64,000 nt of DNA from Struthio camelus. Its lineage: Eukaryota. The notes below the pieces were generated by a model that saw only the letters and a list, made by a program, of their open reading frames with translations, was not told the origin of the DNA and made no database searches. Where the stretch lies: contig NC_090942.1 of the NCBI RefSeq assembly GCF_040807025.1, positions 204,246,640 to 204,310,639 of the forward strand, read 5' to 3'. Position numbers and translations under genes: made by a program. Below are positions 1-64,000 of the stretch, piece by piece; the first letter of the stretch is position 1, and every line of letters begins with the position of its first letter.

Positions 1-834
1 TGAAATCAGTGTGGCCATCTTTAATGATTAAACCTGCAGTCTCACTAAACAGACATATGACAAAAACCAACACCAAACTTAACAAAATCCCCTTTCCACA
101 TAAACACATACTGAATACCAGGCAGCATAACCATTCCTTAACTTATTTTCTGAAGGGAAGTCTATAATCAGCAAATGTACTAAGCAAAGCACCTTTGGGG
201 ATGCAAAACAGCAGTCTGTCCGTCTTTCAGAAACGGGCTCATAATGCTCCCAAAGATCCTATGCTGTTAATCAAGCTTGGAGAAGGGAATCCTCAGAAGC
301 ACTGCCATTTACCAAATATATTTTCACAATTGTATATTTTTGCCAGAGTACCGTTAACCGCTTTCCAAGGTCTTATATATGCCACTCAACTTCAGGAAGC
401 AAGCTGATTACAATCTTTATTAGCATTTTACTTCACAGCCACATAAATAAGTAGCCTATATTCAAACACAGTAGTATACTTCCCCTGTTGCAATTTAACT
501 TAACCACATGCTTCTGATTCAGCATCAAACCACGTTCATCTGTCTGCCTTTCTTTCTTTTAACGGGGTCCCTCATCATATTAGCAACTAGTAACCCTCTT
601 ACTACAATCGCAGAACAATTTCCGTCGCAAGAGATCTCTGGAAGCCAACAAGCACAATCCCCTGTTCAATGCAGGTCCAACCAACCACATTAGGCTGCTC
701 AGCCATTTGCCAAGTCAAGTTTCAAGGATCTCCAAGGATGGATGTTGCATAGCTCCTCCAGACCATCCTCACAGCAAGAAATATTTTCCTAGTACCTAAT
801 CAGATTTCCCTATGTTCCAGCTTGTGTCCGCTAT

Positions 835-1390
835 CTCTTACCCTTTCGCTGTTCACCTCTGAGAAGGGTCTGACTCTGTCCACTCTACTCCCTCCCATTA
901 AGTAGGGTAGGCAGTGCTATGGTCAGCCCTGAGCCTTCTCTCCTCAAGTGGAACAAACCCAGCTCTCTCAGCCTCTCCTTGTACGTCCTGTGCTCTAGCC
1001 TCCTTATCATCTTCACGGCCCTTTGCTGGATCCACTCCAGTAGGTCCAGGTCTTGTCCTGGAGAGACTAAAACTGGACACAGCCCTCCAGATGCTGTCTC
1101 ACCAGTGCTGAGTAGAGGTGAAGAAATATCCCCCTCGATCCACTGGCTACGCTCTCGGATGAAGCTGCAAAAACTCTTTGCTGCAAAAACCGCTGAATTG
1201 TGTTCAACTTAACTTGTTCATGCGGTGCCCCATGTCCTTTTCTGCAAAGCTGCTTCCTAGTCAGTCAGCCCCTCGCCTGCCCCACAGTACAGGGTTGCTC
1301 CAGTCCAGATGCAGGACTTCTGAGTTAGCTACACAGTTATCATTACACCTTTGTAACTCCGGTACAAAGGAAGTCAGAAGTCCTTTTTAA
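835..1390 (-). mobile_element. CR1 (chicken repeat 1) LINE fragment, internal/3' portion, antisense. It lies in the region downstream of MPHOSPH8 exon 1, presumed to be intron 1.
   Basis: Region 930-1100 aligns with the CR1 copy at 19190-19330 in the same orientation (…cagctctctcagcctctcc…gtcttgtcctgg[ag]ag…ggacacag…ctccag…). Short overlapping ORFs on both strands are typical of a decayed LINE. Confidence 0.6.
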
Positions 1391-3189
1391 TTAATTGAGA
1401 AAGCTGGCTAAAATAAAGTCTAATGTAAATGTAAGTCTTTCAGTTTACATTACATTTAAGAAACCAAAGTGAGACTATTCAGCTGTTGAATGACTGTGTT
1501 CAGTACACACATGAATGATACAAAATTGCAGCTTATCAAAGAGAATTAAATGAAAAAAAGAGATTGATGTTCATCATACTAAAGATGCAGGGACTTTCAC
1601 TCATCTGCCAAAATTATTTTACACATATCATTATTTGTTCTGTCACTTACAAACGGTAGAATATTTTAAAACATTTTTATACTGCTGTAGTTCCTATGAG
1701 AGTTAGTCATGGCCCAAATCAACTCTTACAGAAAGAGGATACCGCCACGTAATTAAAGAGTAAAATTAAGGTTACCTGCTTATACGCTATGCCACAATTT
1801 GTCTTGGAGCCTGTTATTGTAGAAGAATTTTTGAACAGTACAAGCAGCTTTCTAGGCATACAAAAGAGGAACATTCCCAAACTTTTGTTGCCAACTGTCT
1901 TAAAGAGGACACCTCAACGTTTCATCCATCAGTAGGTCCAACTTCCCAGCCCAATCCCATTCTGGGAGCACTGGCTCTCTCCACCAGCTCCAGCAGCGTC
2001 AGGGCAGGGAATAACAACAGCTTCTCCGGGCAGCGCCGTACAACTGGCCGTACACTCAAGTCAGCCCTGTCCAGCACAGCCGACCTGCTCAGGCCACATA
2101 TCCTGCTTGGAAACCTGCAAGCTGGGAACCTCCTGTTAAACGCAGACTACGTTAAACGTATGCTACTGAATATAACTTTTTTTCAGTTCCGCATACCCAA
2201 CAGTATATAGCTCAGGACCTGCTACAGAATAAGCTGTTTACAGGAAGAAGGTGGCAGAAAAAGGGAGTAGGAGATGCCTGTCAGCACATAAAACTTTCTG
2301 GTTTTTTTTAGAAAAAGAAAGGACTGTATTCCAAGTACACCGATGTTCTTTAGAAGCGCGTGCAGTGGTTTGACTCTCCAATACACACGTTTTACGCTCC
2401 ATCCTTGTAACGGAAGGGTACTATTGCATTTAAGCCTGACTTACTATTTGGATCAACGACTTGTAGACAAAACTACAAATATTATCTCTGAAGCATAACA
2501 TTCTTAAGGCATCAGTACACAATCTAACTGTGACAGCATCGTGAACATATAAAAAAATTCTTGGTCCAAAGGTTCTCTGACCTGAGTTTCAAAATCTTGA
2601 TACACTAAGCAGGCAGACTTCTATACCACCATGTGTTTGACTGAAGCCTAAAGTCACACTAATAAATTAGTTAAAATAAACAACTTGCAAACACAGACTC
2701 ATTTGTTATTTTTTGCATTTGAAGTTTATGAAGTTTTAGAAAAATTTCAACCAATTCAGGCTGCTTTCAAAGAAGGAAGAGAACAACGTATGATCTTTCT
2801 CTCTGAAGAAAGAGAGGAGGGGCAATATAGTTAGTTATTTTAACTGAAAGAAAGTCTCTCTGCCTATAAGGCTTTCACAGATTTTATATGCCAGTATCGT
2901 TTCTCAGTAAATATACTTTTAAACTACTTCAAGTTCTTCACTACATTCAAGCCTGCACATTTCAGCACTCTAAGCCTACATCAAAACATAATCATAGGTC
3001 AGGCAGAAGAGCAAAGAGTAGTTTAACACTACAAGGAAAAAGAAAAAGGAGGAAAGATATTTTAAATATGTCTTACCTCAAGTTAAAAAAAAAAAAAGCT
3101 TCCTTGCATAGCTGCTACCGTTTTAAGTTACAGTTATAACGGAACTGCACTTTTCGCGTGTTTTTGGTGAAGTAAAGAAGAAACGGGCA

Positions 3190-4230
3190 GGAAAAGCTGC
3201 CTGAAACATCACTCGCTACCTGTGCAGCCTGCAAAGCCTGGCTGCAGAGAAAGCGAGGGAGAGCACCACGCGACCAAGCCCACCGGGCCGGCCCTGCTGC
3301 CAGCGCAGGCAGGCGGCCGCCCCGGCCCGCCGCGCTCCCGGGCGCCTTCCCGGCGGCAGGGCAGCCCGAGCGCCGGGAGCCGCCGGCCCCGCCGGGCCGC
3401 AGGGCTGCGCGCCAGCCCGCCCAGGCACCCGGCCCCGCCGCGGGGAGGGCGGCCGTGACAGGCGGCGGCGGCGGCGCCACCGCCGCGCACTCACCCCCTC
3501 GGTCTTCACGTCCAGGATCTTCTCCACCTCGAACACGTCCTCCTCCTCCTCCTCGCTCTCGCCGCCGGCCGCCGCGCCCGCCGCCTTGCCAGACCCGCCG
3601 CCGCCGCCGTCTTCCTCCTCGTCCTCCTCGTCCTCGGCCGCAGCCGCCGTCTCCTCCTCTTCCGCCGCCCCCTCCAGCCTGGCCGCTGCTGCCGCCGCCG
3701 CCGCCGCCGCCTCTGCGCCTCTCTCGGCCGCCGCCGCCATCTTGGGCCGAATTTCAAACGACAACGGGGAAAAGCGGCTGCGACATCCACCGCCGGGCGA
3801 GGAGGCGGCGGGGCGGCCGCCGCAGCCAATCGGCGCCCCGCCAGCCCGTGACGCACGGAGGCGGGGCCCAAGCCTAGGGGCCTCCGTGCCCTCAGCCTGG
3901 CAGCTGGGTGCGGCCAATGAGCGGCGCTGGCGGCGGGGCCGTGACAGGGGGCGGCCGCCGCGTCTGCAGCCGCCGCCGGGCGGGCGGGGGCGGCGGTCAG
4001 CGCCGGGCCCCGCGCGGCGGCTCCCGGGGGCCCCCGGCCCGCCCTTCCCGAGTGCGAGCGATCGCTGAGGAGCGGCCCGGCTGCCCGCTCCCGCCCGCAC
4101 CCCTGGCGCAACGCGCGGCGGGCAGGGCCCCCCCTGGGGACAGGAAGCCCTTCGCGGCAGCCACGTACTGTTTCAGTTTCTGGGGCAGTGGCCCGTCGCC
4201 GGGGAGAGGAGGGCACTCAGCCCTAACGGC
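3190..4230. promoter_or_regulatory. MPHOSPH8: CpG island / promoter of MPHOSPH8 (minus strand). It has Sp1-like GC boxes and CCAAT boxes (gccaatcgg ~3823-3831, ggccaatgag ~3913-3922) upstream of the ATG.
   Basis: About 1 kb of >75% GC with dense CpG and (GCC)n/(GCG)n runs. It contains the first coding exon. Long overlapping ORFs on all frames here are GC artefacts. Confidence 0.75.
3495..3740 (-). CDS. MPHOSPH8: MPHOSPH8 (M-phase phosphoprotein 8, MPP8) coding exon 1. It runs from the ATG at 3740 through an acidic/poly-Ala N-terminus to the start of the chromodomain (…EEEEEDVFEVEKILDVKTEG). The donor GTGAGT is at 3494-3489.
   Basis: Revcomp translation gives MAAAAERGAEAAAAAAAAAARLEGAAEEEETAAAAEDEEDEEEDGGGGGSGKAAGAAAGGESEEEEEDVFEVEKILDVKTEG|gtgagt. 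The EDVFEVEKILD[M/V]KTEG motif is the MPP8 chromodomain start, and exon 1 ends after TEG as in mammals. Exon 2 (GKVLYKVRWKG…) was not found in 1-3494. Confidence 0.8.
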
Positions 4231-7200
4231 GTAGCGAAAGCAGGGTTTTGTATTCGCACTGTTGACCTTTCTGCCAAGAGATGGAAGTGCCCAGACGAGG
4301 TTGCCTTGCCCAAATGAAAAGACAGAGCGCGTTTGATTATCCAGGCACAGAGATACTCTTCAGCTGCAGAGGCACGAGGGTTTGGGGAGACGCACAAAAG
4401 ACACGTATATAAACGCCTCAGGAAGAGCTAGGCGGTCCCACTGGCAAACGGGCTTTCTCACTAGGGAAATAAAAAACCCCTTTGAATATCATAGTATTTT
4501 GCATCTTAAAAACAGGTGTGCCTGCCTATGGGAAATTATTTTGTGTAATACACACGAGGAAAAAGAATAACCTTTTTTTGTGAGAAAAAGCAAAGAAACC
4601 CCATCCTAGTTGCTTGTTTAACTGCCTTTCCTAGTGCTAGAGGGTTAACGTATCCCAGAAACTGTTTCTTACAGAACGCGCATCACTTAAATGAAAGTCA
4701 GGCTTCAGTATGAACGTATGCACTCTGAAAGCGCCTGTACAGGCTGCATTGCTACAACAGTGAAAATGCAAGGTGTCACTATTTAAGTAATTTAACGGCA
4801 ATGAAGGGGAAAAAAAAATCTTTCATTCAGATTTTTGCCAATGCTCCCTTTCTAAGGTGACTCAGTCATCAGTTGACCAAAGACTTAACAGCAGATTTAG
4901 AAGCTGGTCTATCATTGTATAAATTCAGGAGTCTTTCTAGGTCTTAAGACACAGATATCCTCTTCCTTTTCAAAAAAAGTGCAATGCAACTCTTTCATTA
5001 TTTACAGATGTGAAAACAAGGATTCAAAGCATTGTAGAATAGAAGGATCTCAGGATCTCTTCTTAGCAACTGCCTGTACTTACGCAGGATCAAGTTTATC
5101 TACTCCACCCACTGGAGATATTAAGCAATGCTTAACTTCTCATGAAAACACCTATGAAGGAGATTGCAGTTTGTTGCTCTATTATTGCTGGAAACCACTT
5201 CATGTTTCCTAGGGCAAGGTAACATGCTACCCATGGTGGCTGTTGAATCTGCTGCTTGAGTATTTTCAAGAAATGGTTGGACAAACAACAGAAGAGTATG
5301 CGCCGTACACACTTGATCCGGCCTCAGTGCCTGCAATTGTACCAAGTCCCTAGCTGAAGTTCCTCAGACCACAAAGTACCAGGCTATCATTCTGCACAGC
5401 TGTTAATCTAGAAGATATTCAGATGTCCATTTAAACACCTGGCAAGAAGTACATTAAATTAAATCACTTTTACTGTAGTTTTGTTACTAGGCTTCAGTAT
5501 TTGGCCCGGTTTGAAATAACGTTAGTCAGTCAGCTTTTTTCTTGGGATAAAATCAGAATACAGAGTAACAGCAGAATAGAGAGGGACCCCGTTCATTCTC
5601 CAGAACTGACCTATGTATTCACAAAATTGACCTATGACTGGTAAGAAAAGCAGTGCAGGAGAAAAGTAACTGTTCTGCTGTTTATATTTCAAGGCATCCT
5701 GAATGAGTTACAAAACCAATTGAAAACACTGATACGTTACAAAGACATTTATTACTTCTTCCTTAACGACATTCTAATACCTGTCCAAACATGCACTGCA
5801 GTATTTTTCAATTGAGTTGCTATTACATTACACTTTATTTACACAGTACCATTACTGAAGTATATAAGAGTTTGGAAGAAATCAAGACATCCAAGACATT
5901 ATAAAAGCACTAATAATGTGCAGTGCACCACAGAGATTAATGTCAAATAATTAATTCAGGTATTCAACGGAGTTACAGATAAGTTTACTCCTACTAAAAT
6001 ACTACATACATACAATTAAGACTTATTAGAAAATTCCTTATCTCCATACCTTTAATTGAAGCCTAACGAAAATTATTGTTCAACAATAATAGAGGATCAA
6101 ATGTCTTCATTTAAAACATTTTATGCAATATTGCAAGGAAAGCTAACTGCTGTTTAATCTTAAAGAATTGTGATGTGATTAAATATTTTAATAAGATAGA
6201 GAATTGATGCTAGTTAAACTGGATACCCAATATGTTCTTGGTGGCAGAATCCCAGTCCTTCCCAAGTTCAAGTCGATAGCAAATAGCTGGAAACCGTCTG
6301 TCCACTCTTCTTACCCACTCTACTGCTTTCTTGATCAACTCAAAAGCCCAATGAACAACACTGTGGGTCGAAATAAAGCTTTATTATAATAAAAATCTTG
6401 TAAATCCCCCAAAGAAGCAAAAAGACATTTTCTTCTAACTACAGTCATTTGAAAGAGAAAATTATCTAGAGCACAACAAGCCAGCCTGTATATAATATCT
6501 GATATAGAAAAATCTGTTCCTCCCCTCGCCTGCCTGCCCCCTGCCCCCCCCCCCCCCGGATCTTTTCGGCAGCTTCCACATGGAAAGTATGTAGACTTAT
6601 GAAAGACTACAAAGGGTAAGGTTCAACAGACACAAGTTACATTAAGGAAAAGTCTGATAGACTTTTTTCTTCCTAATTTCCAAAATAAGTGTAGTTAAAC
6701 ACTGGCACAAATTGCCCAGAAAAGTGGTGGAATCTCCATCCTTAAAAGTATCCCAAACTCAGCTGGGCAAGATCCTGAACATTTTGCAAACATTTTGTAA
6801 AGCATTCCCTCCTTCATCCATCCTCTTAGAAGAGGCCATATGCCACCAATATCATTAATATTTTCCATTCCCTTTTCTAAGCCATATGCTGTAGCATAGT
6901 CATTGACTTTCCATAATAATCTTCTGTATGTTGAAATATTAGTACATTAAATTATGAGACCATATTCAAAAGCACACCTTGAGGTTGATAAATCATCCAG
7001 TTTCATCAGTGATTTGAAGACTATCCCTTTCAGTTGCTGCGAGCAACGTATGAACTGTAGCACAAGAAGAGTAGCAATCAACTGCAGTATCTTTTCTTTT
7101 CCATTGTGACCTAAGGAACAAGAGAAGGGAAGTAGTATTCCTATTTAAAAGATCTCCTCAGCAGAAAAAGTACTTTCCACAAAGTACTCTGTAGCATTTT

Positions 7201-9348
7201 AACACAGAAGTTGTCCTGATACTGCTTAATTGTTTGACTATACCATCACTACTATCACCAGTATTCACATTACTGATTTGGAAGACATGCTCCTGGCTTT
7301 CAAACTTAAACTTGGTAACGCTCTCTTGGGATTTCTGCAGTTTGTGTTTGCTTTGGTTGTAATCTCCTTTGATTTTAAGGCATACAATAATGGAAAACTT
7401 GTAAGACTTTTGTCCTTTGATGAAGCATTGCGTCCTCTAATAACTCTGAAAGAAAACTTTATTTAAAAAAAAAAACCAAAACAACAAAACTATCTGCTGA
7501 CAGCAAAGAGCTACAACATACAGAATGGAACTGCAGGCAAAGTGTGTATAAGCAGAATGTATACTGCATGCTGGAGACAGTGGTGGAGGAACAGAATTAT
7601 ATAAATACTATTCATAGTATTTGAAGTGTGAAAAGCAGACGCAGTCTCAGTCTCTCTCCTAGGAGAGACTTTCCTTCCTTTTTCTTATCCAATTAGACTT
7701 TAATACTTTAATATAGCAGATACAGTAACTGAGACAAAAGAACCTCTACCACTGTGCCAGTTATCTCACATCCTCCCCATATTCCTACCGGAGATGTCCT
7801 TAGCAATCGGGACACTATATTGTCAGAGAAGTTGAGAAGAAATTGTATTATTAAAACTAGATCCTTGTGGAACAATTTAAGTTAGAGATCCATTTAAATT
7901 CTGGGCATACCTTAGCAAAAGTTCCTCTAGACATACAGCGTAATTACACCTAAAAATATGAAAAGTGATGCAATTTACTGATTTTTAAATGAGAGAGAAT
8001 TATTTACCAAGTGACTGAATGCCTTTTCCAATAAGGAAGTCATTAATTAAATAATCAACATCAAATTTCAAGATTTTTCCCAACTGTGGACTGAGATTCC
8101 AAGAGCCATCCTATGGAATAAACAAAGATATGGATAAGCCAAGATTCACGACACTCAAAACGTATTTGATAGGAATAAAATAACAGACAGAAAAATTATT
8201 CAAAAATAATCAAAAAGCTTACAAAAACTCACAAGCTGAAATCCACACGATCAACTTAAGTGATTCAAATATTAAACGTCAAAAGCATTTGATACATTGA
8301 AAGTTTGCAATTGACCTGGATTGCTATAGCTAGCCTGTCTTGTAAAAAACCCTCAGAGTCATTCACAAATCACTCACATACAAAGTAAGCACAATGACAA
8401 CATTAACCTAGTCAAAATTCATTTCAGGCAAATTCTTTCTGAAAAACTATTTTTAAAAGGTGCTCAAAAATGAGCATTCCTCTAATCCCAAATGAACAGT
8501 AAAAGAGCTCTGCTAGAAATACAGTCTCTATGAAATTATTGTTTACTATTCATGTTGTTAAACACAACATTACCAAAATCAATCCTATTTTATCTGACTT
8601 CCCCTTTCAAAAAAATCAGAGAACTCTGATGGATTAAAATTATTTGCTAAACAGTTCGCTCATCTCAAACCAGAGGGAAGTCAGGCTTTCAACAGGATTC
8701 AACTACTTCTTCAACTACTTATTATTTAATGTCAAATACTTAATAGGTTCAGCCTTCTGGAACTCTGTCCTATCAGCTTAATCTGCAGGCATAAATAATT
8801 TACAGATTCATTTAAGGTATTTTAAAAATAATATATGATTTAAAATACCTATTTAGGTACTATACATCTAATTATCTAAAAAGTGAGATTCTATTGGAAT
8901 ATTATACCTAACTAGCGTAAAAAAAAACTATAGCTTATTGGAAACTTTTTTTCTTTCTAAAGCTCAACAATAGGCAATTCTGTTGAAAAGGACAGGAAAT
9001 CTTGAGGCGTGCTTTGGGAGTTGAATCCCACAAGAGTTGGTCACATGAATATTACTTAGTATCTTTCTGCGTGGCATGTGGTAATAGTTCAGTATTTAGA
9101 AGTTATTTGATGGAATCTCCTGTCAGAAATACAGGACAAACATGTGCATCTTCTTGATGCAGTAATTCCCTACTTTCACATTGAAACCTTATACGTAAAA
9201 TAAAGCAAAGATAATTACTCACGGCGGAAGCAGAGCATTGTGTTTAAAAAAAAAAAAAAAAGACAAAAAGGACAAAAAGGCATGAGGACACACATACTAG
9301 ATGTCCTCTCTTGCACAAAGGTACTGGAAGATGAGGCAGCTGGAAGCC

Positions 9349-9354
9349 TTTATT
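9349..9354 (-). terminator. PARP4: Poly(A) signal AATAAA for PARP4 (minus strand), 23 nt after the stop. The predicted cleavage site is at about 9325-9335, giving a very short 3'UTR.
   Basis: The minus strand reads ccaATAAAggc right after the terminal coding exon, and a T/GT-rich tract follows. Confidence 0.5.
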
Positions 9355-9376
9355 GGATCTGGTGCATAGGGGACAC

Positions 9377-9501
9377 TCAGAGCACAAGGGAATTCAACAA
9401 ACCACTAGGTGCCTCTGCCCAGAAGTGACAGGAGTCTCCACTGAAGGCATCCCATGGCAGCTTCTTCAGTTGGATCAGATAATACTCCCCTAAACTTCCT
9501 T
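9377..9501 (-). CDS. PARP4: PARP4 terminal coding exon (phase 1 in, TGA stop at 9379-9377): (E)GSLGEYYLIQLKKLPWDAFSGDSCHFWAEAPSGLLNSLVL*. An alternative acceptor lies at 9489.
   Basis: It is similar to the human C-terminal region (…MLVLQFIRTRL…IPWAFEAI…DWDSATKQLLGLQP). The frame continues from the previous exon, and the stop is followed by AATAAA. The acceptor is weak (aataaacag|), so the start is uncertain. Confidence 0.5.
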
Positions 9502-9687
9502 CTGTTTATTACTTACAGATATTTACTGTATAACCTACTCTCTGATTATTGCTCACCTCCTCACTGCATACCCCTGATTTGGTAAGCTTGAGAAATTGGC
9601 AGGTGGTCAGTTATGCAAAATGGGGACTTCTCCCACCACAAGGGGTATACCGAAACAGCAAGGCAAAAGTTCGCTTGCTAACGTTAC

Positions 9688-9829
9688 CTGCTTGGCCCAA
9701 GCACACATTTGTGCTGTGATTCCTACGTGCAGGATTCTTGATAGTACCGTTTAATTCCGGTCTCCTAGCAGCTGATCTGATTGCCCACTGGAAAGGGGGT
9801 CCTGCTGCAACATCGCTCAGTCCAGTCAC
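9688..9829 (-). CDS. PARP4: PARP4 coding exon (phase 0 in, phase 1 out): VTGLSDVAAGPPFQWAIRSAARRPELNGTIKNPARRNHSTNVCLGQA.
   Basis: Acceptor gggctttag|gtg and donor cag|gtaacg. It shows weak similarity to human …DGFWKLTPELGLILNLNTNG…SLGVKG and is phase-consistent with the neighbouring exons. Confidence 0.5.
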
Positions 9830-10288
9830 CTAAAGCCCAGCTACTTCTTACTTTCTTGCATAATGTGCAATATTTGCTATCGCTCAGTAATGAAATCTCA
9901 GAGACATGTACTCTGGAGATGCATTTACTTACTTAGCACTTCCTTAGTACTTGGACTTAGCTTCCACCAAGTGTTCTTACACTTGCCTCAGGAAGTCCTC
10001 AAGCTCCAAACTGATGGAGGCTGTAAGAAGCTTCTGAAGATGCATCACACTACGTGTTGGCCCTGATTTTACACTGTTCCTTAAGCATCCGTTTTTGGGT
10101 TGCCCACGATAGCAACAAAAGTTAGCATGATTTTGATCTCATCACGCACTTTGCGAAATCAGTTTATAAAGCACAGGAAAAAAAAAAGGCATTTAAAAAA
10201 TGTTTATCTCAGGACAGGACTGAAATAAAGATAATTTTTCCTTCTACTTGTATCTTATTTTTAAGAAAAGCACAAATGGTTACTGTAC

Positions 10289-10387
10289 CTGATTTTGGAG
10301 GTCAAAAATTTCATTCCAGTTTACAGAAGCAAAGGGTTTTTGTTTAATGAACTCTTTCTGGGTTGTTATAGAACACTCTACTTTTTC
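10289..10387 (-). CDS. PARP4: PARP4 coding exon (phase 0/0): EKVECSITTQKEFIKQKPFASVNWNEIFDLQNQ.
   Basis: Acceptor tttgttcag|gaa and donor cag|gtacag. It is similar to human …EIVCTQHWQDAVPWTELLSLQTE, with an open frame and consistent phase. Confidence 0.55.
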
Positions 10388-10875
10388 CTGAACAAACATA
10401 AGAAGAAATTATTTTTTATGAATTATCTTTATGTATAAGTTTTATTTATATTTAAATAGCTATAGGTATATATTATCTATATATTATAAAATACTATATT
10501 ATTTATAAATTTTTATAAATAATAAAATCTAATTCTATCACTATCCATGCAGCTACTACTTCATGACACAAAGTAGTTCCCATTTAAAAGTTGCCTATTA
10601 ATATTATCGTGCTGGTAAGGAACGGGTGGCAGATTTCAGACCATATATTTATCACTTTAAAAAGAACAGTTAAAAAAAAAGTCTGTATTTCAAGTTCAGA
10701 ATTCTTGAACTGGAAAGCACCCTTACTACCTGCTTTATAGTGGTTTTTTTTTGGCTGTATATCCATGAATCTTGAAATACAAATATTTAAGGCACCTCTT
10801 AGCTTAATGTAAGCTGGATCTCAGTACAACATGTGTAGCATCCTCCATATAAAAGAATCCTAATAAAAGACTTAC

Positions 10876-11553
10876 GACATCCTTAACTCCTCCAGTAAAT
10901 CCTTCTTCAGCAGCCGTAACACCATGCCAAACTACTGCACTTTGTGGACTCCCTAGTGGGAGCAGTGCCCCTGGTAACGATGCTATTCCACAAGCTTGTA
11001 AAAGAGGAAATCTGGGAATAACTAGTTTTTCAAAATTAGTCTTTTCAGAAGTTGTGCCTGGAGGAGTAGGTGAACTAAATATTCCAGAACTCTGTACCTG
11101 AGCAACAGGAAAATAACGATGCTGTTCAGAAAATGGAGGAAGACTTGGAGGAGAAGAGAGAGAGAGAAGCTTAGGGGCATCCAGAGAACGGTGTGACTTC
11201 TTCTTATGTGATCTTCTACAAGTCTGAGCAGTTTTTGCTTTGGCCTCAGATTCAAAAACAAATAAGGAGAAAGCTTCACCAGCATGCAGATGATGAACGT
11301 CATCTGGCGAAGATGACCTTGTTCCTGAAGATCTCCCCTTTGTGAAGTCATCAAAAAAACCCAAATTTGTCTCAAAATTGAGACTATCAAGTTCAGGAAC
11401 ATTTGCAAAGCTCTGTCCTCCCATCATTTTTGGTGAGATGCTCTCTTGAAAAACAAGAACTTCTTTTTCGGCCTGAAATTCAAAGCTTTTAGGTTCATCC
11501 CTCCCACTTATGAAAGCATTTGAACAAACATCAGCTCCTTCTGCAAAACAAAC
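10876..11553 (-). CDS. PARP4: PARP4 large Pro/Ser-rich exon (678 nt, phase 0/0): VCFAEGADVCSNAFISGRDEPKSFEFQAEKE … RSHKKKSHRSLDAPKLLSLSSPPSLPPFSEQ … SAVVWHGVTAAEEGFTGGVKDV. The donor is gat gtc|gtaagt.
   Basis: This is the 226-codon part of the 258-aa minus-strand ORF at 10804..11580. It is a low-complexity basic/Pro/Ser region that aligns with the long disordered exon of human PARP4 (…SKRKHRKIPFSKRK…PP…). The alternative acceptor at 11541 would break the phase. Confidence 0.7.
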
Positions 11554-12833
11554 CTGTTTAGGGAATTTACAAGGAAACAAAATAATTCTAGAGTTAGTGG
11601 CACATTTTCCTCTTTTTAATCAAAACTGTATTTATTATGCACAGTATAATTATACTGTCATTCATAGGTTCAGAAGGAAAGTAAAATACCAGTTAAACTA
11701 AAAAATTCTTATCACAGTCTACCTTACATTGGCCAAATGTGGAGTAACATTTGTCTCTGACAAAACATGAGCAGGGAGTTATTTCACATTATTTACACAA
11801 AAATGACGAAAATGACAATCATCAGCATCATGATGATTAGGAGCCAAAAGAAGTTCCATTGCACAATGCCATTGAACATATACAGAGGATAGATCTACAC
11901 GTATACAGAGGACAGATCTACACAAAGTGAAACATGGATACTGCTTACGCTGACTCAAGCTGGGAAGTCCACATGATGTACAGCAATTCTGGTACATGTA
12001 CCAGACGAGGTACAGCAGCCACTGCCTACAAGCTAGTGAGCCTGGGCTATATTGCCACCATAAGCCAATGTAGATGTCTATACACTCTACTCCCTGGGAA
12101 TTCTTGGGCCAGAAGACAGGGAAAAATCGCTTTATATGAGTTCATCTAAGTTATAATAGCCACACCCAGGGACAGTTCTATGTAGTCGACAATCTCAATA
12201 CATTACAGACTCCAGTTAAGACTATGTTCCTCAGTCATTTTAAGTGTACATCATCTTCACGCACAACATAATTTAGTAGACAAACAGTGATTCGAGTCAC
12301 CTGCGTAAAATTTGTAGATGTAAAACTTTAACTCATTATGACTCCACAGGCTGACAAAATTATACCTGCTGGATAACTGATTCAGCCATCTCTTGTGGTT
12401 TCCATAGTCAAGAGCGATCATAGCCAGCAAACATCCTAGTTTCTTTGTTCAACTTTCTCTTATTGCCTCCCATCTCCCCATGGGGTCCCTTATTAAAGGG
12501 TTCTTTGTAATTCCTCCTTTCCCCAAAGTAAGCCTGCCTTTCCACATTTCATTTACTCTGGGCTACAGATTCTCAACAGAAACTGTCCCATTGCACATCA
12601 GCAATATTTCCCCTTCTTTCAGTCATGCTTACCTCCCATCTCCAGTTATCTCTTTGCTTTGGCTGTGTCCCCCTGCTAGTGGGGACTTAGTTATGGAGCA
12701 AAAGCTTGATCTTCCTTAAAAACTGAACGGACTTCATGAATTACTACTAAATGTTATCACATACAGTACAGCACCACAACTGGATAACAAACCAAAAAAG
12801 TTACCAATAAGAACACAAATCAAATGTAGTTAC

Positions 12834-12983
12834 CGGGCTGCCAAAGCCGTAACTTTCGGAAAACAAGAAGCCAGATTCTGTTGATTTTTCCTCCCAATCC
12901 ATGTAAGGTAAAAAATCTACATCTTCCTGAGCTATAATTTCCAGGACGTTTGGAACATCAGCAGAACAAATTTCATTAGCATC
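12834..12983 (-). CDS. PARP4: PARP4 coding exon (phase 0/0): DANEICSADVPNVLEIIAQEDVDFLPYMDWEEKSTESGFLFSESYGFGSP.
   Basis: Acceptor ttaatttag|gat and donor ccg|gtaact. There is a strong match to human …DENESPFPDIPKVSELIAKEDVDFLPYMSWQGEPQ. Confidence 0.8.
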
Positions 12984-15074
12984 CTAAATTAAAACAGATA
13001 AAAGTTACTAACTAGAAAACTCTCTTCAGTTTTTAATTCTTAGATGTGATAGCTGTTATGCCAGAAATTTCCCTCCTGAGATGGTGTATTTTTTCCTTTG
13101 TAAGTTGGAAATAGGTTGAAAACAAGGAATAGACAGCTGAAGCAGTACACTAAAAATACTCTGTGTATGCAAATATACAGTACATGTAACTTTATACTCT
13201 TGACTATATTCAGGGACAACATATTCTTGATAAATAGATTCACATAAAATATGAAGGTGGACCTTAATGTCAAGGGTACATACTCGTACATACAAATTGT
13301 TCAAATCCAGGTTGGTAATACTCAAAATCTAAATCTTACACAGTACTTTTTGTCAGTATCCTGTAAGTGCACTTTAAAAGAAAGTAAATGTAAGCATTAT
13401 TATAGTTGCTCTTAAAATATGTTGCATTCTGTAAAATCACATAAAACAACACATTACACAGCATAATACAGTACCATGCTGAACGGGCCAGTTTAGATAT
13501 TTCTCTGTGTTATGCATAGAGGCTTCTGCCCTAAAAGGTTTGCAATGGTTTCTCACATTGGATCAAAAAGGTCATCCTAGATTAGCGATGAGATTACAGC
13601 TATTATATTTCCAGACATAATTCAAATATAGAACATTTGTAGAAGTCTATTCTCTGAGAAACATCATATATGTAAGGGGAAACTCAATTTTCTAAATAAT
13701 TTATAAAAAAAAAAAATCTAAAAATCAGAAGGACAAATAATCATCTGTTGACACTGGTAAACAACTGCTTTACGAAATCACACAAATATTCTCTTCATAA
13801 TCTGCAAGATTTTTTTACCTCTTAATATTCCTTGTGGTACACTACAGGCTAGGATATTTAAATTGACTCAGCTGGGTTCCCTTCTTCTCACTACTGTGAA
13901 GGCTCTGAAAGCGTCACTGAAATTCACCATTACTAAGCAGACGTCACGCACGTCAACTTTGTCAAAATCGGCAGGTAACGACAGCAGTGATCTTTGCTTG
14001 CTTTATCCCAGTTTTCTATTATAGCACTCTAAATATAACATTCAGATACTGTGATTTAAATTTTTCTTGAAAAGCGATATTATTCATCAGTCTGCGAGAG
14101 GTCATATAGCTAATGGTATCTGCAATAGTGACTATGGATCCCCCTACGGTCAGTGGTGAGAAAAAGATCTGAGGATCTCTGAGCATCTGTTAGATATCTA
14201 ACTTCAGGACGAGATGAATCAAGCTCTTGAAACATGTATTTATTTCCACTATGAAAGAAAGACAAACATGAATGATTTACTGCTAAATGTATACACACAC
14301 ATTTGTGAGATCAATTCCCATTCTCTGGGCCACATCTTATGCTTACTCTTACTGACCATCTAACTTATTATGATATTGCTTTCCATTTGAAAACTCTTTA
14401 TGCAACCTCTGGAATTTCAAGATTACTATTACACGTATTTCTTTCCTTTTGCCGAAAAGCTTATGTTTTTCCTACCACTGTTCTAATGATGAAAACAATA
14501 CAAAGAGTTCCGTAGGTTATCGTAGCATTAGAAGATACATTTTTCAAGGTCTTAATTTCCTTGTGACTTCCACCCTGACACAGGCTCCCTCGGAATGACT
14601 TTTGCCAATACAAAATCCATTTCTTCAGCAATCCACAGCCAGAGCGGCTACCTTGCTATATTTTGACATCTTTACTTTTTTTTAAATGAGGAAGGGTTGT
14701 TCTGTGGCTCACACACCAAGGAGGATCAAAGACTCTCAGCCTTGCCCTTGACCTGTCTGCAGCGCTGTAACGAAATACAGCCTCCTGTGGCAAATCACAA
14801 CTGGAACACATAGATTGGCAAGGCTTGACTGTAACATGAGAACAAGCAAGATAAGAGATGGAAAAGATATTTCAAAAGGAAAATAACTTGCTGTGCTGCA
14901 AAAGAAACCAAAACCATTGCAAAAAAAAAAAAAATCATAGTTTCAGCTCTACTGTAAAAAGTGAACATTGTTCAGCAAAAGGAAAGACTCTTTTTGATGT
15001 CTATAAGGGTACAGAATTTAGAATCTTGTGAAAGAGAATCCAGTGGGAACAAGATATTTTAAAACAACACATAC

Positions 15075-15170
15075 CCTTTTCTCAACTGCAACAAAACTTG
15101 TAAACTGGGTTATAATTGAGTTCTCCAAGCTGAGATGAATAATCATGTTTTTCAAGATTTGTTTCTTCAT
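15075..15170 (-). CDS. PARP4: PARP4 coding exon (phase 0/0): MKKQILKNMIIHLSLENSIITQFTSFVAVEKR.
   Basis: Acceptor ttaatctag|atg and donor agg|gtatgt. It matches human EMKKQTLKSLIIKLSKENSLITQFTSFVAVEKR. Confidence 0.75.
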
Positions 15171-16294
15171 CTAGATTAAATATTAAATGAAAAAAAAGAT
15201 ACGATCAGCTAAAAGAAATACTGATGTCAAAACTGAACACGTACCTATAAACACACTTACACACTTTAAACAGGGAGATGTAAAAGGAAGAACTTGTATG
15301 AATATACTAGCCTGCCTAACATTCTACTCCCTCTAACTTTCCCTACTCCCTCACTCAGCTTTGGGCAGGAACATGCATTTTCTCCAATTATAGACTTCTT
15401 TTGGTTCTATGCTTCTCATAGTGGAACAGGAAGCTGTATCAACAATTCTTATAAGAAGCACTGGTCTGAAGTCTCAAATAAACTAAGATGGCGACAAAAT
15501 TAATTTTGTAAATTTTCAGCCAGCTAAAAGCCAATTTTTAAGAGATCATCAAATCCTTAAGGCTATCTGTAAAACAGAGGTCATTATCTTCCATCTTACA
15601 TAAAAACTAAGAGCTCTCGTTGGACTAAAACATTTCAGTCTTCAAGAAACTAAAGCATTACCATGTCACAGGGAAAGAAGAGCCAACAAAAGCCTGCAAT
15701 GACAGAGCGCAGATTAGGAAAAGTATGCGCATGTTATCCCAATAGAGGATGTTCTTACAATGGGGAGGAAGACAGACTGGCCCAAAATTCTTCCAAATCA
15801 TACTTGGGAGGGAAAAATATATTACTATATGGTGATTTTAACCTTAAAATGGTATTGCAACTTTCTAGTTATGTTTAGCAAAGCAAAAAACCAAAAAAAC
15901 CTCAACCAAACAAAAAAACCCACACCTTCTCTATTCCACTGAATCATTTGCTACCTCACATTTTAAATGTATACTTTTTCTTTCAGATCAAACCTCATGT
16001 TCTGTTTCATTTTCATGAAGAATCCCATCTTCATAGTCCCTAATGAAAGCTCTTGCTGTGAGTTTGTGCAGCACCTAGAAAAGGAACAAAGGTGATGTTG
16101 AAAGAGTAGCAATTGTTTTTTTTTAAACTCTTCCTTTTATTTACGAGGTCCAGCTTCATGCAGTTAGCTTCTATATTTACCCAGCATCCCATTTTCTAAG
16201 TGACAAGCTACATTTTCCATTTAAAAAACAATCACAACCTGCACCTAAGGTCGTTTTAATTTACTTAACTTTAGCTAAACTAAAAGATACTCAC

Positions 16295-16337
16295 ATCTTC
16301 ACTATCACTTAGATAGCTGAGGACAGGTAAATGAATC
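16295..16337 (-). CDS. PARP4: PARP4 small coding exon (43 nt, phase 2 in, phase 0 out): (x)IHLPVLSYLSDSED.
   Basis: Acceptor ttctgtgtttttatgggcag|g and perfect donor gat|gtgagt. It aligns with human …ALIRDYEDGILHENETSHE, and the phase links the flanking exons exactly. Confidence 0.55.
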
Positions 16338-17516
16338 CTGCCCATAAAAACACAGAATTTGGAGGGAGGGGGAAAATGAAGTGAGCCCAGAACGCTTAAC
16401 TCAAAGTCTACCACAATCAAATCATTTTTGACCTGAGGGGTGGTATGAACAAAGAGGAAATACTGAATTGTATTAACTAACAACTACTTTTTGATACTGA
16501 ACCTGTCTTTCATATAAAAGGAAAACAATTTCAGTCTCTGTAGTACGTTAAAGCTAACAGAGAACGTGCACTGTGGAGGTAACATGATATAGTCCAGCTA
16601 TACTCCAATACCAATCGCCTGGACATTTCTACGGGCTCTTTTTTGGAAGAACATGACAGATGCTGAAGAGAGCCACTTCTGAAGGAAACCCCATATGCAG
16701 TAGTTTCTTTTGCCAATTCATCTCAAAAAGTAACGGGTAGGAATTCTCAGAGTCCACCAAAAGCATAAAGGATTAACAATGTCTTTCTGGGTCTAATTTT
16801 TATTTTTGCCTGTTCAAATAACAGCTTTCAAAAAATTTTATTTTTTTTTTAATTTTTTAAATTGCACCTGGAATTTACAGAAAACTCAAAGAAGAAAACA
16901 CAATTCTGGGGACACAAGGTACCCTGGAGAAAGGGAGTCTGACCTGTATCTGAAGGTACAATACATGAATTAAGAGGAAAAGAAAAAAGAAAAAATTGTT
17001 ATGGAGTTTTGAAACATACAAATACATTGCCTCTGCCTGCTGGTTTCACTTGTCCGTACAAGGGCTCGTCCATGGAAACCACCACAGCAGCTTCCAAAGT
17101 GGATTACATTAAGTAAGGAACAATGTCATTTCTATTTCAAAACAAATCCGCTTTCCTGAGTGGGCACAGGGTGAGAGTCATACCAAAATTATTACCAAAG
17201 GACATCTGTTAGAATAAAGAAGTGGTTCTTTCAAACTGTACCTTTTCAAGATGGGTGCTGTACTTTCCTATGTACAAAGATTCTGAAGTTACTTCACTGT
17301 TACCGAAGCAGCAGAAAGGCTAGTAACACTTTTAAGTCCCTTTTCCCCTACATTTCTAGGGATAGCAGACTGGGGACAAGATGTTCCATATAACAACAAT
17401 TTAAGACTGGAAAGGGAATGCTACAGCTGCTTCTTCACAGAGGTCACCTAAAGAACAACAGTCAACCCAAGGGTAAAGCTGGAGCCCAAACGACTTGCCA
17501 GAATAAGAAGAAGCAC

Positions 17517-17659
17517 ATTCCTATTCTCATGCTGAGAAGCATGAGTTTTTGATTAGAAAGCGCAGAGAAAGGTGAGACTTCTCCTATGTAAAAAGGTTTC
17601 CTTTTGCAAGTCTGAAGGCTGAAGGACTGTTCATCAGAAGCAAAAAAGTTCAAGAGCTG
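17517..17659 (-). CDS. PARP4: PARP4 coding exon (phase 0 in, phase 2 out): QLLNFFASDEQSFSLQTCKRKPFYIGEVSPFSALSNQKLMLLSMRIG(M). The donor is uncertain: weak gga at|gtgctt at 17517, or the GC-type ctg|gcaagt at 17499.
   Basis: The acceptor ccctgtcttcag|cag follows the CTQ exon in phase. There is weak similarity to human ATLCALIQEKEFCTMV…HKLAARALIRD. The length equals the human segment only with the weak GT donor. Confidence 0.45.
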
Positions 17660-18267
17660 CTGAAGACAGGGGTATTCAATCCTTTCAGAAGGGCACAAAA
17701 GTATGCAGTAGTTTAAAGCAGCTTGTCTCAGTATGGCATGTACAAATAATGTTGGCCAAACTCACTGTTCCCGTTGTCTTCTGTAGTTCAGTAGTTGATA
17801 CCATTGTTTGTAGCTCTTCATCCTTTATTACTGTGCTTAAAGTGGCCTAAAAGGAAAAAAAAAAAAAACAAAAAAAACCCAAACTGTTTCCTTCTCTCTC
17901 TCTCTCTTATTTTGTATTATTTGCACATATGCATGTTATTCTGCTTCCAGAAGTGTGACTATAACTCAAATCTGTGAGTCTCTGGATGTCTAGGTTTAAA
18001 AACATTTCTCCCTTACAGCAAGGGGATAGTCACAAATAAAGAAATCCTGTCTGATATGCCGGTAACGATCACATATTGAAGATACTCCTCCTCTAGTGAG
18101 GACTAATAACGGTATTTAAGCAGTTACTTAATTAGATTTAGCAGTGAAAATAAGGAAGGTAAGTGCATTTCACATAAAGGGTACCTAATACAATATAACA
18201 AGATTGCAAAAGACCCCTTATATGTGAATTTCTATCCAGTAAAGAGAATGTGTATCCCAGTCTTTAC

Positions 18268-18430
18268 CTGAGTACAGTGAGGGACGAATCCATAGACAAG
18301 AAGCCTCTCATTGTTAAATAAAGACTGTATTTGAGCAGGAGCTTGCATTGGCTCTGGTGCATTTGTATCAAACTGTTGCCATTTAATAGAAACAGAACTG
18401 CATCCTGGAGAAAATATTCTAGATACCTGG
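18268..18430 (-). CDS. PARP4: PARP4 coding exon (phase 2 in, phase 0 out): (S)QVSRIFSPGCSSVSIKWQQFDTNAPEPMQAPAQIQSLFNNERLLVYGFVPHCTQ, the region C-terminal to the vWA domain.
   Basis: It matches human …SPSCHSVSVKWQQLNPDAPEALQAPAQVPSLFRNDRLLVYGFIPHCTQ. The donor is cag|gtaaag. The acceptor cacagatacagag|cc was chosen by phase, with an alternative at tctag|a (18421). Confidence 0.75.
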
Positions 18431-18792
18431 CTCTGTATCTGTGTAAAGACACAAAACAAATTAACTCAGCTTTCAAAATAAAATAATCTTTCAGTACAAA
18501 AATAATGCATTTTCCCATGTGAATGGAACTATTTTTTTCCTCTCTTTTTCCTTGCAAGTAAAACAAACCAGACACTACTGGTGAAAATGAACCTAACATT
18601 TGGAGGTAATAAGGATGCTTACTCAGCCATTATTGCACTGGCTTCTGGAATAACAAGATTCCTTTTAAGTGAAAACTGAAACGTGAAATACAAGGTATTC
18701 ATCAAGGTTGCCAAGAAGGCTAGGGAATATGGCATACAATATAACACCATCTCCTAAGTGTCAGCTCAGATATATGAGCAGTACTGTACATC

Positions 18793-21480
18793 TCACAGAA
18801 TCACAGAATGGCCATGGTTGGAAGGGACCTGTGGAGATCATCTAGTCCAACCCCCCTGCTCAAGCAGGGTCCTCTAGAGCACATTGCCCAGGATCGCGTC
18901 CAGGCAGGTTTTGAATATCTCCAGCGAAGGAGACTCCACTAGCTCTCTGGGCAGCCTGGGCCAGTGCTCGGTCACCCTCACAGCACAGAAGGTTTTTCCT
19001 CATGTTCAGACGGAACTTCCTGTGTTGCCGTTTGTGTCCGTTGCCTCTTGTCCTGTCACTGGGCACCACGGAGAAGAGTCTGGCCCCATCCTCTCGACAC
19101 CCTCCCTTCAGATACTCGTACACATTGATGAGATTCCCCCCCCACCTCAGTCTTCTCTTCTCCAGGCTAAACAGGCCCAGCTCCCTCAGCCTTTCCTCAT
19201 AAGAGAGGTGCTCCAGTCCCCTAATCATCTTCGTAGCCCTCCACTGGACTTTCTCCAGGAGTGCCATGTCTGTCTTGTCCTGGGGAGCCCAGAATTGGAC
19301 ACAGTACTCCAGGTGAGGCCTCCCCAGGGCTGAGGAGAGGGGCAGGATCACCTCCCTCCACCTGCTGGCAACACTCTGCCTAATGCACCCCAGGAGACCA
19401 TTGGCCCTACCAGCGCATTGCTGGCTCATGGTCAACTTGTTGTCCACCAGCACTCCCAGCTCCTTCTCTGCAGAGCTACTTTCCAACAGGTCAGGCCCCA
19501 GCCTGTACTGGTGCATGGGGTTATTCCTCCCGAGGTGCAGGACCCTGCACTTGCCTTTGTTGAACTTCAGGAGGTTCCTCTGCACCCACCTCTCCAGCCT
19601 CTCCAGCTCCCTCTGAATGGCAGCACAGTCTTCTGCTGTGTCAGTAACTCTCCCCTCCCCCCCCCCCCCCCCCGGTTTAGTATCATCAGCCAACTTGCTG
19701 AGGGTGCACGCTGTCCCTTCATCCAGGTCATCGATGAATACATTGAACAGGACTCTGGACCCAGGACTGACCCCTGGGGGACACCGCTAGCTCCAGGCCT
19801 CCAGCTAGACTCTGTGCCACTGAACACAACCCTCAGAGCTCAGCCATCCAGCCAGTTCTCAATTCACCTCACTGTCCACTCATCCAACCCACACTTCCTG
19901 AGCTTACCTAGGAGGATGTGATGGGAGACAGTGTCCAAAGCCTTGCTGAAGTCCAGGGAGACAACATCCACTGCTCTGCCCTCATCTACCCAGCCACTCA
20001 TTCCATCAGAGAGGCTATCACATTGGTCAAGCAGGATTTCCCTTTGGTGAATCCGTGCTGACTACTCCGGATCACCTTCTTGTCCTCCATGTGCTTAGTG
20101 ACAACCTCCAGGATGAGCTCTTCCATCACTTTTTTCCAGGGATGGAGGTGAGGCTGACAGGCCGGTAGTTTCCTGGCTCCTCCTTCTTGCCCTTCTGGAA
20201 GACTGGGGTGACAATGGCTTTCTTCCAGTCCTCAGGCACCTCTCCTGTTCTCCAGGACCTTTCCAAGATGATGGAGAGTGGCCTAGCAATGATGTCCACC
20301 AGCTCCCTCAGCACTCGTGGGTGCATCCCATCAGGGCCCATGAACTTGTGGATGTCAAGTTTGCTTAAGTGATTCCCACCCCCACACCCCACAGGAAAGT
20401 CTTTCTCCAGACCGTCTCCTAGTCTTCCTTTTGTTACTACTGTATTTAAAGAAAACTTTTGATACAGCCTTAATACATGACTTGCGTCTTAGGCAAATCC
20501 TGTGCCTTAGTTGTTGTTCGTTGGCACCCGATAGTCATTTATAACAGATGGTTCAGACCTGAACATTGTTATTCACAAGGATGTTGGCTTTCTTCCTGTC
20601 CTCAGGCACCTCTCCTGATCTCCAGGACCTTTCCAAGATGATGGAGAGTGGCCTAGCAATGATGTCCACCAGCTCCCTCAGCACTCATAGGTGCATCCCG
20701 TCGGGGCCCATGGATTTATAGATGTCAGGTTTGGACAAATGATCTCTAACCTGATCCTCCTCCACCAAGGGAGAGTCTTCCTTTCTCCAGACTTTGTCTT
20801 GTCCCCAGGGTCTGGAATTCCCGAGGACTGGCCTTAGCAGTACAGACTGAAGCAAAGAGGCATTCAGGAACTCTGCCTTCTCTGTATCCTTCGTCACCAG
20901 GGCACCCGCCCCATTCAGCAGCGGGCCCACGTTTTCCCTAGTCTTCCTTGGGGATGTACTGATGTATTTGAAGAAGCCCTTCAAAAGTGTCCTTGACATC
21001 CCTTGCCAGATTTAATTCCAACTGGGCCTTAGCCTTCCTTGTCGCATCCCTGCACGCTCTGACAACGTCCCTGTATTCCTCCCAAGTGGCCTGTCCCCTT
21101 TTCCACATTCTGTGTACTTCCTTCTTCTGAGTTTTGCCAGGAGTTCCTTGCTCATCCATGCAGGTCTCCTGCCCGCTTTGCTGGACTTCTTACTCAGAAG
21201 GATGCACCAATCTTGAGCCTGGAGGGAGTGATGCTTGAATATTAAGCAGCTCTCTTGGACCCCCCTTCCATGAGATTCCTCCAAGTAGGTTCCTGAAGAG
21301 GCCAAAGTTAGCTCTCCTGAAGTCCAGGGTGGCGATCCTGCTTACTGCCCTGCTCCCTCCTCGTAGGATCCTGAACTCCACCATCTCATGGTCACTGCAG
21401 CCAAGGCTGCCCCCAACCTTCATATCTCCAACCAGACCTTCTTTGTTTGTTAGTACCACTGCCTGCTCTGGATAGTTCTG
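18793..21480 (-). mobile_element. Compound CR1 LINE insertion, antisense to the + strand and lying in a PARP4 intron. It is at least two CR1 copies (join near 20400-20580) with long intact RT-domain ORF pieces and a 3' end with (attctgtg)-type 8-mer repeats at 18793.
   Basis: The revcomp of 18793-19120 is the canonical CR1 3' UTR/ORF2 end (…ggggttggactagatgatctccacaggtcccttccaac…attctgtgattctgtga). The minus ORFs 18860..19693 (277 aa), 20126..20392, 20685..21483 encode CR1 ORF2 RT segments (…[23 protein letters not shown]…). The block 20215-20340 is repeated at 20581-20700, which indicates two copies. Confidence 0.85.
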
Positions 21481-22415
21481 CATATATCACTCAAATGACA
21501 GCCAGAATAGCAAGAGGGAAAATCTTATGGGCTGATCCTTCCCCGCTAGCCAAAAACTGAAGTACAGGCCAGATACCAGCCCCGCTGCTGCCCATTCTCT
21601 ACTAACATTGTCCTAGAAGTGGGCAGACTTGATGCATGAGGTAGAGCTGTAGAAATATAACTATACAGAGAGCCTGAAAAGCATTACACATGGGGTCCTG
21701 GATTATTTGAAAATTACAGACGCATCAAGAGTTAACCATCAGAAGTTACAGAACATGATTACTACAGTCTTCATCACTATAGCAAGGGCAATGTTGTAGG
21801 TAGACTGTGAGACACAACAGAAGTGAAGCACTGTTTTTCCATTCAGGTACAATTTATATATTATATATTTTGACAGTTCATAGTCTTTTTCCAAGTTGGT
21901 GTTACTGTGCTAATCAAAAACAGTACAGGAGATCTCTTATCAAGAACAGAAAAAAAATAGAATAAGTCATGGCTTCTTCCTTGCTTTCTTTAACACACTG
22001 AATGCCCATTCTGAATGAGAAGGTGGGTCAACTGCAGTGGCAAATTCCCTCCCCTATCACAGAACCTAGGGTGTTCTACAGCTCTCATCTGTCTTCCTAG
22101 CAACACGTGTTCCTGCTAAAAACAAGGAACAAACTTGAAACCTTAATAATACTCAGACTAAACACTTCCCTTTCTCACTTACTATGCACTTACATTTAAA
22201 ATAAAATAAAATTTAATAGACAAGCATCCTTCTTTCCACCTTCTATGAAATGCATCATCTTAAATTATGCTAATGTAATACTAAAGCCACATGAACCCAC
22301 GGAAAGTAGTAATTTTCATTTTGGGTTACTGAAGATATTCAGTATCAGATATTGATACAGCTGATATATTGATAATGATCACATAATGAAGATTTTCAGG
22401 ATTTAGAAAAGTACC

Positions 22416-22514
22416 TTTTTCTCCCAGTTATACTTCGATTTTGGGTCAAAGTACTCAAATGCTCCAGCACCATACCGGGACAAAGATCTCAGCATGTGAC
22501 GATTTGCTGTGGAA
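22416..22514 (-). CDS. PARP4: PARP4 coding exon (phase 2 in and out): (G)STANRHMLRSLSRYGAGAFEYFDPNRSITGRK, the end of the vWA domain.
   Basis: Acceptor ttattag|t and donor aag|gtactt. It matches human GSTANRHVLRILSQCGAGVFEYFNAKSKHSWRK. Confidence 0.75.
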
Positions 22515-23394
22515 CTAATAACATGAGAAGTTTTCTTCATGCAATTACTGAGTTAAATTTGTCATCTATTTCCAAATATTTTACTTGGATTAGTGCTGCA
22601 AGTTTTATGAACTTTCTAAATTCCATTCCCTTTTCAGGATACAGACCAACCAAAAGCAACTGGGCCAATGAACGGCCTGCTGTTGTCACCAATTTCCTAA
22701 CAACATTTGAGGGAATTACATGGCAGAGCAGCGTTGTGCAGGTAAATTAACTTAGGTTCAAACACCTATAAGGCTGCATCAAAATGATTCTAGTCTTAAA
22801 TTAATTAACCCTAATCTCAGCAGAACTATTTAGTGAGAACACAGGGAAGTCCAGTATCAACTTGGCAATGTTACTGTCTGGGCAACATGGATGTAACTGA
22901 TATGGTAACACTTATTAGCCTGATAGAATAGTAAGCTCTGCTCACTAACAGTCTGACCACTATCAAGCTACTTGGTGGGCATAAAGACAAATGAGAGTTT
23001 TATAGAGGATTTAAAGGAGAACAATTAAGTAGATGAGAATTCTTGTGGGTGAGAAACTGCTCAGTACACCTCAAATCTTTCTCAAACAGGTAAGAGATTC
23101 ACTCCTGGCCAGGGTCACACTACGGTCATCATGAAACCTTGGGAAATTCTCCCCACCAAAACCCCTCAAGGCAAAATAAATACAATGCAACTGTATTTAT
23201 TCTCAGAACACATACTATCTTGGGCTTAAAAAGGTTTACTGCCCTCCTAAAAAAAATCTTTTTCCAGATTTTGCTGCTTTGTACAACACTGTAAAGTGTA
23301 AGTCTTGCACTACTTAAAGATTTTTTTTTCGTTTACCCAAAAGAATTATTAGAGATAAAACTGAATTCCAGTGAGGTTTTACCTGCTCCTTTGA

Positions 23395-23480
23395 TCTCTG
23401 AGGAGGAGAACTCATTGTAACACAGATAACATCTTATACTCATATACCAGAGTTACCCCATATACCAGAGTTTATACCAG
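23395..23480. repeat. Short imperfect tandem repeat (catataccagagtt[a/t][c/t]ccca).
   Basis: ctcatataccagagttaccccatataccagagtttataccagatgttccc. Confidence 0.5.
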
Positions 23481-24366
23481 ATGTTCCCAAACTTCACTCC
23501 TCCTTATACTACCATCACTGTGAAAGAGCTAGGCTATACAACAGGGGTGGCAGCTGCTCCTGCTCCCCATCTCTGGGCAGGCAGTGCACGTGTAAAGCAG
23601 AAATCGTGCTTCCCTTCTGCTGTCTCCACTTGAGAGGAAGCGTGAAGTTGGCTGCTCAGGAAAGTGTTGACTGTACTGGAACAGTCATATCCTGTCTTGC
23701 CTGGTGAAAGGCAAAGACTATTTTTGGGTAGAAGAGGTTTATTTTCACATCATTTTGAAGTAGGCTGCATTCTAGTAGTGACACGTGTACCATAGGTTTG
23801 GGAGTCCCGACAGGTATCTAATGTTTACATTGGTAAGCTACTGTCATTTCTCTTTAAGTCATTACCTTACCAAACAAATGAAAAATTAAATCATAAAATT
23901 ATAAAACTTTATATTGTAGTACTATTATTTAAGCTATAATTCTGTTACAATAAATATCATAAAATTATATTATGCAACTATCTTAATGTTATACTGAAAT
24001 TGTACTATTAAAATAGACTATCCCAAAACATGAAATTCAGAGTTTTAAGATATTTACTCAGACACTCTCCAATTATATTCCTTAAAAAAATAAAGTTGTT
24101 ATCATAAAGAAAGCTAAGAATAGGTAAGACTACTTGCACATAAGATTAACTTTAATGTAGGCATCTTTCCTTTGAAAGACCTGATGTATTTTTCATTTCA
24201 GTTATAAAATGTACACAACAACTTCTGCATTTAATCTAAGTATACGTGTATATTTAATACAGTACACTCTGGCATCTGATAGTTCTCAACTCATTAACCT
24301 CTCACTTCAAATAAAGCATCGGTGATTTTTAAACACAATGCAACTGCTAGCTAACTTTTTACTTAC

Positions 24367-24554
24367 CCAACACCACATGTAAATAACCTGGTATGCTGGA
24401 CATTATCTTTCACAATCTGGAATGTCATACTCTCATTCTGAATGTGTCCATCAGATATAACAAGAATGTTACGCTGCCCTTGAGAAGGAAAAAGTAGACT
24501 AAAGTAACGTAAGGCCTTCCATAAATCAGTGTTTCCCAGTGTTGCAGTAGCAGA
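24367..24554 (-). CDS. PARP4: PARP4 coding exon (phase 0 in, phase 2 out), core of the vWA domain: SATATLGNTDLWKALRYFSLLFPSQGQRNILVISDGHIQNESMTFQIVKDNVQHTRLFTCGV(G).
   Basis: It is a strong match to human SATPTMGNTDFWKTLRYLSLLYPARGSRNILLVSDGHLQDESLTLQLVKRSRPHTRLFACGIG. Acceptor ttttcag|tct and donor gg|gtaagt. Confidence 0.85.
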
Positions 24555-25318
24555 CTGAAAAGTAAAGTAACACAATTTTAGCTTGAACTTCATTACCTTT
24601 TCTAAAAGAACAGATAATGCATAGTTTGATCTTTATTTCATTATACATGCCTTCTGGTTTCCAAATACAAATGATTAATTCTTACATTTTATTCTGTTCC
24701 TGCTCTTTTATAAATATTATTACTAGAGATAGAGCTTAAGGTCCCTCTAGTCCTGTACCTTCTCCGGCTTAGGCAAAAAGATGATTTAGTTGCAGATGAG
24801 GAGCCTGTATTTGGCAATGAGAAGACAGAGTACTAACCAAAAACTGCTGTCCTAAATAGTTCATATCTGATCTTTTGGAGTCAAAAGCATTTTTCTTTTC
24901 AGTAAGAGTGCTTCAGCCTAAGTGCCATCTTCGCTTACAAACTATGGATTTCCAGAAGGAAGTCTATCACTTCTTCTCTTCTGCTTTAAGCAGGCAATGG
25001 GGAGGCATGAAAGTTAAAAAGGTATATTTAAAGGGAAACACTGAAAAACGTCCTAACACTGATATCTACTAAGCTTCAAAATAACCACTTAATTAGTCAC
25101 TTAAAAAAAAAAAAAAATCAAACTGGAATTAATATTCAGATATGGCTGTTCTTGTTATTAGGGCAAACAGATTTCAAATAGACTAAAATATAGAAGAAAT
25201 TCAAGATGCTGGCCTAGAAAAAAACAGAAAGGAGGAAAATTTGCATAAGTGTTTCACAACGGTGAGTATTCCTTGCAGAGAATTGTTCATTAGAATACAG
25301 CCAAACTAATTTACTTAC

Positions 25319-25380
25319 TGTAATAAACGCCTTCAGTGATGCCAAATCATTCAAGATGTTCTTTGAAAATGAAGAAAATT
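25319..25380 (-). CDS. PARP4: PARP4 small coding exon (62 nt, phase 1 in, phase 0 out): (K)FSSFSKNILNDLASLKAFIT.
   Basis: Acceptor atttcacag|aa and donor aca|gtaagt. It aligns with human YKELFSYPKHITSNTMAAEFIMS and restores the phase between the flanking exons. Confidence 0.7.
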
Positions 25381-25623
25381 CTGTGAAATCTGTGAATAAT
25401 GATTGATATTAAAAGCATTAAAATATTAAGCATGTGGCAACATTATGGAAATAAAAGTTTAAGTTTTATAATTAGACTATCAGAGTAGAAGTGTTCCGTA
25501 TGACTAGGTGTTCCAGATTGCATTTCAGTGTACTATGTTGGTCTCATGATAACGATGAGCATAAAGTTAAATTAAGACACGAAAGTAAAAGGCGGTTCTC
25601 ATTCAAAAAGGAAACAAACTCAC

Positions 25624-25816
25624 TTGTACCAAATTTGACAACATTCACTCTTTGTCTTAAAGAAAATTGTTCCAAAGCATGTAAAGCAATCTGCTTCGCT
25701 TGCAGTAGGGCTGAACCTGCCATGGAATTGGAGCAATCTAAGCAAATAATAATTTCATTGGACGGATGCACTTCTTCAGACGTTACAAACTCTGGCTGGA
25801 ATACAAGCATGCAAGC
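25624..25816 (-). CDS. PARP4: PARP4 coding exon (phase 0 in, phase 1 out), start of the vWA domain: ACMLVFQPEFVTSEEVHPSNEIIICLDCSNSMAGSALLQAKQIALHALEQFSLRQRVNVVKFGT.
   Basis: It matches human EACMLVFQPDLDVDLPDLASESEVIICLDCSSSMEGVTFLQAKQIALHALSLVGEKQKVNIIQFGT. Acceptor tcctcag|gct and donor acaa|gtgagt. Confidence 0.8.
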
Positions 25817-28800
25817 CTGAGGAGAGAGAAGCAAGATCATCATTGCAGTGGATGAGTATTACTTACTTCATTCAAAGTGTATGCAAGTATTTTCTTATGG
25901 AATTAGAACGGAATATAACCATATATCAAAGTTTTAGCAAATATATTTCATTTATTCTTAATTCTTGAAAAGTGCAACTTCCCTGTTTTTTAACCTGTAT
26001 CCCTGTTCTCACATGAAAAACTGGAGAAGGAATGTTGTGGGTTTTTTTGTTCCTACCCAATTTATTCTTTTGCAATCAGTGCTGGATTCACTTCTCCAAG
26101 CAAAAAAGTCTCAGATCTTACGTTTTACAGTCATCACTGCCACCATCAGCTTGTGACAAGGTATTAGAACTAAAAAATATGTGTAGCAGAAAAGTATATA
26201 CTGCCCCCTCCATGAGCAGAGAGGCTATAAAAAAAACTAAACGCCTTGAAAAAGCGGAACAATAACATGCTTGAAGGCGTGAAAGGGTCTCCAATAGGAA
26301 GGAAAGCTTTGCAGTCTAGAAACACAAATAAGAATTCCTTTCTTTCTCCTCATCTCAGGGCAATATCAATATCATTATAGTCATCAGAAAGGAACCCCTG
26401 AACTAATCCCTTTGAACAAGCAACTCTGATTAAAAGAGGGGGGGGAAAAAAAAAAGACATAACTATCAAAGAAAACAATCTAATCTGTCATTTTACATGT
26501 TTTAATCAATTTCAGTACTGTATTAACAGGACTGGTAACAGCAAGACTTTCCATTTCACCTCTGTAGCATTTTGTCTTATTTAAGAAAAAACTTTGATAA
26601 GCAGCAGCTGAAAATAGCTAGAAGTGCCACGAGCTCCGCTCTTACCCTAGAGATGAAGAGCTGTGGTCACACAAAATTGCAGGGGAATGAGGTAATTTCT
26701 AATAATGTGGAATCACATATTTAAAGATATTCTGTTAAGCTTTAAACTTATTTCTCAGGCAAGGAGTTACTGCCAGTAAAGACAAAAGAAGGCTGAGCTG
26801 ATCCATTCTTCCCTCCCTAACCTTTCATTAATGTCTCCCAGGGCTGATAATGGGCTCTTCATGACATGGTCACAGCTGCATCCACATCTGCTTCTGGCTA
26901 ATCTGAGGCTGCAGAACTGCTCTCTAGGTCTATTTTACTTGTTAGAGAAAAAGATTAGATTTAAATGCCTTTACAAATAATCACTGCAACAGTAAGAACT
27001 TCACCAGAACGTGAAATCATCTAGGAAGGCTAAGTCCCTTAAAATAAAACACTGACAGATTCTATAAACATTTGTGTGTGTGTTGTAAACGTAGCCCTGC
27101 AAAATTTAGATTTTGAATCTTTTTTTTTTTTTTTCTCCTTTTTTTCCTTCTTTTTTTCTTTCTGATCTCTTATACATTTTCTATATAATGGTCTGGAAAA
27201 TAAAATAGCTTAAAATGCTGCATATTTTTAGATCAGTATAGCGACTGCATGACTCTGAAGCTACTTAGTTCCAGCCTCAGCCATGCAACATCTAAATCAA
27301 ACACTGTAGTTGCATCTCTATGACATACCAACTGCAGCACAACAATTAGAGAGAAAAAAAATTGGCGTTTTAACAGAAACATGACTAGACACAGAGTGTT
27401 CAAAATACACCTCAACATTTACTCTATTACAAGACAAAGGATAAAATAAAAGGGACAAGACTCTATGCGACTGAAATGAAAAACTCATTTTTGGAGAATA
27501 CTCAGCTTGGGTGGGGGGGGTGGAAATCAAACTGAACATTGCCTATGATGTGAAATTGTTCATCTTTCACCCATCAAAAAATAAACTGTTTCTATTATAT
27601 TTTAACATTGTCAGTATTATCTCAGGAACAATATAATAGTTTATGCTTTTATCATTGGAACTTGGGTCATGCCCACAATTACTGTACCTCACTCTTTTTG
27701 TTGGGATGCTTCTCTACCCACATTCGGGGCAGATAGACTTGAGAAATCCAGATTTCTAGAGCAAAGCCACTAACGTCCAAGGAGCTGTTCTCCACAGTCT
27801 TAATTACAGCCTTACAATCTGTTTTCTAGAAAAGAAAAAAAAAGTAATTAGCATATTTATTTAGCAATAATAGTACAGTAAAGGGTAATTACTTGTACAA
27901 AACAGCGTTTTAAAACAAGCTTGTGATTTGTGAGGACAGGGAATGAAGACAGCACATTTAATTGGAAATCCCAAAGGTTTTTGCTAAAAAGGTTATACAA
28001 AGTTCATGAGGTGCAGTTTCTATTTACATATTATATTCTTTAACATATCATTCACTTCCTTGAATATATTTTAATATACAAGGTTTCAAGGTATTTTAAA
28101 GCTTCAAGCACAAGAGAAGTTTTTATCTGAGACAGGAACAACCAGTCTGCAGAATGAACCCTCTGTACAAACCAGACCGATCTAGTGCACACCCTTCGTA
28201 GCATAAAACGTCCATTTTAAATGCACAGCAAAACTGCTAAGGCAGAGGCATAGTTATAGTGAAATTAATTCACCTTTATTTTAAGTTCATGTGTCCAACT
28301 GTGTATGCATTCAATACTGTATGGCATCTCAATAGACATGTCCAAGGAGAATCCACTAGATAAAGAGAAAAGAAGTGATCAAATGGCATTCCAGAGAAGA
28401 AGATATTTAAACTGCACGTCATGACATCTCTGTGACAATGAGCTGTTTCCTGTCTTTTTTAACTCTTTGGAGAGAGGTGCTGAATACTGAACTACTTAGA
28501 CAAATTTCTGTCCCTAGGATACTCAAAAAATAACCTTGCTGATTCACCTTTAAAGGCCAGAAGGGATCAACAGGTCATTTGACATGATTTCTATAACACA
28601 CTAGCATTTTAACCAATTATTTCTTCATTTAGCCAAATGTTTTATTTGTCTAAAGCATGACTTCCTAACAGATAACCAACGTGGATTTCAGAGAAAGCAA
28701 GTTCATCAGTTCCCTTTGCTACCTGTTCCAGTCCTCACTGTTAAAGTGCACACCTTTTCTTCCTCATTCAGATTTCAGTCATCGGTTCCTGTCAGGTTAT

Positions 28801-30018
28801 TTTGTAGCCAGATAAAAAGCAGTTTGTCAGATGGTATTTTCTGTCCCCGAGACACCTGATCGCCTTCCCCACACAATATCTATTCTTAAGTGTTTCCCAG
28901 TTTTTCCAGTTGAATTTTTCCTTCATATCAATTAAAAATTGTATTATAATCATAAATTATATAATTGCAATTATATTACAATTGTAAATATCTTTTCTAT
29001 AGCTAGATGCCTACTATACAAACTGGTTAATGTATTCCTGATACAGGCAGAAACAGCATCAAACCTTTAGCAGAGCAGTACAATATTTCTATTAACAAGC
29101 AGTAAATATACTGAACAAAACTAAGATAATAGGAAACACCATTTCAAGATTAAATAAAACTTGAGAAATTTTTTAACAGATGTGATTTTGTGCATGCTTT
29201 GCAGATAGAAGAGAAAAACTAGGACATGCTCATGAGAAGCCCTTTTCATGTTTTTTTAAAACTGAAAAGCCAGTTCCTTGAAGAGCAGCTGTCTCTTTGG
29301 CATATTTACTGTTATTGCTGCCTGCATGGCTTTCGGTTTTGGTTGGGAATGGCTATCTGCGAAGTGTTACTGAAAACAGAATTATAATAATCAGTTTCCA
29401 AGAAGTATTACTTTACCAGTAACATCATAGTTTCAAATGACTGTGAACTTTTACTTAAAATGCAAATGCAAAGACTAAAATATTAAGTGCAATGAAATTG
29501 AAAATATGAAGATCCTGCAGGCTCACTAGGTTACGTGACTTGGGAATTTATACAAAATCCTTAGTAACAGAAATGCTTCTGAAACATTTAGTGAAGAAAA
29601 GAATGATGCTTAATTAAAAATTATTCCCCTATTATATTAGCTAAGTATAACAATAGAGGAGAATAAGAAGTGAAATTACATTAATCTCTTGATAATGCAA
29701 CGTAACATCACAAATTCCATACAAATAGAAAAAAAATTAAACTATGTTTTAATTTAATGAACTAAAGTATTGACAATAAAGCAGATTGAAAGCAACTTAC
29801 TTCTTTTGTGTATCTACTTGTTTAACACAAACCTTTTTCACTGTATCCTACAAAATAAAAAAGAAGAACTTTTAAACTGCCTCACTTACACAATACTTGT
29901 ATGCCACTCTACTTTTTTTTAATTACATTGCTAAGTTGGGATTGCATGGAACCCTCTCTACTTCATTTATTCATATCGATGTTATCTGAGCATAACAGTA
30001 GCTAAAATTCAGATGAAC

Positions 30019-30333
30019 CTGCATATGCTTCTCTCCCACAATTAAACTGTAGAACTCGGTATAACACAGCTTTGAAGTAGAAGGCATGATTGTTGAACAG
30101 TCAGAAATCTGATACAGGTGTATGATTTCACAGGTGCTAGCATCACAAAGAACCATCTCTGGCTCTTTGCCAGCCTTTAAACACAGAGATGACCTCCCCT
30201 CCCACCTGGACAACTCTGGAGCCATCAAGGGCATCCAAGGAAACAGATGGGCAACTTTGTCCATGAAACGGAACGATAACAGCAGAGCGTTGGACAGATG
30301 CTCAACTGTTGTTTCATGATGGAGATACACTGT
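30019..30333 (-). CDS. PARP4: PARP4 coding exon (VIT domain, phase 0/0). The donor cag|gttcat at 30019 is firm, but the acceptor is uncertain: 30333 (gtag|aca), 30300 (ttgag|cat) or 30212 (ccagag|ttg). Longest form: TVYLHHETTVEHLSNALLLSFRFMDKVAHLFPWMPLMAPELSRWEGRSSLCLKAGKEPEMVLCDASTCEIIHLYQISDCSTIMPSTSKLCYTEFYSLIVGEKHMQ.
   Basis: The C-terminal two thirds align with human …KQSFSLTMSIEMPYVIEFIFSDTHELKQKRTDCKAVI…WVEKHPE. The N-terminal about 25 aa have no human counterpart. Confidence 0.5.
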
Positions 30334-30744
30334 CTACTTTCTTACAAATAAATACATTCTACATGTCTGCAAACATCTTGCGAAGAAGGAACAGCAGCAG
30401 AGAAATCTCAGATAATGCAAAACAAAATACAACATCTAACTATAATATGTTTCAACTCAAGTCAACTTTCTAAGTACCACAGGTGTCAACAAAAATCCTC
30501 AGAGATAGTTAGAGGCCTTCTACCAATTGCAGCACTCCTGCTTGAGTTTGTGCTCACATTGCCTTTTGACACCCTTGTTATGACAAGAAAGGTTACAAGC
30601 AATCATCTTCAATAAGAGATTAAAAGGAAAATAACGATGATCGTACAAAAGCCTCTTGTGTAACTACAATCCGCTAGGCGCAGAACTTCTGCTTCAAAAC
30701 AAAAAGACACTGAAGATGCTATTTTAAGACTACTTTTAACAAAC

Positions 30745-30909
30745 CTGTGTTTTTTCATTTAATGCTTTGTCCTGTTGCCATGGTGACAGAGAAGCCGGCA
30801 AATGAAAGGCGATGCAACCATTGTGAAAATTCAGTTCAGTGACATAGGAGATTTTGATGAGAACTGTAGAGTTGGGAGGTAAGTTTCCAACACTTATTAC
30901 AAAAACATC
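30745..30909 (-). CDS. PARP4: PARP4 coding exon (VIT domain, phase 0/0): DVFVISVGNLPPNSTVLIKISYVTELNFHNGCIAFHLPASLSPWQQDKALNEKTQ.
   Basis: It matches human DVFTVSVGNLPPKAKVLIKITYITELSILGTVGVFFMPATVAPWQQDKALNENLQ. The acceptor is t(14)ag|gat and the donor is cag|gtttgt. Confidence 0.8.
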
Positions 30910-31400
30910 CTAAAAAAAAAAAAAATAGGGAGCGGGGAGGGGGCAGAAGGGAGGCTAGTTTTAATTACATCGTTAAAGCCTGCATTTTCCACCTCCAAAA
31001 ATTTAATTGCTGGTACGCCGAGACCAAATGCTGGCACTGAAAACACTATTTGAAATGATAAACTCTTAACAGTTCATTAAGATTTCTGGGCAAAACTGAT
31101 CAATAACAACTTTAAAAAATTCTTTTTTTAAAAAAGTTTTGTTTTCTTTACAAAGAAAAGCTCAAGAAAGAGAAAAATCTTATATAAGCTGTAGGACATA
31201 CTGAAAGAAAAAAAACACTAGTTTTTAAAAATGTTCACATGTACAATCTGAATAAGTTCCAGTAAAACAGACCTTCCCAATAAAAACATGATTCTGTACA
31301 GATTCCAATGGCAATATTCACACATGTCCAGATAATCTTTCTGTAATATGACCATTACAATGTTTTCATATAGGTAAACAAACCACCATATGCAACATAC

Positions 31401-31487
31401 CGGTGCATCCTGGTCCATTAGATAAGCTCCATCACCCTGACTGATAGCTTTGCTATATTCCCTATGGGCTTGTTTCTTTTCTTTAAC
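31401..31487 (-). CDS. PARP4: PARP4 coding exon (phase 0/0): VKEKKQAHREYSKAISQGDGAYLMDQDAP.
   Basis: It matches human IKEKEEAQQEYLEAVTQGHGAYLMSQDAP. Acceptor tttcacag|gtt and donor ccg|gtatgt. Confidence 0.8.
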
Positions 31488-31671
31488 CTGTGAAAGATTG
31501 TTCCAAAATAAGTTATTTCATCTATATATAAAAAACACTTAGCCAATCTTATTTCAAATGACATGACTACCTTGAAATCCAGTCAAGCGGTAACAACAAA
31601 GAACTTGAGAAAAAACAAAATTAAGTGCTTTCAAATCTTGAGATTGAATGCAAAGTGCAGTAACATTTTAC

Positions 31672-31803
31672 CTCTCCAATGATGTGTCTTCCATTGATAA
31701 AAGCTTCAAATCCACACACAGCAGCTTTATCATCCAAAGGAAAGACATATTTAGCTTCAATTGGACTACTATTTTGATTGGTGTAAGTCTGAAACATCAC
31801 TAC
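31672..31803 (-). CDS. PARP4: PARP4 coding exon, start of the VIT domain (phase 0/0): VVMFQTYTNQNSSPIEAKYVFPLDDKAAVCGFEAFINGRHIIGE.
   Basis: It matches human VIVFQTYTNKSHVPIEAKYIFPLDDKAAVCGFEAFINGKHIVGE. Acceptor atttcag|gta and donor gag|gtaaaa. Confidence 0.85.
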
Positions 31804-33513
31804 CTGAAATAAATAATTCTTTCATAATTCTGTAATGTTAAAATATGATAAAAACAGCAATACTTCTAGTGTAACATCGTAACTACTTCGCACTGCAAAA
31901 TTTCAAAAAGTATCCCCTAATTGGAAGACTTATGTGTACATTAGAAACGTAAGGTAAAACATTCACCAGTGCTTGAGAAACAGGTACATCCAGAAACATG
32001 CAAGGGACTGTGGAACTTCAATCTCTAAATCATTAATCAAATCTCTTCCAGAAGAAAAGTCAACCATGGCCTTCTAAAGGTTATTTGGTGTACTGGCAGA
32101 GCTAGAGCTGTCAAGCTACTCTTTACAAAAGAACAGTCCACATTAAAAAGCCACCACAGCAATATCTCTGAAATATATTCAAGCCCCTAAAGACTAAACA
32201 AGAGGGAAGAGTAAACCCCTACAAAAAATTGCTCTATTTTTAAGATATACTGAAAGGGACATTTGGAAAAACCTATATTACTTCCATATGTATAGTATCC
32301 ATCTTCTAATGACAGAATTTCTGCCTCTGAAGTAGCAGACTGTCCGGCTTTCTTCCTGCATCTGTTCTGCTCGCTTCCTGTGCATCCTAACAGGTGCCTT
32401 TGCTGGCACCTTTTCTGTCCCTTGTCATCAGACGACTTTTGATTTACGCTCTGTTCTTCAGCCTTATGCATTGTTTTCTGCTTTGGCGGACTGGATCATT
32501 GAACAGACGCTACTGGATAGTAATTTACTTCTGTAGAAAACCAGACTGAAAAAAAGATAATCTTTCATGAGAAGAATGGTTGCTCAAAGGAACCAGACTG
32601 ACTGGACAGCAGTCGCGAGTGTCAGAATAACTGAAGCACAGGTTCATCTGAAGGTAATTGTTTGAAATCTTTTTTTTTTCCTCCCTTTTTTTCCCCATTT
32701 TCTTTATTAAGGCTTTAGCAACAAAAAGCAACATAATTTGCTTCTAAGAAGCTACTTTGGCACTGGAAAACCCTGACAACAATTTCTTGAGCAGGGAGAC
32801 GCACATGCCAGAGTTCAGTAGAACCAGGGCTTTAGCACGATTGAGACCACTCTATACAGAAGTCGGTTGCAATGGGAAAAAAGTAGAATTATACTGCAGG
32901 ATAGGAAAAGACCCATGACTTGATGTGCCAAAATGTGTTTGTAGGGCATATATATAAAAAAAAAATACATATATAAATAAAAATAATAAGGTGAGCCTTT
33001 AACTTTGCCTCACTAACTTTTATTAGCTAATTTTCAGGTTAGAATAGCAAGCTCTTTTTACTTGAGGCAGCTAATTTAGGTTGTCTAACCAAAAGTTAAA
33101 AACAAACCATAGAAATGTAATTCCAGAGACCTTTAATTGTTCCAGGCATTTCTCACTGGTTTCTAATTCAGTTAGCCAACAGATTATCAAGAAAGTCTTC
33201 CATAGAGAAGTGAATGTGTAGGCTGCTGCAAAAAGTTTATTTTCAGTGGTGACTGGATGACATGTGGGCAGGAAAAAAAAAAAAACCCTCTGAAAAATAA
33301 AGTCAAGCCTTTCATTGACCAAGGAGTTTTTGGCATTTGTTTGACTTTGCTTCTCTAAAAATAAAATCTGCTTTCTCTCAGTTTCACAACTTATCTTCAT
33401 TTAGAGATAGAATTGCCATTTTTTATTTTTACAATAACTAAAACGCTATATAACAACTGGAATAATATGTCAGGCCTCCATAACGGAAAAGGACAGTAAG
33501 TAGCGTACTCTAC

Positions 33514-33638
33514 CTGTGCCACCAAGTCTATTATCCTCCCCTTGATGTTAACACTTTTCAGAGGGACACGATTTCCCACTTTGTCCTGAAGACCAGTTTT
33601 TATAGCATTCATAAGATTTGCGCTTGGTAAGGCATAGC
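33514..33638 (-). CDS. PARP4: PARP4 coding exon (phase 1 in, phase 0 out): (S)YALPSANLMNAIKTGLQDKVGNRVPLKSVNIKGRIIDLVAQ.
   Basis: It matches human …KAGLQDASGNLVPLEDVHIKGRIIDTVAQ. Acceptor tgtttag|gc and donor cag|gtagag. Confidence 0.8.
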
Positions 33639-34161
33639 CTAAACAAATAATTTAAAAAGATTAAAAAGTTATGTTTTGAAATACGTATCTGGAAAGGAGG
33701 TCTGAAACTAATCCTGTCCATCAATGGCTCACATTTATCCATGCAGTTCAGAACATACAAATTAAAAGTAATACTCAGTTTCTGTTAGAAGTACTTGTGT
33801 TTTATTGCTACCTAAGCATGATCTTACAGATCTTTAGGATCTTATAAAGTCTTTGCTTAGAATCTTTTATTTGAATTATTTAGGACTATCTGATGATTTA
33901 TGCAAAAGCATTTCCTGCTAGGTCTCTTGAAAGACACTCCGACAAAAGGACTTGCAACAGCTGTCGTAATTACGCCTACAGGAAATCTGTTAAACAGATG
34001 CTACACAGGTGCTACATGGTCATGTCTAAATTGGCAACATCTGCAAATCAATTGCAAATTATTTTTTATTAAAATGTTAGTGTCATATAAGTACTCTAGA
34101 AAGGGTTCTGGTAAATATTTAGGGTATTCTTGAAGCAAATCAAGCTATAAACATTTCTTAC

Positions 34162-34315
34162 TCTCATTCTGTAAAGGATGTGACACTGGCTGATCTTGCT
34201 CCGCTTCCACCCCAGTTCCAGGCTGAAATGGTTTTATTTGGTCTTCAGCAACACAAAACTTAACAACATACCTAATTTTAACCTGATTGGTTTTATACAC
34301 AACAAATTCGTCATC
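34162..34315 (-). CDS. PARP4: PARP4 coding exon (phase 0 in, phase 1 out), end of the catalytic domain: DDEFVVYKTNQVKIRYVVKFCVAEDQIKPFQPGTGVEAEQDQPVSHPLQNE.
   Basis: It matches human DDEFVVYKTNQVKMKYIIKFSMPGDQIKDFHPSD… and contains the catalytic Glu (DEFVVY). Acceptor ctactag|gat and donor gaga|gtaaga. Confidence 0.75.
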
Positions 34316-35064
34316 CTAGTAGAAAGAAAGAAAGATATTTTACAAGAAAAACAAAGCCATAGATATTATTCCACAAAAACCGCAAACTGATTAAGAGGTG
34401 AACCTAAATGGCACCTCATCTTGGTGCCAGGTTTTTCCACTCCATTAAGCACTCTAACACCCACATTCGCATCTGTTCTATCTTCTCATTTTGTATTCTC
34501 CACAGTCCCTCCTCTCTCTAAAGCACATCCTTGCCTTAAGAAAATTAACAAAAAGAAGAAACCTCCAATCCAAACTTCGATGGATATCTAATCAGCAACT
34601 ATATTTGTGTACTGGTACAGCTATCATCCCTGCCTTACAGCACAGACTTTAATAATGACAGGGACTACAGCAGTTGGGTTCACTCACAAAACAATGAACC
34701 TTCCATGGTGGTTACTTCTTATTTCATATAATGTAGGATATTATTTCCAAATAATAATTCCAATATCAAAGATCAGACATTTCTACAATGATTCAGATAT
34801 AATTAAATGGAGAAGGTTAATATTATTTTTTATTATTTTTTCTTGCAAGAATTTTAAATCTCTTTACAAATAGTAATAAAGAGAGCCTTAGAAGTTTTTT
34901 AGGCACTTTACAGATAGTAAGACAGATAAAGTGATTTTACGCACTACTATCTAGGTTCAGTGGCTGAACTCAGAAAAAGGTTACATTCGTTCTACTATCT
35001 GTCACTGGTACAACACATCCAAACTTGGTGTCTTTTCAGTTACGCAATACTGTAGAATCAGTAC

Positions 35065-35248
35065 CTCAAAATCTGAAGAGACACCTGCTGTTTTACGGAC
35101 TCCATGCACACTGTCATAACCTGATGGTGCACTATTTAATGAAAAATTTCGTTGACATAAATCTAAGCAGGAGCCAAGCGCCACATCACAAACTGCCAGG
35201 AGTCGAGTTCCATCCATTACACTGGGTGAAGAATACTTAATACTGGCA
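35065..35248 (-). CDS. PARP4: PARP4 coding exon (phase 2 in, phase 0 out), catalytic domain: (S)ASIKYSSPSVMDGTRLLAVCDVALGSCLDLCQRNFSLNSAPSGYDSVHGVRKTAGVSSDFE.
   Basis: It matches human STSIKYSHPGETDGTRLLLICDVALGKCMDLHEKDFSLTEAPPGYDSVHGVSQTASVTTDFE. Acceptor tacatatag|t and donor gag|gtactg. Confidence 0.8.
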
Positions 35249-35465
35249 CTATATGTAAAGACAGATCATAGACATTTTATTAAAACTGATGTAAATTTGA
35301 AAGTCATAAAAGCTAAGGAATTTACAAGTATTTCTGGAAAAAAGGACAGGAATAAATTTTATGATTAAATTACCTTATAGGTATTAAACATTGTTATCTA
35401 CTTAACTTGTAAAGTCAAAAGTATACAGAAAAGACAAAATAAAAAGATACCATGATTATTCAGAC

Positions 35466-35564
35466 CTAATAGAATCACTGAAGTAAATGCCACTGCCCAG
35501 ATTCCCAGTGTCAGTTCTTTCCAGGCCATGATCTTCAACGACCACTTTTGGCATAAGGAGTCCT
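35466..35564 (-). CDS. PARP4: PARP4 coding exon (phase 2 in and out), catalytic domain: (R)GLLMPKVVVEDHGLERTDTGNLGSGIYFSDSI.
   Basis: It matches human RGLLLPKVVEDRGVQRTDVGNLGSGIYFSDSL. The acceptor is (ct)n-ag|a, preceded by the (GA)n tract 35565-35590 read on the plus strand, and the donor is ag|gtctga. Confidence 0.8.
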
Positions 35565-36772
35565 CTAGAGAGAGAGAGAGAGAGAGAAAAACAACCCACA
35601 AGCGAGGCTCAAGACATTTGATACTTTTTGTATATAGTATTTGGGCTAATTCACATTGTGCAATAATGAATCACACAGGACTAAAACAAAATACACTTTA
35701 CAGAAACCATCCACAGAGAGTCAAGAAAGCCTATTCATCAAAAAATAAAACCCAAGGCAATATTAATCATCAAGACTGATTATATAAGCAATAAAGACCG
35801 TTTGCTTCTTCTATGTTTAGCAGAACGTGTCTAAGTAAAAGAACGAGTTTTAAAGGCAGAACGAGGGGGGAATGATACTTGGAAACTTTTCCACCGTTTG
35901 ATTTGCAAACATATTAGTGTGGAGATACCATCCTCAGACTTTTTGTAAGACATTTGATTTACTGACTGATGCCCACACAAACCTTTTATATAAAAGGAAT
36001 GTAAAAAACCAAAATATTTAACTAAGTTCAACAGTTTGGTAATCTACAGTTAAAATCTGCAGCGTGAGGAAAACAGAATGCTAATACGATTTTTGAAATA
36101 AATTTAGTTTTGATGCTATCATACATCAGACAAGCTTTTTTTTTTTTTTTTTTTTAAAAACATTCTTAGATTTTCAGTGTCTGGTATTCATCCTGTACAC
36201 GCTATGATGGAGATTTAAATACAAATTAGGCTATTTTAGGATATATTATTTTAGCTATGAACATTACCACCATGTTTGGGTGAACCCATGGAATTCAATC
36301 ATAGAACAAGACGTTATATTACTCCAGAAAATCAACGGGCATATTTTTAAATAATCATAAAGTGGTCATGGAGAAATAACATATAGAGGTAGAAGGAGGA
36401 TATCATCCATGGAATTTGTTCCCAAAATACAGGATAAATTATCGACACAGCCATTATTCTCCCTACTCTCTCCATTTTGTAATCCTTCATGTGGATTTAA
36501 AGCTATGCTCCTCATTGTCGTATCCAAGTGCTGCATCTGAAGTCTAACCCACTTAGAGAGTAATTAAATTCAACATTACAAAAGACTGATTTTCCTTCTA
36601 GAGGTCTGTAGAGGTATACAGATGTATCTATATAAATGTTAACAGTAAACAATTAGGTAAAACATAATGTAAAAGGGCTTTATAAAAAAAACAATTTATA
36701 AAGTCAAAATATATTTAAGAAAATAATTAATCCTGTTTCAACTTCATAAAAAAAGGGAATGTAAATTTTTAC

Positions 36773-36910
36773 CTGCAAAGAATTCCCACAAAGTTGCGCA
36801 CAGGTGATGCATGGAATAGGGACTGAATATTTCCAAGACTGCTCAGAAATTCTGCTGTTTCACCTATTCTGCCAACCTTATAAACTTGTAAAATTCTCAC
36901 TGGACAGTCA
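36773..36910 (-). CDS. PARP4: PARP4 coding exon (phase 2 in and out), catalytic domain including the NAD-binding H-x-S motif: (N)DCPVRILQVYKVGRIGETAEFLSSLGNIQSLFHASPVRNFVGILC.
   Basis: It matches human HSKSPVDVLQIFRVGRVNETTEFLSKLGNVRPLLHGSPVQNIVGILC. Acceptor tcttgcag|t and donor ag|gtaaaa. Confidence 0.8.
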
Positions 36911-39504
36911 CTGCAAGAAATTTGAAATCATCTTTGAGATCATATGACTTAGAAAGTGCATTCAAGATCAAGCTACTGCTAAGAGATAAAGGCTTATTGT
37001 AAATCTCAAAGTAGCATTCAATCTTTATTTTTTTTTGCAACTGTTAGGGAAAAAAAGAAAATAACAGAGCATTTACTGAAATCACTGGAGATATTAAAAA
37101 CCTAGTGACTAAAATCAAGTGCCATTTAGACATTTTGAGATAAATCAAAAATGTTTTTTCATGCTTACATTCCAATGGAATTACCTTATTGATATTTTGG
37201 GACCTAAATTCAAAGACGTAACATATAAAACTCCATATAGTATCTCTATGTGGCTCAGAGTCCCTTAGCATCTGGTTTTTCTTTTTTTTTTTTTTTAAAC
37301 AAGTAGATGTACCTTGCACTAAAAATGCTACTGAGAATACTCAGATTACTCACTATCTTGGCTAAACTAAACATCCTGGCATCCTGGTAGTAACTTAGAC
37401 CTCCCAATTAAGAAATACACCTGAGAGGAAAAAAAAAAATTTAAGTTACAATCCCACCTTCAACAAGATGTATGCATTTTACATACCATAGTTACTGGAC
37501 AGAGCAGTCACCAGGATTCATGTCCTTCCCCTCCTGTGACTACCCTAAACACCAGAGCTAGATTCTCTCTCTCTTACCTTCATCCTCACCAGCTGAATGC
37601 TCTTCTTAGCTATGGTATAAAGGCCTGGGAGGGGAACAGCACAGTCACCACCTTTCCTCTGGTTAAGGACTCTGGTATGTACACATGCTCGGAACGTACT
37701 TCTTCAGGTGACAGACTGTGGACTAAGGACTGAGCCGCTTAACAGCGTCAAGGCAGCCATAACTTCAGAAATACTCAGAAGATGATTTTTAGGATTCTGG
37801 GATTCTTGACCGTGACAGTGACGTACTTTGGGATTTACAAAGCAATTTAGACGAGGGCTTATGCATTACAATGGTTAGATACCAAAAGTAGATATTATTG
37901 GGAAATTAAAAGCATAAAATTTTGTTTACATATCAAATAGTTATGCTTTTAAGGCCCAGTGAACTTCAGACAGACTAGAGTTCCTAAGTGCTAAAATAAT
38001 ATTGGTAAATAGCATTTGCGCTTTTCCGTATTCTTGAATACTTTACTCAAACTGGTGGCTTCTGTTGTTAAGGATTGCAGATATTTTATGTCCTAATTTA
38101 TGAAGCTGCTTTATAATTTTTTTTTTTTTTGAAATCACTTAGAATCTGGTCCTTCAACATGTTTCTACTGCAGTTAAATTTTTTTTCAAAACTAAGATTA
38201 AAAAAAAAAAAAAAAAAGGATTGCAAACGCAGAGACTGAAAATGATCAAATACGCCCCAGTTCTTGCAAAGTAATTATGCTTTGTTGTTTAAAAGTAAAG
38301 TTAAAAATTTCTGGAAAAAACCTGTGCTTATTAGTTGGATGATTTATATGGTACATAGTACAGTCTCAAGGCCCAAGTTAGCTAAGAGAGGTGACTATCC
38401 CCAAAGAGTAGTCCAGTGGGTTTGGATAACAGCTAGTTCACAGAAAGCTTATTCAATTGGTTCTATCGAAGACAAAGAAGATGGAATTGAGTCATAAACT
38501 ATTCTTCTATTAATTTTAAATGACTTAAATATAAACAAAATGTCATCAACTGCTCACAACTACTGAACTTTGCTGAAGCCAAAGTTTTCACGTTCCAAAC
38601 ACTGTTCTCTTTCCATACTTGATCAGTACAGACTTGGGTGCAACTGGTTAGTAACCAGTATTTGCTAGGTATGTTTAGGCCTGAGCAAAGGCCCAAGCTG
38701 TTTAACAATGCAATTACTCAGCAGGAACAAACCTGAACTGACTATATAAGTGTAACTGAAGGCCACATCGTTCTTCTCTGCATTAGCGATCTAGTCACTG
38801 GTTATTTCATTTCTAGAACCATTAATCTCTCAAAGCATCCCTTTAACGTTCTTTCACCATATTTACCCATTTTTAATTATTTAAAAAAGACAGAGGTCAG
38901 TTAGAACCTAGTTAGAAGTCAAGGTCAAGAACATTTTAACGTTCTAAAATCATAGGCACATCTGCAGAAGATATATTTCCAAGAATATATGATGTTTACA
39001 TAACTGGAAACCATTTGGAAAGGAACAGGAAGTTCTGTAAATATTCAAAAGGTGACCAAGTATTCCCTCGCACCCCCTGTCATCAGGGTCTTCTAATAAC
39101 ACACAGATAACTTGTTTTAACTCAGCAGAACTCTAAATTTTACTTTTAGGTTTACTTTTAAGTTATTTTATGAAATACTTGAAAATAAACACTGAAAGGC
39201 AGAGAAAACAAGCCTAAAGTCTCTATATCCTATCTTACTAGCTTCTATAAATAGACTGCTTTTCAAAATTAAAAAATCAACAATGCCATTATTTTCAGTT
39301 TTGTGAATTTACTTCCATTTGGTTCTATTACAGGTTATGGTAAATATGTTTGTTCTGCAGTCCCACTAGCTCTAGAGAGAACATCATAGTCATATCAATC
39401 AGCATGCACAGTAACAAAACCTGAAACTTCAGTCCATTTTAGAGGTATATTGTGCACTATCCCTTGAATGTTACAGAATCATTGAATAACTACTAAGCAC
39501 TCAC

Positions 39505-39665
39505 TTGTGATTATTTTTTAACAGTTGTTCTTTAATATTGAGAAATTCATAACTCCCTGCGTCAACAGCTTCAATCTTGCACCTTAGAGCCTGGTATTTG
39601 GCCAAAGATGATGGGTTTGGGCATGACAGATTTGTTTCACGTATATTAAGCATGTCTCGGATTAG
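39505..39665 (-). CDS. PARP4: PARP4 coding exon (phase 0 in, phase 2 out): LIRDMLNIRETNLSCPNPSSLAKYQALRCKIEAVDAGSYEFLNIKEQLLKNNH.
   Basis: It matches human LIRDMVNVCETNLSKPNPPSLAKYRALRCKIEHVEQNTEEFLRVRKEVLQNHH. Acceptor tttctag|cta and donor aa|gtgagt. Confidence 0.8.
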
Positions 39666-40289
39666 CTAGAAAATAATGATAGAAGTTACACTTCTTGCAT
39701 GATTAACACATATGAATGAACAATAAACATTAAGTTTTTTCAGTGAATTCTGTTGCAAATGAATACTTGGTACATTTTTAATTAAGGAAATGCACAGAAC
39801 TAAGACTGAATTATATAAAGTTATACTGTACTGTCACTAAAGCGGAATACGCATAAGAACGCTGGTTGGCTATCATTTTCATTTTGCTTACAAGGCAATC
39901 CTTTCTTATTAGAATCTGTCATATATTATCACTGGCACCACTATCTAGTTAGGGCAATAGAACAAGGCACCCAAGTAATTTTCACAGACCAGGAGAAAAG
40001 AGTAATAAAGCTTTAATACTACATTTCCCTAAGTCATGGAAAAGGTTTATGAGACTTAATTTCTGATATCAGGAATACTTCAAGGTTAAAGACACTATTA
40101 ACATTTACTTTTTTAGCTCAGTAGGGAGCCTCCCTCTCTTTACCCTTCCCACTTTGTAGTTTGTAACTCACTGAAGACGGACATTTTGGTATGTTTTGCA
40201 AAAACAAAGAGGTATCTCTAGCAGATTCTATGCAATTTACATTAAAAATGTGATACAAGGAAGAAATTCAAGTTTGCTCTAGTTACAAG

Positions 40290-40960
40290 TGTGATATAGC
40301 TGACAGAGCCCTGAGCGCATCTCACTTCACCCAAGGGTCTAGCTGCTTGGGCTCAGGGCCAGCTTGGATGGTGCAGCTGTCAGGCCTTGAAAGAGTTATG
40401 AGCAGCCCCTGCAGGGGCATGACCCACCTTCACCCAGGAGCTGCATTTAAGCTCAGGCTCTTGTCCTTGGTCTCTGGCTGAGCTATGTTGCAGATACGCC
40501 TGCAACCGGCCTGGAACCCCCCCAATTCTAATTCTGATCCTGCAGACTTGACTTCCTGGCTTGTCCTTGGACCTCCCAGACAAGGCCATAACAACGAAGC
40601 AATCCTGACTGCTGTCTGACCGTGGTTACTGCCATCGGCAGCCACTATCACCTGCTCTCCTTTTCGTGTTTGGTACTGTGCCCTTGCTGGGGAGGTAACT
40701 GTCCTGGCCTTCCTCACCTTCACTCCTGGCTCACCTGCCCGTACTACTCCTGGACAGCTGCTGGGTGTAAGGGCTGTCTATGTGCACACTCTGCGCACTT
40801 TGGCACCTATCCCCTGGGCAGTCTGAGAATTTTACCAGCTAGTCTCTGCGAAGACGAGACAGCAGACTGATGTGCAACAGAGCAATTGAACTCCTACCTG
40901 ACTGAACTCCTCGTCAGCGGAAAAATGAACTAATAGCACAGGAGACCAGAGGGGGGAGTG
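40290..40960. repeat. Unclassified GC-rich interspersed element (~650 bp) inside a PARP4 intron. It could be a solo LTR, an unknown repeat family, or an intronic CpG-rich regulatory island.
   Basis: There is an abrupt jump to ~60% GC with overlapping ORFs on both strands (40380..40589-, 40430..40723-, 40622..40870+), which is typical of GC-rich non-coding sequence. It has no similarity to the CR1 copies in the window and no coding homology that I recognise. Confidence 0.35.
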
Positions 40961-41605
40961 GTGGTAGGAGATTTTCCTAGGCAGGTCAGGTAGGTGTGTT
41001 TACACCAAACTGACAAGACACTATTTGTATGTTTAGATGTGGCAATTAACTTTTTGCACAGAGAATCCAAGCAGTACGGGGGACTCTCCCACATGGTCTG
41101 TGCTGTAGATGTAGGAACTGACCAAACTGTACATTGATAGATGATTTTAAACGGCCTCTTGAAACTGTTCCTGCCTGTGTAGTAGAGGTCACACAGAACA
41201 GCCTTCTGTACATTGATAAAATAGTTCAGATATGTTTTGTATTAGCTTAATATTATCAATAGAAACTGATTATGTGTATGCTGGAGTGGTTACTCGGGCC
41301 AGTTGGATTATAAGAATTCACTAGAACAGTGCTGTGAATCTCACTTGGTCTAGCTGAAGATGCCATCATAAAAATTGCAAAGGAGACTCCTGTCACCATC
41401 CAGATCTTGACTGGTCTTCCTGTTCAACAGGTTCAATTCCCCATCATGAGCGTTACTCTATGTAAGAGATTCTAATAAAGTAGTTTTTCAAACTAACACT
41501 CTGCGACTGGCTGCACAAAAATCCTGTCAACTTATCTAGTGAGCATGTTTAAAACTGATACAGCACAGCACAGATCGGGAATTACGGGCAATCTAGAAAA
41601 GTTAC

Positions 41606-41779
41606 CTGACAAAGGTCCTGTTTACTAGATAGCAGCTTTTTGGAAACATTATAGTCTGTTCCAGTTTTGTGACGTATAACTTGATAAAATTCCTTTATCA
41701 TAACTTGCAGTGCCACCTCATCTGCTCCCTCATCCAGTGCATTCTTTATCTGGAGTAAAATACCTTCCGCTTTGCTCAC
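41606..41779 (-). CDS. PARP4: PARP4 coding exon (phase 0/0): VSKAEGILLQIKNALDEGADEVALQVMIKEFYQVIRHKTGTDYNVSKKLLSSKQDLCQ.
   Basis: It matches human VSKAEGILLLVKAALKNGETAEQLQKMMTEFYRLIPHKGTMPKEVNLGLLAKKADLCQ. Acceptor tttaaag|gtg and donor cag|gtaact. Confidence 0.85.
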
Positions 41780-43613
41780 CTTTAAAAGAAGAGATTATTA
41801 AACCAAAAACCATCACAAAACTGCAGAAAAACCACAAATAAATAAATATTGAAAATGGATCATTTAATTCCACATTGAAATTTCACTTCAACTTTTTTGT
41901 TAGTGCAATAGTGACAAAATATTTTCTTATACTAGGGTATGAAATTTAAAACCTGGCGATTATTCTTGCAAAGTACCTCAGTAGAGCTAAGAGCCAGTAA
42001 AATAACCTCCACAAAATAAAATGGAATATGAATTAGATCAAAAGATCATGTTCTTTAACTTCTTATTGATTCACATTGTCAGCTCTAGTGCATTGATGAA
42101 ATAACTACAGAAATTAGAGGATATGAAATTTCTAAGTGCACTAATTTATCCTAAAATATATAAAACAGAGCAGAAATCCTATTTATAACATGCAGCCTCC
42201 AGATCACATGAAAGTAATGATTCATTATACACTTTGTCCAGATAGACAGGATACACATTTGTTATTTGTATACTGCTTCTCAGCTGAAATTTTTCACAGA
42301 AAAAAATTGATCTTGTCAGGGCAGAAGGGAAAAGGTAAAGTGCTCTTTAATTTACATGAGCCACAGGCAACAGGCAGTAAAATGCTGGTATTAGAGGCTG
42401 CATAACAAAGTCTTACTGCAGTTCCAAGGCTGGTCTCTGTCTTGCAAAAGCCTTTGGAAAAAGGATGGAGAGTTAATCCAACTGAACAGGAATTCACTTA
42501 ATTATTGCGTTTCAAAAATCTAGAGTTCTTTTTCTTCCTGCACAAAAGCTATTTCTCTTAAAATTAAATATTAACAGGAAAAGTTAGTGAAAACAGTTTT
42601 ATCATATCCTTACAGGCATGTGCTTTGGAATAGAGAATCTTTTAGGTCTATGATTCAGCTCTTGCAAAAGCTATCAATGATTGAACACTATCTATCAAAT
42701 TTGGTTTGTTCACCTACCCGAAACACGTTAGGAGTCTTGATATCCAAATAATCGCACCTCGTAAAAAGCATTCACCACAAAAAACATTTCCTTTTTGTCT
42801 TTGCTGATTTATGAAACACACTCATTACTATCTCCGAGTACATACATAAAATATCTCTAATGCACTACTTACTCACCAGCGCCTTTTGCAGATGTATATT
42901 CCACTTCAAGAAGTGGAAGGGATATTCTCCTACCATACATCTACTGCTGAAGAGCATCAAAACTGAGTTTTATAGAATAAGGTAAGGGCAAGGACACACT
43001 AGAAATGAGTAACTTTTACTGGCAAAGCTCTTCCAATTTAAAGCCAACATATTCTCCACCTAACTTCGCCTTCAGCAGTAACAGAGATGAGCAAAAGTGC
43101 CTTCTTAAACAGCCAGGCCTTAATCATATGAATAAATGTTAACCACTTAGGTGTCTAGGGAGGAAAGCAAAACTACTGAAGTATGTGGACAAGTGTAATT
43201 AAACGAACCCTAGAGTTAACAGAGCGGTGGATAGTCAGTTAGTCTCAATAACAGCTGTAATATCCAAAGGTCTTCAAGAATAGCCCTGTACTAATTACAT
43301 GTCTCATCTGATAATACAGACATGGACCACAATTAGAACTATTTTTCCATTACTAGATAATGTCTGGCTGAAATATGATTGAAACATACCAGCAGGGGAC
43401 AATAACCTACTATTATGTACACTTCTGGCATATGAAAATAAAGGACTGTGTTCTTATATGCCTCAATTTATCTCACAGAAGGGTTCCTCCCATAAGAATT
43501 GTGTAAATCGCTATAAAATGGAAAAGCCTGCCATCTGCTCTAGGGAATACTGCATGTTTTCAGGGTTGTGATTCTCAAAATTTGAGATCCAAATTTCTGA
43601 AGCATGGATATTT

Positions 43614-43757
43614 GGAGTCTCCTTCCCTGGAGATATTCAAAAGCCGTCTGGACTGCAATCCTGTGCAACGTGCTCTAGGTGACCCTGCATGAGCAGGGGG
43701 GTTGGACTAGATGATCTCCAGAGGTCCCTTCCAAGCTCAACCATTCTGCGATTCTGT
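43614..43757 (+). mobile_element. CR1 LINE 3'-terminal fragment (~145 bp) in a PARP4 intron.
   Basis: ctccttccctggagatattcaaaagccgtctggac…ggggggttggactagatgatctccagaggtcccttccaagctcaaccattctgcgattctg is the canonical CR1 3' end. Confidence 0.85.
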
Positions 43758-43903
43758 AATATGCTTAAGTATAGTACTATCAAGTACAATTCCAATCCCA
43801 ATATGTGAAACACAGCATATTTGTTTGCTGGGAAAACAAATGAACTTACTTACAGTAATTTTTTAATCTATTTGTTCCCACAGAGTAGCAAGAATTAACT
43901 TAC

Positions 43904-44031
43904 ATCATTGAGGCTTATGTTTTTTACTGGTTCAAGTAGTAAACTATCCAGGTGGCCAAGAGCTTCTGCCCAGATCAGTTCCACAAAATTGCTAACTTCT
44001 TGGCATAAAGCACTTGAATTTATGGCTTCTT
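43904..44031 (-). CDS. PARP4: PARP4 coding exon (phase 1 in, phase 0 out): (K)EAINSSALCQEVSNFVELIWAEALGHLDSLLLEPVKNISLND.
   Basis: It matches human LLLEEVMNSSTLSQEVSDLVEMIWAEALGHLEHMLLKPVNRISLND. Acceptor cttgtag|aa and donor gat|gtaagt. Confidence 0.8.
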
Positions 44032-45337
44032 CTACAAGCAACTGTAGTAAAACAAACACAATTCATTGAAAAGACAAAGATACAAGTCCCTTAAGTTCTT
44101 GCACAGATAAATAATCTTTCCTATAAGCAATATAGTACCCAACACACATTTCAGGCTTAGTATGATTTCTTCAGTCTCATCAACTTAAGGAGAAGATTTG
44201 TCTTCTGAGTGTAGAGCATAGCAGGCACATGGCCATGGCCTGCTTGAAAGCTGAGACGTAGTGTCTTGGAGAAGACAGAAGTTGATTTGCTTGAGACATT
44301 TTTATCCGTACCCTGTAGTATCAGAGGTACGGATATAACAGGCTACAGATCTCAACCATTTCCTTTTTTGCACAGCTGGTAATAGAACAGATGGATTGAA
44401 AATGGCCATTCTTTTTTAACATCTGTAACAGATGACTGTTGTATGTCTAGTTCAGAAAGTCCCAGTGGGAAAGACGTTACTTTTGTGAAAACAAAAATTG
44501 AAGCAGCAAAGCTGCAGAATAGACAGGCCATGAAAAACAGTGCAATTCATACATCCAAAAGAGTTGTGAAAACATAGATTTTTCTCATGTAAATTTGAGG
44601 AACACTTCAAGTTGAACACTTCAGTTTTTTCCAACTGTTCTTCAACCCCAGTAGCTGCCATTAAACTTGATATTTTCAATAGTTATCACACCAGTTTGGA
44701 TACTCTATATTACTTGCCTATAGGGCATCTACCACATGGCTTCTGAGATTACTAGAGGACATATACAGGCTGGACATAATCTAGGTGCCAGTTGTGCTCT
44801 AAAATGCAAGTTAACCGTGGTAGAAGAGAAAAGCAGATCGCTTTTAAGTTTTTCCCATTCACTTTCTCACTTTCTGTGACGCTACAACTAGTTTAAAGAG
44901 CAGTAAATGTTGCCTGAAATACAATTCTGGAAGCAGAATCCAAGTCCTGTCGCCATTGATGGGAGCCCCTGTACTGATTTCACTGAGATGTGCATCAAGC
45001 CTATGAAGCCTTGCATTGCGTGCCAAATAGTTATGACAGTCTAAGTTATACATGACACAGCAGTTGCAGTTGCTACATTAGAACATCGCTGTTCAGGTAT
45101 CCCATTAACTTTGATAATGCACCTACTATATGACTATATATGCTTTTAATGTGGTTACGCACTTGTAGCGTTCGGTATTCAAAAACAAACAAAAAAACCA
45201 ACATATTTACATATAAACACAGTCTCCCTTAACCTATGATTGTATCACCGCAATCTAGACGATCTTTACCACAGTCAGAAAGCTGAAAACTAAAATAAAT
45301 AACGAGGGACAGAAAAGTGTGAACGTGGAAATCGTAC

Positions 45338-45491
45338 TAGCCTTTTGCAATTTTGTAGAAGCTAAAGATTCTGCTTCAGGTGGAAAAGTTTCTCTTAATA
45401 GGAAGCCCTGGCTCTTCAGGTCTGCAATGAAAGTCTCATAGTTTTCTCTTATTTCTCCAGCAGTCTTACTTATTATGAATTGTTTATTGTT
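45338..45491 (-). CDS. PARP4: PARP4 coding exon (phase 0 in, phase 1 out): NNKQFIISKTAGEIRENYETFIADLKSQGFLLRETFPPEAESLASTKLQKA.
   Basis: It matches human RQFAIKKTSEDASEYFENYIEELKKQGFLLREHFTPEATQLASEQLQA. The acceptor is aattacag|aac. The donor gcta|gtacga is non-consensus but is the only GT that keeps the frame into the next exon. Confidence 0.7.
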
Positions 45492-46262
45492 CTGTAATTC
45501 AAGAGAGTAAAATTAGTCAGAGAAACTATACACAGACGTATAGAGTGAATTTTACAGCCCACTGCTCTAACAGTTGACAAACCCACACTTAACTTTTGGA
45601 TTCTGATTTAACAGGCTTCCAGTAAGACAGTGCTTTTGTGAGGGTTCGTGGGACAAGAAGAACAAACACAAGGCTGTACTCACAAACCCCATAGTGACAA
45701 GACAGGTTCTTCTAAACATACGCTGGAATAAATTATTCCACCGACGGAACTAGAACTGATAAACAAACAACTCAAATCTATAAATCATGATTTCTTGTCC
45801 CTGATACAGCTCCTTTGACTTGAATCTAACATTGCTACAATGACACTGACTGTACTGTGCACACATAGCTTGTATTCAGAGAAATGTGTTTAGGGTGCCC
45901 TCAAGAACAGCCTTGCTATCTGTCAAACGTATGTCCAGAATATCACTCTCTATAGCATTTTAGCCCTTAAACATGTCATTATACAGTTTAGCTATTACCA
46001 GGAACATGTATGTGAATATATGAAGCAGGCACATTCAGAACCATGCTGTACTGCTGCCTAGTACTAAACTAGCTCTTCTGACAGTGCTGCAGACATACAC
46101 AGAAGAGTTAACGTGAATCAAATTTATTATGATAAAGCTAGCAGAATGCCTTCCCATTATTTATATGTAAGAATCAGACTACAAATACGAATGAAAGACA
46201 TCTGGAGCTCTGGGACAGGTGTGTTCAACGTGCAGAAAGAAGCAAACATGTAATGTCAATAG

Positions 46263-46376
46263 TGGCTCATACCTTAGATCCATTTGATGCACTAAAGTGT
46301 GCACACACTTGAAACGGAAACTCACACTGTTCTTTGGAACACTGTAATTCAACAACTACAACATCTTTGCTGCTCT
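46263..46376 (-). CDS. PARP4: PARP4 coding exon (phase 0/0): IYSKSSKDVVVVELQCSKEQCEFPFQVCAHFSASNGSK.
   Basis: It matches human VGMEGGQEAVVVELQCSRDSRDCPFLISSHFLLDDGMETRR. Acceptor ccattcag|att and donor aag|gtatga. Confidence 0.8.
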
Positions 46377-46630
46377 TGGAGTAAATCTGAATGGAGAGAT
46401 AAATAACACACCCGCACCACCACAGTTTATTGTTTCAGTATGTTGCATCCACATGATTCTGCACCATGTATTCCTCCTTGCTCTATTCATTTTTCAACCC
46501 ATTTAGAACCACCACAATCTATGACCAGCTATGAAAACAAGTAAAATTATTATTTGTATCACAATAACAAGCAGAAGCTCCTCTCAGGCTTCACTGTACT
46601 GACTGCTGTACAATTCAATCTATTTTGATT

Positions 46631-46985
46631 GAGAGAGGGGATCTCATCAATGTATACAAGTATCTGAAGGGAGGGTGTCGAGAGGATGGGGCCAGATTCT
46701 TCTTCGTGGTGCCCAGTGACAGGACAAGAGGCAACGGACACAAACGGCAACACAGGAAGTTCCGTCTGAACAGGAGGAGAAACTTCTTTCCTGTGAGGGT
46801 GACAGAGCAGTGGCCCAGGCTGCCCAGAGAGCTAGTGGAGTCTCCTTCCCTGGAGATATTCAAAACCTGTCTGGACGCGATCCTGGGCGATGTGCTCTAG
46901 AGGACCCTGCCGGAGCAGAGGGGTTGGACTAGATGATCTCCACAGGTCCCTTCCAACCTCACCCGTTCTGTGATTCTGATTCTAT
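46631..46985 (+). mobile_element. CR1 LINE 3' fragment (~355 bp) carrying the C-terminal ORF2 remnant, in a PARP4 intron.
   Basis: The plus ORF 46625..46900 (…[45 protein letters not shown]…) is the CR1 ORF2 C-terminus, followed by …ggggttggactagatgatctccacaggtcccttccaacctcacccgttctgtgattctgattct. Confidence 0.85.
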
Positions 46986-47324
46986 TTTTGTGTTTTGATA
47001 GTCCTCTTTTTAATAACAATGTTTTCTATTTAAACTAGATTTAACATCTATCAACCACAGTAACAATATATATTGTCAGAAGCATATCTATTATTCTACT
47101 GCAATGCTTTGGTTGGAACACAACAGTAAACAGAAGAGTTCTGTTTGATTTGAATTAGGCTACACTGAAAGACAATATTAAAATACTTTTCAGTACTTCT
47201 CTTTGTATTGCAGCACATGGTAACATAAAAGAGTTGCTGATGCGTATAAAACTGTAAACCTTTTATTCATCTACTGATCCTCCCACATTCTCCCACCTTT
47301 TCTCACAGTAAGAGAAAGGCTTAC

Positions 47325-47403
47325 TTTTTCAAGGACATCGTATTTTGCAACTTCAAAATCTTGAGGAAAAAAAGGAATATCTTGATCATTTTCTGTGCAA
47401 AAT
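47325..47403 (-). CDS. PARP4: PARP4 coding exon (phase 2 in, phase 0 out): (R)FCTENDQDIPFFPQDFEVAKYDVLEK.
   Basis: It matches human …EDTVELTEFGMQNVEIPHLPQDFEVAKYNTLEK. Acceptor attccag|a and donor aaa|gtaagc. Confidence 0.75.
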
Positions 47404-48578
47404 CTGGAATCAGAGCAATTAGTTTCCTTTAACGTTTAAAAACATCCATCACCAGTAAAAACAGCATTGTCATAAGCTGCAGCATCACACCAAAGAAAGA
47501 ACTAATATAAGAAGATAAATGTATTTTTTAGTAACAAAATAACAACAAAAATAGCTTTGAAAAATAAAATCCCACCCAGACAAGCTGCTGACTTGCACTA
47601 GTAGGCCAGACTGCCTAGTGTGAACCTGAAGATGAAGACTACATTTCAATCTTCATCCTCTTAAAAAAAAAAAACCAAAAAACAAAAAAACACCACTATG
47701 AAAGCAATAAAATTTATGGATTTTCATTGCCTGATAGCACATTAATTTTCTAACAGTTGCTTCTAGTTTGGGTCAGCTAGCTGTGCTGTCCCTAGGCTAA
47801 TCCCTCCTTCATTCCTGACTTTCATATTAGGATATACACTTGTAGTTACGTCCTTCAGCGTCAAGACTTTTAAACGAGGTAAGTACAACTTCTATTATAT
47901 GTATTCTGAGAGAATAATTAAATACCTATCCTCTCCTTGACAGCAGTCTCTGAAAGTAAAAGCTGCATTTTATTAATACATAAAAAAAAAAAAATCTATC
48001 AGTATTGGAGCTCATTTTGTTCCTCTAATTCAATAATAAATAATACTAACGCTCTTTCTCTATTAGGTAAGAGTGGTCTCGATGATCTTGATTTTCCGCT
48101 CTCCTAGGAGTTCAGTAGGAGAGAGATGTGCTCAGCACTTCTCAGAATAATGAGCCAAACTGGACTGCAAACAAAAATCTATATGAACAACTAAAAGAAA
48201 AAAAAGAATCGTGACCATGAACAATGCTCCAATCATGAAACCCAGGAAGCTTCGGCAATGCCTGATGCCTCCTGAGTTTGTGGAAACTCTGCACATACTA
48301 GGGATCTGCACTGTGGGTATACACTGAAATGGAAAAATGTAAAATCGATTTCCAGGGTAAGATTCAAAGGGAAAATAAAGGAGAAGTCAGTATAAATTCA
48401 TACACACAGAGTACCAAAAATGGAGAATGGAGAACTTTTTCCCTCCACTACATTATTGCTAAGATAATGAACCATCTCTAGAAGTCACTGAAACAGATTC
48501 CAAAGCGGATTTTTGTTCTTTTACAGAAACATCAACATAGTTACATCAAAATACACCTTTAATTTTATCTTATTTTAC

Positions 48579-48702
48579 CTAAGAGTTCTCACTTCGGACT
48601 CAGTTTTGCTCTCACTTTCTTCAACAATAATAGGATTGAAGTCATTGTTTTCATTTTTCTCAGTAGCATTTTTATCCTCAGAAGATGACAGGTCTTCCAT
48701 GC
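48579..48702 (-). CDS. PARP4: PARP4 coding exon (phase 1 in, phase 2 out), acidic linker: (G)MEDLSSSEDKNATEKNENNDFNPIIVEESESKTESEVRTL.
   Basis: The phase links the exon-2 donor to the exon-4 acceptor. The composition and position match the human acidic stretch (…PDQKASSSEVKTEGLCPDSATEEEDT…). Acceptor ttgattgcag|gc and donor ag|gtaaaa. Confidence 0.65.
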
Positions 48703-49735
48703 CTGCAATCAAAACCTTTATTTATTTGGCATAATGTCTAGTTTCTTTGATATAACATATGAATAGTTTAAAAAAAAAGAAGAAAAGAAAAAAGAAAAGC
48801 CAATACAGCTACTTAATCATAAGTATTTTACACATTTAAACAAGTTAACAGCTACTGAGCCACATTTAATTCAGACATAAAAGTGGGCAGGATATAGAGT
48901 CAACTACTGGAGGGTAACTGTCCCAAATCCTTTACTGCTAGAGTGCTCCCTGGGGGTTTGCTCCTTGCCAAACAATACTTCTCTAGGCAATACAAGAGCC
49001 TATTCCCACCAGGCACTCTGTATGCAGTCGCCCTGATTTTTGTGACAAGGAAAGGAGAAAGGATTTGGGCATGTAGCTGAAACCTGCTCTGTGCCACTTG
49101 GACACAGCACCAGAGGACAATCCATGGCAAATTTTTTGTTTTGTTTTGCTTAAAAACAAAACAAAACAAAACAAGAAACCTCACCTTTTCTAGATACAGT
49201 CTATGGAGGCAGCTTCACTTCTAGCTTAAAACTGCTACAAAAAGGAACTACCCAGTTTCAGTCCTGCATGCCCATGGCCTCTACTGTGGAAAAAGAGATT
49301 TGTCTAACAGTAATGCAATGACAGACGAAAGTGCAAATGCTGGGTTCCTGATCCTCAATCTTCTATTTAGTTCAGAAAATTATACTGATTCATGACATAA
49401 GCACGTTCATTAAATACTGTTTTGTGTCGAAAGGAATTACTTTTTAAAATACTTAAAGGAAAGGCTAGCACCCTACGAAACTCAAGAGACGGCACTCCAT
49501 TAAGAGATGCAGAAGTAAAAAGAAATAAAAAGGACAGTTAGTGGAAAAAGATAAGAATAAAACATTAATAATTTTCAGGACAATAATTTCTTTTCAGAAA
49601 ATTTCTTATAACAACTTTGTCGCTAGTATACATGGTGGCTGATTATTAAATGCTAATTCTAAATACTCACCTTCTAAAACATTATTTTCCAAAATAAGTG
49701 ATACATGAATAAATCACGTCAATAAACAAACTTAC

Positions 49736-49931
49736 CATGACTATCTAGGTTTTGGTTAAAAGTGTGGTCTTGTAACTTAATGTCCTCATAGGCACCAACG
49801 TGCAGAAGTTTCCCCTTTTCAACAGATTTCCATATGAAATCTGCACATACAACAGGGAGCTGATACTTCTGAATAATTTTTAGATGATGAGAGCTGAGGA
49901 TATTGACAGTATCCACAACAACATGCGTACA
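49736..49931 (-). CDS. PARP4: PARP4 coding exon 2 (BRCT domain, phase 0 in, phase 1 out): CTHVVVDTVNILSSHHLKIIQKYQLPVVCADFIWKSVEKGKLLHVGAYEDIKLQDHTFNQNLDSH(G).
   Basis: It matches human CTHIILDNADVLSQYQLNSIQKNHVHIANPDFIWKSIREKRLLDVKNYDPYKP. Acceptor cttttag|tgt and donor catg|gtaagt. Confidence 0.8.
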
Positions 49932-50417
49932 CTAAAAGACAAGTTACAGTTACAGTCATTAAACACACATAACTACAATATTAACACAAATAATGTTTAT
50001 TTGTGATTCATACTGGTAAAATCCTAGAGTTCAAATGAAACATTAAAAAAAAAAAACAAAAAACACACGCACACAACCTTTTTGGGCCATATTGTAACTG
50101 AAACATCTAATTTAGGAACATGGTACCTCTTCTCTTCCTCCACTGTCAAAAGGGAGAGCAGGACTCCTTCAGATGTCCACAATTCAGCTCAGCTAAAATA
50201 TGGATAACTTCAGTGTGTTAATCTCTCTATAGTGACTACAGAGATATGAGGGTGATCAGACGCCTAATGTTCTGTAGAGCTTTTAGTAGCACACAGGAGG
50301 TCTAACAATGGGCCAACCTCTACTATGGCAAATATGGGATAAACCCAGACCAAAGACTTCTCTTACCTCAAAGAGTAAGGAGGAAGAATATACAAAAAAA
50401 GGGAAGAGGGCTGAATA

Positions 50418-50535
50418 ATGGTAATTTGTTTTGGTAGCCTGATAAAGGATCTTATACTGTTTTACTGGAATCACATATGGTAATTTGTTTTGGTAGCCTG
50501 ATAAAGGATCTTATACTGTTTTACTGGAATCACAT
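50418..50535. repeat. Perfect tandem duplication of a ~58-bp unit (x2) in PARP4 intron 1.
   Basis: ggtaatttgttttggtagcctgataaaggatcttatactgttttactggaatcacata occurs twice back-to-back. Confidence 0.8.
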
Positions 50536-52633
50536 ACATGATGTAAGTTAAAGCTCTCCTCATAGGTCAATGACCCAATTGACCCAGATCAATGAAAGGT
50601 CATAACATCAGAATGACATTAGATCTATTTTACTTGAAACCAATGTTATAAAAGCATATATTTTCATTTGTCATATATAACAAAGTACAGCTTTAGAAAG
50701 AAAGAGCTCTTCCCAAATACAATGTTTCTCAGCACTGAGTGCAGATACATGCTGAGGTTCCCATCTGCAGATAGGGTGAAATGCTTGCTTACTCATAATT
50801 GAGTTTCTGAAGCTGGGGTAAGGTCTGTCCTGAATAGGCCAGCCATTTATTAGTGGTCCTGAGTATCTCAGAGCTCACAATTTCTAGATACTGATATTTT
50901 AACTTTGCATTATATTTATAAAGATTTTTCGAGATACATATTTCAATTAAGACATGTTTGTATTGCATAATACACATCTGTTAATTCACTTGCTATATTT
51001 AGGAATTCTTTTTTTTTTTTAGCAATTGTTTTTCCAAGTTCTTTTTTTTTTTTTTTTTTTTTTAAATGAGGAAATTTCCTTGACTCTCTTTTTCCCCCCA
51101 GCTCACACTTAGAGGTCAGCAGTATGAAGGGATGAATGCGAACCTTATTTTGACGCATCACTGTGCCGCGGCTCTGGTGGTGTAAAGAACCATGGGCTGG
51201 ACAATAAATAACTCTTACAGCGCAAAGAAATCTGTCAAGTCTCTGGAATACTATTCCTAAATTGGGTATGTTATTTTTCACTGTCTCTCCTAAACAGATG
51301 TGCATTGTCAAGAGTTGCCAGGAAACAGCTGTGCTCCGAGTAAGGTGATGATGCACCTGCAATACTCCTTTTCTTCACGCACTCCTTTTCTTTTATTCAA
51401 AGTCAGCTCCCTATGTTACGCATAATTTAAATTGTAGACTCTCGAGGACAGCATCTACAGCTTTTGCTGTTTGTAAAGTGACAACCATCCATGGAAGCTG
51501 TATGTACACCAGCAGGTTTTAAAGTAACATGTTTAATTTTATATTAGGAAAAGTTACACGTAAGTGACAGGGAGAAATTAGCTCCCTTGATCATACTCTT
51601 CTCAAAACTAAGAAGAAAAAAAAAGATAAAACAAGAAATAAAATCATAACAATGCACTTCCTTCTCCCAAGGGGGATCAGAAGCAAGCACTCTAATATGA
51701 CAATATAAATGAGCTTGCCATAAGTTATGAGTTATGAGGGAAAAAATAAATGTTACTTTCAAGTGTCAGAAGCGATAAGATGCTGAGTATTTTTATGCTA
51801 CCCCTTCACTAAGAAGTTACATAATCCACTCCCTGTCACTGGCAAGTGAATATCTATATTGTTATGGCACTGGCATATTCCTTGACATACTTCTGGCCTC
51901 AACCAATGTGCATCTCTCCAGTTTCCAGCATGGTTTGGGAGACAGATCATCACCGTGACCATTCCCAATAGGCAGTTTGGATATGAACACTTGGTCCTGA
52001 GGGCCAAGAGAGTTCACTAGCACAGATGTGGGCCAAGCCATACCATAGTCACAGACGGGGCCACAGACCCTGGAAACCCAAGTCGTGTTTAATATACTAA
52101 TATAAACTTAGCCTACTGGTTTCATTGTTGCAATGCAACATGCATGCCATGCAAGCAGGCTCCTTGATTGGTCCATGCTGCATGTTGAATATGTATTTAA
52201 AATATAAAGCCGGATTTAAAATAGAAAGCTGCAATATCACAGCCATCTATTTTCACTCAGGAAACAAATGTTTTCATTAATACAAACAACAACATAACTA
52301 AAGCCCAATTCATGATGCATGTCCTTATTCAGTGTTTCCTCTCCCTGACGATAAGAAAAGAAAAATAGCATGGCAGTTTTATCCAGGACAGAAACCTCCT
52401 GGTTCTTTCGTGGAGAGAAAATATTGCTCTTAATTTTGTATGTGACATTTCAATACTGCAGAGCCAGATGCATTAAAAAGGAAAACAGAATTATTTCTAC
52501 TGAAATATTAAACAGAGAAATAATCCCTATAGTTCTTATGATTTCTCTAGAAGCGGTAAGACTAACAGTCTACCACACATAACAGTATTTGATATTTTCC
52601 TACAGAGATCTTGGAAATGAATCTGAAACATAC

Positions 52634-52766
52634 CTTGTGATCAAGCACAAAATGAATTACTCCACCATTTTCGTTAATGCATGTTTTCAGTCTATTCTTC
52701 TCCCGAATAGGTAAGTGCTTCACTTTTAAAAAAAACACACAGTTTGCAAAGATTGTCATCACGCTC
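52634..52766 (-). CDS. PARP4: PARP4 first coding exon. The ATG is at 52759-52757, and the CDS portion 52634..52759 reads MTIFANCVFFLKVKHLPIREKNRLKTCINENGGVIHFVLDHK. A strong acceptor (ccttttttaacag|gagcgtg) lies 7 nt upstream of the ATG at 52767/8, so this is exon 2 of the transcript, with an untranslated exon 1 further upstream.
   Basis: It matches the human PARP4 N-terminus MVMGIFANCIFCLKVKYLPQQQKKKLQTDIKENGGKFSFSLNPQ. Donor aag|gtatgt. Confidence 0.8.
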
Positions 52767-55700
52767 CTGTTAAAAAAGGAAATTGTTTTTTTGGCTGAAA
52801 AGAACTTTCATTCCTATTTTCCATCTAAGTAATCTCCCACCAAATATACTCTTTTCAACTCTAGAAAATACCAAAACAAATCCCATTTTATTAGCATGGA
52901 AATCGAACCGTTCTTTATTTGTTTTATTCATTTTTTTTTTAAATGACGTGGAAAATTTAGCGTGCCCTACGTTTTCAGTAAAGTCATGGCATGAACCAAT
53001 TGCCAAACTCATGTCTTGATCTCTTGCTGCTAATAGCCATTGTTAGAAATGTGGAATTATCTTATTTTAGACTAGAACAATCTTTCTGTTCCCCTTTCAG
53101 ACAATACCCTATAAAACAACTCTCTTCTTCAAGACCGTAAACTGTTTCTCATGTTTCCACTCGCAGATGTATATAATCTGTAAACACAAAGAAACCATTT
53201 AAAAATGATTTTGCAAAACTGATCCAGATTAAACCCAATACAGCAAAAAACAACAAAACAAAAGGTTAGTCTTAATCCAGATCCGTTTTCCGATTTGATT
53301 CGCCCTGTAAATTTGCCTTGGGCAAAGATCTACATTGGAAGACAGGAGGGGTAGCGTAGCAGTGGAAGCGAGTAGTCAGGGGAGGGGTGGAGGTAGGCAA
53401 ACAGCTTCTTTTCTTAGTAGTGCCTGCCTACAATGTCTGTAAAACAACTTCAGTGAAAATTGGCTACGTGTTATTTGTGACAAACTACGCTGAGATATGG
53501 GAGGCTGGGAAAGTTTTATTTAATCAGGAGTAGAATTTACGATAACCAAATGTAAAGGCAGTGTCTGACTTAAGGCATTAAAACGTATCCTCATTATATA
53601 CCTATTTTCCTGGCTGCTTGTGCGTGCAAAGTTATTATTTTAAAAATGGATGGAAACATTAAAAAGAATTGTAGTGTAAGTGAGAACACTTTATGACCAC
53701 TGAGCTCTATATGTATCACTTAAAGGCTCTCCTGGAGACCCCCGTGACATGCTGCGGACCTTAAGCGGCACATGAGCGTTAAGTGCAAGCTAGCCTTAGC
53801 CTGGGTGGTTAATAGAGGCTCACACCTATGTCCCCATTAGACATATCGGAAGCGCAGCGCTCAGTTTAGTTTTCTCTGAAAGGCATTCAGATTGCACATC
53901 TCAAAACCACTTTGAGACCTTCATCAATATAAGGCAATTGGTGACAACCAGAAGATTTGGCTTAAAACCGTATTTCTGCTCCAAGCCAAATTGCTAATGC
54001 AGATGGACCCTACAGTAACTAGCATTGAAGAGAACATATGCCTTTAAAATAAAATATTCTGGTCAGAAATCCTTTTTACCAGTAATTCGCTGGCTAACCA
54101 TTGAGTCCATATCTCAGCCAGAAGGTTAGTATCAAAGTTACTTGTAAAGACTGTGTTTACTCAGACTTCTCATATTTCTGGAAAAGTTACTTGATGATGA
54201 AAATTTTTCACCATGGCTTAAGACCAAATATTTGTAACTGCGAGATGACTGGACAAAAATGACAATCCAGAATATCTGCCTTCTCCAAATTCATCCTGTA
54301 CTCACAGAACGAGGCAGAACAAATAAGAAATTGCTCCTTAAAAAACAAAGACAACGCAAAAGGAAAGTATTTCTTGCGTTGGCCAAAAATGTCTGACATT
54401 AAGTGCCCTCTGTTTTGGACAGGCCACTGAGAAGAAAAAAAAAAAAAAAAAAAAAGAGCTTTCTCCAACTTGACACGTGCACTGCAAATACTGATTAAGC
54501 CTCTACCCTCCAAATCCTAGAAATAAAAAACAATTTCATTAAAGATTGAAGAAAGAAAGCAGAAGGAATTCAAAAAGTTTATTTCCATTTTCCACCATAC
54601 ATTTTTCCACACTAAGTGTAGGCGTACGCGAGCAAACATTTATTAGAACAGTTTCCTTAACAATTTCTAACTAAAAACTAAGCCTACACGTGAATTACCC
54701 AGTAGGTTCTCCTGAGTTAAAAAGCAGCATTGGTCAAATTGCACCAATAGCTCAACAAAGCTTTTACATCAACTCTGCAGAAAGATTCAGCTATAGCGTG
54801 TAGAAAAAAAACAAACAAAAAACCCAGTAACATTGCAGAGGAAGTATTTAGGTGGCATTGCACAAGTCCAGAGCAGATGATTAGTATAAGGTTTCAGATA
54901 AATGAATGAACCTGTAGTAATTTAGGAGTGGGATTACAATTGAGGACTGAGTATATTTTCTTACTCTGTGGCATGATTGCTTTTCAATGAATGCAAGTAA
55001 AATCATTTTTCAATGCAGTAAATAAAGCAATACTCTTCCCAGCTACTGTGGAATAACTAAGCAATGAGCGGAAGAATAGGAAGGAGTTTGTCTAAGGCAG
55101 AGAGCAATATAATTTGAATTTTGGGTTTCAGGAAAGCCTGGAAAAACCAATACCATCAGACATGATTTTATACATACCTGTACAATTTGATCTTGAAAAG
55201 GTAATCTGTAAGAAAGGCCCAAACCATCTACTACACTAAACATCTGAGAGAACTGGCGACCCTGTAGTTCTAATACATACATTTAGACCAGGCAGGCGGC
55301 AATTCAAAGATCAAAGGGCACACGAAGGCGCTATAAACCTGTATTTTGTGGCTCTTGTTTTCTGTTGTCTGGAATTAGCAATCCTTTTGGCATAAAAGTA
55401 CAGACAGAAAAACACATCTTCTTTATATATTTTAACTAAGAGGTTTTCACAAGATACCGTGGTATCTGAGGTGATAAAGGTCTTACAAGCCAGCCTTCAT
55501 GTAATTCAGCTCTGTTGGAAACTATAACTTTAAGGAGCTCTACTGTGTGGTGTAAGCTGCTTTTATCAACTTTATTTTGAATCTTGCCACAAATAAAATA
55601 CATTAATTTGAGGGATATGCAAGGGTTAATGGGCCGTTCCCAAAGGTTTCCCTTAATAATCACAGAATGGACCTGGGCACTGCCTCCCTTTCTACTCCCA

Positions 55701-58173
55701 GACCTCTGCATGCACTGATTTTCTCAGTCTGCTCCCTAAAGCAGATTCAGGCCACTTCAAAAGTTTCATCAGAAGTTGTCTCCACAGAAAATAATGAATT
55801 CCATTTGCATAGCCTAAACAAAAAGATTATTAAAAGACAATAAAATTAATTACAAGCATCAGTCCTGCCAGCACATCTATATCTCACTTTAAAACATCCG
55901 AAACAACTGAAACTGGTAGCTACATGTGGCATAAAGACTCCACAATGTTATTTTACATTACATTTTGCTTATGAAAATTATGCTGCTTGCTACACACTGA
56001 GGAGAAATTGTTGAGAGAGCTGACCTGTAAATAAACCATACATCAGCCAGCAAGCAGAGAGGAATGCGTAAACTTGAGGGAAGGGCGGATTAATTTCCTC
56101 CGAGTTTGTTTGCAAAGAAACCCGCCCATCCTTCTGTACCGCCAACATTACAGGCATTAAATGATCCTTGATCCCACTCCTCTCTTTACATTCTGAGCAA
56201 CACAAACCACGTACGCTCATCCGCTGAGGCGGCTCCCCTCCCCTCAAGGGTCTTCTTGCCTCCCCAACAGTGCGATACAACTGGAGAGACAGGAGGGCGT
56301 TGTGAGAGAGGAAGGACTAGGACACACTCATTCCTCAAACACTGTAAAAAGCCCAAAGGGGCAGCAACACTGATTGTGACCCAGTCAAATAAACCAAACC
56401 AAGCCAAGCTGAGTCTACCACACAGCTAGAGGCAATAACCCTCTCCAAACTTGCAAGAATGAGGAAACTGCCACTGAAAAGGGCAAGTGAACTTTGGAAT
56501 TCCTCACAGAGTACAGGAAATCGAGTTGAAACCTGTTCAGAGTCTACTACCAGGAGCTTTTCTCTCCCCTAAGCAAACAGGATTTTATTCTCTTCCACTG
56601 TTGATGAACACTACCACTGAATACTAGTCTCTCTTCTATTCTTCTGAGAATTCAGAAAAGTTTCTGAGAATTAAACTTTTCAAGGAATTTTATCAAAGCC
56701 TTTGGCTTTAAGCTTTTTGAGCTATAAAACTCTCAAACTTCAAAATCAGAATAGGAGACCATTCTATTGATCCTGCATGTTGAAAATTAATTAGCAGCTG
56801 ATAGACACTTTCTAAACTGGAAAGTGTGTTGCTGCAGCACCAGATAAGAAAATTATGTAAAGGAAAACTGTTGACAATCACTGCTAGCTTAACTCCTACA
56901 ATTTTAATTTGTGTCAGTGGAGATCAGTAAAGCTTTATTTGCCTCAAAGGAATTTCCCACAAGTAAGTGAGGTTGTACTTCCTGGTTAAACTGTGATCTT
57001 GGGATCAGCATTAGCATCAGATTACATTTATAGCATGAAGAGGGAGCCAAAGAGAAATTTCTATCATCTAAAAATAGTTCATGCGTAACCTGGAATCCTG
57101 TAAGGCCTTCAGCACGCAGAAATATTGAAAACAAACCTCTACTGTAGTTTCCAAATAAAGGAATTAAAAGTGATGCCGGGCTTTAAAAAGCCACAGGTAG
57201 AAATCCTCGTCATTTCTATCACAGCAGTTTCACACTCCTAATGCAGATTCTATTTTTAGGACAATCACGTAGAAAATATACTCCTAACTGGAAAAAGGAA
57301 AGTGCAGGGAAGATGATTTAAAGTTTAGGAGAAAGAATCACGTGGAATTATAGAAAGAAGAAACAGCTGAAATTAAAACCAGTACTCAGCAATTGGAAGG
57401 GCTGCCACAGGTACGTACAGCCTAGAGCAGAGTTTTGTACTCGCCCACGATAGGAAAGAGCAAAACCAGGTCACAACCTGCTACACACCGTGAGCTTTTC
57501 GTGCGTGATGCTGTGCCTTTTACTAGAGTTTAGAGGAAACCGCTCATTTTGGAGTGTGTGTAGGAGTGGGACGCTCAACAGGACAGCGCACATCCAAAAC
57601 GCAAAACGTCAGAAAGCCAAGGTTACGCTCTTTGCCCGTTTGTCTTTCCACTCCTCGCTTACTGCGGCTATATAAAGATTAAAAGCGCATCAGAAACTGC
57701 TATAAAAGCAAAGAAAAGGCCCAAGCCGCACCCCCACAGGAAAACCCCACCCCTGCAAGGCTTGCGGACCGCTCACTAGGCAGGAACAGCAATTTTTTGC
57801 GGCGGTTGCCCGTGGATCCTGCGCGGAAGTGGCCGTTAGCCTCCGAGGCTTTCCAGGCCGCCTCGGGGGGCCGGGCCGGGCCGGGCCGGGGCGCGGCGCG
57901 AAACTCGACGCCCGCCGCGGCTTCGCGGCGACGCCGTGCGAAGAGCAAACCCGCGCTCCCACAGGGCCGCGACACCGGAGGGAGCCGGGGGGGAAAAGCG
58001 AGGCGCATCTACCTGCGAGGCCACCCCGGGAGCGAGGGGCAGGTCGAGGTGCCGGAAAGAAACCGTCCTAGCCCGATCCGCGCCGCCTCCAGCCGCGCCG
58101 AGCAGGAACAGGAGCGCGGGCGCGGCGGCGGTGGAGGCGGTAGATACCGTTGAAGCCTATCAACGGCCTTTCG

Positions 58174-58203
58174 GCTGCTGAGGCTCGTGGGAGCTGTAGT
58201 TCG
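58174..58203 (-). promoter_or_regulatory. SBS/ZNF143(Staf)-THAP11-like motif in minus orientation: aACTACAgCTCCCAcgagcCtcagc.
   Basis: The revcomp of 58174-58203 contains an ACTACA submotif followed by TCCCA, as in the ZNF143 SBS consensus (ACTACAATTCCCAGCAATGC). It is paired with the site 50 bp away in the opposite orientation. Confidence 0.45.
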
Positions 58204-58250
58204 AACGCCGCAGGGCCGCCTCGCAGCTGGGCGGGCAGGGCCGCGGCTTG

Positions 58251-58279
58251 GGACAACAACTCCCAGCATGCCTGGCGCG
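58251..58279 (+). promoter_or_regulatory. SBS/ZNF143(Staf)-like motif in plus orientation: ggACAACAACTCCCAGCATGCCTGGCGcg.
   Basis: 15 of 18 positions match TTCCCAGAATGCATTGCG, with an upstream ACAACA (ACTACA-like) extension. This is a typical core element of bidirectional CpG promoters. Confidence 0.55.
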
Positions 58280-60058
58280 GGGCGTCGTCGTTCAGCCTGT
58301 GGCGCCGGGAGGCTGTGCGATGGCGGCAGGTTTGTAAGAGACGAGGAGGGCCGGGGCCGGGGCCGGGGCCGGAGCGACGCGGTGTCGGCGGCAGCGGCGA
58401 GCGGGGGTGCGAGGAACGGGGCTGCCGCTGCCGCCTCGGCATCTGCGAGGGGCCGCGGGTCGTTGCTGCCCCGGGGCGGGGGGAACGGCGGGCCGGCCTC
58501 TGTGAGGGCGCCGCGGCGCTGGGGTGTCCCCGGGCGAAGGGAGATGCCGCTGGCCTTGACGCCCCGGCAGCACGCAGAAAGGCTGCGCTCGTCTCCCCGC
58601 CGCCGAGGAGGACTCTGCCGGCTTTTGGAGGGTCCCTTCTTCTCCTCCCCCCCCCCCCCCCCCCCCCCCCCGGGAAGAGGGCAGTTCAGCTTCAGCTTTT
58701 GGTCTGCACAAAGGGGCTGCTGCCCTTAAACTTTAGGAGGAGCTTTAAATAGATCGCACCTTTGTCAGAAAGGAGTTCTGCTTCACGTACGTTTTAGGAG
58801 GCTTGTCTTTAGGCTCTAGAAATCTGCTGGGCAGTGATCTAACACGAGTTTTCAGTGTGTTGTCGCAGAATGAAGTTGAAGACCGTTCGTTCAAGGCAAT
58901 ATTGTTGTCTCTCTTAGATATAGGCCGCTCTGCTGCTTCTCATGCTGTTGTCTCTGTGAAACTTTGCTAAAAGCTTAAGCCCTTTTACAGTTTCTGCATG
59001 TGTGGAATTGCATGTGGAAAATTAAACAAGAGCTGGCATGGGACTGGTCTCTTGGGAATGAGGAAACTTTAAAAAGTTGTTTCCTGATCAGCAGCACTGT
59101 TGACAACTGATTTCCTCTGATTGAATGCCCTCTGTTCCCTAATTTCGTCTTCCATCTATGTTCCTTATGACGCACCGTACGCACAGGCAGAGAGTTAATT
59201 GCTCTCAGACTAGTTTGAGGTAGCAGTGCTGAGGGGCCAGACTGTTGTTGCCACATGAGCAACAGCAGTTCAGTCTCTGGCCTTAGAGGGGACATCGCTT
59301 TGGGTTTCTTAGCTACCTGAATTTGTTACTACTTCATGAAACCTGTAGGAATTTGATCGTCACTGACACTTTTATAGTCTTGAAACTTTTCCTGTGGATT
59401 GAAAAAAAAGATGGTGGGAAGAGGAGGAAGAGCTTATTAGGCAGTGTGGTTCTAGAGCTTCCATGAGAAACCAAGGAAAGCGTGAAAGTGATGATAAAGT
59501 GCTGCTCTGAAATATACAATCAGTAAAAGGATTGTATTTAGACAGACTTTAAACATTACACTAATATGAAGGTCCTGTGAGGGCAATACCTTTTTCAGCG
59601 CCTCGAAACATTTCTCTCTCCTTTTCTTGTGGATGCTCTTCAAAAGCTCTGAACCCATTCCTGTACTATTGAATAGAACAGAATATTGTGTAGAGCTTTA
59701 TAACATTTGAGATGTTATGATGTTATTTATTTGAATGCAGTTAATATCAAAGTTGAAAAGTTACATTGTGTTGACATCCTGTATAGAAAGTGTGCTAGTG
59801 GTCCAAACTGATTTTATTGCCCAAGAGAAAAACAGATAATGACTCAGTATATTAAGTTAGCTATAAGAGAGTAAATTTCTGTTTGAGAATCTATTACTGT
59901 AGAATTCTAATTCTGTTTATCTGTTTAATTTCTAGGCACTAAAAGAAGATAATCATCCATACTAAACACCTGGAACTTTGAAAATTTTACTGTCGTAACA
60001 CTAGATAATGTTATATTGTTATGTTATTTGGTGATGCAACTTTAAAGTGGAATACAAG

Positions 60059-60448
60059 ATGCCAGCTGTTGAAGATCTAAGTACTGAATCAAACTTCATT
60101 GCACATTGGATGTCTGACACTTCCCGTGCTGGAGTCTTACTAGATCCTAATTTTCCTAGGCTGAAAATCAACAAAGAAAGTGTGTTATCTGGACATGAAA
60201 ACATCACAGCTTTCCTTGCAGAAGTGCAGCATCTTTCAAACAGCTGCTCTCTAAGTGAGGACTCCTTGTGTGAAGAACAAATACTGGAAGCTGGCAGCTC
60301 TTGTAGACTTCAGCAGCAAACCACTGAAACATCTTTTTCAGCAGCAGCATATAATTTAGAAGCCTCTCAAACAGAACTTGTCCATGGTGAAGTAAATGGT
60401 CGGAATAAATCAGATTACAATGATCCACTCTTACAAAAGCTTGAACAG
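60059..60448 (+). CDS. CENPJ: CENPJ (CPAP) first coding exon, transcript exon 2, with the likely acceptor at 59937/8: MPAVEDLSTESNFIAHWMSDTSRAGVLLDPNFPRLKINKES … DYNDPLLQKLEQ. The donor is cag|gtaaaa.
   Basis: It matches the human CENPJ N-terminus [44 protein letters not shown]…YKDPLFKKLEQ. The first in-frame ATG follows an in-frame TGA. The upstream part of the exon contains short uORFs, and the untranslated exon 1 should lie in the CpG island. Confidence 0.8.
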
Positions 60449-61199
60449 GTAAAAGCTTGACGTACACCAAGTAAAATTTACTTTGCTCCAAGTATCCAAG
60501 ACTTGGGGACCCAAGGGCCTGGATATATGACTCTACGATTGATTTTTTTTCCCACCCCCCCCTTCCTCCTGGAAGTGATCCTGCTAGTTAAGTCACTGTA
60601 GTTGGTTGTATGTCTGCTTGTAGCTCTCCCCAGTTGCCAGATATATGTTAGCTGAAAAAGTTAAGAGACGCTTTAATAAATCTTCCTATTAGGGATCAAG
60701 AACTTGCTGACATCTTCGTCCCATCTGCTAGAATTATTTCAGCACAAATCCCGACATCTGTTCATTCAAATGGAGAGAGAGAAAAAAAAAAAAAAAAAAG
60801 ATAATCTCTAAGAGTAGAATGTCACACAATCCTATAAGCTGTTTCTCTTTTACATGTTAGGAAAATATATTCACTTTCCCAGGTCAGCAGCATCCAACAG
60901 TGGCTAAATAATGGATATTAGTTGGTTCTAATGTTGATATCTGAAGAGGAATTGTTAAGTGTTATGTCTAGTAGAATTGTTAGGCAAGGTGGAAATAGTA
61001 TGTGCGTTCATAGATGGAAAAAATGACAGTTTTGTTCAGGATAGCACTTCATAGTTTTTAGATTTTTCATTTTTTTCATGTTGTACTTACCTAATGGAGC
61101 ATCTTTAAAACAGGAAATACCTGTTATTTTGATGATGCTTATTCTGAGATATATCTAAGTAAACTTACCTTCAAACACATTTATTTTTTGCATGAAAAG

Positions 61200-61323
61200 C
61201 TGAAGGAATTGCAGCAACAGAAACAGGAACAGCTAAAGAAACAACAGATGGAACAACTTCAAAAGCTTATGGAAGAGCAGCAGAAGCTACTTAGCATGGT
61301 ATCTGGCCAGAAGGCAGTTCTTG
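61200..61323 (+). CDS. CENPJ: CENPJ coding exon (phase 0 in, phase 1 out): [41 protein letters not shown](G).
   Basis: It matches human [37 protein letters not shown]. Acceptor gaaaag|ctg and donor ttg|gtaagt. Confidence 0.8.
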
Positions 61324-62066
61324 GTAAGTTGAGAAATAAAGCAGATGAGTTACCTTGAGTAAATTGTAGAGTTCAATCTCATTTTCCAGTAAAAATGAGA
61401 AAGTGTATTTGATGTTCTTCTATCTTAAAACTACTTGGTTAGTCAAAGATAAGTGGTGCATCATTTCAGTGTTTGATTATGTTCCTTCTACAGTAGCACC
61501 CAAATATCCTATTGTTATAAAATGCCAAATATAACTGTAACTTAATCAACCTGCGTTATGGGAGCCCTTGTTTCAAAGAACATAGTCTAAATATAAAAGA
61601 TAGTATAAAATAGTTGCTCTCCTCTCTGATTAGCTGTTTCTAACAATATTTTTGATTGCTTTAAGCTGGCATTGTATCCAAAAGAAGTGATCCTTCCTTA
61701 TTTGTGATTGTGGAGCACAAATTGTTCAGATGATGAACTGGACTGGGAAGCTGATCTTTGTTTCAGAAAAACCAACCGACTGACCAAAAAAAACCCCAAC
61801 CAACCAAAACCAAACACTTGTAACCTGGATCAGTTTTCCAGTCTAATTTGTTATGTGCAAAGGGAGAGGACAGCACTGGAGTGGAAAAAACAGTCAACTG
61901 AGCAGGGGCGCTTTCATTTGCTGGGAGTATCAGTCTGTGCTGACTTAAATGACTCTCTCTCTTTCGCTCTGCCTACCTGAGTAAGCTCTTCAGTGCCATT
62001 TCTTTTCTTTTTGCAACAGTAGTGATATAATACAAATACAATGACACACTTTTTTTTAATTTCAAG

Positions 62067-62369
62067 GCTCTCCTCTAGTAGCTGAAGGTCAAAACCTAAG
62101 ATCTGAACATTCAGTGGGCTTGACAGCTTTGCACCAGTTTCCATCATCTGTGTATCAGAACTGCAGTGAAGACAGAGCTTTTGCTCTGAATAATGTTTCT
62201 TCACGTACACAGGACAGTGGATTTTTACAAACGTTAAACAACAAGGAATGCATCTCATCTTTCAAGAGCACTCTTTCAGCAGTCTCTGCCTGTGAGAAAC
62301 AATGCCTGGGTGTGCCTCTGAAAATGAGGAATTTCTTGAGAAACAATGAGGAAGACAACTATACCACTG
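62067..62369 (+). CDS. CENPJ: CENPJ coding exon (phase 1 in and out): (G)SPLVAEGQNLRSEHSVGLTALHQFPSSVYQNCSEDRAFALNNVSSRTQDSGFLQTLNNKECISSFKSTLSAVSACEKQCLGVPLKMRNFLRNNEEDNYTT.
   Basis: A 100-codon open frame is bounded by the acceptor tttaatttcaag|g and the donor ctg|gttagt, and its phase is compatible with the previous exon. No direct human alignment was attempted, because this region is weakly conserved. Confidence 0.55.
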
Positions 62370-63515
62370 GTTAGTCATTTGTTGAAAGATGCACCCTTTT
62401 AAGATAACTTGGTGTTGTGTGGTTTTTTTTTTCCCGCAGATAGTTACTGAGCGTAATAATTGCTACCATTTATTGTTTTTAGGCAAACATTGGTAAATAT
62501 TTCATCAATTGATGTACTGTCAGCTTGTAGGCCTCGGAATGTTCCTGTTGATGCCCATTTGAGTTTTGTTAAAAGTGGCACGCAGAAAAATCAGGTTCTT
62601 TTGTTCATATAAAGTGTTTATCTGTTTTAGGAAAAGCTATAATCGTTACTGTTAAAAGCCTATATATGATAAAGACTGGGAAAATGATAAATAACGACAA
62701 ATCTTGGATAGCTGGGTTGTTCGTAAGTTGGGCTGAATTGCACATACGTTTTCATATGGTGAACGGAAAATAACAATCTATCCAGGAATAGAGAATGTCT
62801 TCTGATCACCTCTATAGTGAGGATCAGTAACTAAACTGGAAATAGGGGTCAAGATGGCTGTGAGTTGACAACGAGATCCCACTGTGTAACTAGAAGTTAC
62901 TTATACGTCAGGAACAATGCACTAGAGTTCTTCACCTTTCCTGCTCTCCTCAGTTTTACTATTGGCACCAGAGTGACTATTATGCTGCTATGACTGGGAT
63001 GCTGTTTTCAGTTTTAATTTAGCAATTTGATATGGTTGCTGAAAACTTGTTTCAGATAAAAGGTATGAGATTGCATTTCATCCTACTTTATAGCTTCTTT
63101 AAAACTTGTAATCAGAAGGGTTGGTTAAGAGGATGTAAAAAGATTAATTGATCTTAATTTATATGTACGTACATGGGAAACAAACTTGATAAGAGAGCTC
63201 TTCTGTACAGTAGACAAAGGTAAAGTAACTGAACAAATTTGGATTTAAGTCATAAATTAACAACAGCAAAGAAGATTGAACAATTATAGTGAGGTACTAA
63301 GATCTGTGGAAAATGTAAATGCAAAATTGGATGTTCCTCCAACAAGAGAGCTTCAATTCAAATAAGAATCAATTTGGGGAAATCTTAGGACTATTTTATG
63401 TCCTATGACCACAATGCTCCCTTCTGGTTTTAATCTCATCTCAATGCTTTGTAAAAGTAGAGCCAAAAACTGATTTTATGTTAGAAAAAAAATACAGTTT
63501 CCTGTCATTTCATAG

Positions 63516-63663
63516 GAAAAAACATAAGGTATCCAGAACAAAAGATGGAAAAATCCATGGAGAACAAAGACTGTCACACTGATCACGCATGTGTTGCAAG
63601 TGCAGATTTCTCAGAAAACGTGAATGGAGAAAAACACTTACGGGTGACCAATACAGAGGAACG
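63516..63663 (+). CDS. CENPJ: CENPJ coding exon (phase 1 in, phase 2 out): (G)KNIRYPEQKMEKSMENKDCHTDHACVASADFSENVNGEKHLRVTNTEER.
   Basis: Acceptor cctgtcatttcatag|g and donor acg|gtaatt. It is open in the phase carried over from the previous exon. The alternative donor gtgacc at 63644 is not excluded. Confidence 0.5.
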
Positions 63664-64000
63664 GTAATTAAGACAATTGTTATGCATAGTTTTTATCAAA
63701 TAGGTAACACTAGTTTGACTGATTTCTGGGTCCTGATTAAAGAGTCTAATATTCTCAATTTGTATAGCTTTCCCAACCAAAGATTTCACTTTGCTAGATA
63801 CTGTAGAGACCAGTGGTAAGAGAGACTCTGGCTTGAAATCACCTGTGCTGTGAAAGACATGGCATAAAGAGGTGTGTGCATGTGCAGCAAGAGGTAATGA
63901 TAGTTTAGAAGCACTTTTTAGTATAGGCTTAGTATATAAACAGTTACAATTACTGCTCTCAGCCTGATTAATTACAACCTCCTCCTCACTGTTAGGTGGC

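Follow-up and report, generated by a model that had tools for sequence, protein, structure and literature searches.

Where the transcription of PARP4 begins in Struthio camelus is the question raised by a 64-kb stretch of DNA (the window, meaning the whole stretch that was analysed), in which the first coding exon of this gene closely follows a splice acceptor and faces the gene CENPJ on the opposite strand. PARP4 is the vault poly-ADP-ribose polymerase, and CENPJ, also called CPAP, is a centriole protein. The sequence features described below show the two genes as a head-to-head pair, in all likelihood with one common CpG-island promoter.

PARP4 and CENPJ flank a single CpG island

The coding exons of PARP4 run from 52759 downward on the minus strand, and the coding exon of CENPJ runs from 60059 on the plus strand. 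The features that define this arrangement are as follows (a slash marks an exon-intron boundary):

52634..52766, minus strand: PARP4 exon 2, the first coding exon, with a 5'UTR of 7 nt, the ATG at 52759, 42 codons and the donor AAG/GTATGT
57700..58700, no strand: CpG island, probably common to both genes, with GC 0.68-0.80 and CpG o/e 0.66-1.15 in 200-nt windows to 58699
59936..60448, plus strand: CENPJ exon 2, with the acceptor ttctag/GCACT, the ATG at 60059, 130 codons and the donor CAG/GTAAAA

The translation of PARP4 opens at the minus-strand ATG at 52759-52757 with MTIFANCVFFLKVKHLPIREKNRLKTCINENGGVIHFVLDHK and reaches the donor after 52634. A tblastn search gave 27 collinear minus-strand exon matches to PARP4, from 52762 to 6219, with exon 2 matching the N-terminus of the protein. 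In the joined exons, Pfam identified BRCT_2 (1.6e-7, residues 4-89), PARP (4.6e-26), VIT (5.3e-28) and VWA_3 (8.9e-9). The full domain set of PARP4 (vault PARP), BRCT, PARP catalytic, VIT and VWA, is thus found in the window, where every PARP4 exon probed is present and open. The initial annotation had placed the ATG 7 nt past an acceptor at 52767/8, and the sequence bears this out: the acceptor reads tttccttttttaacag/GAGCGTG, with the AG at 52768-52767 and the exon start at 52766. The acceptor ttttaacag/GAG is kept in two other bird lineages (L005/L006; L008), and the CENPJ exon 2 acceptor is likewise conserved.

For CENPJ, a coding exon had been proposed at 59938-60448; its end is correct, but its start lies 2 nt off, at 59936, as given by the acceptor. 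The 5'UTR in this exon is 123 nt long and holds several upstream ATGs. Homologous ORFs were found in eight bird contigs, with 63-75% identity. Pfam gave no match in the N-terminal exons, which are the only CENPJ exons in the window, and the assignment to CENPJ/CPAP would rest on orthology rather than on domains within the window. In the collinear contig L001, the exon 2 homolog lies upstream of ORFs with PF25779 (Tubulin-bind_CPAP) on the same strand, and the collinear Amazona gene (L013) carries PF25779 and PF07202 (Tubulin-bind_CPAP, Tcp10_C), downstream on the same strand. Protein searches with the CENPJ exon 2 peptide and the spliced PARP4 exon 2+3 peptide gave no cDNA-derived sequence and none from Struthio camelus; they retrieved only genomic exon ORFs from stray bird DNA in metagenome/Logan assemblies, with a best identity of 75%.

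Translation, tblastn, Pfam and the CpG windows therefore agree with the earlier view of PARP4 (minus) and CENPJ (plus) as divergent genes around a single island. The 200-nt windows also uphold the island at about 57730-58700 as the only strong CpG island between them, and no comparable CpG patch was found across 52700-57400. A borderline patch of 200 nt at 56100-56299 (GC 0.54, o/e 0.68) showed no excess conservation and was rejected as an alternative exon or promoter. A hidden gene or RNA was also considered, both for PARP4 intron 1 and for the island, and was dismissed, as the ORFs there had no Pfam match, no notable repeats were seen, no Rfam family reached threshold anywhere in the 64-kb window, and a tRNA search found no tRNA. 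Elsewhere in the window, the presumed CR1 ORFs and the MPHOSPH8 exon 1 fragment had no Pfam match; we take the former to be CR1 from recognition of the sequence, and the latter to be MPHOSPH8 on the same ground and from the Amazona annotation.

The arrangement is of a routine, already annotated kind, a textbook bidirectional promoter and not a discovery. The literature searched gave no description of PARP4 and CENPJ as a bidirectional unit. The element class, the motifs and the gene order are established knowledge or already in public annotation. The value of the analysis lies mainly in annotation, namely of the likely non-coding first exons of the two genes in Struthio camelus, and in treating their promoters as one ZNF143/THAP11-type bidirectional unit in birds.

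The island core contains two diverging SBS motifs

The comparison used the NCBI-annotated reference of Amazona ochrocephala (CM077877.1; here Amazona) and a set of bird contigs. The Amazona model and contig L014 were retrieved with a chimeric protein query translated from the island core in six frames, and the promoter core is spanned by L009, L013 and L014 only. Of the contigs behind four of the exon 2 matches, L001-L003, L010 and L011 break at the GC-rich island or at a poly-C tract, short of the promoter, while L004 begins precisely at the CENPJ donor described below. None of the chicken-like PARP4 contigs L005-L007 reaches the island; they stop in a CR1-like repeat some 1.5 kb upstream of exon 2. 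A scan of metagenome DNA with the conserved 20-mer CGCAAAACGTCAGAAAGCCA gave only L012, which was discarded as a chance bacterial match.

The core of the island, 58140-58340, is its best-conserved stretch in comparison with the other birds. The 50-nt bins across 58190-58339 show 0.76-0.90 identity to L009 and Amazona, versus about 0.6-0.8 in introns. The core contains the following features:

58147..58166, no strand: palindrome CCGTTGAAGCCTATCAACGG, two inverted CAACGG motifs beside SBS A, kept in L009 and Amazona and partly in L014
58176..58200, minus strand: SBS A, SBS2/THAP11-type, directed toward PARP4, ACTACAG-CTCCCACGAGCCTCAGCA
58253..58277, plus strand: SBS B, SBS2-type, directed toward CENPJ, ACAACAA-CTCCCAGCATGCCTGGCG

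Sites of the SBS2 type are bound by ZNF143 or, alternatively, by THAP11/HCF-1. The 18-bp SBS is defined by CCCR at positions 3-6 together with C at position 12 (PMC3082894), and SBS2 has ACTACAN directly 5' of the SBS, with ACTACANNTCCCA as the THAP11 site (PMC3627581). Motif matches and conservation both support the initial annotation of two oppositely oriented ZNF143/THAP11-type motifs (58174-58203 and 58251-58279). Both sites have CCCA at positions 3-6, C at position 12, and the ACTACAN element directly 5' of the SBS. Site A holds an exact ACTACAGCTCCCA at 58188-58200 on the minus strand, which is the single exact match to ACTACANNTCCCA in the 64 kb. It is exact to the SBS2/THAP11-HCF-1 motif of Ngondo-Mbongo et al. 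2013 (PMC3627581), to the M4 motif ACTAYRNNNCCCR (PMC5006282) and to ACTACA. Its 3' half (positions 7-18) is a poor fit to the SBS consensus, so that site A may be mainly THAP11-type.

Site B holds ACAACAACTCCCAGCATGCC from 58253 on the plus strand. Its positions 58253-58265 are a one-mismatch copy of ACTACANNTCCCA in the opposite orientation, 53 nt from site A; with one mismatch allowed, the expected number of matches over the full 64 kb is 1.16. Site B agrees well with the 18-bp SBS and departs from ACTACA at one position: the window reads ACAACA and L009 ACTACC, while Amazona and L014 have ACTACA. Both copies are kept in three other birds, and the stretch ACTACAGCTCCC of site A and the core CCCAGCATGC of site B are invariant in four birds.

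Such motifs had been called the hallmark of divergent promoters, a fair wording given the enrichment of SBS/ACTACA in bidirectional promoters, where ACTACANNTCCC is over-represented (PMC3082894). A lone SBS drives transcription in either orientation in reporter assays (PMC3082894). As in the SBS bidirectional promoters of Anno et al. 2011 (PMC3082894; for example TMEM186-PMM2 and BUB1B), the two genes stand head-to-head at one CpG island, the SBS carries the ACTACA extension, the proposed starts are less than 1 kb apart, and no functional TATA is evident. Unlike those examples, the promoter proposed here has two SBS2-type sites that diverge.

Candidate first exons lie on either side of the core

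From these features we infer, for Struthio camelus, that the motifs are bound, where transcription starts and how exon 1 is joined to exon 2 in each gene. The core at about 58140-58340 has a GC box flanked by the back-to-back SBS2-type sites, along with the small palindrome, and transcription would leave it both ways, as in a bidirectional unit of two housekeeping-type genes. The first exons and the intron that this model predicts are the following:

52767..57776, minus strand: putative PARP4 intron 1, with a length of about 5.0 kb for a donor at 57777
57778..58170, minus strand: putative non-coding PARP4 exon 1, with the donor CTA/GTGAGC and the last exon base 57777; for its 5' end the only constraint is a position downstream of SBS A
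58280..58329, plus strand: putative non-coding CENPJ exon 1, with the donor GGCGGCAG/GTTTGTAA at 58329/58330 (5.6 bits)

Rightward, the short CENPJ exon 1 would end at 58329 and be spliced to 59936. Its region is the top conservation bin (0.88-0.90), and 58307-58337 is invariant in L009, L013 and L014. The donor is unchanged in these three sequences and in L004, at the very start of which it stands. With T at +3 and +4 it is an unusual 5' splice site, and TTT/GTAAGA, 4 nt downstream, is an alternative. The exon also holds ATGGCGGC, which is YY1-like and is at the same time an upstream ATG. The donor at 58329/58330 is an addition to the initial annotation.

Leftward, a non-coding PARP4 exon 1 within the island would most likely end at 57777 and be joined to 52766, 7 nt ahead of the ATG, across an intron of about 5 kb. 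Two minus-strand donors had been put forward for this exon. For the second of these, gct/gtacgt at 57418, the string is present, but it scores below 4 bits in a simple donor weight matrix and nothing points to it. CTA/GTGAGC at 57777 scores 5.7 bits and emerges as the best-supported candidate, being conserved in L009 and Amazona. The donor segment GTGAGCnGTCCGCAAG is kept in these two of the three other birds covering it and is absent from L014. Furthermore, the first coding exon of the NCBI Amazona PARP4 model (P0014) ends at the homologous CTG/GTGAGC. This donor choice is moderate evidence only, as the model is flagged LOW QUALITY, sits on an apparent PARP4 pseudogene and has a coding start that is probably artefactual. 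The body of the putative exon is poorly conserved (0.08-0.70), and intron 1 shows the intron-level identity of 0.6-0.8 to other birds.

A donor within the span of this exon, CAG/GTAGAT with the last exon base 58013, would give a different structure under the same shared promoter. PARP4 exon 1 would then be short (about 100-160 nt) and the intron 5.25 kb long, and CTA/GTGAGC would be conserved for another reason. This donor has the top matrix score among the minus-strand donors inside the island (6.26 bits), its CAG/GT is kept in L009 (CAG/GTGGAG) and its GT in Amazona, and its use would remove the upstream ATG at 58008, the only one in the longer exon. However, its +4 and +5 positions depart from the consensus in every species, the homologous site is treated as exon sequence by the Amazona model, and the region is rearranged in L014. 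We consider the shorter exon an unlikely alternative to the one that ends at 57777.

Bidirectional pairs are usually defined by start sites less than 1 kb apart (PMC3082894). The two candidate donors, at 57777 and 58329, are separated by 552 nt, so that the start sites would fall within this distance if the first exons do not overlap.

TATA-like strings and a conserved block in the putative PARP4 intron 1

Just within the putative PARP4 intron 1 there is a further conserved non-coding stretch:

57596..57690, no strand: conserved non-coding block with CGCAAAACGTCAGAAAGCC and the TATA-like TATATAAAG (57669-57677)

The block contains long invariant runs in four birds, with 0.78-0.82 identity to L009, and probably has a cis-regulatory role. 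A structured RNA was rejected, since the consensus fold is weak (-11.75 kcal/mol) and without real covariation. TATA-like strings had been noted at 57669-57677 and 57700-57708. They are present, but neither their positions nor their conservation favour a role as TATA boxes. They lie on the intron side of the putative PARP4 donor, about 600 nt from the putative CENPJ exon 1 and outside the interval between the two candidate exon 1 donors. The first is merely AT-rich in other birds, with TATWTAA partly kept in three, and the second is not conserved, reading AATAAAAG in L009 and being deleted in Amazona.

These features bear on the proposal that the island serves CENPJ only and that PARP4 has a separate non-CpG promoter, either in the block, with an exon ending at about 57489 or 57663, or directly upstream of 52766. 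The block is kept in four birds, the TATWTAA is partly kept in three, and ACG/GTGTGT at 57489 scores highest in the matrix (7.16). However, the TATA-like string fits better when read on the plus strand, which is the wrong direction for PARP4, and the GT at 57489 is out of register in Amazona. The sequence just upstream of exon 2 is AT-rich and without CpG enrichment, and an unspliced start there is opposed by the conserved acceptor with its pyrimidine tract. SBS A is, moreover, invariant and directed toward PARP4, which argues against an island for CENPJ only, and we regard a separate PARP4 promoter as very improbable. As an addition to the shared promoter, the block might act as a second core promoter or enhancer for a PARP4 or CENPJ isoform, a speculative idea to which we give little weight; if true, it could provide a regulated isoform of either gene in birds.

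The same strings could be read as a type-3 RNA polymerase III small gene in the island, instead of or besides an mRNA promoter. The SBS is a classic distal element of such genes (PMC3627581), and the TATA-like strings at 57669-57708 are accompanied by a plus-strand T6 run at 57793-57798. Yet the SBS motifs are located downstream of the TATA strings and not upstream, L009 and Amazona lack both the T-run and the second TATA, and the block has no conserved RNA fold. Given also that the window holds no Rfam match at threshold and no tRNA, this candidate was rejected as hardly credible, and the island is best read as the shared promoter of PARP4 and CENPJ.

The promoter core is conserved in a parrot with an apparently decayed PARP4

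The order and orientations of CENPJ, PARP4 and MPHOSPH8 are the same in Amazona as in the window, and the island core is homologous. In the Amazona annotation, CENPJ is on the minus strand and PARP4 on the plus strand, and their divergent coding starts are 1,020 nt apart. This model starts PARP4 at an ATG beyond CENPJ exon 1, probably an artefactual choice caused by an open GC-rich frame. While the PARP4 exons in the window are open, those in Amazona appear decayed and truncated, most being missing or having stops, and the gene looks like a pseudogene. The literature searched gave nothing relevant on a PARP4 pseudogene in birds.

The promoter core nevertheless stays conserved in this parrot. 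That it is kept there for CENPJ alone is a conjecture that we hold with low confidence; if true, the locus would be a natural experiment on a bidirectional promoter after one partner gene dies. The pair might be of use for studying how a centriole-duplication gene and the vault PARP are co-regulated, and the fate of shared promoters once one partner is lost, as hinted by the parrot locus.

In human, PARP4 and CENPJ on 13q12 are presumably the orthologs of the genes described here; each probably has its ATG in exon 2, behind a non-coding first exon that lies in a CpG island. The two human genes are not known to be adjacent, as ATP12A and RNF17 lie between them, and hence presumably have no common promoter. 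The head-to-head layout would then be specific to an avian-type lineage.

Gene content of the window

The window combines AT-rich introns with very GC-rich CpG islands and is vertebrate, bird-like sequence. Its minus strand gave 27 collinear exon matches to PARP4 (52762 down to 6219) in a tblastn search with a human PARP4 sequence, and the joined exon translations match the Pfam domains BRCT_2, PARP, VIT and VWA, which is the combination found in PARP4 (vault PARP). The PARP4 ATG proposed at 52759 on the minus strand was confirmed, as was the acceptor that precedes it (tttccttttttaacag/GAGCGTG, AG at 52768-52767; the slash marks splice sites throughout). The plus-strand exon at 59936-60448 encodes MPAVEDLSTESNFIAHWMSDTSRAGV... 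and has homologues of 63-75% identity in other bird contigs, one of which (L001) contains ORFs with a Tubulin-bind_CPAP domain downstream on the same strand. Since the bird homologues of the exon sit upstream of such ORFs, the gene is identified as CENPJ/CPAP. The initial annotation had placed this coding exon at 59938-60448, of which the end stands and the start moves to 59936, with the ATG at 60059.

A further island lies beyond the 3' end of PARP4:

3216-4100, minus strand: second CpG island with an ORF ending in ...EEEEDVFEVEKILDVKTEG

We take this ORF to be the start of the MPHOSPH8 chromodomain, and in the parrot Amazona ochrocephala the corresponding position downstream of PARP4 is occupied by a gene with Chromo and Ankyrin domains. 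The 3' end of PARP4 (~6200) would therefore be located ~2 kb from the promoter of the next gene. The arrangement of CENPJ, PARP4 and MPHOSPH8 in the NCBI annotation of Amazona, with CENPJ and PARP4 divergent, is collinear with the window; the gene order is already in the public annotation of a parrot genome. The human PARP4 and CENPJ genes are presumably not adjacent.

A conserved core in the shared CpG island

As proposed, a single CpG island separates the two genes (57700-58699; GC 0.68-0.80 and CpG o/e up to 1.15 in 200-nt windows). From PARP4 exon 2 up to the island, the only other CpG patch is borderline and 200 nt long (56100-56299), and its conservation does not exceed that of the flanking sequence. 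The island contains the following tracts:

57866-57891: (GGGCC)n microsatellite
58348-58372: (GGGCC)n microsatellite
58647-58671: poly-C tract, 25 nt

The short-read contigs L001-L003, L010 and L011 from other birds all break off at the corresponding site, and these poly-C and (GGGCC)n breaks explain the poor coverage of bird promoters in public assemblies. Three of the orthologous bird sequences used for comparison span the island, namely two Logan contigs, L009 (from a galliform-like bird) and L014, and the Amazona ochrocephala chromosome from NCBI, L013 (CM077877.1:18647259-18681731). L013 and L014 were retrieved by querying with the island core translated in six frames.

Nowhere in the intergenic region is conservation higher than at 58190-58339, with identities of 0.76-0.90 compared to ~0.6-0.8 in introns. 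This segment holds SBS A, a GGGCGG box, SBS B and GGGAGGCTGTGCGATGGCGGCAG/GTTTGTAA. The two motifs contain the THAP11/SBS2 core ACTACANNTCCCA:

58188-58200, minus strand: the one exact match in 64 kb (SBS A)
58253-58265, plus strand: copy in opposite orientation with one mismatch (SBS B)

Only 1.16 matches with one mismatch are expected across the whole window. Both copies fit the published rules, which are CCCR at positions 3-6 and C at position 12 of the SBS (PMC3082894) and ACTACAN immediately upstream of it (PMC3627581), and they are oppositely oriented, as the initial annotation had noted, diverging each towards its own gene. According to published work, a single SBS can drive a reporter in either orientation and bidirectional promoters are enriched for ACTACANNTCCC (PMC3082894), and THAP11 and ZNF143 compete at SBS2 sites (PMC3627581). 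Most likely, this TATA-less CpG-island core with two diverging putative ZNF143/THAP11-type sites would fire both ways; for this species we infer that ZNF143/THAP11-type factors bind, and where transcripts start and are spliced. The initial description was accurate and its interpretation is supported. The PARP4-CENPJ promoter belongs to a very well-known class of promoters and is a routine example of it, and our literature search found no discussion of the pair as a bidirectional unit.

Adjoining SBS A is a palindrome with perfect arms (58147-58166, CCGTTGA-AGCCTA-TCAACGG), which contains two inverted MYB-like CAACGG motifs and is kept in L009 and Amazona.

Predicted first exons of CENPJ and PARP4

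The donor GGCGGCAG/GTTTGTAA, with 58329 as the last exon base, is invariant in L009, L013 and L014, as is the surrounding plus-strand segment 58307-58337 (GGGAGGCTGTGCGATGGCGGCAG/GTTTGTAA), and the contig L004, which begins a few bases before the donor, has GGCGGCAG/GTTTGTAA as its first bases. Because this donor is invariant in these birds and no other plus-strand donor in the island exceeds 5 bits, we place a short, putatively non-coding exon 1 of CENPJ at about 58280-58329. The alternative is a donor four nucleotides further on (TTT/GTAAGA). With the exon ending at 58329, splicing to 59936 would place a short upstream ORF in the 5'UTR, MAAGTKRR*, and its counterpart in L009 and Amazona reads MAAGAKSR*. 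The segment also includes ATGGCGGC, a YY1-like motif and upstream ATG, and the 5'UTR part of exon 2 has three further upstream ATGs.

For PARP4, the exon-2 acceptor ttttaacag/GAG is kept 7-10 nt before the ATG in the chicken-like contigs L005/L006 and in L008, which supports a spliced exon upstream.

Minus-strand donors scoring >4 bits (last exon base, motif, score)
58013, CAG/GTAGAT, 6.3 bits
57777, CTA/GTGAGC, 5.7 bits
57751, GGG/GTGGGG, 5.6 bits
57732, GGG/GTGCGG, 4.8 bits
57663, GCA/GTAAGC, 4.8 bits
57489, ACG/GTGTGT, 7.2 bits
57342, CAC/GTGATT, 4.1 bits

Of the two donors suggested initially, the one at 57418 scores below 4 bits. The other, at 57777, is the best-supported end of PARP4 exon 1, because CTR/GTGAGCnGTCCGCAAG is conserved in a three-way alignment of the window, L009 and Amazona, and because the homologous CTG/GTGAGC (L013:10577) is precisely where NCBI's PARP4 model for Amazona (P0014) closes its first coding exon. 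P0014 is a LOW QUALITY model of 443 aa, however, at a locus with the appearance of a decayed pseudogene, and its first 192 residues are an open GC-rich frame antisense through CENPJ exon 1. An exon ending at 58013 is a live alternative, which would remove the sole upstream ATG (58008). The segment with the 57777 donor is missing from L014 or rearranged there, suggesting that this bird either uses another PARP4 donor or has a compromised PARP4 too. At L014:5440-5540, the homologue of CTA/GTGAGCGGTCCGCAAG is missing or rearranged, and CTGCGGCTGCTCAC reads like an inverted copy.

Intron 1 of PARP4

TATA-like strings are present at 57669-57677 and 57700-57708, as noted initially, but we do not regard them as TATA boxes of the main promoters. 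Relative to the predicted PARP4 donor they are on the intron side, and their distance upstream of CENPJ exon 1 is ~600 nt. In L009 the second string reads AATAAAAG, and in Amazona it is deleted. The first belongs to a non-coding block of ~95 nt just inside intron 1 (57596-57690), which four birds conserve, including runs like GGCTTTCTGAC and AAATGGGC. No conserved RNA fold was found in the block, and Rfam and tRNA models gave zero matches in the whole window. We consider the block a candidate cis-regulatory element. Further into the intron, L008 has no counterpart of ~2.3 kb (52800-55100) that the chicken-like contigs do have (to 54134), and the difference therefore represents a deletion specific to the L008 lineage or divergence beyond alignment.

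PARP4 in Amazona and repeats

The Amazona PARP4 locus (L013 10001-29500) spans ~14-19 kb compared to ~46 kb here. No tblastn match was obtained for 17 of the 27 window exon probes, and six of the ten that match carry stops, so that PARP4 appears to be a decayed pseudogene in this assembly. The promoter core common to PARP4 and CENPJ is still conserved despite the decayed appearance of PARP4.

Repeats at 18860-21483 (minus strand), 46625-46900 (plus strand) and L006:1-290, which we take to be 3' parts of CR1 LINEs, carry ORFs with sequences such as ...SLEIFK, for which a Pfam search gave no match. The chicken-like PARP4 contigs terminate in such a CR1-like repeat.
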